Source: Octopus vulgaris
Taxonomy: Eukaryota
Reading direction: 5' to 3'
NCBI GenBank assembly: GCA_951406725.2
Contig: OX597815.1
Location: 34,720,001-34,784,000 of the forward strand
Length of the DNA stretch: 64,000 bases
Below, piece after piece: positions 1 to 64,000 of the stretch; position 1 is the first letter of the stretch, and every line of letters begins with the position of its first letter. The notes under the pieces were generated by a model. That model was not told where the DNA came from and did not search any database. It was given only the letters and a program-made list of their open reading frames with translations. Both the position numbers and the translations under genes were made by a program.

Positions 1-510
1 GATGAAACAGTGCTACATATTTCATCCAGCATGCTAACGATTCTGCCAGCTCACTGTCTTAATAATGATAATGATAATAATCCTTTCTACTGAAGGTACA
101 AGGCCTGAAATTTGAGAGGAGGGGTTAAGTCGATTTCATTGACCCCAGTATTCCACTGGTACTTAATTTATCGACCCTGGAAGGATGAAAGGCAAAGTCG
201 ACCGTGGCAGAATTTGAACTCAGAACATAGCGAATGACAAGCAGTTCGTCCACTGTGCTAATGATTCTGCCAGCTTACCACCTTAATAATAATAATAATA
301 ATAATCATAATAATTATTCATAACATAGACACAACATTTGAAATTTGAGGAAGGGCGTTAGTTGAATAAACTAATCCAGGTTTAATGTTTTGTTATTGAT
401 ATCAGTAGAATGCCGAGCAAAGTTTACCTTGGCTTATTTTGAAATCAAATTTTAGAGTTAGAACAGGTAATGTAAGGGATTTTGTCTGATCCTAACTTTT
501 CTGCCATTTT
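1..510 (-). mobile_element. SINE family B, head-to-tail copies separated by (TAA)n
   Basis: Reverse complement of the family B body (GAATTTGAACTCAGAAC B-box, GATGAAAGGCAAAGTCGACC); head motif ATTCTGCCAGCT at about 40 and 265; a third degenerate unit at about 310-510. Confidence 0.7.
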
Positions 511-1257
511 GCAAAATGGTGGTAGTGATGGCGCTTGTTAACTGATGATATACAGGCACAATGTCCTAACAATATGGCATCTCAATGTTAATGAAGACAA
601 TCATGAGCAATCCTTTGACCATATCTGTTTTTCTTAGTGATTGCCAGTTTGGTTTGTGCAACTCTATAGGGGACCTGCTCTCCTGTATCGCTCACCAGTA
701 AGTGCCTTTAAGAATTTAATGAAAGTCTTGACATCAGTAAAGCTTTTGATAGTGACCTTTGAATCTCCTGCCAAAAGTGCCTGCCCCTATATGCTATGTT
801 AATCTCTTGTCCCTTGAGAGAGTGGCTTCCTTCCAGTGATATGTGCTGATGGAGTACTCACTGACCCTCGTTTACTCCGTGACCTATTGGCTATTGCTAT
901 ACCAACAATGCCCTCTCCCATACAATTATACTGTCCTTTATTCCTGTGTAACATTCTGCACTAAATCATTCAATCGTTCACATGTCACTCATGCCAAATC
1001 TACACTGATTCCATGAATTGAGATCTTAAAAAGCTTTTTTATACAGTCTTAGCAACAAACAAACAAAAAAAAAACACTACATCATCATCATTTAATGCCT
1101 CCATACTTCCATACTGGCATGGGTTGAACTATTTGACAAGAACTGGCAAGGCAGAAGACTGCACCAAGCCCCCAGTGTCTGGTTTTAATGCCCGTTTTCC
1201 TTGTTGGCATGGGTTGGATGGTTCAACAAGAGCTGGCAAGTCAGAGGACAGCACTAA

Positions 1258-1650
1258 GTTTTCGGAAAGCTTTCATCATTCTCAACACAATCAAGGAGAT
1301 CTTGTGCAACCAAAACCCGAGTGTCTTTTTGATCAGTTGAAAGCAGTTTTGGCACAAACTTGGCAGGCATGTGTCTCATACCCAAATCTTCAGTGGTAAT
1401 GGACTGCTTATCCTCTGATAACTCAAGGATGGTAATTTGATGTGCAGCTCATACACCCCTCTCTATACACTTTTTGCAACTTTGTGTAAGCCTCTGAGCA
1501 GGTATCGCCATGACAACTTTCTCTGTCAAAGTCAATGCGATGATCACACACTACATATCTTCCTTCCAAGCACTGCTGTAAATAGCAGAAGTGAGCTAGA
1601 AAATTAAAACTTAGTGCATATGCATAGCCAAGTTCAAGGTGAATCTGTGC
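1258..1650 (-). mobile_element. Tc1/mariner transposase N-terminal remnant (internally deleted)
   Basis: Minus-strand translations GDTCSEAYTKLQKVYREGCMS (HTH region) and TEDLGMRHMPAKFVPKLLSTDQKDTRVLVAQDLLDCVENDESF (WVPHEL-type linker motif). Confidence 0.8.
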
Positions 1651-2629
1651 CATGTCACTTCATTCTGCATGCTTTAGTTTCATTACTATAGCAACAGTTC
1701 AGATACTTATTAATCAGACCTTGTATAAGCACAGGCATGGCTGTGAGGTTATGGAGCTGGCCTCAAAACCATATGGTTAGGGTTTCAGTCCCACTGAATG
1801 TTGTTAACTAATGTTCTATACTATAGTCATGGGTTGACCAAAACCTTGTGAGTGAAATTGGTGGAAGGAACTCAATAAGTATGTGTATGTTTACTCATGT
1901 AGGTAGCTATATATTTATGTATGTGATAGTGTGAACAAGTTCACGTTTTCTCATGTTCATGTGTGCTTCACAACTTGTAAACATTCAAGTGTTGTTTGTT
2001 TCTAGTTTGGGCTGTTCATTGTGTGATAGATGAGGGGATTATTAATCCTTGCTTGGAAACACCTTTAGGATTAGCAACAGGAAGTGAGTTGCCATAGAAA
2101 ATTTACCTCAATTAATTCTTTGTGACCCATGCAAGCATACCAAAGTAGACATTTAAATGTTGAGGAGGAGGAGTCAAGATGGTTTTTATGTGTAGTAGCA
2201 GTAAATGATTAAAAAGAAAATAACAGGAGTGAGTCCTGAATACTTGCAACCTGATATAGACTCTAGTAAAAGCACCTAAGGACCAGGTGGTTGTGTTAAG
2301 CAGAGCAACAAATTAGGTCTAGCATCCAAGTACTTAAAAAAAATTCAAAGGGTCAGAACAAAGAGTCTTGACTCAATGTTCAGCCACACATCCTGCTCTG
2401 GAGTAAGTGTTGTGATCCCAGTCACTTACACTGGATGGAGATAGGATTAAGCTCTGGTTTTATGAGTCTTAGAGGTTTAATGAAAGGGGGGAAACTAAAA
2501 ACAATACAAGAATGCTCTAATAATTCTGCCATTCCAACTGGCCTTGACTGGTATTTTATTCTATCAATTCTGATTAGATAAAAGGCATGTTGATCTCAGC
2601 AGTATAGAAAACAGTGTTTCCTCTCTTTT

Positions 2630-2855
2630 GCACTTTTACTTGTTTCAGTCATTTGAGTGTGGCCATGCTGGAGCACTGCCTTTAGTTGAACAAATCGACC
2701 CCAGGACTTATTCTTTGTAAACCTGGTAGTTATTCTATGGGTCTCTTTTGTCGAAGCGCTAGGTTACAGGGACGTAAACACACCAGCATCGGTTGTCAAG
2801 CAAGCGATGTTGGGGAGACAAACACAGACACACAAACATATACACACACGCATAC

Positions 2856-2930
<75 letters not shown>

Positions 2931-3093
2931 GACAGGCTTCTTTCAGCTTCTGTCTACCAAATCCACTCACAAGGCTTTGGTCGGCCCAAGGCTGTAGCAG
3001 AAGACACTTGCCCAAGGTGCTACGCAGTGAGACTGAACCTGGAACCATGTGGTTCGTAAGCAATTTACTTACCACTCAGCAACTCCTGTGCCT
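2630..3093 (-). mobile_element. tRNA-derived SINE family A, full length, with expanded internal (TA)n
   Basis: Reverse complement of the copies at 25734, 31375 and 51148. Confidence 0.9.
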
Positions 3094-3772
3094 CTAATTT
3101 TTTTTTTTGCTTAACATGTGCTTAGAATATGCATTGTTTGAAAATTTTGTCTTTTTTCTTTCTTTTTTTTCTTTTTTTTTGAAAAGTATGTATGCATCCA
3201 TGGAATTAACCATGACCATTGCTCATATATCTTCAATTAAAGAAAATCAGATTTTATTTCAAAACCCTTGTATGTGCATGTTGGTTTTTAGCCTTTCCCA
3301 GTTGTAAAATATGAATGTACACAAGTACATGGCTTGGGGAAAAAGTGGCCAAGAACCAGTAAAAATACCACATGATATTTGGTTCTCTGCTCTACCGATT
3401 CTGCTATTTTGCTGTCAGATGAATGGCACTGAAACATTAGTAGTTGAGAAAGTAAATTTAGAAAATTGTAAACAAGCACATATAGTTTTTCAATTGCTAT
3501 TAGTAACAGAGTGCTTTTACTTATATGCATGTATTTTGTATTGTTATCCAATAAAATGAAGCTTAATGACTAAAAAAATTGTGTGTATGTATGTGTAACT
3601 GTTTATCAGTCTGTGTATGTATATATATATATATATATATACACACACATGTACAAGTATTTGTCTGCTTGTATATACACATTTATATATATTTATTTCT
3701 TTTGAAGATAGATTTGTAAATTATTCCCACCACTCGCTAATGAACATCTTATCTAGCAATGTATGTGGTAGG

Positions 3773-3806
<34 letters not shown>

Positions 3807-5267
3807 TAGTTTGTGTGTAAGAGAAAGAAAGAAGGAATGATGAATGAAAAAGAAGCAGTTACTGAAACAATTTTTGTTTCTTTCTTTTTTTTTTGCTATA
3901 TCTTATATTCCCATGTGAAGAAAACACAGTTCTTATTTTTTGATTGGTCTTCATCACGATACTGAGAATGTATCATGTTTATCTGCATCTAATATCTATT
4001 TCCCTCTAGAATGACAAAGGTAGATAGTTTGATGTCATAGATAAAGATAGCAAGTTACCTGATGTTTGGCTTTCTAAACTAATGACCGTCTGTGATGCTA
4101 ATTATGTTTAATATGATGCTTAGAACAAGGCTTGTTTGAAGTGGTTTGCGTTAGAAGTAATGGTTTATATCTTAAAGCAACTTTGATATTTCTCCTTCAA
4201 AGATGATTTTAACAGGTTCATTAAATCACTTAATTTCTGCTTTTAGTTAAATTGTCTCATCTTATTGGCTATGATTGTCACTGTTGCTTTTAGTTAGTCC
4301 TTGAATAGCTCTGATCCAGCAGACTTAAAATTTTAAGTATCTATCTTGTCTGCTTTCTCTAGACTCAAGTGTATCCAGTACTAAATTGTCTGATGTCTTC
4401 TCTTGAAGGTAGTAGGGAGATGTTTTTTGTTATTTTGAGCACATTAGCAGCTCCCTTTGACTCATTTGTTGTTGATATCTTAAGTATATTATTCAAATTT
4501 TTCTTTAATTATTTCTGTCATTTATTTTCATTTGGTAAAATTTTAACACTTCCCCAATGGTACCATATTTCTGTACCAACTATCTGAACACTTTCTTCTT
4601 TTGCATTCATAGTTACTAGCATATTTATGTGAATCCAGTTATACTTATGAATAATTTCTTTGAGTAATTTTCACTGCAATGATTATTTCTTTTTTCCTTT
4701 TTTTTTTAATCAGTTACTTTTTCATGTTTACTCATGAACAATGTTAGACATCTACTGATTCTCTCATTACAACCTTTGGCAATTACAGCGAGCGGTATGC
4801 TTTGCTGAGAAGGTCTAATAAGAATGAAGCATGCCCAGAGTTGTTTCTTTGTCAAAATAATAGCCACTAAACTAATGTCATTTCTTCACAACATTGTTGT
4901 TTTGCATTGGCTTTTTAAAATATTTTAACTTAAATATCAATCCATCGGGGACCACCCCTGGTTGTATGATACAAACATCCTGGTTTAAAGTGATCTAAAT
5001 TTTAAAAAATCTTCCATTGAAATTTCATGTTCATTTATGTTCCAAACACCAACAAAAGTTATTCTGATAAAATCTTCCTTATTTTTCAAAATTGATTTAA
5101 ACAAAAAGGTAATGTTTTCCAACAAATATGTTAATTTTGTTAAAACTGATTTGACGCATTCAAAGACTGTTTGACATTGAGATGTATTTTCTTACACTAA
5201 GCTCTCGTATCATGAGAAAGGTGGTTTTTCCATCAAGGAATAAAATGGGGGAGAGTAACTAATTAAC

Positions 5268-5475
5268 CAATATCATCATCATCATTGTTGTCAACTTTGT
5301 CATCATAATCATCATCATCATCATCATGAACATCGCCACCAGAATTATCACTTCTGCCATCATTATCATCACTACCACCACCACCACCATGCTCATCACT
5401 ATTGTTATCATTACCACCACCACCACCACCACCATGCTCATCACTATTGTTATCATTACCACCACCACCACCACA
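5268..5475. repeat. (CAT/CAC)n low-complexity tract with a ~45-bp tandem duplication
   Basis: CATGCTCATCACTATTGTTATCATT(ACC)n occurs at 5388 and 5433. Confidence 0.85.
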
Positions 5476-6085
5476 ATCCCTCCATTACAGTTTCAAAGTT
5501 CATTTTTTTGTTTTCCTTTCCCCTTGCTAGCTGGATAGGTCATCTGTAGGTTAAGGAACTTTGCATACATTGTATCATCTAAGTCTCACACAAAAATATA
5601 TTTCCATTGTCTTTGGTTGTTTCTTTAATGATTTTTGAGGCTATCAATAATAATACCTACCCAGAGTCTTGTGCTGTGTGGCATGAACTCAGGAAATTTG
5701 TGTTTGTGAATCAAACCTTTTTATAACAGGCGTTGCATGCCCTTACCTATCTACATCCATATCAATTTTCCCCTTGTCTTGATATTTATTTGGCAAACCC
5801 TTCAGTACACTTTACAGTATAACATGAAAAACTGGTATATCAATGTGCACATACACGCATACAATGATAATATGACTTTCAACAGAGATTTGGTACAATG
5901 TATATAAGGAAGATTGTCTCCTTACTACATAACTGGGATAACTAGATTAGGGAAAGTGGAACTCGTAATATAGTTTGAATCACGTGCTTACCTATTCTTG
6001 ATTATATTTCCAATAAAGTATCAAATCACCAGAATTTTGAAGCTACAAGATACTGCATGATTAATTCAAAACAATGTGAATGAGT

Positions 6086-6241
6086 GGCGTAGGAGTGGCT
6101 GTGTGGTAAGTAGCTTCCGGGTTCAGTCCCACTGCGTGGCACCTTGGGCAAGTGTCTTCTACTATAGCCTCAGGCCGACCAAAGCCTTGTGAGTGGATTT
6201 GGTAGACAGAAACTGAAAGAAGCATGTCATGTATATATTAT

Positions 6242-6313
<72 letters not shown>

Positions 6314-6519
6314 GTGTGTGTGTCTGTGTTTGTCTCCCCAACATCGCTTGACAACCGATGCTGGTGTGTTTACGTCCCCGTAATTTAGCAGTTCGGCAAA
6401 AGAGACCAATAGAATAAGTACCAGGCTTACAAAAAATAAGTCCTGGGGTCGATTTGCTCGACTAAAGGCGGTGCTCCAGCATGGCCACAGTCAAATGACT
6501 GAAACACCAGTAAAAGAGT
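6086..6519 (+). mobile_element. SINE family A copy with a short deletion between the A and B boxes, nested in a MITE
   Basis: TGGCTGTGTGG A-box, GGTTCAGTCC B-box, family A body and tail. Confidence 0.9.
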
Positions 6520-7203
6520 TAAGCAGAGAGTAATCTGAATGGTAAAGGGTTCACCAAGGACAAAATACTGCATCAAGTATGAGTCTTTAGCTATCTATTT
6601 AACCACTATTACTCAATGTGTAGCTTGATGCTACTGAGAAAAGTGTTCTTTCAACAAATACATTCTATTTGTGTGCATTTTCCTGTACTTTTAGGAGAAA
6701 GTTCAATCCACATACAGACTCTGGTCTATATATGTGGGCTGTTTTGTCACCGATGATGCTAGCCTTTTGTCCGATAATAACAATCAGCAATGCTAGTATC
6801 AAAGCAATTTTTTTTTCTTTGTATAGCTTTTGAAAGAAGGATCTGTACTTTCACAAGAAGCCTTTTAAGACTGTGAGGAGATTTATCTCTTGAATGGTTT
6901 ACAAATTGACAGCTTCTGTAAAAAATAGGCAAGGAGCAAATTTTAGCAGAGTGCTGTTCTGGAGAGAAAGGGACTGGACAAAGTAACTCATGCATGACTT
7001 GGTGGCTGTAGGATCACTATTGGGTGGGTTGGAGAGGAAGTGAGATGAATAAATGAAATGGGGATAGGGGGCAGTGGTTTGAAATCATGCCAGGTGCTAG
7101 TAGCAGAGGCCATAGTATTAGTTATAGCAAAGGTAAAATGAGGAGATAGCATACCTATAGATCAGAAGGGTTGGTGAGTTACTTCACACCAGTCAGCTTG
7201 GTG

Positions 7204-7240
<37 letters not shown>

Positions 7241-7782
7241 AGAATGTCTAGGACTGCTGTACATTTAGAGGTGGCAATCTTCCAAATGTAGTTCAGTGTT
7301 AGTATCACTTAAGCCATGTATGAATGGAAGAAACTTTAAACCCCCCCCCCCCCCCGAATAAAGTGCAAATCATTGTTGGACTACAGGAATGGAGTTAAAA
7401 AAAATTGAGTTTAACTTAAATTTATCTTGATCTTGTTGGAGATTCTAACAGTTGTAAATCTCGAAATAGAAAACTCTTAATATGTTAAAACCAACAATTG
7501 CTTAGTCTCTTAAATACTTGATTATCTGCCAGATCTTAAGGAGATCTACTTCATAGATCATTCATTTCTGTTGGAGACACTAACCAACCAGTTTCACTTT
7601 ATACATGTATTATAATAATTTACAAGTGGTTTCCTGAACAAACTAAAGACTACTTAATATGTTATATAGATTAAGTATATATATATGTGTGTGTGTGTGT
7701 GTGTTAGAGTATAGTAATAGTTTAAAGATGGCTGCTGCTCTTCTGTAAACTTAGGCCTCATACTGGCTGAGGCAATCATTAA

Positions 7783-7985
7783 CCCTTTCGTTACTGTATT
7801 TATTTTGAGATACTCTGTGTTTCTTTCAATTATTTTAAATATAACAAAGAATTTAGTAAAATAACTTTATCATTAAACAAGTGTTAGGAACATAAATTGC
7901 AACTGAGGTTTGGTGGTATATTTTAATGCAAAACTTATGAAAACAAGACACTTGTAGAGCCAGAGCTGGGTTGCTAACGAAAGGG
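7783..7985. mobile_element. piggyBac-type MITE (subfamily 1)
   Basis: TTAA|CCCTTTCGTTA ... TAACGAAAGGG|TTAA: terminal inverted repeats with TTAA duplication. Confidence 0.85.
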
Positions 7986-8039
7986 TTAAATTAATTTTCT
8001 ACAAAGAATTTTAATAATTGACACTTGAATAAAAATTCT

Positions 8040-8755
8040 GTCAGGCGGCACTGGCATTGGTCACAACTACAATTTCCATTTGATTGTGATTTGATTTGAT
8101 TTGATTTGATTTTGATTTTACTTGACTCAATAGGTCTCCTCAAGCACAGCATGTCGCCAAATGATTCCAAGGTACTTTTTTAAATGGGCTGGTTATGCGA
8201 CACTGGTGTAGGCTATAGCTGTGATCTCACTTTCTTGCTGGCGCTTTTCAATCACAGCATATCTCCAGAGGTCTCGGTCTTTCGTCACTGTCTCTGTGAG
8301 GCCCATCGTTCGAAGGTCATGCTTCACCACCTTATCCTATGTCTTCCTGCCTCTTCCACGGGTTCCTTCCACTGTTAGGGAGTGACACTTCTTCACACAG
8401 CTCTCCTTATCCATATGCAGCACATGACCATACCAGCACAGTCCTCTCTCTTGCACGCCACATCTGATGCTTCTTATGTCCAACATTTCTTTCAGGACAC
8501 TTACACTCTGTCATGCATGCACACTGACATGACACATCCAGCGGATCATACTAGCTTCATTTCTTTCAAGCCTATGCATGTCTTCAGTAGTTACAGCCCA
8601 TGTTTCACTGCCATGTAGCTTGGCAGTTTGCACACATGCAACATACAATCTACCTTTCACTCTGAACAAGGGGCCCTTTGTCACCAGTAGAGGTAAGAGC
8701 TTTCTGAACTTTGCCCAGGCTATTCTTATTTTAGTGGCTACTCTCTCCGAGCATC
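8040..8755 (-). mobile_element. RTE-clade LINE 3' fragment (post-RT C-terminus and 3' UTR)
   Basis: KIRIAWAKFRKLLPLL...KGRLYVACVQTAKLHGSETWAV...MIRWMC, then degenerate WYGHVLHMD...VEGTRGRGR...DRDLWR in another frame. Confidence 0.85.
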
Positions 8756-9504
8756 CACAGGCAAATTTCCTACAACTGGATGTTCTTTCTGTTGCCAACC
8801 CTCTCCTGTCTCCAAGCAAAATATTTTCCCCAAGGTTAGACAAGTTTCCATAGAAGATTAAAAGGAGATGACACTGTTTGTATGATGTTGATGTTTGTTT
8901 ACAACAATCATGCAACAAGACAAGAAGTTTACAAAAATACAAACACACATAGATATGGCAGGTTGGATTAGTCGCTTGCTTCCAAACTATATGGTTGTGA
9001 GTTTAGTCCTTCTTTGCAGATGCTGTTAGCTGGTTTCCTTTGCTATATCCATAGACCGACTAATGCCTTTTGAGCCAAATTGGTTGATGGAAACTGAAAG
9101 AAACTCTGCTGAATGTAAACAATGTCCTTGTTGTTTATACATTATGATGTCTTTTGCTTGCAGTCCACTAGATGTTGTTGCTTGCCTCTAAATTTTGTGT
9201 TGTGGATAGCTACTTCCATAAGTCTTGAACCATCAAATCATTTTTTGATTTCCAAAAATTCTTCTTTGGATTCATTGGAACAACATTCAGATCTGATATA
9301 AAATGGCTCCTGGTGTAGGATATGCCACCCTTTGACAGTTCTGGAATTCAGTTTTTTCAAATATTTGATAATTTTGCTTTGAATAGCCTTCTTTCCTGTG
9401 GGTTTTGCATCAAAACACTGGAAATTGAAGTAAATGTTCAATCCATAGATTCAACTTTGCAAGAAATGTTTGATTATATGTTATTGAGAGAATAAATTAT
9501 CACT

Positions 9505-9700
9505 TTTTCTATGCTGGAAGAAGCCTCATGGCAGGTTCCACACCACATGGCTGGACATGATTGGGGGAAGATCACCAGAGGCTTGACACTACCTTGGCGG
9601 ATGCAGAGGGACTGGCACAACACTGCCAGTGATGGAGGGCACTGGTGGATTTGGTCAGCTCTATGCATGATGATGCCCATGGGACCACAAACTGAAAATG
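9505..9700 (+). mobile_element. RTE-like LINE extreme 3' fragment, degenerate
   Basis: Frameshifted peptides PHGRFHTTWLD...LADAEGLAQ...WRALV, resembling the GRP-x-TW-D/DR-W terminus of RTE ORFs. Confidence 0.5.
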
Positions 9701-11588
9701 ACCCCAGCCTCATAAAGCAAGAGCATGATATCCCTTCCACCTCACTATGTAACTAAAGATTCAGCTTGTCCAAAATTTGGAATATTCCCTCTAAGCAAGC
9801 AAGCTTCAGTATTCATCTTCACCATTCCCATGGAGAATAACTCCCCCGCCCCAATCCCCGTGCTTGGAAAATTCGATTGACTACCCTTCCTACTGACTGC
9901 TATCATATAGAGGTCTAAAATAACACTTCAAAGTTATTTTAATTGTGCAGCTGATAATTTTATGTAATTAACTAACTTCACTAACCCTTTTAAAGCAATT
10001 TAGTTTATTTTATGAAGTAATAATTTTTATGCTAGTACTTCTCTCAACTGTAACACTCTCTCACAACTGTTTGGCAACCAGATCTTCAACACAGCATGAC
10101 TGGTGCACCGTCAGGCATAGCATTAACATGGTTTTTCCCTTTCAAACTATTCTCTTCAAAGAAATTGTTTGCAATTTCCAACATACTTTGAGCCTTTGTT
10201 GTGTTTTCGATTATCTCACAAAATAAAGATTTGCCTCGGCTCTGTCAATGATACTTCATGTAAATATTGATAATTTAGAGAAAGGACATTAAAATATTAA
10301 TAGCTTCATCTAATGATATGACAAATATTGGAGACTTCTTTTATTTTGTTCATGATTTAGTTGTCCTTGTTTTCTAACTTCTCAGTTTCTCTTTTGTCTC
10401 ACATGTTGTTGGAGACAGATATGTTATCCAACTTCCTTGTGGTTTCCTCACCAATATTTCTTTTGCATAAAGTAACTCAAGTTGTTATACGCTTGCAAGA
10501 ATCTTCGTGCTTTGTGCAACTTTCTGTGCAACACTATAGGAATTACTCATGATGTTGCTTGTTCTTTCATAGAATATCCTTTTGAGTTGAGATGTTACCA
10601 CTTCAGTGATAACAACTGCCACTCAAAAATAATCACTATCTTTATTGACAAGTCAAATGGACACTTCTCCAGATAAAGTTTGAGTTAAGCTAGTTCTTTA
10701 GAATTGCTTTCCGTTTTTTTTGTTTTTTTTTTGATAAAAAACACTCCCAAAGATCATTCTTCTTAAGATCTCTTCTGTAAGTTTCTTTACAAATTAAACC
10801 ATAAACTTCACAAATAAAATTTTGACATTTTACTATTGTAGTGCAGTGGTTGAGCAGTCCAAATGTAAAATTTCTGAAGTTTAAGTGTGATGGTTCAAAT
10901 CTTAGTATGTAGTATTTATAATTTTTTTTTTTTTTTCTGTTTTCTCAAGTCTGGCACTTATTGGTCAAAGCATGTGGTTTTGTTCTTTGAAAGACTTTGG
11001 GCATTGAGTAATTTGAAAAAGTTGTTGTCCATGGAACAGCTGTTGAGAATCAGTGGTCCAAATTTAAAAACAAAAAAATAATAATTAGAGCTATAACTAA
11101 AGGCCATGGAAAAGAAAAAAGACTCCAGAATATACCAATACAAGATGTATGTACACATTATTACCTAGACAGGAAATTAAATTAACGTATTGCATCCAGA
11201 ATATAAGGCAGACACTTGTAGCATTATGTTAGCGTGTGAGAGAGAGATATTTGCGTCAACTAGGGTCAATGTCAGGTAAATGGAACAAACAATGGGAATG
11301 CAATCAAAATGCTGTTTGTGTGAATGTAAATCGTCTTATGTGAGAAGAAGGCTATAAATAACATTAGACCAGAGAAAAATTTTAAAATACTCGGGCATGA
11401 TTTATGTAAGAAATAGACACACATGCTTCATACATTGCATTCTAATTCATCTATTCTGTATTTTGACCATGTGCTCTCTCTCTCTTTCTTTCTCTTCCTA
11501 AGCAATATATGTATATATGTGTATGTGTGTATATATATATATATAATCTAAATCTTATAGCATTAAGTATCTATCACAGCTATATATA

Positions 11589-11755
11589 TCATCATCATTG
11601 TTTAACGTCTGTTTTCCATGCTAGCATGGGTTGGACGGTTTGGGGTCTGGCAAGCCATGGAGGCTGCACCAGGCTCCAGTCTGGTTTGGCAGTGTTTCTA
11701 CAGCTGGATGCCCTTCCTAACGCCAACCACTCTGAGTGTAGTGGGTGTTTTTTAC
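11589..11755 (-). mobile_element. Family C repeat (LINE 3' end or LINE-dependent SINE with (GAT)n tail)
   Basis: Shared motif GTGGTTGGCGTTAGGAAGGGCATCCAGCTGTA...AACCCATGCTAGCATGGAAA...GATGATG on the - strand. Confidence 0.75.
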
Positions 11756-14180
11756 ATAGTGTGAGAGAGAGAGTGAGAGGAGAATTAGTTAACATTAAGC
11801 TAGCGTTAGGAACTTAGATTGTGACTAAAATTTGGATGGAAGATTTTAATTCAGAACTTTTGATAACAAGACATTTGTACTACAAAGCCAGAAGTTGTTT
11901 CAACCAAGTCTGTTTCAAAAGCGTCAATGCACACACACAAGTTAGTTAACAAAGAATGAAGTGTTACTGACTCAACACATATGGTTGGAGTTACAGCTGA
12001 ATGCAGGTGCATAGATTGCACCCATCTCAAGTATTCGGAGGTAGTCTCTGCCTACAACTCCAATGAGATGAACATGCCCTACATATCCATGAAACTTAGT
12101 CACGTAAGCTTTAGTCAAACTGATACATGTAGCACATACATAATGCACAAACATGGAAAAATACTGACAAGTTTTAAGCTTAGTAATCATCACCAAACAT
12201 TTTGATGAGGGCTTCGAAGCCAAACTTGCAACAGTAAAACAAATGCATTCAGAAAGGTCTTGAGTGATCTGTAAATTGACTGTTTTTATGCATAACTTAT
12301 ACATAAAAATAAGCATTAATGTCCATAAATACATTTACATACAAAATCAATATCTCTCTCTCTTCTCCACTCTCTGGTTCTTGTCTAATTCTGACACATG
12401 GTTCTTTAGAAATAATTGTGGCTCTCCTATATAGTGTTAACAGGGTTATTGTTGTCTTTACCCTTATGTGGATTTGATTTTCTTAACTGTATATAGGCAA
12501 ATAGTTCTCATTAGTATGTCTTTGTAGAATTCATAATTCTCATTTAATCATTTTATAAATTTTTTTTTTTGTTAATACTTTTTGTTTTAAAGTAAATAAA
12601 CAATATTACTGGAAATAATGATTATTTCACAATGTAGGAGACAGAAGAATTTTTGTTTCTTTTATGAGAGTTTAAATATGAGTTTTGGTGTAAAACATAG
12701 TTTCTAATGAAGGTTTAAGGATAGCAATTTCGAGGGGGAATTGATAGCATTTATCCCAATATGTTACATAATGGCTCTGATTAAGGCTCTGTCTACAGAG
12801 CCCTTTGTAGAAGGACAACTAAAGCAGTTCATTCTTTACCTAATGCTGGAAGTAAAAAAGGAACTGGTGACTCATATAAAAAAAAAAGACTAAGTTCAGT
12901 TTCTCCTATGTCAATGAAACCTTCAGTATGTTTTTCAACATAGCAGTGTAGTTTGAGTGAGATTTAATGGCTTCTTCTAGCAGATTGAGCAATCACATAG
13001 TGGCTTCCTCATTGGCTCATATGAGATGTGGGGTTTATAGTTTAGGTGGGGTATAAATATAATAAAACCAGATTTTTCAGTTTGCTCTCACCTTGTCAAT
13101 GATGTCACTAGACCTGAGTTTGCTTTTGACAAACAATGCGATGTCAGTATGACCTAGCATAATAATAGTAATAGTAATAATAATAATAATAATAATGATG
13201 GTGATGATGATAAATAATCTGTTAAAGCTAATTGAACAAAACAAGCTTCGTTTCTGTTAGATTGTTTCTCTCATACACTGCACTGATGCTACAGCTACTA
13301 CTCTGTCATGAGTCACTGTCAGCGTCAGCCTGTCTTTCTTTTTTTGTTTTTTTGATGTTTTTCTTTTCCTAAGTTTTTTTTTTAGAAATTATGTTGACAT
13401 TTTATTTTTGGATTTGAAAACAACTTTGTTCCTCACTGTTATTATTTTTATTGATTTGTTGTTGTTGTTTGAAGTTTTGTTGGAATTACAAAGATGGTTA
13501 TAACTTGTCATAATTCATCTTTATTCATCCATGTCTTATGATTCAGTCAACACATGGTTGAGGGTGGAGAAATATCTTGTGGTATTGATGAAGCAGATGT
13601 CAGTCAACCTGGAATAAAGTGTGATGTGGTGGTGGTGGTGGTTGCTTGCGGGGTTGATTTTGATGGTCATGGTAGGGAGGAGTGCACTGTTGATTGAAAT
13701 CTTAATTTGGAACAGAATAAGAATGTCATTTTATCTTAAGTTTCATCCAGGGGCATAAGGACACATCTCAGGTTTGCAAACCAAAAGCAAACATATTTTG
13801 TTAAATATCAATAATCATATCCCATTCACTCTAATAATTTCTTGATACTTGTTTACAGTTAAATGGATTGAGCCTAATGAAGATCATTAGTAGTACAGAA
13901 TATAGCGTTGCTCTAACGATGCAATGCAAACCATTACTCAGCTTGCTTCAGTCTACTGGGCTGACAAAATGTCATACTACTCCAGTTGAGAGATTTGTAG
14001 TAGGAAAAGTATCCAGCTGTGAAAAAAAATGTTCATACAGTTTGTAAATACTCAACACTTGCAAAAACCATCAGACCCATACTAACACAATTTTGAATTT
14101 TTTTTTTTAAAATTTGTTATTATATTTCTGTTGAAATTCACTGCTTTTGCTTCAATTAATATTGTGAAATAAGAATTAAG

Positions 14181-14448
14181 GAATGTTTGAAGGATGTACA
14201 TGAGGGGTGTGGCGAAAGCTATGTGGTGGACAACGAAAAACCTGGCTGATGACAGTCAAGGCTGATCTGGAACCCAACCTAGGCCCCCATATCTATGGCG
14301 CTCGCCGCTGGAATAAGGAGTGGTTGGAGATCACGCAGTCATTAGCCTCAAATCGCCAGGTCTGGTCGGCATTTGTGAGAGATGCAGCATTGAGGATGAA
14401 TGAAGCCAGCTCAACGCACCCCGGGTGAATGCTGTCTCAAGTCAAGTC
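14181..14448 (+). mobile_element. 5'-truncated RTE-like LINE insertion with target-site duplication
   Basis: ORF end WRKLCGGQRKTWLMTVKADL...W...LASNRQVWSAFVRD, (CAAGT)n tail, 10-bp direct repeat AAGAATTAAG at 14171-14180 and 14449-14458. Confidence 0.85.
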
Positions 14449-14530
14449 AAGAATTAAGACTGAATCCCTTGCTAGTGAAATTTTGTAACTGGAAACTGTG
14501 CGGAAGCTTTGTCATTATTAGGCTGTTGTT

Positions 14531-14800
14531 TGACCCTTTAGCATTCAGATTACTCTGTCAAATGCTATACCTATCTATTCATATCATTTTGAATTAATCA
14601 TACATTGTCTTGTAGCTTCAGCATTTTGATAATGTGATTGTATATCTTTAGAATGACATAGTAGAATAGGTGTGAAAGACTGGATCTGACCAGTTTGAAC
14701 GTAAAGCAGGTATCCTGTATTATCTCATAGCTTTGAAATTTTGATGATTTTGTTAGGCCAGATCTGGCAAGTTTGAACATGAAACAGAATATCTGGGCCT
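14531..14800. mobile_element. piggyBac-type MITE (subfamily 2), partial
   Basis: Starts ACCCTTTAGCATTCAGATTACTCTGT, homologous to 47276-47495; internal duplication of GATCTG.C.AGTTTGAAC. Confidence 0.6.
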
Positions 14801-15082
14801 ATACTAACATCTTGTCTGCCATTACATTCTGAGTTCAACCAAGATTGACTTTGCCTTTCATCCAGTTGCATGTAATCAACTAGACTCCCCCGCAAATTTC
14901 AAACCATTCTGCCTATAATAGAATGGATTATTTGGGTGGTGTTTGAAGCAGAAGACACAAGGTTTAATTTAAATCAATATAAAACAGTAAAGTTTATATA
15001 TTAGAACCAGGAGCAGTCTGCGGTGGGTTGGTGTGAAAAGGGTTAAGGATAAGGAAACAGTTGGAAAGTGATGCATGAAGAC

Positions 15083-15270
15083 ATCATCATCATCATCAAC
15101 ATTCATTATCTGTTTTCCATGCTGGCATCAGTTGGATGGCTTTTCAGGAACTGGAAAGGCCAGGGGCCGCACTATTTTCCATAATCTGTTTTGGTTTGGT
15201 CTCAACAGCTTGATGCCCTTCCTAACACCAACCACTTTACAGAGTGTACTAGGTGCTTTTTACATGGCAC
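15083..15270 (-). mobile_element. Family C repeat
   Basis: (CAT)n, TTTTCCATGCTGGCAT and GATGCCCTTCCTAACACCAACCAC. Confidence 0.7.
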
Positions 15271-15815
15271 TAAGTAAAATGCCTTCATACACTTAGAAGT
15301 AGGTAACCTGAACCATTCCCAGGCAGTATATGCTTCTTTTGTAAAATCAACTGACTGTTTTACTAAACCTCTGTTACTCATAGAAATTATTATTAGAATT
15401 TCTGATCAAAAATATATCATCCCCTACATATTGGCATTGCATCTGATTTTTGTGTTCCATCCCATTATCTGAAAAAAGAGTTTGAATTACTACTTTTGCA
15501 ATCCAATTCTGGGTAGGTTATTTTTGATATAATAACTAAGCATTAGAGTATGTTAGCTTCTAGTTTTCTTAATATCACATCACATTAGAATGGTAGAGAG
15601 AATGGGAAAATGAAGTAGAGATTTAGTTATTGCTGTTGTTTAATCCCAGATAACTATTGATTGAAGAAACTTATGATTGAATTTGTGTCATTTGTGGTTT
15701 TATTAAGATGTAGTGTAAGTAAGATTGTGTTAGTCAAAGTAGATGGGTTAAAAAAAAAGAAGAAAGAATTCAAAATTACTGTTGTTGAGAATGATAGTAC
15801 CATGTCAGAGAGTGT

Positions 15816-15985
15816 TTCTTATTTCTTTACTGTCCACAAGGGGCTACACACAGAGGGGACAAACAAGGACAGAGAAACGGATTGAGTCGATTATATCAAC
15901 CAGTGCATATCTGGTACTTATTTAATCGACCTCGAAAGGAGGGAAGGCAAAGTTGACCGTGGCAGAATTTGAACTCAGAACGTAG
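15816..15985 (-). mobile_element. SINE family B (body and tail)
   Basis: Reverse complement of about 29270-29437. Confidence 0.85.
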
Positions 15986-16539
15986 CGAAAGTGTTTCTGA
16001 GTATAAACATTGGTGGTCTTCTGTATTTCAGTTTGGAAGTGGGGGCAGGCACCAACTCATAGACCCTAGCATTCCTATGTCCACTTTGTAATTATGTAGT
16101 TCCAGGTTCAATCCCACTGCATGAAATTTTAGGCATGTGTCTTCTACAGCAGCTTGAGATGGCTGAATCTTTGTGAGTGAAATTTTGTCGTTGGAAACTA
16201 CATGGAAGCCTGTCTGAGATACATGTCTTGTTTTTGATAGTAGAGTTAACTTGTTGCCTGGTTGAACACTATCGTTTAGCCCTTGGTACCTTTAATGGAG
16301 TTTGCTCTATTCATTTCATGCCAGGTCTCCAGTATGATGACTTCCCCCTTTTGTCCCCATCAATCTTAAACCCCTTTTCCATTATATACCACCAAAAATA
16401 GGTTTTGGAGGACTTTATGAAGTACTGAAGAATGACTTCAGGAGGCTGAACCATTCAAGCGAGATGACAAGGGACTGAGATGCCTTCTTGTACTCCACAG
16501 CAGAAGTGTTAAGACCAGTCCCTCTTGTGGTGAAAAGCA

Positions 16540-16800
16540 CACATGGCAGGATCACATACAAGTGCCACATAAAATCATCTTTGTGGTGCCATGTGAAAAT
16601 GCCTGTGCAATGCCACATAAAAGCACCCAGCTCACTCTGTAAAGTGGTTGGCATTAAGAAGGGCATTGCAGCCATAGAAACCATGCCTGGAGTCTGGTGC
16701 GGCTCCTCAGCTTGCTGGCTCTGTTCAAACCATCTAACCCATGTCAGCGTGGGCAATAGACATTAACTGATGGTGGTGGTGGTGATAGTGATGATGATGA
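16540..16800 (+). mobile_element. Family C repeat
   Basis: GTGGTTGGCATTAAGAAGGGCAT...AACCCATGTCAGC followed by a (GAT/GGT)n tail. Confidence 0.7.
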
Positions 16801-18030
16801 ATTACAGTTTTAATTTGATATTACTGTGGAGTCTCAGTGATACAGATCTGTTCAACTCTACAGTTAACCCTCGGAGTACCAACCTGCTTCAGACTAATCA
16901 CTCATACTAAGGCCTTCATATTTAAAATCAGATTTTGACCAAAATCTCAACACTAGAATATTATGCTGTAATATATAAAATTGCAGATATGTTGCTAAAC
17001 CTTTCTAAAATCTTAAAAAACTTATATTGTCTATTCATGGAGATAACTATTACAAGTTAAAAATTAATACATAGGAAATATTTGTTGTGGTTTCCCGGCC
17101 AGTGATAATAAACCAATGTGAGAGTAGAGCAATGCTGTGAGAAAAGTGGATGGAGTGTCAGAAGATGGTGGTGGCATTGGTGAAGTAGTCCATTATAATT
17201 GAGGAAGGTGTGGTCGTAGTGGTGGTGGTGGTGGTGTATCACAATACTTGTGAGAAAGGTGGTTGTACATTATAATGGTGGGGAAGGTAGTGGTGGAATG
17301 GCACAACAAGAAAGTAGATGAAGTGTGGCACACAGTGTAATAGTTTGAAAGATAGGTAGTGAGGTATTACAGTGGCACAAATGATGAATGTGGTGTGGCA
17401 CAGAAAGAGAGCTGTTGTTGGTGGGATGCAGGCAGTAGGGAATGAATTAGTGAAATAGCACAATCAGTAGATATTATTTTTATGACTTGCAGTATTTTCT
17501 TATGCTTCTTTACATTCCATGTTCAGATCAAATCTCAGGTGACTATTGTTCATTCATCAACAAACCCCTTTGTTTAATACCATCATCTAACCTCTAGGTA
17601 CTTTTAACAAACTTCCCTTTGTTTCAGGGCTTTCAGTCTGCTATTAGACCTCTCTCTATTTTGGGGCCCTCACACTACCTTTACTTCATTCCCTTTATTT
17701 CAAGGCCCTCAGGTTACCATTAGTAGGTTTCACTCTGTTTCAATTCCCTTTGGCTGTTTTTAGCGCATATCACTTTATTGCAACCATTCAGAGTGGGTCT
17801 TAGTTTTCAGCTTCTTTTTATGCTCTTGCTTTTCTTGTAGATGTTCAGACTGAACATCATCAGCCACATTAGTTTGTGAGTTTCTGTAAAAGTCAGGAGA
17901 CACTCTACTTTCTTTGATACCATTAATGATGCCCCTTTATTGCATTTGTGGTCAGATGTTAATCTAAGAAGTCAATATACAATACTAAGAGACGGACAAT
18001 TGTAACAGGAATTGGATAGTTTCAGTTTCT

Positions 18031-18430
18031 TATTTCTTTATTGCCCACAAGGGGCCAAACATAGTGGGAACAAACAAGGATAGACAAAAGAATTAAGTCG
18101 ATTACATCAGCCCCAGTGCGTAACTGGTACTTAATTTTCGACCCCCAAAAAGATGAAAGGCAAATTCGACCTCGGCAGAATTTGAACTCAGAACCTAATG
18201 GCAGACAAAATACCTATTTCTTTACTACCCACAAGGGGCTAAACACAGAGGGGATGAACAAGGACAGACAAACGGATTAAGTTGATTATATCAACCCCAG
18301 TACGTAATTGGTACTTATTTAATTGACCCTGAAAGGATGAAAGGCAAAGTTGACCTCAGCAGAATTTGAACTCAGAACATAACAGCAGACGAAATACCGC
18401 TAAGCATTTCGCCCGGCGTGCTCACGTTTT
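18031..18430 (-). mobile_element. SINE family B dimer (one head, two body/tail units, 184-bp period)
   Basis: Units begin TATTTCTTTA at 18031 and 18215; both contain GAATTTGAACTCAGAAC. Confidence 0.88.
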
Positions 18431-19580
18431 TGATTAAGCTACATGTTTAAGTAGATTTGATTTGTAAATACTACAAATTATATGATTAATATAATCATCT
18501 GTTTATACTACTATATCAAATTTTGGCAAATTGCAAGTTACATAATGCTCTTTGGAATTTAGTGTGTGACTTGCTCAAATAGCTAACCATTTATTTCTTA
18601 AATTCTTTTTCTTTGTTTCTGTTTTTTTTTGTTTTGTGTGTGGTGGGGGTATTGATATGAAATTGAAAAGCCCAGGGACAGGAATAAATACCTCAATTCT
18701 TGATTAACAACAAGTATTTACCAATAAAATTATTCAATAGAAGTAGTCAAGTTTATTATGTATAGAGTTGATTGTGACATGAAGTTTCTCTAGGCTTATT
18801 GAAACTGTCAAATAAATTCTCATGAAATGAACTTGGTCACTGTCAACTACATGCGTATTTGTAAGTTTGAGTCAATTCTTAATTGGAGTTGCTGCTCGTC
18901 TAAAGGTATCAGAAGATCAGATCTCACTCATAAGTTCAAGCTTCAGCATAGTTTCTACAACTGTGTGTAGTTCATCATGGCACCAATTCTAGAGAGGTTG
19001 TCATGTCCTCGACATGACTAAAGAATCCTTCCATCCTAATTTGTCTCTGTTCCATTATGTGCCACGTAGAGTGTATCATCATCACCATCTTCACCACCCT
19101 CATTATCATCGCCATCTGCATCCTCATCATTGCATCTGCTTTTCCATGCTAGCAGGGTTGAATGAGACCTTTGGAGTTATTAATTGCTGTAACTTCAGAA
19201 GTTACCCTGGGGGCCCCAGATTCGGGTTAGAACATTTCTGAAATAAAAATAATACACTTTTACGATGTGTTTTGCAGCATCAAAAATGTAAATAGATGCT
19301 TCTTCACTTCTTAGCATCTTGATATTATCATACAAAAGTTTTTGGTTGAGTAAATCTGTTTCTCCATGGTATTACAGCTGGTTGCTGCTGTTACTGCTGC
19401 TGCTTGTTCCTGGCATACTTGATGTTTATCATTGCACTCTTTACACAACATATCCTGATCATGATTATGATAATTAATTATATGCTATTTGCATTGTAGT
19501 GAGAGATGTTTTATACACAAATACACGTTTTTCATTGATTAAATGATTGTACACAAAAACTGAGTAGTGACAGTTTAAAT

Positions 19581-19894
19581 CAAAGGTCCTCAACCATTTT
19601 CTGTCTGTGGACCCCTTAGATCACTATTTTATTCTGATGGACTCCCTTCGCCATTTAATGTTTAAAAACTAGTTTTCCGGAAACTTCTTTCAAAATTCCT
19701 ATTTAAATTTTCACACATCAACTTGCGTGTGTTGAATAATGTAAAATGTTAGAGAAGGAAACCTGGCTGTTTCTTGCAATGCATACATCTAAAGTAAAAT
19801 TTTTTCAAGAGCTCTTAAAATACTATTGGGGATCCAAAATTTACCATTTTCCAGCATGATCTCCTAAAAATTGGACCCTGGTTAAGAAGCACTG
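19581..19894. mobile_element. hAT-type MITE
   Basis: 8-bp TSD GTTTAAAT at 19573-80 and 19895-902; degenerate TIRs CAAAGGTCCTCAACC / GGTTAAGAAGCACTG. Confidence 0.75.
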
Positions 19895-20003
19895 GTTTAA
19901 ATAAATGAATACTGTTACAAATACTGAGCACTCTTTTTCTCATTGGTGAAAACCCAAATTTACATACATGCATATCTGTGTGTGTATGTATGTATGTATG
20001 TAT

Positions 20004-20205
20004 TGGTGGCATGTAAAGCACCATCTGGTCATGGTTAATGCCAGCTCCTCTGTGGCATGTAAAAAGCACCCACACTCGGAGTGGTTGGCATTAGGATGGG
20101 CATCCAGCTGTAGAAGCACTGCCAGATTGGATTAGGGCCTGGTGCAGCCTCCTGGCTACCCAGACCCCAGTCAAACCGTCCAACCCATTCCAGCATGGAA
20201 AACGG
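20004..20205 (+). mobile_element. Family C repeat
   Basis: GGTGGCATGTAAA..GCACC twice, GTGGTTGGCATTAGGATGGGCATCCAGCTGTAGAA and AACCCATTCCAGCATGGAAAACGGA. Confidence 0.8.
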
Positions 20206-20871
20206 ATCTCCCTTAAATCATACATTTTCCTCTGCAATTATTAACTTTTAAAGCTGAATATGTTTCTCTCATGGTTTTTAAGTCTCTAAAATGAAAAAAA
20301 AATGGGCAAAATCGTTTTGGACTAGGGTGGTGGGAATGAAAATAAATTTTCTAAATTTTCTTTTTTTTATTCGTGTGAAGATGCCTCCCTTCATTCTGAA
20401 AACTTTCATGAAAAACATTGGAAAAAATCCCGTCAAAACGGAGAAATTCTAATTTATGTGAACTGTCTGATCCAGAACTACGTTTTTTAGAAACTCCTCC
20501 TTCTACCCCCTTTCAAAAAATGTTGCCTACAAATTTCATAATTGTGATCTATACTGTTTGAAAGTTCTTTGTATAAAATTTCATTAAAAAATACCTATTT
20601 CCCAGAAAGTTATGAAGGGGAAAATGTTGGGCCCTGTGAATTTTCCGAAACTCCTCTCCTCAATTTCTCAGAAAAGTTTTTTTTACAACAAATCTTTATA
20701 TACACTCAATGTAAAGAATATAAGCAATTATTTGGTGAAAGTTTCGTTAAAAAGTATCCATTTTTCTGGAAGCTATGTATTTTCAGTAAAATTTAACATT
20801 AACTTCCATTACATTTTCAAAGAATTAATGGATTAACAATTAACAAAGTTAACTTGATTAACAGTACCCAC

Positions 20872-20948
<77 letters not shown>

Positions 20949-22444
20949 ATATATATAGATATGTATATGTATATAAGCACACACACACACACATGGTGGT
21001 AATGATGAAGGATGCTGCACAAATGACTAACTATTGGTTCAATCCAAAGATAATCATAAAACCATGAATACTAGCAAGTGGAATTTCCTTGAACAGGACC
21101 ATCCCTCATTCCAGGTTCCTTCTTCATCCCTCCCATGACAGAATCAATCTGGTTGAAGCTGATTCTTAAATCAAAACACACACACACACACATAATGAGT
21201 AGACCGTAGTCTAATCTCATATGATCACTGAGCTGATATAGCATATGATATATGCTTTAGTAATTTACTAACGAGAAATTTAGTAACATATCCACTAGCA
21301 TCAACTTTGACTGCTGTTATGAAAGTATCCAGCTGTAAAATATTTTGCCCCAGTTATACATCCGTTATACATAGTCATTGTTGGTAGTCATACTAATACC
21401 GCTACTACACTTCTGTACAATTTTATATGCAACAGCTGTTTGTTGGTGGATCAATCCAACCCATGGAAGCAGAGTATGGGTGGTGGTGATGGAGAGATTT
21501 CCAAGTGGAAGGCAGGTAGTTGGGGGCTGGGATAAGAGTCTGGCATTTTTACAGCAAGAGCTGGCTACTGTGTTGTGTGAGTTGTGTAAAGGAAGTAGAA
21601 TAAGGAATTTGGGTTCAGTTACTGTCTGACTTTGCAATGAAGCGTGTGCGTGTGTCTGTGTGTATTTAATCTTATTATTACCAAGAAGTCAAATACAGCA
21701 GATTCTATATAGTCCTATGTTGAAAGGTTTGAATGGTGGCAGGAGATGATGTAAATGTAAATATGCATAATGCTTTGTTTGTTTCATTTGAATTGTTCTG
21801 TGTAATGGATGGAGGGATGGAAAAGAGGAAGATGAAGAGAGAGAGAGAGTTCCTATGTGATGTAGTTTATAGGTTGGAAGGAATAGGTCTGTTTGGAATA
21901 ACATGTAGGAAGGAGATACTTTTTCTTTGTTCTGTGGTGTGTGACAAGGAAGGAGAGTCTAAACCGACAAGTGAATAATCTCTGCATCAGGGTAATGTTT
22001 TCCATGTGTGTGGGAGTAATTCAGTTATTATTAGCTGTACCGGTGGGTTAGGTTTGGAACATTTACATGTTACAGCAATTGTTTTTACAGCTGGGTGGGT
22101 TATTCTATAGATAACCAGTCAACTGTAATGTTAGATGCCTGTGAGTCAAAATTATGGAAGCTGAAGAGACTGACAGACAGACAAAGAGTTGACCTGGAGT
22201 AGAGAGGGCTTATCATCGATGAGGTCACAAATGGTGACAAAAAAGGATTTTGACAAACTTAGCTTGATTCATTGACCAACTGAGTAATCAAGCGATCAGT
22301 TAATTGGTTAAATTCTCAACCAATTAACAAATATAAATAAGTGAAATTAAACCAGTGCATGTGTCTACTATTGGTATAATGACCCTCCCTAGATAACAAC
22401 AAAACATGTTCCAACACATGAAGAACATTGCAAACTAAATACAA

Positions 22445-22496
<52 letters not shown>

Positions 22497-22899
22497 ATGT
22501 GTGTCTACCTGTATAAATGAGGAATGGCCATAGCTGCAGTCTATATTTTAACATAGTTCTAGAATGTAGTGTTTGTGCCCATTTTGAATCAACTCTTCCC
22601 ACCACTTTAGCAAAATTATTAGCAACATTACCTCTATTTAGTTACTCTCTTTCCCACTCCTCAAAGTTCGTTCAATTTCTATGACTTTCTAAAACTTCAT
22701 AATCACCATTAATTAATTTAACTACATCTTGCCATGTATTTGAAAACATCTATTTCATTTCACTTCTCTCTAGTATCATCTTCTTTGGAGACTTTATTGA
22801 ACATGGATTATCAAGACTTCTGCACTCCCTGCCACCATACACACACACACATGCAAGTGCACCCTGACACACTGCTGGCACAGACACAGAATTGTTTGC

Positions 22900-24300
22900 T
22901 ATTCTGAACTGTTGATACCAATCAGTAACCCTTGCCATCCCACCTGACTGACATGCTGACTCTTAATATACTCTTGACCTCTTTCTCACTACCAAACTAA
23001 CCTTTTCTAACCATTACTGCCATCTCTACTCTCATTGGATTATCCGACCTCTGTCTAATCAAGACACACACCTCACATCTTTCTGCTGCATAACAGCTCC
23101 TAACCCTTGAACTTTCAGTTAAGGCAGTTTACAATCCTAGCAGTTCTATGGTGACTCACCATGGCAAGAAACAGGCTTCACCTCTGACCCACCCAAGAAT
23201 GTTAAGCAGGTGACTGAAACCATTCTCTTCGGTATATACACATCGACATAGACACTCACATTCCCCACACAAGTGCAAGTACTCAAGTGGCTCGCTTATA
23301 GCTGCTCTGCAGCTGTAAAGCAAAGAATACTGTTAACAAATTAAGGAAGAAGTCACCATCCTCAACAGCAAATTGTGTACCCAGCACCACAAGACCTGAG
23401 AGATCATTAGAAACGAAAAGTATAGCGTAGTGTATCATATGACCTTTCAGCCTCTTTACCTCCTAAATGATAGCCTGGTTAGGAGAATCTGTAGAATTGT
23501 CTTTTCTGTTGTTTTTTTTAGCCAAGATGGTTCTATAAGCTGATATTTGATGCTCGTTTTGCTTCCAGCTACACAGTGTGTATGAACACAAAATAAAGCT
23601 CCTCGAAAACTCAGCTGTTTATCTCATCCACAAGAAGAGCAACCTGAGTAACCCCACCAACTGCTGACATATCACTCCTAACTTCCACCGTCTCAATAAT
23701 GATCATAATCTTTTAGTACTGAGTCACTTTCCTTTCTCAGTAACCACAAATATGGTTGCTGTTGAACCACATCTATCAGTGGTCTCTTCTTTTTTAGAAC
23801 TTTAGTTCTGTATCACCATATGATAGTACTCTCTCTCTTTCTCTTTCTCTCTGTCTCTCTCTCCCTCTCTCTCTGTTGATATATTCTTTTAACTCATGTA
23901 CTCCAAATTTAGGTTGTTTCACATACTGCTATGCAGCTCTCCCTTACCATTCACCTTTTGCACACATACATCATCCACACAAACCTAGATAACTCATCTG
24001 CTAAGAAGGACATACATAATAAGCTGCATCAACGGTTCGTGGACATAAATCCTTACACATATCATATGAAATAGTATTTTACTACAACCCTAGACATAAT
24101 GCAAATTCCAGGATCCACAATCTCAGATGATCTTTCATAGCAAGATTAGGGCAAAAATTAGACTTCCACTTTAAGGCCAGAAAATTCTTTAACTCTCATT
24201 AACTTGATCTTCCACAAAAGTTAATTGTAGCTTCCATTAAAATAGTGTTCACTCACCTTGCAGTCAGTGCCTCTACTGTACACAAATATTATAGGACACT
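22900..24300 (+). mobile_element. Highly decayed CR1/Jockey-like LINE reverse transcriptase remnant
   Basis: About 23617-23695 reads VYLIHKKSNLSNPTNC*HI..TSTVS (resembling PIHKKG..NYRPISLTS), then FLSNHKYG (resembling LSDxQYGFR); about 24100-24260 has TISDDLS* and FKARKFF. The 5' boundary is uncertain. Confidence 0.6.
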
Positions 24301-25733
24301 GTCAAAAATATTTTTACAGCTGCTCTGGATTCTTTTTGTAGTAGTAGACTAGATGATAAGCTTAGAAGAATTACAATATTGGCATATCACTTCATAGAGT
24401 TCAATTCAGTTATGTCCTGTATTTGAGCACCTAAATGTAATGTTTGTGTATTTAAGCTCCCAGATATACTGAGACAGGTTTTATGTCTAGAAATAATCTT
24501 CTGCAGTATACTACCCTGTCACAAGAGATGCTTATTTATTTTAATGCTAATCATTTGCAAATTAGTTCTTGCAAACTCTTTCTGTTGACCAGTGGAAATA
24601 AAATGTGTTATGTAATGTAATGAGATGTGGAGAATTTCAAGAAAGTACTCTACTATGAAAAACAAAGTTTAATTCACTTCCCATGTCACAAGTGCACATG
24701 CATGGAACTGAATATATTCTGTAAGGGTTAAATGCTAGGAAACAAGCCTGAGGCATTTGGGTTTTGTTTTGAAACATTTCAAAAAGCTAATAAATCTGCT
24801 AATGATCAGAGTTGAGTGTAAAGATTGAGAGAAAGGATTAGATGAATAGTTCAGTTTAATCTTTGTAATTCAACTAATCTCTTCTTGTTAGTGCAAATTG
24901 TTGTTAAAAACGTTTGTGTCACTAGTTTATATTGTTCTGTGGTTACAGGTAAAGTGTTTGTTGTTGAAAGAGGCACTTAGATCTGCTCCAATAGAACATT
25001 TGTATGTAATTATCAAAACATTAATTAGTGCTAGAAGTTGAGTGAGGCATTTATTTCTAAATGACCCCCTGTTGCCTTCATTTGACATTGAATGTAGCTT
25101 GTAACAGTCTTTAAGATTCGTTAGTCTGTGGTTAAATCAAATACTCCTGCTCTGAATTGTGTCAGTGAGTCAGTGAGTGAGAAGTTTTCAAGCCACTTTA
25201 ACGTCACTTAACTAATTGAGAGAATATACCCCTTGAGGCTTAATGAGCAAAATTATAATTATTTTTATTTTTTTCTAACTTTTTGTTTCAATTGATTATG
25301 GAATTTATTTCCTGTTCTGAATACATATTGCCACTTAATTACATGAGCAGCCAGGCCTGAAAAAAAGCATTATTTTCATTTTAGTAGATTGGAAAAAAAA
25401 AAGAAAAAAAAACCCCAAAAAAACAAAACAAAAAACCTAAGATATATTTCCTGAGATTAAAGAAAAAATATTAAGAAGTTACATGCACTTCTTTTGTTTT
25501 GTATTTTTGCCACTATTTCAGTTTCCTATGCTAAAAACAAGTAGTTTGTATCTTTTTATACTCTTCATGTCTTATGTGTTTATGAGAAGTAGTCAAAAAT
25601 ATTAGTATTTTGTCTGCAAGAAAATAATTGTAGAAAGGCTACATTCAAATGTTTTTCATATCATCATTTAATACCTGCATGTCATGCTAAAAATATGAGT
25701 GAATACCAATATAAAAATACACACACATACATA

Positions 25734-26114
25734 GGCGCATGAGTGGCTGTGTGGTAAGTAGCTTGTTTACCAACCACATGGTTCCGGGTTCAGTCCCACT
25801 GCATGGCACCTTGGGCAAGTGTCTTCTACTATAGCCTCGGGCCGACCAAAGCCTTGTGAGTGGATTTGGTAGACGGAAACTGAAAGAAGCCCGTCGTATA
25901 TATGTATGTGTCTGTGTTTGTCCCCCTAGCATTGCTTGACAACCGATGCTGGTGTGTTTACGTCCCCGTCACTTAGCGGTTTGGCAAAAAGAGATCGATA
26001 GAATAAGTACTGGGCTTACCAAGAATAAGTCCCGGGGTCGAGTTGCTCGACTAAAGGCGGTGCTCCAGCATGGCCGCAGTCAAATGACTGAAACAAGTAA
26101 AAGGGTAAAAAGAG
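25734..26114 (+). mobile_element. tRNA-derived SINE family A, full length
   Basis: A-box TGGCTGTGTGG, B-box GGTTCAGTCC, CORE-like ACCTTGGGCAAGT, 3' hairpin CAGTC-AAAT-GACTG and GTAAAAG-repeat tail. Confidence 0.92.
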
Positions 26115-28349
26115 TATATAATCCATTTAAGGAAGCTAGGAGAACCACAGTAGAGAACAAACAGTAGAGAGTGGAGATATTTTAATTCAGGTGATGGTAC
26201 TTATAAGACTAGTTGTAATTCTTCAGAATTAGTGATATATATAATAGTGTGTGTGAATGTGCATGCATAAGGTGCCTTTATATACTACTGTTTTTCTCAT
26301 ATTTTGTCTTTTATCATGCAATTCTTTGTCATGAGCTGCTCAAGGCAATCAAAAAGTTACCCACTTTAAAAAACAGGCCATTTTTGTTGTTAATATCATG
26401 TTTTTGGCATAGATTTTAATATATATCTCAATGTTCTGCTTACCACCAGCCACTTTACCATGTAGGCTGAGCACATTTTACCATGTCAGTTGCACTATAA
26501 TGCAGCAGAACTGAAGTGTTTTGGCTTTTTTTAATTCAGAGTTGTGGCTCTCCTAGATAGACTACTTGCACCTGACCTTGCAGAGGTCACATCTTCCAGT
26601 TTGTGTGTGTGTGTGTGTGTGTGTGTGAATGTGGGAGTGTGTCTTGTTAGTTTTAAGCATAGCTGTGGATGTGAAAGTGTTAACTCTGTAGAGTCTACAT
26701 TATAATAGTTTTAGCCATTAAGCAGAAGCATTTACAAGTATGTGACTAACATAAAGACACAATGCCGCTCTTAATGATGCGGACAGCACTAACTGATGGT
26801 ACTTGAAGAGATTGACACATAAAGTACAGTACAGTACATTATCTTCTAAGACTTACTGCTTATTTCAGTTTATTCCCTGGATATTGATAATCTGTCTTCA
26901 TTTGTAAAACATTAATGACTCAGCAATTTCTAAATTTTTCCTTTTTGTATGTAATAATTGTATTAGCTGTATATTGCAAAGGCTGCCTTCAATTGGAATA
27001 ATTAATTGCAGTTCAATTACTTATTCAATTATAATTTAGTTTAATTACCATATTTAAAAATGTTTTAACAGGTGAAATTGGTAATTGAGAAATAATGCAA
27101 AACTTGTTTTATTGTGTCTGTAAATGGATGCAATGCGTGTGGAGAGAGAGAGAGAGAGAATGAGGAAGAAAGGAGGGAGAAATAATGGGGTGAGGGTGCA
27201 CAATTACTGCTAAATCAGCAAGTTAACGAACAATGAACAAGTCTAAGCTTATTAATTGCCTAATATGTTGTTAAGGAAATTTGACTTCGTGTCTGTAAAT
27301 GGTAGCCACCCTGGGGATTCTAAGAGTTCACAAATATATTTTCTTAGTTATTGTTTATAATATTAGAGATGCTGGTGGTGACAGAGAAGGTGGTGGTGAT
27401 AGTAGGAAACATGCCCAATGTCATGTACATGGTAGATGCTATATATATAATATGTATAGAGTGCATAGATCATGTAGTGAAGGCCACTGGTGAAGTATCA
27501 CCCTTTCTCCAGACCAAACCATTTTGTTGAAGAGTGCCATGATATTTGAATAGTCCCAAACATGTGTGTAATTTTAGTAATGTGAATGTATAGTTTAAAT
27601 TGTTGATAGTTAACAGTCAAAAGAAAACTGTATGCTTAAAGCATTCATTACAGTAGAGGCTGTAGTAGTTACAGCTGAAACAAACAGAGAAAAGCTTTTA
27701 TTCATTTTAATGATAGCCCAGTTGTTTTAAAATGCTTTATAGGCAATGATGTTGTATAGAATCAATGTTCGTTTAAAGCTACTGATCTAAGCATTTCATC
27801 TCTCTCCATTGAAAGTTTGTCTTAAACGTCAGATCTCCCCCCCCCCCATCCATGGTAAACTAATTTATTCTGCTTCACAAACTTTTTGTATTTACTAATT
27901 GCTGTTGAGGATTATCACTGGTTTTCATCAGATTGTACCGTTTCAATTTAGTGGTTTGTACTGCAGACTATAGTTTTACAGATCCTAAAGATGAAAAATC
28001 AGTAACTGTTATACAGTCCCAGCTGTGTGGCGACTGTAAACTGACTGTAAGGGTCTTTCCACAATAGTTTCAGGTCAGCCCAAGATTTGTGAATGAGACT
28101 GTAAAATGAAACTGCAGAAGCTTGTTGAATGGATTGAGCCTTTAAGTCAAAGGGCCATACTGATTCTACTTAAGGAGTATGTGAAGGATACAAGTGTCTG
28201 TGGAATACTCATATACATAGGTGGTTGTGTTGATTCAACAAATGGAACACTCCTTGTCTAAACCAACTTAGATCCCTTTTATTTCATTGTAAATATTTCT
28301 GGATGTTGTGTTCAAGAAGGATATATATATATACATATGGGTGACACAT

Positions 28350-28572
28350 AAAAGCAGCAACCGATCGTGGCCGTTTGCCAGCCTCCTCTGGCCCTTGTGT
28401 CAGTGGCACGTAAAAAGCACCAGGCACCAGTCGGATCTGGCAATGTTTCTACAGCTGGACACCCTTCCTAATGCCAACCACTCTGTGAGTGTAGTGGGTG
28501 CTTTTTATGTGCCACCGACACAAGGGCCAGAGGAGGCTGGCAAACGCCCACGATCGGTTGCTGCCTTTACGT
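28350..28572 (-). mobile_element. Family C repeat, rearranged
   Basis: CAGCTGGACACCCTTCCTAATGCCAACCAC in the - orientation, with GTGGCACGTAAAAAGCACC in the opposite orientation. Confidence 0.7.
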
Positions 28573-29203
28573 GTCAGACTTTAGTTTTAGTTTTCATTTA
28601 CAACATGCAGGGACACAAAATGTACCTATTTTAAACCAGGGTACACATTGGTGAGAAGGTACCCATTTCCTTGCTGACCATTTCACTACTTTTCTGATAA
28701 AAACTTAGATTGAATCCAAATAACAAAGCATTAAGCCTTTTTTTGTTTTTATTCTACCAATCTGAATGTAAGCCTTTACGTATCTCCCTTACAAGAAATG
28801 TCTGGTTGTCAATGAGGCCCCTAGGAGGTGTAAACTATTTTAAAAACAGCCAAATGCCAGAAGGTGGTATTTTTTCTTATTTGGTGCCATTCTAAGATTA
28901 CAATATTGATAAAAATAAGAAATAGTTTTAATGAGGTTTTTTTTGTGTCATCAGCACAAGTACATAGAGATATTCTCATATCAGATTCAAGTACCTTCTC
29001 AAAACTACGTGGTTCAGCTTTGTTTTCAGTGACCTCTGAATGAGAGGTTTTACATTTCATTATAGCTGGTACACACACTTGTCAGATACTAGCAAAAAAA
29101 AAAAAAAAAAAAAAAAAAACAACCTTGGAGAGGAAAGTTCATGCTTGTATAACAGATGTGATAGGTACAAACAATACATAGTCCTGGTGTGTGTGGTATA
29201 CAA

Positions 29204-29437
29204 AGGCGGTCAACTGGCAGAAACGTTAGCACGCCGGGTGAAATGTTTAGTGGTATTTCGTCTGTCTTTACGTTGTGAGTTCAAATTCCGCCGAGGTTGA
29301 CTTTGCCTTTCATCCTTTCGGGGTCGATAAATTAAGTACCAGTTACGCACTGGGGTCAATGTAATTGACTTAATACCTTTGTCTGTCCTTGTTTGTCCCC
29401 TCTATGTTTAGCCCCTTGTGGGTAATGAAGAAATAGG
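29204..29437 (+). mobile_element. SINE family B, full length
   Basis: Head GGCGGTCAACTGGCAGAAACGTTAGC, B-box GAGTTCAAATTCC, body GCCTTTCATCCTTTCGGGGTCGATAAATTAAGTACC; several homologues in the window. Confidence 0.9.
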
Positions 29438-29751
29438 TGGTTCAGGAATAGTTGTGGAGATAATATGTTTGCTTTGCAATAACCGGTTCTAGGATCAATC
29501 CTGCTGTGTGCAACCTTGAGTATTTCTCTATCATAGCCTCATGTTAACATAATACGACATGAATGGAATCTTCTTCATTGTCTGCGTGAATCTTAGATGT
29601 ATATTGGACAAAATAATCCGAGACATTGAAATGGAAACAGAAAATCTGTGCCTTATGAAGTTTGCTTACTATATTTGTTCGCCATTGAGTTCAGTACTTC
29701 CATATCACTTTTGGTTTTTTTCTTTCTGCTTACAAATTTTTTATTTTAAAC

Positions 29752-30009
29752 CAGTAGTTCCCTAAGGGGGTGATACTGCCCTTTGGGGGATGTGGTGGGG
29801 TGGAAAGATCCAGGAGGGAGGGCATTGAAGAAAAGTGGGGTGGCCAAATGGAGGCGATGGATGTGGGAGAAAAAACCCCAAAATAATGGGTTAATTAGGT
29901 TAGTTGTTTTGAATTTGGTACAAAAAGTGGTCTGTGTTTGTGGAGGTGAGGTGCTGGGAATGTGGCCAGGGTGTTGGGGTTGCCGCCTGAAAACGTTTGG
30001 GAACCACTG
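29752..30009. mobile_element. hAT (Charlie-like) MITE
   Basis: TIRs CAGTAGTTCCC / GGGAACCACTG; 8-bp TSD TTTTAAAC at 29744-51 and 30010-17. Confidence 0.85.
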
Positions 30010-30339
30010 TTTTAAACCAACTGATTGAATTTTAAATTATATTATTGAAAATAAACAAGGAAAATTAAAAAAAAAAAAACCCCAAAAAACAACGGTGGTT
30101 AAGTAGCAGAAAATGGAAGGGTTACACACAACAGAACAAATGATGTTGTCATGGAGAATGGCCAGTGACACTGGTTGCAGCATCCACTCCACCTTGCAGG
30201 GCTCATTTCTCTGACGAACCACTGTTATCCCGATTTTGTGGAGAAAATTGGTAGTGTAAGGATCTGAAAACATCTGAGGTCTTGATGGCAGATTTAGGCC
30301 CCTGTACTTATGTCCCCACTTTCTTCTGAGTTCACAAAT

Positions 30340-30592
30340 TAACCTCAGGTTGACCAATGCCTTGGGAATTAATATGGCTGATAAAAACTGTATGGAAACC
30401 TGTTGTGTGTGTGATGTTTTATGTCTTACTTCACCCACTGCTTGACAGCCATTGTTGGTTTGTTTACATTCTCCATTACATAGTAGTTAAGCAACTGACA
30501 GAATAAGTACTGAATTGATTTGTTCAGCTAAAAGCCTTTAAGGTAGTTGCCCCAGCATGTCCACAGTCCACTGACTGAAACAAGTAGAAGAT
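30340..30592 (+). mobile_element. Degenerate SINE family A
   Basis: Remnants GACCAATGCCTTG, GAATAAGTACTG and CAGCATGTCCACAGTCCACTGACTGAAACAAGTA. Confidence 0.65.
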
Positions 30593-30691
30593 AAATGAGA
30601 TGAAAATTAAAACTAAAGATTTTAATGACTGATAGATACATTATAATTGAAATAGATGTGAAAAATCTGTTTCCAGAATTAAATAATTTAA

Positions 30692-30876
30692 CCCTTTCGT
30701 TATTTAATGTCTTGTTTTCATAAGTTTTTCATTAAAATCTTCCACCAAACTTTAGTTGCAATTTATGTTCCTAACACTAGCTTAATGATAAGTAAGTTAT
30801 TTTACTAAATTCTTTATTATATTTAAAATAATTGAAAGAAACAGAGCATCTCAAAATAAATACAGTAATGAAAGGG
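30692..30876. mobile_element. piggyBac-type MITE (subfamily 1), opposite orientation to 7783-7985
   Basis: TTAA|CCCTTTCGTTA ... TAATGAAAGGG|TTAA; internal sequence is the reverse complement of the first copy. Confidence 0.85.
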
Positions 30877-31374
30877 TTAAAGCTGTTAATGTCTGCCAAA
30901 TTCTCTTACAAGGAAACTTTTTGGTAAAATGAGGAGTAATGGTTTCTTTAAGAGATTATTGAGCACTTTCTATATTAAATTAATGGTAGGGTACCATATA
31001 ACATTCTATACTTTAGTTATTGAGTCATACCATAGCAGTACGATGTCTGTTGATCTCGTCATAGGTAGAGGAAGTAACAAATGGGCTTGGTAGTTCAAGA
31101 GCTGCCCTTTCTTTCCTTTTATCTGCTGCTATTTCAGGTGTACTTTATCAGTTTTCATGAAGTGAGAAAAATATCTTGTCACTTAGACAAAAGTATTATC
31201 ATTACACCAAAGGCTCGGTTACTAAGTGTGTGTGTGTGTGCATGCGTGTGTGACATAGCTTAATTTAGTTTTGGTGGTGTTACTATTAAGAAGTTATTTG
31301 TCAGTATCATTATGTTGTCTGTGTGGCACTTTTCTGTTTTCTCATAAAAGAATATGAGTCTTTATATACATATA

Positions 31375-31780
31375 GGCACAGGAGTGGCTGTGTGGTAAGT
31401 GGCTTGTTTACCAACCACATGGTTCCGGGTTCAGTCCCACTGCGTGGCACCTTGGGCAAGTGTCTTCTACTATAGCCTCGGGCCGACCAAAGCCATGTGA
31501 GAGGATTTGGTAGACGGAAACTGAAAAGAAGCCCGTTGTATATATGTATATATATATATATATGCGTGTGTGTGTGTTTGTGTTTGTCCCCCTAGCATTG
31601 CTTGACAGCTGATGCTGATGTGTTTATGTCCCCGTTACTTAGCAGTTCGGCAAAAGAGACCGATAGAATAAGTACTGGGCTTACAAAAAGAATAAATCCT
31701 GGTGTCGAGTTGCTCGATTAAAGGCGGTGCTCCAGCATGGCCACAGTCAAATGACTGAAACAAGTAAAAGAGTAAAAGAG
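31375..31780 (+). mobile_element. tRNA-derived SINE family A, full length
   Basis: Same A/B boxes, body and (GTAAAAGA)2 tail; TA-rich flanks. Confidence 0.92.
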
Positions 31781-32308
31781 TATATATATAATGTATATTT
31801 AAACATTAGTTCTTTCAGCCATTTATGCATCGTAATTAATGTAAATACATTGTTGAAAGGCAATTTACACTTGTTATTTGTCTGGACATAACATCTCTTA
31901 TGAATGTACTGTGTTTAAAAACAATACTTATCAGAGGGTGATAAACTGTGGCTAATGGGAATGCCAGATGTATTTCGGTCTTCATCATCTTTACCAATTG
32001 TATGTACTCAGAACTAAGTTGCATACATAGATTAGGTTTGTTGCCTCTGAGATATAAGAAACAATGAATATATATTCACTGATATTGTAAATTGTCACCC
32101 AGCTGAATAAAAATCTGTTTATCTGTAATGGAAGCAGTATTAAATCAGAATAGCCATCTATGTATCATACTTAATGTAAATGCATTTAGATAAAATTGTG
32201 TCCGATATTGATTTGAGTGACATTATTTGTTTGTCCATAATTCATAATTTTAACCATTATTTTTTCTTTCTTTCTCAACAGATTGTGAATATCGAAATAT
32301 TTAACAAG

Positions 32309-33048
32309 ATGTCATCCCCTACACCGTCCCAGAGTGACACAGGTACCAGTGGCTCAACATCTTCGGACAGTGAAATTAGCTTAGAATCTTGTTCTCCAGG
32401 CCTCAGCACAAAATGTCCAATTTGCCAGGAGACGTATACTATGCCCCGCGTCCTAAACTGCTTCCATACATTTTGTCAACCATGCATTGAAAAACAACAA
32501 GATAATCCCGAGAGAGTGATTTGTCCTGAATGCAACCATGAAACTTACCTTGGATCCCTTGGGGTTTCAGGTCTCATGCAAGATTACGCAGTAAGCAATA
32601 TCCTAGAAACCTCTGCTATCGATGCTAACGGTCTTCACTGCACTGGATGCAAGAGTAAAGATACTACTGCAGTTGCTAAGTGCTACGACTGTGCTAACTT
32701 TTTATGTGCTAACTGCGTGATGGCGCACCAGTTTATGCATTGTTTTGAGGGCCATCGGGTTCTCACATTTACCGAAGTACAAGGTGGAAAAGAAGAACTT
32801 CAGAGTGAAAAGCCAGTGGCTTGTCCACGGCACCGACACGAAGTGATTAAATTCTTCTGTAAAACATGCTCGGCACCAATTTGTAAAGAATGTACATTAT
32901 TTGAACACGGCCGAGGACACGAGTGCCATTTTATTTTGGATGTAAGTGACAAGCAAGTAGATATTCTTCGCCGTTTATCTGATGATGCCAAAGCCAAAGC
33001 ATCAGACTTACGCCAAATTGCTAAAGGAATTGAACACATTAACAGCAG
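32309..33048 (+). CDS. brat: TRIM-NHL brain tumor (Brat/NCL-1)-like protein, coding exon 1 (RING, B-box1, B-box2, start of coiled coil)
   Basis: Pyrimidine tract and CAG acceptor ending 32281; ATG at 32309 (AAGATGT). C3HC4 RING CPIC...CFHTFCQPC...CPEC, B-box1 CTGC...CYDCANFLCANCVMAHQFMHCFEGH, B-box2 CPRH...CKTC...CKEC...H. Donor AG|GTAAGT after 33048 (phase 2). The frame is open back to the acceptor, so an upstream coding exon is not excluded. Confidence 0.92.
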
Positions 33049-33081
33049 GTAAGTCAATTTATTGCTGTCTTAGGCTGCAAA

Positions 33082-33658
33082 TATTCCGTATTGGTGTAGT
33101 GGTAGAGCCAACCACAACCATATGCCAATACTGGCATAGCTAAGTTGTTCAGAAGTTTACTAGTAAACCATTTAATTTTGGGTTTGGTTCCATTGTGCAG
33201 CACCTTGGATCCTTGGATAAGTGTCTTCTACTATCGCCCCAGGCCAAGAAAGGCCTTTTGTGGTATTTAGTCGATGGAAACTGTAGGAAGCCTGTCGTGT
33301 GTATGCATGTGGATGTTCACCTTATGACTGGTTGTTCTGTACTTTCAGGAGAAATGAGGAATATAAAACTATTCTGTATTGGTGTAGTGGTAGAGCCAAC
33401 CATGACCATACGCCAATACTGGCATAGCTAAATTGTTCAGAAGTTTACTAGTGAATCATATAATTTTGGGTTTGGTTCCATTGTGCAGCACCTTGGATCC
33501 TTGGATAAGTGTCCTCTACTATAGTCCCAGGCCAAGAAAGGCCTTGTGTGGAAATTTAGTCGATGGAAACTGTAGGAAGCCTGTCGTGTGTATGCATGTG
33601 GATGTTCACCTTATGACTGGTTGTTCTGTACTTTCTGGAGAAACGAGGAATATAAAAC
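33082..33658 (+). repeat. Direct tandem duplication, 2 x ~288 bp, containing a degenerate SINE A head
   Basis: 33082-33369 and 33370-33658 align end to end at about 95% identity by eye. Confidence 0.93.
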
Positions 33659-36600
33659 TCCTTACTCGAAAACTAGTAAGCCTCAGAATAAGATCCCTGT
33701 TAAAACCCACTTTAGTACTGAAAAACAAAGTTAAAGAAACTGATAAATTGACTTCAGAGCAATAGTGCTATTGATTGGGCTGTTATACCTATAGCAGGAT
33801 AGTGACTATAGATTTGTGGTAATTATAGAGGTATTATAGAGGTAATTATGATGTTGTGTTGGTTGTAGTAGCAACTATAGAACTGGGCTTATTTTATTGC
33901 ATTGCGTATTGTGCAGTGTGACCTAATCATCTCAGGTTTGATCCCACTGCATAGGTGCTTTTTTTACTACAGCTTCAGATCAACCCCAAGACTTGTAGAG
34001 GAAATTGGGAAAATGGAAACTAGAAATATGTCAGGTAGACTATACCTGGAATTGAAGAATCCAGCTTTGTCACAAACTATGCCATGCTGATTCTGCCTTA
34101 GTAGTCTCTGAGTAGTTAAGGCTACATATGTCTGTGGAATACTCAGCCACTTACACAGTAAATAAGTGTATTGACCAACTGGACATTCATCATGCATGCA
34201 TTTCTGTATTGTCTGTAGAGTTGTAGTGATCAAAAAGCACAGTCTGTGCTCCTTATTTGTGTCACATTTGGTTATAAGTGTGACAGCTTCAGAAGTGCCC
34301 TATTGTTGCTATATTTCTAATGATAATACACACACATGCTTCATATAAATTCTGAAACAATTGTGAATTCATTGACTGGGTTTGTGAGTAGCTTTTCAAA
34401 TGGTTTTTACATTAATTCATAATAGAATTTGTCTCAGAACTGTTTTAATTACATCTAAGTTACAAGTAAAATCTGAAATATGAAACTTATGTAAATTATG
34501 TTTTAATGCTATTTATTATTAATTAGTTTGTTTTTATTATATTAAATTATTTTATATTATATTATATTATATTATATTATATTATTATACTATATTATAT
34601 TACTAACCCATGCCAGCATAGAAAACGGACATTAATGATTATGATAATGACAATGTAATTCATATCAAATTAGATTATTTTATTTAATTATCTTTATGGC
34701 AGAAATAGCTGCACTTTGTTCAGTTTGTGTTTTGCATAGCAACTTGTGCCACCTATTATTATATGCAAGACTAAAGTGGAACGAACAAATGTAAATAGTC
34801 AATAGGTTTTAAGTCCTGGAGATGACTGACTGAGTGGGTCTGGATACTTGTGAAAATTTTGTACTGGAAGTCATCACTTTTAATACCATTTACCTAACAT
34901 TGTTTACACATTTTGAAATTGAAACACCTGTCCCATGGTTCAAAGTCCGCCATGTGTTTTACTTTAATAGTTAATTTTATTTTATTTACTTTTCATCATC
35001 ATCTTCCATCATTTAACATCCATATTACATACTTGCATTTAAAAATTTAATTTTGAAGTTGCTGAAACTAAATTTTGATGGTTATATAATTCAACATTTA
35101 TAGAAAAAGCAGAACATTTTTTTTCAAAAATGTAACTTTTTTTTTTGTTGTTACATGGAAAACAAATATTCCCCAAGAAAGCCTAGAATTCCTAAACAAA
35201 AATATCAGATGATGTACAGCAAATGTTTGTCTAGTGAAATCACATGTTATCGCTAATGCAGTATGGGTAGTATTTACATAAATATTTTGATTTAAATATG
35301 AATAGGTAAATGCTGGGTGGTCTCCTGCAGGTTTGGTGTAGTATAATGACAGACAGGAGGGATTGAGTTGGTAACAAAAGAGTTAAAGGTCTAATGGCCT
35401 TATCCTATATTAGGACTATCCAATATCTGAAGTATATTTCCTTTCATGTTTGATGTATTATCTGCTTGTTTTTATGCAACTTTTGATACTTAAAAATTTC
35501 TTTACATTTAAAAGCACTTAATGCAAGTCATATATATTATTTTGGTTAATTTCCATTGAATTGACACACTTCAGACAATATCACAGTGTTGGCTAATAAG
35601 TAAATTTAACTGATTGTAAGATCACACTTATAGTTTTTTTTAAATTTATGTTTTAAGAGAAAAACTTAACTGAAGCACTAAGAACAAAAAGCAAATTTTA
35701 TGAGTTTCTGTTTTTAATTACAAGATAATGTAGATAATTTTATGTTCTACTTTATGTTAAAATGTTTTTGCTTTTGATATCCTTGTAATGAAGATTGCTA
35801 TTGTTGTTATTGGTTAGCCTTTTATGATAATTGATCAAATAAGATGTTTCAGCAGCATTTTAAAAACATACTCTTGTTTTCAGAAAGAGTAGTTTAAGAT
35901 TTTAGGCTTTTGGTAATGGCAAGAATTTAGTAATGGAGTAGTTTGACATGGCAGCATAGAAGCTTCCTTGTTGACTTGCACAAGTTCTTATTTTCCCTCT
36001 TAAATGATGGTATTAAAGCAAGTGTTTATGTCTTGTCTAAAGAAACAACTGAACACATTTCAAGAATTCGCAATCATCTCTTTTCATTATTGTTTTCAAT
36101 TAGAAAGCTCATTATTCATAGACATTATGGCACCTTTTGGATTTTATAGATGTAGAAGCTAATTGAGATTAGTTGAGTTGAACTTTAGTGCATTGTAGGA
36201 AACGAATAATTTTTGGTATGATATCTGTTTCATGGAAGTTTCAGAGAGAAGGAACAGAGGGTATTTAATGAAAAAGCAGAGAGGGAAGTAGAAGAGATGG
36301 ACTAGTTTTCTAGTGTTGTAGTGTGTTTGCTGTTAGTAATTTCTATAGAACTCAAGTTTGTTGTAGTTTTAGTAGAAAAACTGTAGGAGGATGCAATGAA
36401 GAATTAGAAATGTGAAAGGATGTTTAATGATCAGAGATGAATAAATTTAATCCTTGTTACTTTAACCAAAAATTTGCACTACATCCATCTTAATAACAAA
36501 AAAGAAAATGCTGTGAGACCTAGGTTGTTAACATAACTTCTGTTATGGCCTCGAGAGCTCTAATAAATAGGAAGTAACTGAGGATTGAATCTTAATGGAC

Positions 36601-37499
36601 TCCTATCTTTTTGACTAACCTCCTCATTGATCTCATTAGTAACTCACATTTTGTTCATAACCGCTCTGTACATGGTTTTCATCTTTACATAACATGATAC
36701 TCTGTTAAAAGCTTTCTCTAAATTGACAAGGTAGATGAGTTTATATCTTCACTAAGAACTTCTGTAGTTGTCTCAGTAGGAAGAATGCTTCAATGGCAGC
36801 CCCCAAATTGCATCTCATCTAAATTAATTCGTTTTACTAATCAGCTATGCTATGACTAAGTTACTTTCATGCCCTTGTCAATCAGTTTGAGGTGCCTTGA
36901 GTTGCTTCTTTCTAGAGCGCTTTCTTCGCCTCATGTAGCTGTTGACCTTGATTCAACTACACCATTCATTGAATAAATCTCCCTCTCTGCTTGATTAATT
37001 TAACTATATGCCTTGTAATTGTCCTAATTGAGACATTTTCTATCACCTGGCTGCTATTCCTGATACTCCAGCTACTTCTCTTGCCATTTGTATCCTTAAT
37101 TACATCTTCAATCTTGTATCAGTAGCTAGTGTCTCTCTTGTGTAGTCTCTCTTTCTGCTATTTATTCCCTTCACACAATAATGTCTAGTTGTAATATTTT
37201 CCATACCTCTCAGCATTATTGAGAGTTAAGTGCACCACTGTCACTTCACACTTTTCTCAAACAACATTTTGATTTGCACCGACACAGAACTCAACATATG
37301 CCAGAGTATCCATTATAGTGTCACCTTGCATGTCAGTGTAAAGTCACCAGCTAATGACAACGCAGTTGCTGTGATTTGTTATGGAAAAAGTCAGTAAGGG
37401 AACACATCTTAGAAATGGTTCTTTCACTCATCTGTCAATTGTACTTGTGATACATATGCAGAAATGATTACTCTGTACTTAATTATTCTGATGTCACAT

Positions 37500-37683
37500 A
37501 ATAAGCATCCAGTCTACACTGTAATGTGGTTGGCGTTTAGAAGGGCATCCAGCTGTAAAATCCCTGCAAAAACAGACACAGAAGCTTGGTGCAGGCTCCT
37601 TCCTGATCAACTCCTGTCAAACCATCCAATTCATATCAGCATAGAAGGCAGACTTTAAATGAAGATGATGATGATGATGATGA
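37500..37683 (+). mobile_element. Family C repeat
   Basis: GTGGTTGGCGTTTAGAAGGGCATCCAGCTGTAAAA followed by a (GAT)n tail. Confidence 0.75.
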
Positions 37684-38654
37684 GATATGCTCTCTCACTT
37701 CATCCATTCTCTAGCTACAATATGCCAACTCCACTCAGTCCAGTCATGTTACTCATCCAGAAAATTTGTACCTGTGTCCCATGAGAATTCTGGTTGAGTC
37801 TAACTTCCATTTTATCATTTGAAAACAGTGCACATTTACTTGTTTTCCACTCTAGTAACCCTGAAATCTTTGTAGAGCTTAATGCCTTTCATTACGCCAA
37901 CATTCTGGTAACCTTGAAGTTTTGCAATCCTGATACTGATGATGATGATGGCAGTGGTGGTGGTGGTGGCGGCAGCAGAAGTTGTTTGTCCATTTTCTGC
38001 ATTTGAAAAGAAGAGAGTTGTAGATTCATCATCATTAACTACCACCACTGCCACTACTACATATCACTGTGATCATCTTGCAGGAATTAATTTCATCTCC
38101 TAATTGAAATTCCTGAAAAATCAACTTTGCTTTTCATTTTCCTGGTGGAGTGGCTGTAAAAGATATACCAAGTAAACACTGTTTATAGGGTTAAATCACC
38201 TGTACTGTGTAATCATTTACCTAATGTGAAAACGCAATAATTGTTTTTCACCTATTTTCAAAATTTTCATCAAGGTTTCTGTCTTGGTGGAATTGGTTTA
38301 TGCAAATTGGAACATTTTAACAATACTTTTCCTTCCTTTAAATCTCTCAACTGCGAAGATTTAAGTGTGACAAAGTACTTAGCCAGACAGATTAAAAGCC
38401 GTCAAATGTCTCCTGCTTAAGGAAACAAATTATATAACGGCTTTAGTGAAATCATAATTTCAAGGGCTATTAACACCATCTTAAGAATATATATATACTT
38501 ACAGTATTTATCGTTACACTAGATTTTCTTTGGTGTGATCTTACTTAGCATCAGTTGTCTTGTTGCTTGGTGTATATGTACCTGATTCCAGACTAGAAAC
38601 TATTATTTCCAAAGCAAGGTTTGTAATGTCATTATGTGTATGTGTGTGTGTCTC

Positions 38655-38885
38655 ATCATCGTCATCATCATCATCATCATCATCCTTTAATGTCCATTTT
38701 CCATGCTGGCTCTGATCGGACACTTTGACCAGAGCAGGCAAGCCTGGAGAGCTGCACCAGGTTTCAGTCTGATTTGGCTTGGTTACTATGACCAGTTGCC
38801 CTTCTTAATACCAATCACTTTACAAAGTGTGCCTGGTACTTTTTAACATGGCACCAGCATGGGTGCTTTTACATGGAACTGGTAC
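38655..38885 (-). mobile_element. Family C repeat
   Basis: (CAT)n, TTTAATGTCCATTTTCCATGCTGG and TGCCCTTCTTAATACCAATCAC. Confidence 0.72.
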
Positions 38886-38994
38886 AAGGCTCTTGTAAGC
38901 CAATCCTCTTCAACAAGAGGAGCAGCATTATATAATTATACATACATACATATATATATATATATATTTAGTGTAGGAAGAATTCCTTTTTATT

Positions 38995-39080
38995 ATTTTC
39001 TACATATGTTTCAAAGGCTGCAAAGTCCCTAATTCGGATTGAATAAGGAGTCCATTTTGCAGCCTTCTCTTCAGGAAAAT
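38995..39080 (-). ncRNA. Type I hammerhead ribozyme motif, inverted copy
   Basis: Reverse-complement copy of 39303-39388 with identical core and stems I and III; the 3 differences lie in the distal part of stem II. Confidence 0.8.
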
Positions 39081-39302
39081 CCAGGAACTTAATTCTCCAA
39101 CAAAATGCACAGCAAGCTCTTCGACAAAACGCTCACGAGGAGCCCATGGAATAAATGGCACAAACTGTCTATCTATATGCGTTGACGCCAGGCTGGGTCA
39201 ACGCATATAGATAGACAGTTTGTGCCATTTATTCCATGGGCTCCTCGTGAGCGTTTTGTCGAAAAGCTTGCTGTGCATTTTGTTGGAGAATTAAGTTCCT
39301 GG

Positions 39303-39388
39303 ATTTTCCTGAAGAGAAGGCTGCAAAATAGACTCCTTATTCAATCTGAATTAGGGTCTTTGCAGCCTTTGAAACATATGTAGAAAAT
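39303..39388 (+). ncRNA. Type I hammerhead ribozyme motif (minimal stem III, long stem II), sense to brat
   Basis: Stem I ATTTTC (39303-08) with GAAAAT (39383-88); core CTGAAGA (39309-15); stem II GAAGGCTGCAAA (39316-27) with TTTGCAGCCTTT (39359-70); GAAA (39371-74); C-ATAT-G; GTA triplet with predicted cut after A39382. Confidence 0.82.
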
Positions 39389-39692
39389 AATAAAAAGGAA
39401 TTTTGTTAAATCTTCGTTCAGCTCCATTTCTTCCTACACTAAATATATAAAACTTCAAATTTCCGCACTAAGGCACGGATTTTAGGCCCCGTGGTCGTAA
39501 CCTCAACTGTGCTTTTTCTGTTGTGATTTTTGCTACCCAGGTATCGGTTATCTTTTGAATTATCCATAATAAGATAATTCATTTATCTACTTCAATATAT
39601 ATATCAACTCACACATAATGCCTTAATTCTCCACATCATTTGTTTATTTTGGTTTATGTCATTGTTCTTAAACATTTTTCTGTTGCCTTCAG

Positions 39693-41226
39693 ATTGCAAA
39701 TCCAGTATCAGAAAGCGCAAGAGGATATTACTGAAACGTATAACTTCTTCCGTGCTGTGATTGAAGAACGCAAGCAAGAAGTTCAAAGAGAGTTGGATCA
39801 AGTATTTAATGGTAAACAGATTGCTATTAGTACACTAGCACAGAAGATTCAAGAAAATATTGAGCGTATTTACCAAGGTTGCGATTTTATTGACAAACTA
39901 TTGAAACATGCCAGTTCTTCAGAAATTCTACTTTTTAAATCTTTCATTGAGCAGCGTTTTCAAAATGTCTTTAATTTTCAGCCAGATATCAACAATCAAA
40001 ATTACTACGATATGGAGTTCATCTCCAATTTTTCAGCTATTCAAGTTGGCATTCAAAATACATTTGGTTATGTTCGACAAAACAGTGAGTTCCAACCACA
40101 AACCACTCAGAAACCGCAGCCAATTGCTCGTCCTGCTAATGGCATAGTTGTTGGAAATACTCTAAACAATGGCCAGCTCTTTGAAACTTCTCCACGTCAG
40201 TTCTCTTCCACTAATAATTTTCAGTTTGGTGGAGGAACTGACAACAATATTTATGAGAAATGGTCCAGTGGGTTAGACATCTTTACGAATGGTATGGATA
40301 TATTCCCAACAAATTCCGACCCACTCTTAGATCTGACTTCCAAATTAATCAATACAGGTCTGCATAATTCCAAACAACAGATTAAACGACAAAAGATGAT
40401 TTATCATTGTAAGTTTGGTGAGTTTGGGACTCTTGATGGACAGTTCACCGAACCTAGCGGTGTGGCAGTTAATGCTCAGAATGATGTTATTGTTGCTGAT
40501 ACAAATAATCATCGGATTCAGATTTTTGATAAAGACGGTCGTTTTAAATTCCAGTTTGGGGAGTGTGGCAAACGAGATGGCCAGTTGCTCTATCCGAATC
40601 GAGTTGCTGTGGTCAGATCATCTGGAGACATAATTGTTACAGAACGCAGTCCTACACATCAAATACAGATTTATAACCAATATGGCCAATTTGTCCGTAA
40701 ATTTGGCGCTAACATTTTACAACATCCCCGTGGAGTTACAGTGGATAATAAAGGGCGTATTGTCATTGTGGAATGTAAAGTAATGCGTGTTATTATTTTT
40801 GACCAAATGGGAAATGTCTTGTACAAGTTTGGCTGCTCCCAGCACCTGGAATTTCCAAATGGTGTTGTTGTCAATGACAAAGAAGAAATTTTTATTAGTG
40901 ACAATCGTGCTCACTGTGTCAAAGTGTTTAATTACCAGGGGTTGTTTCTTCGTCAGATCGGTGGCGAAGGTGTCACTAACTATCCTATCGGAGTTGGTAT
41001 CAACTCTGCTGGTGAGGTTCTTATTGCTGATAATCACAATAATTTTAATCTAACCATTTTCACCCAGGACGGTCAGTTAGTTAATGCCTTGGAGAGCAAA
41101 GTGAAACATGCACAGTGTTTTGATGTGGCTCTTATGGACGATGGTTCTGTGGTGTTGGCCAGCAAAGATTACCGAGTCTACATTTACAGGTATGCTCCTC
41201 ACCATATTCCAGCCCTTGGAATGTGA
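39693..41226 (+). CDS. brat: Brat-like protein, coding exon 2 (coiled coil, linker, NHL beta-propeller, stop)
   Basis: Acceptor ttttctgttgccttcAG ending 39692; AG+A rebuilds an Arg codon in frame with exon 1. The C-terminal segment (KRQKMIYHCKFGEFG...FTEPSGVAVNAQND...SKDYRVYIYRY) closely resembles the Drosophila Brat NHL domain as I recall it. TGA at 41224-41226. Spliced CDS is 740+1534=2274 nt. Confidence 0.96.
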
Positions 41227-42529
41227 GCATTGATTTTAATCACCATTTTTGCTCTCCACCCTTCTGCTGTTTTTCTTTTCCTTGTCTTTTCCTTCTATTT
41301 CTATCTGTCTCTCTTTCTATCTCTCTTCCCCTCTTTCCTCTTGCCTTTTGCCCCGCTCCCACTCCCCCTGTTTTTTTTTTCTTTCCCCTCTTTCTCTTTG
41401 AAATCTCTCAGCCGAGGATGAAATAATCACCTTTTCTGCCATAATTTACAACCCCACCCCTACTGCTGAAGCATGCTGTTGGACAGACAACATATTTAAC
41501 AATTGCGTTCTTTAAATGATGAAAGAATGATGAAAAGGGAGTTAAGAAAAAATGGAAAAAAAAACTTTAAAAAAACTTAAAAAACACCAAAACAAAACAA
41601 AAACAATTGTTTTATTATTTAAGAAAAAAAATTGAAGAAAAGTCAACATTTTGTATTTAATGTAATTGGTCACATGGTGAACCAGAATATCAACTAAACG
41701 GTGCTCAAAAAAAATTGAAAGAACTGAATAACACATGGAAAATTTTTTTTTCATTTTTTTTTTTTTTTTTTGGTAAGCAAGAAGCAAGCATAATTTTAAT
41801 AATAATAATAATGATTGTTATGATCTGCTGATCATTGGGAAAAAAAAATAATGTCAAACGACAGGTTTGTCACACATCATTGCTTAGTTTCTTGAAACAT
41901 TTGAAGACAGAGGAGTTGGAATGAAGAAAAATGAATAATAAAAAAAAACAAAACATTAAAAAAAAACATTTTTAATAATAACAACAAGCTTTTGAGAACA
42001 TGCAGTCAGCGTAAGAGGTTTTTGAAACATTAGTTGGCTATGTATGTGATAAACTGTTTTTATTTGCTAAATTTTAGGAACAACAGCAAAAAAAAAAATA
42101 ATAATAATAATAAAACCCCTAAAATCTTTCTTTGCTACATTCCTGGTAATTATATATGATAATTTTTCCAGGTGTTATATATATTTTTTTTGTGTATTTT
42201 TTTTATTGGGGGGGTAGGGTCTGATGAAATTTAGCCAAAGGTGTTGTGAATGTGTTTTTTTTTTGCCATTAAAGGTTTATTTCCATCATTATCATTATTA
42301 ATATTATTATTATTATTATTATTACTATTTAATAAACCAAAAACTATTGTTTCTTAACAAAAAACAATGTAACGTTTGGTGAAAGTTGAGCCACAGTTGT
42401 GCAACTCTAATATATATATATATACACACACACATACACACACACACACATACACATATATATGCATATATATATATATACATACACATACACACATATA
42501 TATGTATATATATATATGTATATGTATAT

Positions 42530-42563
<34 letters not shown>

Positions 42564-45500
42564 ATGATTTATCTTTGGAATTTTTATCTCTTGGTTGTTA
42601 TGAAATTTTCTATGAAACTTTTTTTTGTTTTTTAAAAAGCCTTTTGTTGTGTATCTTTTTGCACATACTGTTGCAATATATTCCACTGGCATTGGTTGCT
42701 ATTGGAAATATTCTGTTCTTTTTTACGTTACTTTTTTGTTTTTCCTTTTTATATATTTTCTTTACTCTATATCTTTTTTCTTGTTTTCTTCCACATTTTC
42801 TTCGTTTTTTTTTCGTCCTTTTATTTATTTTTTTTCGTCCTTCATAATGTCATTGTCATCATCACCATCATTGTCGACATCATCATCGTCATCATCATCA
42901 TCATGATTATTATTATCATAGTTGCCACATTCATTTTTCATTATCATGTTTATGATCCTGATTATTATGAATAGTATTAATTATTAATTAATTAGTACTA
43001 TTAATAATGCTATTATTGTCACTGTTATTTTGCCATGAAATCCTTGTCTTAACGTAAAACAATTACAAAAAAAAAATAAACGCAAATAAAAAAAAAGGCA
43101 AACAAATCCAATACACTTCTTCCTTAAAAAGAAAAAAAAAATCTAAAAGTTAGCAAGATTATATCTGCTCTATCACCTCATCTTGAATGGAAAACTTTTA
43201 AAATACTTAAACTAAAGTATAATTTGGTTAGGATATAATGGTGGCTTAGGCATAGCCTTAGTTCTATTACTGTGTATAAGATCTTTATTTTGAAAGTTAA
43301 TAACAGGGGAAAACATGAGCAAAGAGTGTTATGTTAGGATAATGTATATAAGCGTGTGTGTGTGTGTATTTATATAATATATTTATATAGATTATAAATA
43401 TCCGCATCAGTTATCTAGTTTTAAGTTTGTTGTATTCACTTGAACTATCTCAAGTAGGGAGGTTGCTGTATTCTTTCTATGGAATACAAGTCTCAGATTG
43501 ATTGTCTCTTCTACTGATGACATTCTCATATTCAAGAATACAAAAGTGTGTGTGTTTGTGTATAGATACTATTGATTCAACATAGTTTCTGGAATGAATA
43601 AATTTTGTTGGTCTGATGTCTTCTTAATGTAGAAATTAACTGCTTCAAATTGCCTCAGAAGCACTTGGATGGTCTCATTCTGAAACTTGTAGTAAATGTT
43701 TGCAATCATAACTTGTCAGGTTTCTGAATTCTAACTGCTGTATCAGTTGTGATTGTGGTTCCAGACTGTTGCAGACTTGTTAGAGGCAGATAATAAGAAT
43801 GCCTTTTGTCATCGAGCTGGATCCTCAAAAGTAAATAGCTGAAGTGGATCTAGCAAATCCACAATAATAGATCTGGTAAATACTTCATTTTAACCCAGCT
43901 TTAGGACACATAAGAATTTAATGTGAGGACATTAAATTGAGAAAGAAAGAAAGAAAAAAAAAAAAAGCTGTAAACCTTGTGGTGTCTCAAAGGTCAGTCA
44001 AGCATAAAAATTTTAATCAGACAATAATTATAAACCAGTTAAATAAAAATTTAAAAAATATTAAACTATTCTGTCATGAAAAAAAATAATACAAACAAAA
44101 TCAGAAAGAAACAAAAGCTAACTAAAGTAATTTCTTGTTGCTTGTTTTGTTATATTACGTTTTAGTATTCTGTAAGGTGAAATAAATGACCAAGAAAACA
44201 TAATCAGCTGTTTCAGAGAAAAAAATTCCCTCTTGCCCTCAACAACGAGTAACCTTCAGAAACATGACTAAAGATAATTCTATGGTATGTGATACGCACA
44301 ATTGATGGTATAAATACTGAATGCTTCTCCGAAGAATATGAATTCTAAAAAAAAAAACAAAAAAACTGTACCCTTTAATCACTGCCAGGATTATGACATT
44401 CCTCTTTTAATACATCTATCCCCTATTCCCCCCCTGCTCTATATCTAACCCACCAAAAATTACCAACACTGTTAGATGGCTGGGGAATGATATTCAGTTG
44501 GATCTTGTGTTATTAAATTTGAATTTTTCTATAAAAATTTTAAGTGTTTCTTTTATAAGTGTTAAATATTTTTCAAGTTTTAAAACCTTTTTGAGTTTTA
44601 TTTTATTTTCCATGTTTGTCCATATAATTATTAAGTAAGCTACATTGTATATTGTGGGTATTGATAAAAAAATATCTTTATATAGATGTTACTTACTGAC
44701 CATTGTCACTAAATTGTTTTTAAAGAGCTGACTTCGAATCCTTCTTCCCTCCCTTGCTCAAACCTGAACCCAAAGCCCTCTCAGAACACCTTCAATTTTA
44801 TTATCACAGTTTGGATTTAAATGAGATACTAGCATGTTTGTCAAGCAACTTGGCAAAATGCAGCAGATACTTCAAAATTAATTAACATACAAACCGAAAA
44901 ACAATGACAAAGAAAAAAATGAGCTTCAAAAAGAAGAGACAAGGAAAAGAAGTCTTAAAGAGAGCAAATTGAATCGTTTCTGCTAAAAGTGAAAATTCTT
45001 AAAATTTAACTTCTCATGCAATATTCCCTTCCCTTTCCCCCCATCACCTGCCTTTTATTTATTAACCTTTTTTGTTTGTTTGTTTGTTTGTTTTTTTTTT
45101 TCTAAGAAAAAGGAACAACTTTAAAAATGAATTCCAAAAGTTAATTAAAAAAAAGAAAGTCATTCACCAATAGCACTAAAAATTGATCTAGTGACCAAAA
45201 AAGCATAAGGCAGAACAGAAACCCAAGTTAAATTTTGCACATGTGCCTACAAGAAATTTATGTTTTGTTTTATTTTTTTAAAACTAAAAACAAGGTGTAC
45301 AAGTATTTCAAACTGGAACGTTTTTTTGGCAGAGTGTCTTTGGTCAAAACCGTTCGGATTTGTATTTGTTCGCATTGTTTTAGTTGATGGATATCTACTA
45401 TTTTCTTTACATCACTATTATTATCATTATTATCATTACTCTTATTGATATTATTATTATTGTTATTTCCACCACCATCATCGTCATCATTAATCACTAT

Positions 45501-46871
45501 ATCCTTCCCTTTCTCCAGCAGCATCAATAAGATTTTAGATCGTCATCATATTATTATAACTACTGTTACAGCTACTATAACTACAAATAATAATAATAAT
45601 AATAATAATAATATTAATAATTATGACAGTTATAATTATTGCAAGATGACAGCTCAATGACTGTGTGCTTGTGTGTATCTCTGCCAATGTTTGTGTATGA
45701 GTATATTAAGATTATCATTTTAAATATTTCTCTTGTTATTATTATTATTATTATTACTACTTCAGAATTGAGGTTCAGTTTACTTCATTGCCCATACTGC
45801 AGCATTTTTTCCTACCATTGTCCATCTCATAACTGATAACAAAAAAAAAGAAAAGAAAAAAAGAGCTCTTGACCAATCACCATTCAGTTTATAGTTAGTG
45901 CAGAATTTCATCTTGTGGTACAACTGTTTGCTGCTGTTACCCTCACACCTTTCTGTATGTATCTGTTGATTGTGTTGTTGATTTTGTGTGTGTGTGTTGG
46001 TTGTCTGGAAACAAGCTATCCAATGTTTTTTGAGGTAGTTGCTTAATACTGCACACTCAAAATACTTTAAACCTCTCGAAGATTTAATATAAAGAAATTT
46101 CTCAAACCCACAACTCTGAAATGAAAACGATGATATTAATAATAATGATAATAATAATAATAATGATAATTATAGTAATCTACCAAATACATCAGAAAAA
46201 ATAGAAATAATTCTTTTTTCTGTATTTTTTTATTTGGTTTATATTTATTTTTTTTTTCCATATTCATGGCTGATATATTTTACATTTTCATGTATAAAAA
46301 AATAACAAAACAAAACTATTTATAGTGTGTGTGTGTGTATGTTTATTTATGTAACTTATTTTGTGGTTATATTTGCATATATGTATATGTATGCATATGC
46401 ATTAATGTATGTGTGTGTATTTATTAGTTTCTTCCGTTTTGTTTTTGTTTTTTTTTTTTCAATTAACTCATACCTTTTTTTCATAGTGCTTAGTGAGTGA
46501 AACAGATAAAAAAAAAAACTCAATTAAGTTTGAATGCCTGACAAGAAAGCAAAAGTGTGCATAACTGTCATTATAGGTGTTTGTATCTGCATGCTTGGAG
46601 ACTTAAGCAATTTCTTCAGACTTATAGATCTGGAATCATAATGGTTTTGACATTTTCCTTATACAATTTGCATAGTTTCTCAATTTTGATATACTTTGCA
46701 AAAGATTGTTGTTGTTATTTTTGTTGTTGTTCTTGTTATCTTTTCCTTTTTTTACTATTCAGTGTCTCAGATATGTCAGTGTTATGATATATTTATTTCT
46801 GAGGGAGGATTTAAATAATCAAACTAGAAGAGATATAGGTTATCATCTTGAAATTTTATATGCGCCCACAT

Positions 46872-46900
<29 letters not shown>
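41227..46900 (+). other. Putative long AU-rich 3' UTR of brat (3' end not determined)
   Basis: More than 5 kb after the stop with no recognisable interspersed repeat, unlike the flanks; A/U runs and several AATAAA hexamers. The extent is inferred. Confidence 0.4.
42408..42566. repeat. Compound (TA)n/(CA)n/(TATG)n microsatellite (others at about 20878, 22447, 46873, 49392, 49940, 53782 and 63610)
   Basis: Directly visible. Confidence 0.95.
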
Positions 46901-46914
<14 letters not shown>

Positions 46915-47275
46915 ACATGCACGTATATAGATATATATCCAACACGATTTTTCTTTGTCCAGTGAGGACAGAAAAATACCGTATGGGTTCTTTGGTTTAA
47001 AGGAGTCAAGTTCAGTTTGCACAAAGTATGGTTACTGTTCAGTGGGGGAAGCAAGGCTGGGGTGCAGGGTTCCAGGGGTCCTTTAGTTCTAGATTGGAAG
47101 AATTATTCAAAGAATTTAGAAGAGGGTTTAAGGACGTTTAAAACTGAGCGAAAAGAGTAAGGTTGTTTGGTATGAATGAGATTGGGCTTAGAAAGAGCAG
47201 AAGCTCTGGAAGTTATGCAAAACCTGGAACACAGGACACGGTTTGATTGTGGGAATAGATTTGGTGACTATTTAA

Positions 47276-47495
47276 CCCTTTAGTGTTCAGATTACTCTGT
47301 TAAATGTAATACTTTTTCACTCAAATTGTTTTGAATTAATCGTGCATTACCTCATAGCTTTGAGGTTTCAATGATGTGATTGTATATTTTTTGGATGTCA
47401 ATGTAGGTTAGGTTTGAGGGGCTAGATATTCCCAGTTTGATTATAAAACATATAGAATATTTGGGCCAGATATGGCCGGTTTAAACACTAAGGGG
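47276..47495. mobile_element. piggyBac-type MITE (subfamily 2)
   Basis: TTAA|CCCTTTAGTGTT ... AACACTAAGGGG|TTAA. Confidence 0.85.
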
Positions 47496-47779
47496 TTAAG
47501 ATGAAAAATTATTGCTGTTGGGTAGCCCTAGTTGAGGAGCTCTATGGGGCATAAAAGATGAAATAAATTTAAACAGAGCTTTCAGTTGGCATATCTAACG
47601 AAGACTTTCCCACATTTGTTGTGTGACTGATGCCTTGTAATTTAAAATTTAAAAGATGTAGGACATTTATGAGATTGTAGAGATATTTTGCTGGTAATGT
47701 CAACAAGGTTCAGTAACTATATAGCAGCTATCTTGTTGAATGATCTTTTGGATATATTTTGCTTGGATGCCACATAATA

Positions 47780-48560
47780 TTTTACTGAAAGAGAGATTAT
47801 GATATTTTGGCCTTGTAAAGTCTCAGTCACTGCTTAAGGTTAGAAGTGAATCTTTTACTTTGAAAAAAGGAGTTCCATCATCTTGATGGCATTCATAGCT
47901 ATGTTGTGGGTTTAAGCTTTTGCTGGTGAAGTAGATAGAAATAGACCTAGTCTGAAATGGGATTGTCAAACTTTTTAGTACGAGTCGTTTGTGAGATGTG
48001 TGGTGACAGTATATTGTATATGTTACTTGATTTTCAAAATACCTTATTTCATTAATGGTGGATGTGCAAGCTAGTCAGAAGCTGTTTATGGTTGTGAGTG
48101 GCTGCTTCTTGCAAGGAAAAGGAAACGAATGCAAGTCGGTGTGTTTAGTGTAAGAGTGTATAAGATGATATATTATTGATGTAGTGAATTAAAAGAAAAT
48201 GAGAAACGGATGAATTGTTGATAGTATAGGCATGTTCTGCGTTGAAACAGGTAATGAAGAAGCTGTCAATCAGAATAATTGGTTCTGAATGTAGTAACTT
48301 GTTGGATAATTTAGATTGGAGATTATACAGAGCAGGCTTTATTAAAGCCATTGTCTTGTGGAACATCTGTGTTTTGACATCGTATGTTTATAACCTTACT
48401 TGTGGTCACTAAGGAATGAAAGAGAATCCATGTGGTGTGGGAGATGGTCATCGACAGTTATTTTCCATTACATTGAAATTGTGTAAAGTGTGGGCAGTTG
48501 GTTGGTAATTTATATGGATGGGTCTTTTAAGATTTCCTGTTCTTGAATATGAAGCATGCT
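47780..48560 (-). mobile_element. Possible very old CR1/Jockey-like RT remnant
   Basis: The ORF-track peptide ...IILIDSF...INNSSVSHFLLIHYINNI weakly resembles the RT motif INSGVPQGSVLSPLLFLIYINDL. Confidence 0.35.
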
Positions 48561-49412
48561 GAAAGCACACTGTTATATTTCAGGATGCACAAACAGTGTG
48601 TATATAATGCTATTTCAACCTCAACTCAGTGACTTTCTTTAAAAAGAAAAAATATATATTGTGCGTTTTACTGATAATCTGAGGATTATATAAATTGGTA
48701 GCTGTTAGATTTTGATATTTTTCTTGTATAAATGTGCATCACATACACACATTCAATCAAACAATTTTTTTAATTAATCTATTTAAATAATTTGTTAAAT
48801 TTGACCAAGCAGCTAACTTTTGATCAAAGTTTTGTAAACTTTCTTTGCCAAATACATTTTTGATTTGATTCTTTTTATGTTTGTTGCTTTCTTTTAAATA
48901 TTATTATCATTAAATGCAATTTGTGTTTTTATTACGATTGATGATGAAAGTTCATCTTTGATGTTATGTACCTAAATTCATTAATTTGGTAACTGTGTAT
49001 CGAAAACCAAACATCAGAAAACAACTTTGAATGCATGTTGGAAAAAAAGAGAAAAAAATAGCCGATTTCAGAAGACAAGAGGGTTTTCAAAAAAAAAAAA
49101 AAGACTTAAAAATATTCACAGACATATTGAGGATGTGATGGAAGAATAGATAACAATGGAAATTGTTGTGCAAATCAAACTAAATGGAAGCTATCCTATT
49201 CATTATAAATGTCTCTCTCATCTTACTGTTGTTTCATTATCCAAACAGTAATGGGTCTAGGTTAAAATTATAAATCTATTTTAAGATTACATATAAAACA
49301 AAAATTAAAAAAAAAAATGAAAGAAAAAATCTAAAAATCCATGTCGTTGTTGCTATTGATATTGTCCTCATGATTCATAGCTACTTTGTTACATATATAC
49401 ATACATATACAT

Positions 49413-49446
<34 letters not shown>

Positions 49447-49452
49447 ATATAC

Positions 49453-49504
<52 letters not shown>

Positions 49505-49948
49505 TATATATATATATCACTTCAAAAAGTGTCATAGTCATTGTTTGTTGCCAATATTATTATAATTATTAATATTATTACTACTACTACTATTACCATT
49601 ATTATTAACTATTATTGATATAGTTTTAATTTTTGTCTTCCTTCATTGATTCATTTGTTAACAAATACATACCAATCTACCATATCCCATTATCCAACAC
49701 CTCAGTCGCTGACACTTACAATACATATGATGTATATATACAAATTTATTGTGTTAATGAAAACTATTATTTCTGTTGTATTTTTTCAAGCCTGACAATT
49801 AATTAAATTAACTAACTTGTTTTTTTATTAATTTTTTTTTTCCCTGTGAAGTTAGTGTTTGTGCCGTCCCTGTCTAGCTATTTTTATCCCTTTCTATTTC
49901 TAGCTCCCATTTCCCATACATATACATGCTCACATACACATGTGTGTA

Positions 49949-50001
<53 letters not shown>

Positions 50002-51147
50002 ACGTGTGTGTGTGTGTATATATATATATAGAGGGAGAGGGAGTGAGAGACACATACACTCACACACACATACATACTGTATTGCTCACATCGAATATTT
50101 CCTTGTGATTTTGGTTACATGCTAGAGTTGTCTGTACGTATGAAAAAGATGCCTGGTTCTGATAGATATCTGTAAATCTGCATATTAAAAGATATGGAAA
50201 CAAAAGCAGCATAAAGCAATGAATTACTCTGTATCTATAGGTGTGAAGTGAGTGTGTGTATGCAAGAGTGTTTATTTCTCTGTATGTGTACCTGAAAAGC
50301 AAATTTTATTGTTTTTTTTTTTAATTTTCTTTGCAAGCCAAATTGAGTCGATATTTTTTAATTTTTTATTGACATAATTTTTTTATTTTATTATTTGAAT
50401 TTTTTTAAACTTCTAATTTTCTAATAACATTACATAACACTACATTTTTGCATATATATATAAATATATATATATATGATTCCTATTTGGTTTTGTCTCA
50501 TGAAAACTGGAATTTGAAAAAAGAAATGATCAAACTTCTTTAAAAGAATAGAATGAAGGACAGCTCATGAGAAAATATATGACAGCCTAGCAAATTAAAA
50601 ATAAAATCTAAAAGCTCTTCACCCAAAGCTCATATGATTAAAAATTAAGGAATCTATAAGACTTCAAATGGAGTTTCTATCCATCTCCTTTATTTTATAT
50701 AATCCATAAGGTTGTTTGAAGCACTCCTGAAGACTTTGTTTTCTAAGTAGTGTATATGGAATACCTAGTGAAAATCAGCTCGACAGAGCTCATCTCTCTT
50801 CAAGCTGTCTCAGAGGAGATGAATTCATCACTGCAAGCTAACGAAACACTTGTCAAATTTACAGTGCTACCACTGCTGTTTAGAGCAGTAAGTTCTTCCT
50901 ACTTTGCTGAACCTAATTTCAGTTTGGTTGCCTGGGCTATATGAGGGTTGTATGTCAAAATGCAGTGTTCATAATAGGATGCGACCCTCCAACCTCGTGG
51001 CTAGTTGTCCAGTATCTTAGTTATTCTGCCATCCGTACACTTATCTTCAAAATGAACTTGGTCCAAAGCAGTTGTCATATTCTTTTGATGTCAAGCATTT
51101 ATCTAGAATAAGAGAAACCAAAACTTACTATGATATAAATATATATA

Positions 51148-51547
51148 GGCGCAGGAGTGGCTGTGTGGTAAGTAGCTTGCCTACCAACCACATGGTTCTG
51201 GGTTCAGTCCCACTGCGTGGCATCTTGGGCAAATGTCTTCTGCTATAGCCTCGGGCCGACCAATGCCTTGTGAGTGGATTTGGTAGACGGAAACTGAAAG
51301 AAACCTGTCGTATAGATGTACATATGTGTGTGTATATGTTTGTGTGTCTGTGTTTGTCCCTCTAGCATTGCTTGACAACCGATGCTGGTGTGTTTACGTC
51401 CCCGTCACTTAGCGGTTCGGCAAAAGAGACCGATAGAATAAGTACTGGGCTTACAAAGAATAAGTCCCGGGGTTGATTTGCTCGACTAAAGGCGGTGCTC
51501 CAGCATGGTCGCAGTCAATGACTGAAACAAGTAAAAGAGTAAAAGAG
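51148..51547 (+). mobile_element. tRNA-derived SINE family A, full length
   Basis: Same A/B boxes, body and (GTAAAAGA)2 tail. Confidence 0.92.
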
Positions 51548-53782
51548 TATTATTTTACATTCATATATGCATATTTATAAAAGTCATGCTTCAGGATTGG
51601 TCATATGTGGATGAGGGTGTATGTAAAGATGTGTGTGTGTGTGTATTTCATGTTATGCCTAGAAGTGATGCACATTGCCAGAATGTCCATCTCAAGCACT
51701 TTGAACAAACCATTCCTGCATCAGTGTGAATGAAGTTAGGACTGGCTAGCCTACATTGGCATAGAGACTTAGAATATGCATAATAATGAAGACAAACCAA
51801 ATGATAATATCTTGAATGCATATTTTGATACGTCATAACTGAGGAAGATTTTACGTAAGAGATAAAATTCCCTTTTTATCTGTTGTGCAATTAACTGAAG
51901 TGTATGCATTAAAAGCATTAAAAAATATCATTACTTGGTTTAACTTCATTGTTATTTATGTGTACATATATACATACATGTATGTATATATTATACCATC
52001 TACATGACATCAAGGCATAGATAATTTCTAAAAACAGTTTTGTTCCCAACTTCTTCACAGATTCTAGACACTTTGTCATATATGTATACAGCTTAGTGAA
52101 AGTGAATGTCTGTCCCACATATAAAGTTTCATGTTATTGTGAACTTCAGGCAAGAACCCAAAGATAGCAGTGGTGTGAAACTCTCAAGCTGTGAGATAAA
52201 CTCTTGGTTTCAATAAGCCATACACTGTACATTGTATTGAGTACTTCTCTATCATACGTTTGACATAGTTCAATGTTTGTGTGTGTAATCATTTACAAAT
52301 CAAGAATAAGAAACTTGGAGTAAAGATATCTGAAGTTTCAGCTTCTGATAAATTATATCTCTGTTCTTTCAGTATTGACAACTGTCTTTTCTTCCTCTCT
52401 TTCACACTTGTGTGTTTACATCTAGTATGTGTATGTGTATACAACTATATATTCATAAAATGTATTGCTTGTCATTGGCCTAAATGTCTGTCAAGTGGAG
52501 AGAAAAAAATTTTTTTTTTTTCTAGAATATGTTGGTTCCTAACATAGTGAATTTAGGTTATGGTAACCTTGGCAGGTTTAACATGTCAGCACTGTAAAAT
52601 ACTTCACTGGTTAAACAGTATGCATAGTTTTTATATCAGAAAGCTATTCCTTCCTCCCTTGGTTGAAATATTTTGGAAGTAGGTAAGCTACAGTTGGAGG
52701 TGTTCAGTGCCTTGTCAGGAACATAGCTGTATGCTATGCTAGTAATGGTTATAAGAAACCTTCAGGTTTTTTATCTGAAGCTCAAAATCCCACCGAGGTC
52801 AACTTTTACCTTTCAGCCTTCGAAGGTTGATAAAATTAAAGTAACTGTCAAGTACTGCAGTTGATTTAATATCCCTATATTACATCTTAGATGTGAATGT
52901 AATTATAATACAAGCTGAATGTGTACATGGCCATTGCAACTTTTCACACACACATATAAAACCTACAGTTAGGGATCATCATGAAATGCTTACTAAATTT
53001 TACTTCAGATCAAATCAGTGTATTAAATGAATGCCCCTTTTACTTAGGTAAACTGTTAATTCTTCCCTGCCCACCCCTTTCACCTAAATACATATTCCCC
53101 CTCAGCTCCCTATTTCCATTCCATTTGTTTGGGGGTGGTCATCATTATTTACTTTGAAATAATTCTCATCCACTTATATTTTCTACTGACATGTTTGTTC
53201 CAAATTTTTATTTTTTATTTTTTTATATTTTATCATTGTCTTCGGGGGGCATCTCTTAAAGTAGTATTTCTGTCCCTGCTAAGTAAAGGAGAAAATGGGA
53301 TGAGGTGGGGGAATAATTAATGTTTTCTTACATTGCATAAACAAATCTACTACATTTAAACAAACCAAAAAAAAAAAAAAAAATGAAAGGTAGGCGAGGA
53401 ATTAATTCATTGATGTCATTTCCAAGAATGAAGCTAAAGTGGATCAAGAGACAAGAATTCTTAGCAATGTGACAATACTACAAAGAGCGCCATAAGCATT
53501 TTTACCTTCCTGTATAACTCTTGAACATTTGATGGCTTGAAACTATAAACTATGCAGAAATTTGGTCTCTACACATGATGAATTCAAGTGCAAGAAAATA
53601 GAAATCCCAAAATTTAAATTGAAAAAAATTATAATAATAATAATAATAATAATAATAAAACAAGATCACAAAATTTAGAAGGCATGTGCTTATTGCTTTT
53701 TATATTGTATCCATCCATTGTTCTCCTTATTTAAGAAAAACTGAAAAAAAAAATATGTAAGAAAAGTCAGACATATCGAATA

Positions 53783-53823
<41 letters not shown>

Positions 53824-55003
53824 ATTATGTATAAATGTGTGTGTGTGTGTATGTATATATATCTATATATATATATGTGTATGTATGTATACATATATAT
53901 ATATATATATTGATAATGTTTTCTGTCAGTATCATTCATCATGCTTATAATAATAATAATAATAATATATAAATATATATATTAAGGCTACTGCTGCTGT
54001 TGTTGCTGTTGTTGTTGTTTTTCTTTTTTCTGTTATTGTTAAAATCAACTTCTTTATTCACATTTTATCTATTGTCACTATCATGACTACTTATTTCCCA
54101 GCTTCCATCATTTGGACATCTGTATACATATTCACATACCCATGTGTGTGTGTGTACGTATATATATGTGTATGTATGTGTGTGTGTATATTAAATAATC
54201 TTCAGGCTGATACTTATACTAATTTTAATATTGTTATTTAGTATATAAATCTGTCAAATTGTATTTTTTATTATTTTTTTATATAAAATATATTTCTTTA
54301 CTATTATCATTTTTCAGTATGTTGCCCATGTGTCTTGTAAGATAAAAAAACAAATGTTTATTGTATAGTATATTTAGTTTCTTCTATTATTCTTATTCTC
54401 TTATCTCCACCTACACAGACATACTTTTCAATCTAGATGACATTTTGTCTACATCAGTATTTAGTCCTCTTATAGCTGTTGCACTGCATGAGCTGAGCAT
54501 ACAACAGTTAAAGTAACTGTAGGACTGATAAAAGGTCAGATGGTCAAACCATGGAATTAATTCCAACTTCCCGCCCACTATTATATTTCAGTGATCGGAA
54601 GGGTTTCCAGCTGGGAAATTCCATTGTTTTCCCCAATTGATGGAAGTGATGCCTAGAGAGGCATTAATTTTGGAAACTGGTTTAAGATGTTGATACTTGT
54701 AACTATCTCTCATGCACATACACAGAGCTATTGTTCTCCCTCATGTGTCCGCTGTAGCTGAATTAGTATAAAGGTGTGTAAATTAATATAAACGAAATAT
54801 ATTATTTCATCAACCCTATCTAAGCTTAACAGTTATCATGAAATATCTTAATTAATATTGATAGTTCAATAGATGCAACATATTCATTTGGTTAAATTCT
54901 AAATTGATCTGAGTAACAGAATTACATGCCAGGAAGAAATACTGCTTTTCCCAAGCAAAAGGAGCAAGATTTGATATTTTACCAAAGAGTTTACACTTTT
55001 GCC

Positions 55004-55053
<50 letters not shown>

Positions 55054-57265
55054 TTTTCCTTGGTGTTGAGCATAAGAAAGATGATTCTTCATTCTCTAGA
55101 CAACAATGCCAAACAGATTTGGTATATATTCTTGGGAACCAAGCTAACTAATCTTATTAAGAAAAGTATTTTCATGCTCTGTTGCCACACCGTTTTGATT
55201 TCTATTACTTACAGATTGGTCAGGAACATCTAACATACTGCCATTATACAACATTTGTGTGTGTATGTGTGTGTGTTGCTCATCCCTCTTCTTCACGTTT
55301 CTTACCCAAAAGCAATTGAATCCAAAAGTTGAAGATCCTTCACTTAACCTGCTCGAAGTAGCAACCAAATTTCCCTTAAATCACATCTTTGAAAAAAAGG
55401 AGTATATATACATATATAGTGATAGTGTGTTCTTAAATGCCTGCTCAGCATTGACCTGGGTTTAACAAACACATCAAGTGAATATAGTCCATGCTTCTAT
55501 GAACCAATAGTTATAACAGTTATATGAAGCTGTTACTTTTAATCAACACTAACTTACTTATAAATCTGGCCTTAGAGACTGAAACGTCATCTGTTTAAAT
55601 AATCTACATTCATGTTCTCATTTTTGCTTCCATTTGCTTTTCCTTTTTTACATTTTTGTACTTGTTTCTGAGTATCGTTTTTTTTTTTTTTAATTTTTAT
55701 TTGTTTGTCATTATTATTATCATTATTTTTCTTTCTCTGCCATTGTTAATTTATCAAAAATATCCTGAGTTGATTCTTCTATTGTGGTATCAAATTGGAC
55801 CTATTTTTGTTTTATAGTAAATTATCAGTATCATTATCATCATCATCACCATCACTACTGCCACTATCACCGCCACCATCATTGCCACTGCCACATTTTT
55901 TTTGTTTTTTTGGGAGGGTTTTTTTTTTTTTTTTTTTTTGATATCCTGCATGAGTTGACTTTAACCTTTAATGATAAAAATAAGTTATTAGTTACTGGGT
56001 TGATTAAAGAAACGACATGCCTCTTCCCTTAGAATTCATGGCCTTGTGACAATATTAGAAATCACTGGTATTATTGTCATTGAAGCAGATGCTTAAGTTC
56101 TTCTATCAGTTCTCAGTGAACTGACTTAGTTTCAGATCACACTTGGAATCATGTTACAACCTTGTCCTCTCCCATTTACTTGATATCTCAAGCTTCCTCT
56201 GTGTGTGTGTGTGTAATGGTTTAGCACAACTAAACCCATTCCAGTATTTAGTTTGTAACCCTCTCTGTTTGAAAGTTGAAGTCCTACCTGGGTCAGCTTT
56301 GCCTTACAGCCTTCTAGTGCCCAGTAAATATACTAAAGAAAATTTTGTCAACTGCTCCTTTGCTCTTACAGAATTGGCCTTGTGTCTCATCAATAAGTAC
56401 CAGTAAAGTATTGGAGTTGATTTCATTAGCTTTACCTCACTCTTATACAAATTGCATGGTCTTATACCAGCACAAACAAAATATCCTATAGTATTTGTTA
56501 CGGTTCTTTACATTCTAAGTTCAAATTTTGTTAAGGTCAATTTTTGCCTTTTCATCCCTCCTTGGTTAATAAAATACTGGGGTCCATTCAATCAACTGAC
56601 TCTCTCTGTGAAAATTCTGGCCTTTGAAACAGTTATCATTATTGTTAATACATATGGAGCAAATATAATATATACTGTAGTGCTTAGTAACAATATTTTT
56701 TCCGGAGCTATGTTGATTACGCGTCAGGATGAATTTGTGGTGGGGGGGCACACATGTTAATTGGTTCCTAATTTATTTGGGTGAAGTACTTCATTGATTA
56801 AAAAATTTTTTTTTTAAATGAGGCTTTACTGAGCTGTCCTACCACCCCTGCTGATTGATATGATTCAGGATTACTAGAAGCACCATCAATCATCATCATC
56901 ATCATCACCTTTATTTTCATCATGCTTGCTATATCTACTTCTTTAAAATCTGTTATTTTATAATATGCAATTCACTTTTAAAAAAGAAAAATTGAGTTTT
57001 TTTTTTTTTAACTTTCTGTACACATTTTGATTTGGAATGTGCAAAATTCATTTAAATACATTTCAGTTAATTTCATTAAAAATATCATCTTAGTAGACAT
57101 AGATGACCAAAATGCCTTGCAGTATTTTTGTTGTATCCCCTTTACATTCTGAGAACAAATACCACAGAGGTCGACATTGCCTTTTATCATTCAAGGGATC
57201 AGTTTAATCTGCTGTTCCCCTCCCCTAAACTTTTGGACTTGCCTCTGTTAGAAATTATTGTTACC

Positions 57266-57318
<53 letters not shown>

Positions 57319-58039
57319 CATAAGGGACAGCCTACTAGCAGAATTACAAGAGGGACTAAATAAAATGTCTATCAATGGTATTTTATTTCTTCTCTCTTTA
57401 AGGTTCCAAATTTTAAATATAACCCTCTCTCCATCCCCCCCCCCCCAGTATCAATAAAATCAACTAACAATAGTGCCCCACCATTGATACAGTTAACTCT
57501 TCACCCCCACCCCACCCATCATTCCCTCCTTCCATTCTCTTCTCATACTAGTGTGCTAGGGTAGGCTTTGGGTGAGGGTGGGTGGCCTCCTGACTAAGAC
57601 AAATTGTATTTTTATTTTATATTTTATGTTTTTTATATGTTTTTGTTTTTTTTTTAAAGTACGAATGAATGATTTTATTGGTTATAAAAATTGTGATAGC
57701 ATCTTTTTATTATATTCTTGCCTATTTTTAAGAAAATAAATAGAAAAAAAAATAAAACAAACATGTTTAAAAAATTAAAAAATACTTTGTTTCTTATGTT
57801 GTATTTGGTTTAATAATAGGAAAGCTTGTTTTTTGTTGTGATTTTTTTTTGTTTCTCTTTTTTTTTTTTCTTTTATTGAAAAATGAGAATCTTACATAAA
57901 TTCTGCAATTTCTACATTGCTTTCATGAACCAAGAAAACTCAAGTCTTCTTCCTTCCCCAACCTCTATGATTTGAAAAATTTTCTTCATTGAAAATATAT
58001 CATGAGGTTTCTGTAACTGATTTTATTATTAATTATTAA

Positions 58040-59030
58040 TGTGCTGGAAGAATTATTAGAGCTTCAGAAAGAAAACTTTGCCATATTTCTTCTTGCTCTT
58101 TACATTTCGAGTTCAAATCCTGCCGAAATCATCTTTACTTTTCATCCTTCTAGAATCAATGAAATAATGTACTGGTCAAATATTGGGCCTAATGGAATTG
58201 ACTGACTCCCACCTCTAAAAATTGTTGGCCTTGAGCCTATATCAAGAAGTATAATTGTAATTATTATTAGGGTATGAAGGTGGCAGGCTGGTAGAATCAC
58301 TAGTACACCTGACACAATGCTTAGCGGCATTTCTTCCAGCTTACGTTCTAAGTTTAAATACTGCTGACATCAACTTACCTTTTGTCCTTTTAGGGTCAAG
58401 AAAATAAATACTAGTTTAGAGCTGTGGTTGATGTAATTGACAAGCCTCTCCTCAAAACTCTAGGCCTTGTGCCTATAATAGGAAGGATTGTTACTAGGGT
58501 AGTGGATTGGTAGAGTCATTGGGGTATCAGAAAAGTAAACCGCTTTTCAATATTTGTTCTGGCTCTTTACATTCTGAATTTATAAAATGAAAATAAAATA
58601 ATACCAGTCCAGTACTGGGATTAATATTGACTAAAATTGCTGGCCTTGTGCCTAAATTAGAAATTATTAGGGTTTGGATGGTAGAATCTGTTGAGCACCA
58701 GACAAAATACTTTGTGATGTTTTTTAGTTTGTTGAGAGTTATTTGCCCCTTTACATTTGTGGCCTTGTGCTACTGCTAGAAATCGTTATTACTTTTACAA
58801 GACTAAGCAAACTGATAAAATATTGGACTGCATGCATTATAGTATTAACTCTTCTCTATCTACTTTCTGAATCCAGATCTTGCCAAGGTCAATTTTACCT
58901 TTGAATACCATTGAATGCTAATAAAACGAGTGCCATTTAGTTGCTGGGGACTGACTCAAATGGTTGCCCTGTTTCCCTATAAATATTAGTTTTGAGCTTA
59001 AACTAAGAAACCATATTAATTATTTAACTA
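58040..59030 (+). mobile_element. Head-to-tail array of 4-5 degenerate SINE family B units
   Basis: Recurring head (TGG.AGA.TC), TTACATTCTGA/GTTCAAAT and tail GGCCTTG.GC.TA..AGAA..ATTATT; units start near 58040, 58270, 58497, 58669 and 58800. More fragments lie at about 55950-57260. Confidence 0.65.
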
Positions 59031-60645
59031 TATTGACTATAATTATCATTTGTTATGTAGGTACTCATGTTCTTGAAACAGAATGAGTGGGAAAAAAAAT
59101 GTCTCTGATTTTAATATGCAAAAAAAAAAAAAAAATCACGAATTTAAAGAATTCTGTGGGATTCTAAGGATTAACTGCCAAATTTGTGTAGCAGTGGTGA
59201 ATGGAGAAGGACATTTTGGTCTAGGTTTTTGTTTTGTGAGATGTGAATATTTAAGTATCGACTCTGGATATATAATGGGAAAATTCTGATACATGAGAGG
59301 TGGACAACTTATTTAATTATTTGAAGTGGGTTTGTATGTGGGGAGAACTTTAAACCATTTTGCCAAAGAGAACTTCACACCTATTTTGATTTTCATTTTG
59401 TAGTGTCTTTGAAGGAGGGATTGCTTCTAATTGTATTTATCCCCAATATTATTTATATCAAGTGTTCAATAATTTAGTCTCTTCTTACCATATATCATCG
59501 CTGCTGCTATTGTTCACATTTCATGACTTTTCGGTCAAACTAACCCGAGCTTTGCTTCACAAGGAACTTCATTAGAACCATAAAAATGTGAGTGATTTTC
59601 TGTATCTGTTAGGTACATGAGACCACCCGGAATGTGCTCAAACTGTCTCAGTTAAGTTCTTTTTTTGTTACTCAAGTGGTGATTAAATTATTATCATTGT
59701 TTTAAGTTATTAGGTTTTTTTCCTCTTCAAATCATCGATCTCATCTCTTATAACACTGCCCCCCCCCAACACACACACACTTTTTTTTTACTTGGGGTCA
59801 TTTTCAAATATTAGGGCTCACTAATTGGGTTGGGATATTTTCTCTTTTTAACATTAAATGCTCAGCATGGAATCCATAAGATTCTATTAAATACATATTT
59901 ATGTTGTGCAGGAAATATGTTTTGGTGTACTGTATGTGCTTGTTGTTGAGTTAATATATTTTGTGTTTGTTGGAATTTGACATCCATTTGCATGGAACTT
60001 TTTCTCTTTTATATTTATTGTTCTTCCTAGTCTGAAATGTTGGAAGAGAGGATTTCTATAGAAATTGTTATTCCTATTTCCAAAGCATTGGGTAGTGAAC
60101 ATAACTGAAATAGCTAAACATTGACCCATTAAGGCTTGTTCTTAGCTCTATGTCCAAATCTTTTCCAGGGTCAACTTTATCTATCCAAGGATTAATAAAA
60201 AAAATATGCTAGTTATACTTAAATTAGACCAGTATATTTTATACTATAACATCTCTCTCTCTCTATTTATTGCACTTATGGACATTTGTACAACTGTGTG
60301 TCCAAGTTATATTTTCTACTTCTAGCCAATATAGTGTTCATTAATTATTCCTCCAAAGGCACTAGAAAACTTGACTAGTTATAAGCAACAAAGCACCATA
60401 GGACTTATCACAAATTTTGTGCTTATCTCTGGTTATTGGAACTTTAAACAGAAAGATGAAAGATATATTTCTCTCTGGACTAGAATACTACTCCCCAAAT
60501 GATCTGATTGGTCGGTTCATAGTCAATCAAACAAAAGCTGATAGACAATGTGCCTTTCCTCTTACAAAAAAACAAGCTCAACATGGCATCCAACCTAAAT
60601 GTTTAAGTTGTTGCTGCTCTGATGAGTTCAGTACTGCAATTTGAA

Positions 60646-60790
60646 GGTGCATGGCATAGTTGGTTATGGTGTTGGACTCAGGATTGTAAAGTTGTGGTTT
60701 CAATTCCTAGACCAGGAGATGCATTGTTCTCTTGAGCAAAACACTTCATTTCACATTATTCTAGTTCATTTAGCTTGCACAGATGACTAA
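60646..60790 (+). mobile_element. Degenerate tRNA-derived CORE-like SINE (family D)
   Basis: GGTGCATGGCATAGTTGGTTA A-box, GTTTCAATTCC B-box, then CTTGAGCAAAACACTT. Confidence 0.6.
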
Positions 60791-63623
60791 TATTGGGGAC
60801 TGAAGGAAAGTCACCCAAATGGAGGTCTCTCAAGGTATGTTTTGTATCCACTGATCGAAAAGATGAATAGTACAATCAAATTAAACATCAGGGTTGAGGT
60901 GGAAGTCGGTCATACTGCAAATCTTGACTGGTTGGGATTGGTTGATCAATCATGCTGAAGGATGAAGATGGTGAACCAAAGCTGTAGAAATGGCTTCAAC
61001 TCAAATTGACTTGAACTTTGAAACTTGTGGTGAGAACTTGGTCATGAGGACTGTGTCTCAAGCAAGTCTGGAAGAGTGATTTGTATTCCATTTGGAATAT
61101 GGTTCCCTACACTGTAGTATTGGAACCTTTGCCTCATATTGTATTGTTAGGTCTTTTCATAAACAGAATAACAATGTATTTACACTTTGGCTCTTCATTT
61201 ACTTGATGAACCCTTGTAATTATTCAAACCTTGCTTTCTGCCATTTTCTGCATATATCTGTCTCTCTTCTTTCTCTGTCCAGATTCTTCATAGATTATAA
61301 GAGAGTCTGTATTATTTTATAAACAAAGATAGTTCCTGAGCCATTTCTTAAATCCTGGACCTCATAATGTGCTGTTGATATTTAGTTCATTCAGTTATTC
61401 CAGTGTATTCAACATGACCTAATTCTTGATAAAATACACAAAATTTAATTAAAAATGTGTAATTTTCTCCTCAGGAAATTGTATAGGTTACAGTATGGAA
61501 AGGTGGAGGATGACGGCAGAATGAAATGTTTTACAGTAAATCAATGTACACTACGAAGTACTTAGTGTACGTAGATCTTTCTGTCAGCATGTGTGTGTGT
61601 GTTTAAAAATATTGAAATTAAATCTAGTTCATTTTCTCTTCACGATTTCATTTTCCCCCCCACTTCTTTTTTTTATGAGGGGGGGGGGGGCAGAGTTAGG
61701 GTGTATGGCTGGGGTGTTCAAATCTCTTCATATCAACTCTCATTCCACCCATTCTATGTATATTTTACATGTGTGTGTATATATTGATGAAAACATTTTT
61801 AAAAAAAAATATTGTTATTTAATATATTTGTAGGCAGGTTAAATATTGCTTATTGCAGTTCTGTTAATTCACTTCGATCTCTTTTCAAAAGTGAAGAAAT
61901 TGTGAAAATCAAGAATGCTATGGGGTTTGAGGGTGGTGGTGCAGTGGTTGTTGGGTGTGTGAGAACTGAATGTGATGTGATTTAGGGATGAGTGAGTGAT
62001 TTTTTAAAAGGAATGTGACAGATTTGCGAATCAAAGTAATTGTTAGATGAATGGCATTTCTCTCCATTGCTTTTCAACAGTGCCGTTCTTTCTAGATTTA
62101 GTTAAATGAGTATGTTGTAAAATATACAATGATATATCAGTAGTAGTAGTAGTAGTAGTTGTAGTAGTAGTAGTAACAGTAGTCATGGATACTGGATGTT
62201 TCTGTAAGATAGGAGTATGGTCTTGGTAAAACTACCTCTTAGATGATATTACTACTAGATGTCTACCTCTCCTGTAACCCATAGAGTATGGGGGTAGGGG
62301 CTTAAATTTTGCAAACTGAAAAAAGAGCACACAAAACAAGAATTTGTCAAGCGTAGTGCTGCTGCTTACAAGTAGCAATATACTATAATTGATCATCAGG
62401 AAATCTATGGAGAGTTGATGTGAACCTGCAAAAATTAAGGTATTTTTGCCAGGGACACAACAATATGACAACAGCCAATAGGATACGAGTCTCTTTGTCA
62501 AATAATCCAGCACCATGTCATGTAGACATAGAATATATGCCCTTAAAAAAGCAAAACAAACAAAAAAAAAATTTCTATTTAATCTGTTACTATTTGTTGT
62601 TTATCTTGATCATTACTAGAGTAGAGTTTTTGAAACCATATTTGTCATGAAGAAGATATACAGCAATTGTACATTACTATGTAATAAGGTGATCTATTCA
62701 AATAAAATAGGGGCCTACAGAATGGAGATATTTCCAGCAGAGATATTTTTCTATATTATTACTCATTCATATCTAATGCATCATTCGTTGCTATATTGTG
62801 TTGTCAAAATGTTATCCAATGTGCAATGCTTCTTAAGATTATAAGTAAAACCCAGATTACTCTTGGAATGCTGATGGAAAAGCTTCGTGTGTGTGGCTAT
62901 GCACTATGTTACATATGCACTCATTATTTCTATATTTATAGCAAAACAAAAATATAAATATTAAAAAAACAAGAAGAGACTGAAGTTTTTTTGTTTTTTT
63001 TTTTGAATACCTCAACAACCAAGTATGCTTCCCCAAACATCTATGATGTAAATAAATATATCGTGTAATGTGAATATTTTTCTTTACAATCTTAAACTGA
63101 TCTCAGTCTTGCAATGTTTCCTTCATGCTTTTTCAGTGTTATATCATGTTTCTATAAATGTTATTTCAAAATTTTTACGCATAAATTATTGTGTGCATGT
63201 TGGTATTTTTGCATTATTTAAGAAAAAAAGATAAAAAAAACCCCACAAAAACAAAGACATATATGAATTAAAAAATTTTACGTATTTTGTTAAAATGCAT
63301 TAGACAAAAATTTTAAAACACAATAATGAAAATATAGTTATCAGTTCAGTTTATAATTATGGAAGAAACATAATATGCCTTGCCATCACTGTAGAGCCAA
63401 ATGCTTATTTATTATGTTATATAAGAAAAAATATGTGAATGGGTCTGTTTATAAAGAAAAATGCCAAATGTAGCCCCAGATGCTATAAAGGATCTTTGTT
63501 TTCTTATTTTCACATGTATACGATATCATGATTTATTGAAAAATACCAACAAACAGCATCTGAAAATTGTTACTTTAGCTCAATAGAGTTAACAACACAG
63601 TTCAGTAAATGTATACATATATA

Positions 63624-63654
<31 letters not shown>

Positions 63655-63662
63655 GTATATGT

Positions 63663-63705
<43 letters not shown>

Positions 63706-64000
63706 TATGTATATTACATGTATGTGTGTATGTATTGGAAAAGAAGTGCTTGGTTGAGATAAACTAAAGAACTCAATGCTTCAAAAGTAGAATCTTTGAT
63801 ATTTATGAGGAACTTTATTACGAACGAAAGAATTAAACTTATTCCTAAGTAAATATATATACTCAAAATGTATGTATGTATAGAGATACCTACAATAACT
63901 GATAGCTAAGAAACTATAGGCAGCTAAGACACAAAATGTGTGTGAGCGTGAAAGAAATATGTGTACATATACATATATTCATACATACATATATACATAT

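What the first reader, a model, noticed from the sequence alone, without database searches (positions are those of the whole stretch)
38981..39402. Self-locking ribozyme cassette: a 206-bp hairpin could mask the intronic hammerhead on either strand
Seen: on either strand the antisense arm is transcribed before the ribozyme arm, so a ~98% perfect duplex can sequester the core. Inference: this may explain why a self-cleaving motif is tolerated in this intron, and it could act as a switch if editing, helicases or transcription kinetics open the duplex. The regulatory role is speculative; a neutral insertion is the null hypothesis.
Basis: partly seen in the sequence, partly recalled or inferred. 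Interest (0 to 1): 0.75.

Follow-up and report, generated by a model that had tools for sequence, protein, structure and literature searches.

The report
Penelope transposon hairpin in brat intron
The hairpin is two back-to-back, shortened copies of the end repeat of a common Penelope-type jumping gene lying in a predicted intron of a brat-like gene; it would mask the element's likely weak self-cutting RNA motif, but the same layout recurs at many other places in this genome, so it is most likely a by-product of how the element inserts and not a switch built for this gene.

Summary
The 206-bp, 98% hairpin and a type I hammerhead motif in each arm are real. The unit is larger than reported: 38961-39604 is one insertion of a Penelope-like retrotransposon (Hydra-clade-like motifs) into a TA repeat in the predicted 6.6-kb intron of a brat-like gene. 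It consists of two head-to-head, 5'-truncated end-repeat copies, one ending at element site 253 and one at 408. This is the family's usual footprint: 46 of 83 sampled loci are such pairs, 43 of 47 junctions join a 253 end to a 408 end, and paired arms share rare variants. Priming from both target strands at two fixed RNA sites fits best. Masking is thermodynamically sound (about 100 kcal/mol). It is probably not needed: the motif is a weak, dimer-type hammerhead, and 60 of 81 hammerhead-bearing loci lack a full antisense copy. No evidence of co-option; reads did not confirm the junction. Inverted end repeats and opposite-strand hammerheads are in print, and this scan reached the two-site reading earlier on other DNA of this genome. 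New member of a known kind; low interest.

The parts
38961..39604 (.). Whole insertion: head-to-head pair of 5'-truncated Penelope-like end repeats (pLTR) in a TA repeat
38961..39198 (-). Left arm: element positions about -12 to 253 (position 1 = 39197 in the right arm), ending at the short 3' site; 27-nt deletion (equivalent of 39403-39429); 1 private substitution (39119)
39197..39604 (+). Right arm: element positions 1-408, ending at the long 3' site; 3 private substitutions inside the paired part (39330, 39347, 39357), none in the core
39185..39200 (.). Junction at a native quasi-palindrome; 2-nt overlap of the arms at 39197-98
39303..39388 (+). Type I hammerhead, sense to host gene; core intact; long helix II; palindromic 8-nt helix III; predicted cut after 39382
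38995..39080 (-). Mirror hammerhead on the antisense strand, core intact
39450..39604 (+). 155-nt 'tail' between the two fixed 3' ends; part of the element's 5' UTR
39538..39546 (+). Putative splice donor of the element's own 5'-UTR intron (GT at 39541), sense to the host, 152 nt before the host acceptor
   Evidence: use untested
38939..38966 (.). Left part of the (TACA)n/(TA)n target repeat
32180..33048 (+). Open frame holding the host exon with RING and B-box domains; donor after 33048
33049..39692 (+). Predicted 6,644-nt phase-2 host intron
   Evidence: inferred from in-frame splice sites
39693..41223 (+). Host exon: coiled-coil region and Brat-like NHL domain
   Evidence: Drosophila Brat NHL, E 2.7e-174

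Best explanation
The hairpin is two head-to-head, 5'-truncated copies of the end repeat of a Penelope-like retrotransposon inserted in a TA repeat, likely made when reverse transcription was primed from both cut strands of the target at two fixed sites of the element's RNA, and it is likely neutral for the host gene. Shown: family identity, copy number, the two fixed 3' ends, TA flanks, the shared origin of paired arms and the intact hammerhead core. Inferred steps: the element's GIY-YIG nuclease nicks both strands of the TA repeat; one nick primes at site 253 and the other at site 408 on an unspliced transcript of one source element; the two cDNAs stop independently and are joined through short homology (here a native quasi-palindrome); later drift added 4 substitutions and a 27-nt deletion. 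In host pre-mRNA the arms would form a long duplex that masks a hammerhead predicted to be nearly inactive as a monomer anyway, and the duplex is a likely ADAR substrate. The hammerhead is kept by selection on the transposon family, not on this locus.
For: 39 other places match 39197-39604 at 94-98% among 40 candidates scored of 3031; a 21-nt core pattern has 275 exact matches, control 0. Longer copies carry an RT plus C-terminal GIY-YIG-like ORF with DKT, LYRDD, CxxC and CxH motifs; its nearest Atlas clusters carry HTH_animal, GIY-YIG and RVT_1 on a minority of members. The repeat runs on into the ORF start in full-length copies such as L140-L142. The first 100 of the 275 matches make 84 loci; 83 could be analysed. 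46 of 83 are head-to-head pairs; 43 of 47 junctions join a 253 end to a 408 end (42 plus this locus), none joins 408 to 408 (p 3e-9 against independent ends). A sister family shows one short and one long end in 5 of 5 pairs (read by eye). In 13 of 47 junctions the arms do not overlap, and in 26 of 45 mixed pairs the short-end arm reaches further 5', which fold-back copying cannot give. Paired arms share minority variants at 0.72% per base against 0.11% in permuted pairs (27 pairs; 0 of 2000 permutations as high). Outer flanks are TA repeats in nearly all pairs. Two RT start sites defining the tail, and cutting of both strands, were shown in vitro for an anole PLE (PMC11167929).
Against: This locus's junction is a quasi-palindrome, the feature on which the published self-priming model rests (PMC3846280), and 20 of 47 junctions have one arm nested in the other. 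The tail is 155 nt, not the 30-40 nt in print. The query ORF had no Pfam hit of its own and the profile matched no solved structure, so the RT call rests on motifs and homologs. The sample was selected by an exact hammerhead 21-mer, covers only contigs C1-C7, and 10 solo loci are copies of one insertion. Neutrality is not shown: no population, cross-species or RNA data were obtained.
Confidence: 0.85

Rival explanations
1. Survivor effect without regulation: the hairpin arose by transposition, but this sense-strand intronic copy persisted because the antisense arm silences a hammerhead that would otherwise harm the transcript.
For: Locking cost about 103 kcal/mol; core intact; retrozymes reported excluded from introns (10.64898/2026.07.22.740005 abstract); a fast ribozyme aborts splicing (PMC2995048 citing Fong 2009).
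Against: Predicted active-monomer fraction 3e-4 and helix III pairing about 0.04 without any lock; single minimal PLE hammerheads showed no detectable cleavage (PMC4209133); slower hammerhead cleavage allowed splicing; 20 of 83 loci have this doubly locked form by insertion mechanics alone.
Confidence: 0.12
2. The inverted arm was made by fold-back self-priming at the native quasi-palindrome (single template copied back on itself), as proposed for rotifer Penelope elements.
For: Quasi-palindromic junction here; near-symmetric junctions at L051, L094, L095, L101; arms share a source; published model (PMC3846280).
Against: The arms end at two different fixed sites; 13 of 47 junctions have non-overlapping arms; in 26 of 45 mixed pairs the short-end arm reaches further 5'.
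Confidence: 0.15
3. Co-opted regulatory cassette: editing, helicases or the element's own promoter open or bypass the duplex, so that cleavage or an alternative first exon tunes the brat-like gene.
For: Duplex in a predicted brat intron; a sense donor 152 nt before the host acceptor and an in-frame Met at 40012 upstream of the NHL domain; the Penelope pLTR can drive downstream exons (PMC2377424 discussion); young repeats are main ADAR targets (PMC9989829 passages).
Against: Young generic insertion like many others; no locus-specific change that points to function; editing would have to remove about 100 kcal/mol and would itself hit core adenosines (inference); no RNA evidence.
Confidence: 0.05
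4. Assembly fold-back artefact.
For: Long near-perfect palindrome in a repeat-rich intron; such structures trouble assemblies (PMC8557442).
Against: Arms differ by 4 substitutions (1 left-private, 3 right-private against the family) and a 27-nt deletion, have different outer flanks, and follow the 253/408 rule seen at 42 other junctions.
Confidence: 0.03

Closest known systems
Hydra-clade C-terminal EN+ Penelope-like elements (Craig et al. 2021, PMC8557442)
   Same: RT followed by C-terminal GIY-YIG-like domain; DKT motif; no CCHH; CxxC and CxH near the C-terminus; hammerhead in the end repeat; (TA)n targets; inverted 5'-truncated copy with a tail at one end.
   Different: RW is followed by F/L rather than K; the CxCX5C linker finger is absent and replaced by an Asn-rich linker although TA targeting is kept; tail of 155 nt rather than 30-40 nt; no tree was built.
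Minimal/atypical PLE hammerheads (Cervera and de la Pena 2014, PMC4209133)
   Same: Type I, large helix II, small palindromic helix III suited to dimers; dual motifs 100-700 bp apart on opposite strands already noted in Schistosoma; mostly truncated dispersed copies.
   Different: Helix II is longer (about 12 bp plus a distal stem); G10.1 pairs with U in this family and with C in most sister-family copies; activity untested here.
Poseidon PAc of the green anole (Frangieh et al. 2024, PMC11167929)
   Same: Two internal 3' ends that define the tail; AT-rich targets; both strands cut; hammerhead in the pLTR, which cleaved only with the element's protein.
   Different: Different clade; sites here lie in the 5' UTR 155 nt apart. 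The main text does not state that inverted pairs always join one end of each kind (supplement not read).
Rotifer and Drosophila Penelope inverted pLTRs (PMC3846280, PMC2377424)
   Same: Head-to-head inverted pLTR, tail on one arm, palindromic or microhomology junctions, promoter and short intron in the pLTR/5' UTR.
   Different: Those authors favour self-priming on an antisense template; the census here favours two target-primed cDNAs.
Metazoan non-LTR retrozymes (PMC7229834; 10.64898/2026.07.22.740005)
   Same: Type I hammerhead, Penelope connection.
   Different: No tandem units here; this is the end repeat of a coding element.

Membership tests
EN+ Penelope-like element | Single ORF with RT and C-terminal GIY-YIG nuclease | tested here: met
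   Long ORFs in L021/L026 with RT-like and AIY..YIG motifs; Atlas neighbours with GIY-YIG/RVT_1 on a minority of members. No direct Pfam or PDB hit.
EN+ Penelope-like element | Pseudo-LTR: same repeat after the ORF and before the next ORF start | tested here: met
   Repeat follows the stop codon and runs into the ATG in L140, L141, L142, L145, L148.
EN+ Penelope-like element | 5' truncation, inverted 5' copy, tail at one end | tested here: met
   46 of 83 loci paired; 43 of 47 junctions 253/408.
EN+ Penelope-like element | Hammerhead in the pLTR | tested here: met
EN+ Penelope-like element | RT groups with PLE/telomerase RTs in a tree | not tested
   No named reference PLE sequences were available from the tools; no tree built.
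Hydra clade | DKT motif; no CCHH; CxxC and CxH at the nuclease end; (TA)n targets | tested here: met
   Searches (motifs in L026; absence of CCHH read from the printed GIY-YIG stretch; flanks), criteria
Hydra clade | RWK motif | tested here: inconclusive
   RWF in L116 and RWL in L092; 24 of 38 aligned proteins have RWK or RWF.
Hydra clade | CxCX5C linker motif | tested here: not met
   Absent in L026, present in 29 of 38 aligned proteins. Filed as Hydra-like, not as a confirmed member.
Type I hammerhead ribozyme | CUGANGA / GAAA / UH core with helices I-III | tested here: met
   84% of cells paired, 10 of 22 pairs with two-sided change, 0 of 500 shuffles as high (only 8 related sequences, structure drawn from the window copy).
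Type I hammerhead ribozyme | Self-cleavage | not testable with these tools
   Folding predicts a poor monomer.
Non-LTR retrozyme | Tandem non-coding units each with a hammerhead | tested here: not met
   No second direct copy in the window; linked to a coding element.
Domesticated intronic ribozyme / regulatory switch | Locus-specific conservation and effect on host RNA | not testable with these tools
   No relatives held for G000; no RNA run was laid.

The most novel reading that the evidence does not exclude
The insertion gives the brat-like gene a second start. The element's own promoter in the right arm (5' ends of copies pile up near element positions 20-45, about 39216-39241) fires downstream of the antisense arm, so its RNA escapes the lock, carries a free hammerhead, and splices from the element's donor (39540) to the host acceptor (39693) to encode an NHL-only Brat from Met 40012, while read-through pre-mRNA stays locked.
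Probability: 0.05. Interest if true: 0.7.

Novelty: new member of a known kind. Interest (0 to 1): 0.27.

Why it matters
As a regulatory switch it probably does not matter. Its value is as one data point on how Penelope-like elements form inverted repeats, a step that the field calls undefined (PMC8557442). The strict pairing of a 253 end with a 408 end, the non-overlapping arms and the shared variants argue for priming from both target strands at two fixed RNA sites rather than self-priming, and this is testable with the existing in-vitro system. It also means that this genome likely holds hundreds of ready-made long duplexes that could feed ADAR editing. If the novel case held, it would be a transposon-made NHL-only isoform of a neural stem-cell regulator (the role of Brat is recalled, not from a call).

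Tried and rejected
Rfam, whole window at gathering threshold: 0 matches. Pfam on the element ORF: no relevant family (among 38 aligned proteins RVT_1 and GIY-YIG each hit 1 member). PDB sequence searches with the ORF and its profile: only low-complexity matches or none. Sequencing runs: no RNA holder listed; no RNA-guessed run was laid, as both lay calls went to DNA or unlabelled runs. Contigs of X2, X3, X4, X6 laid on 38700-39800 were swamped by other copies. Contigs of X3, X4 and X6 cover 39595-39800 with 7 unmatched letters before, which fits an empty site or a longer TA run equally. On 39166-39228 no contig of X1-X4 crossed the central junction; all pieces stopped at 39198 or began at 39197. 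These are holes in contigs of other individuals or species and prove nothing, so the junction stays unconfirmed by reads. One search used a mis-indexed structure string and is void; one search replaces it. The sigma-70 promoter scan does not apply to an animal. Test of purifying selection on the core at this locus: rejected, 4 substitutions give no power; 93 of 102 intact cores is biased by the search pattern. Test of sense-intron enrichment of locked copies: not possible without gene annotation. L040 was dropped (no hit at 85%), so counts are of 83 of 84 loci. Search of earlier findings by sequence gave one unrelated hit. Paper searches: 'Penelope + twin priming + inverted' gave 2 listings, neither on PLE mechanism by title or abstract start; 'octopus + hammerhead ribozyme' gave 4 listings, none on this element by title. 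Supplements of PMC8557442 and PMC11167929 were not read and may list octopus Hydra families or show the end-pairing rule.

Full report
Observation. The inverted repeat is as reported: arms 38981-39186 and 39197-39402, 206 nt, 98% complementary, 10 nt apart, with four mismatches. Each arm holds a type I hammerhead with an intact core, at 39303-39388 on the + strand and 39080-38995 on the - strand; my scan found no other in the window. Rfam gave no match at gathering threshold. An alignment of both arms with six copies from sister families supports the fold: 84% of cells paired, 10 of 22 pairs with two-sided changes, 0 of 500 shuffles as high, slid controls 36-49%. Only eight related sequences went in and I drew the structure from the window copy. 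Helix III is an 8-nt palindrome whose centre changes from UA to CG between families while staying palindromic.

Host. An exon with RING and B-box domains ends at 33048 and an exon with a Brat-like NHL domain starts at 39693. The two join in frame, which gives a predicted 6,644-nt intron. The insertion stops 88 nt before the acceptor, leaving the pyrimidine tract intact.

What it is. 39197-39604 matches 39 other places at 94-98% among 40 candidates scored of 3031. A 21-nt core pattern has 275 exact matches and a sister-family pattern 1,974, both controls 0. [quoted passage not shown] In full-length copies the repeat also runs into the ORF's ATG through a putative intron of about 70 nt. That is a pseudo-LTR. 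The ORF had no Pfam or PDB hit of its own, but 63 homologs were found and its motifs (DKT, no CCHH, CxxC, CxH) match the Hydra clade as described in PMC8557442 section 11. The CxCX5C linker is missing, so I call it Hydra-like. Against intact copies, the left arm runs from about 38961 to 39198 with a 27-nt deletion, the 'loop' is native left-arm sequence, and the right arm runs to 39604. Both outer ends meet TA repeat.

Census. The first 100 of the 275 matches form 84 loci on contigs C1-C7; 83 gave usable hits. 46 of 83 are head-to-head pairs, with 47 junctions (one locus is doubled). 42 join an arm ending at element position 253 to one ending at 408; this locus is a 43rd once its deletion is allowed for; two have a shortened long end (392, 359); two have a tiny second piece; none is 408/408 (p 3e-9 against independent ends). 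In a sister family 5 of 5 pairs have one short and one long end (by eye). Twenty of 83 loci have a full hammerhead on both arms head to head, like this one. Of 81 loci with a full hammerhead arm, 60 have it on one strand only, ten of them being copies of one insertion inside a larger repeat. Paired arms share minority variants at 0.72% per base against 0.11% in permuted pairs, and differ at 1.4% against 2.7% (27 pairs, 0 of 2000 permutations). This locus, at 1.9%, lies within the 0-6% range of that set.

Mechanism of formation. Frangieh et al. showed in vitro that an anole PLE protein cuts both strands of AT-rich DNA and starts reverse transcription at two internal RNA sites that define the tail (PMC11167929, main text read). 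The census fits priming from both nicks, one at each site, on RNA from one source, with the two cDNAs joined by short homology. The published alternative, self-priming at palindromes (PMC3846280, passages), fits this locus's quasi-palindromic junction and the 20 nested junctions. It does not fit the 13 of 47 junctions with non-overlapping arms or the 26 of 45 mixed pairs where the short-end arm reaches further 5'. Site 408 lies inside the putative intron, so the template would be unspliced. These steps are inferred. I reached this reading; the look-up showed that follow-up agents had proposed two-site priming for other repeats in this genome. Those notes are unchecked and are not independent support.

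The lock. In read-through RNA the cassette folds at -423 kcal/mol, and forcing the right hammerhead active gives -320, so masking would be essentially complete once the right arm is made. Alone, however, the motif's active monomer fold is 3.5 kcal/mol above the minimum, with predicted fraction 3e-4, while helix III can pair between two molecules at -9 kcal/mol. Cervera and de la Pena found no cleavage by a single minimal PLE hammerhead and low cleavage by dimers, and already noted dual motifs 100-700 bp apart on opposite strands (PMC4209133, results and discussion read). The anole motif cleaved only with the element's protein. Intron cleavage by a hammerhead allowed splicing, while a fast ribozyme did not (PMC2995048, passages citing Dye 2006 and Fong 2009). 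So tolerance needs no lock. On the other side, a preprint reports exclusion of retrozymes from introns (10.64898/2026.07.22.740005, abstract, introduction and part of methods read), some monomeric invertebrate retrozyme hammerheads cleave well (PMC7229834, passages), and I could not test intron enrichment. The duplex is a likely ADAR target, as young repeats are generally (PMC9989829, passages), but no RNA was examined.

A gap in the lock. The Penelope promoter lies in the pseudo-LTR and can drive downstream exons (PMC2377424, abstract and discussion). Here 30 of 130 arms have their 5' end at positions 20-45, against 9 and 5 in the next two windows of equal size, which may mark a start site. 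RNA started there would lack the antisense arm, and the element's donor at 39540 faces the host acceptor 152 nt away, with an in-frame Met at 40012 before the NHL domain. This is the most novel reading left open; nothing supports its use.

Artefact. Unequal arms, a one-sided deletion, different flanks and obedience to the family rule make a fold-back artefact unlikely. The read checks were uninformative and are listed under Tried and rejected.

Verdict. Real, ordinary for this genome: a new member of a known kind. Best explanation 0.85; interest 0.27. Supplements of the cited papers were not read and may already show the end-pairing rule or list this family.

Noticed in passing
L021, L022, L025-L028 ORFs; L026:1620-4250:-: The family targets TA repeats although its protein lacks the CxCX5C linker finger that PMC8557442 associates with TA targeting; an Asn-rich linker stands in its place.
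   Followed up: partly
element positions 20-45 (window about 39216-39241): 5' ends of copies pile up here (30 of 130 arms), possibly the element's transcription start.
   Followed up: partly
L034, L058, L060, L063, L073, L097, L099, L109, L112, L113: Ten solo copies with the same extent (-280 to 253) share flanks: one insertion amplified inside a larger, unidentified repeat of at least 2 kb.
   Followed up: partly
L089:752-2007: A whole head-to-head pair is itself duplicated as a larger palindrome.
   Followed up: no
L094:1200-1222: Junction filled by a palindromic A-run/T-run of about 21 nt between two arms that both start at position 32.
   Followed up: no
G000:C1:119514367-119525313: Four sister-family hammerheads in tandem at 3,624-nt spacing, likely a head-to-tail array of full elements.
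   Followed up: no
L022 and L026 (C1:206.35 Mb and C1:205.72 Mb): About 8 kb shared at 98% in opposite orientation, a segmental duplication or assembly duplicate.
   Followed up: no
window 33070-33650: A direct duplication of roughly 290 nt, seen by eye, just after the host donor site.
   Followed up: no
window 37611-37683 and 38662-38734: Two short interspersed repeat copies in opposite orientation (73%) in the same intron could form a second, weaker duplex.
   Followed up: no
window 32180-41223: The brat-like gene has an N-terminal RING domain; Drosophila Brat lacks one (recalled, not from a call).
   Followed up: no
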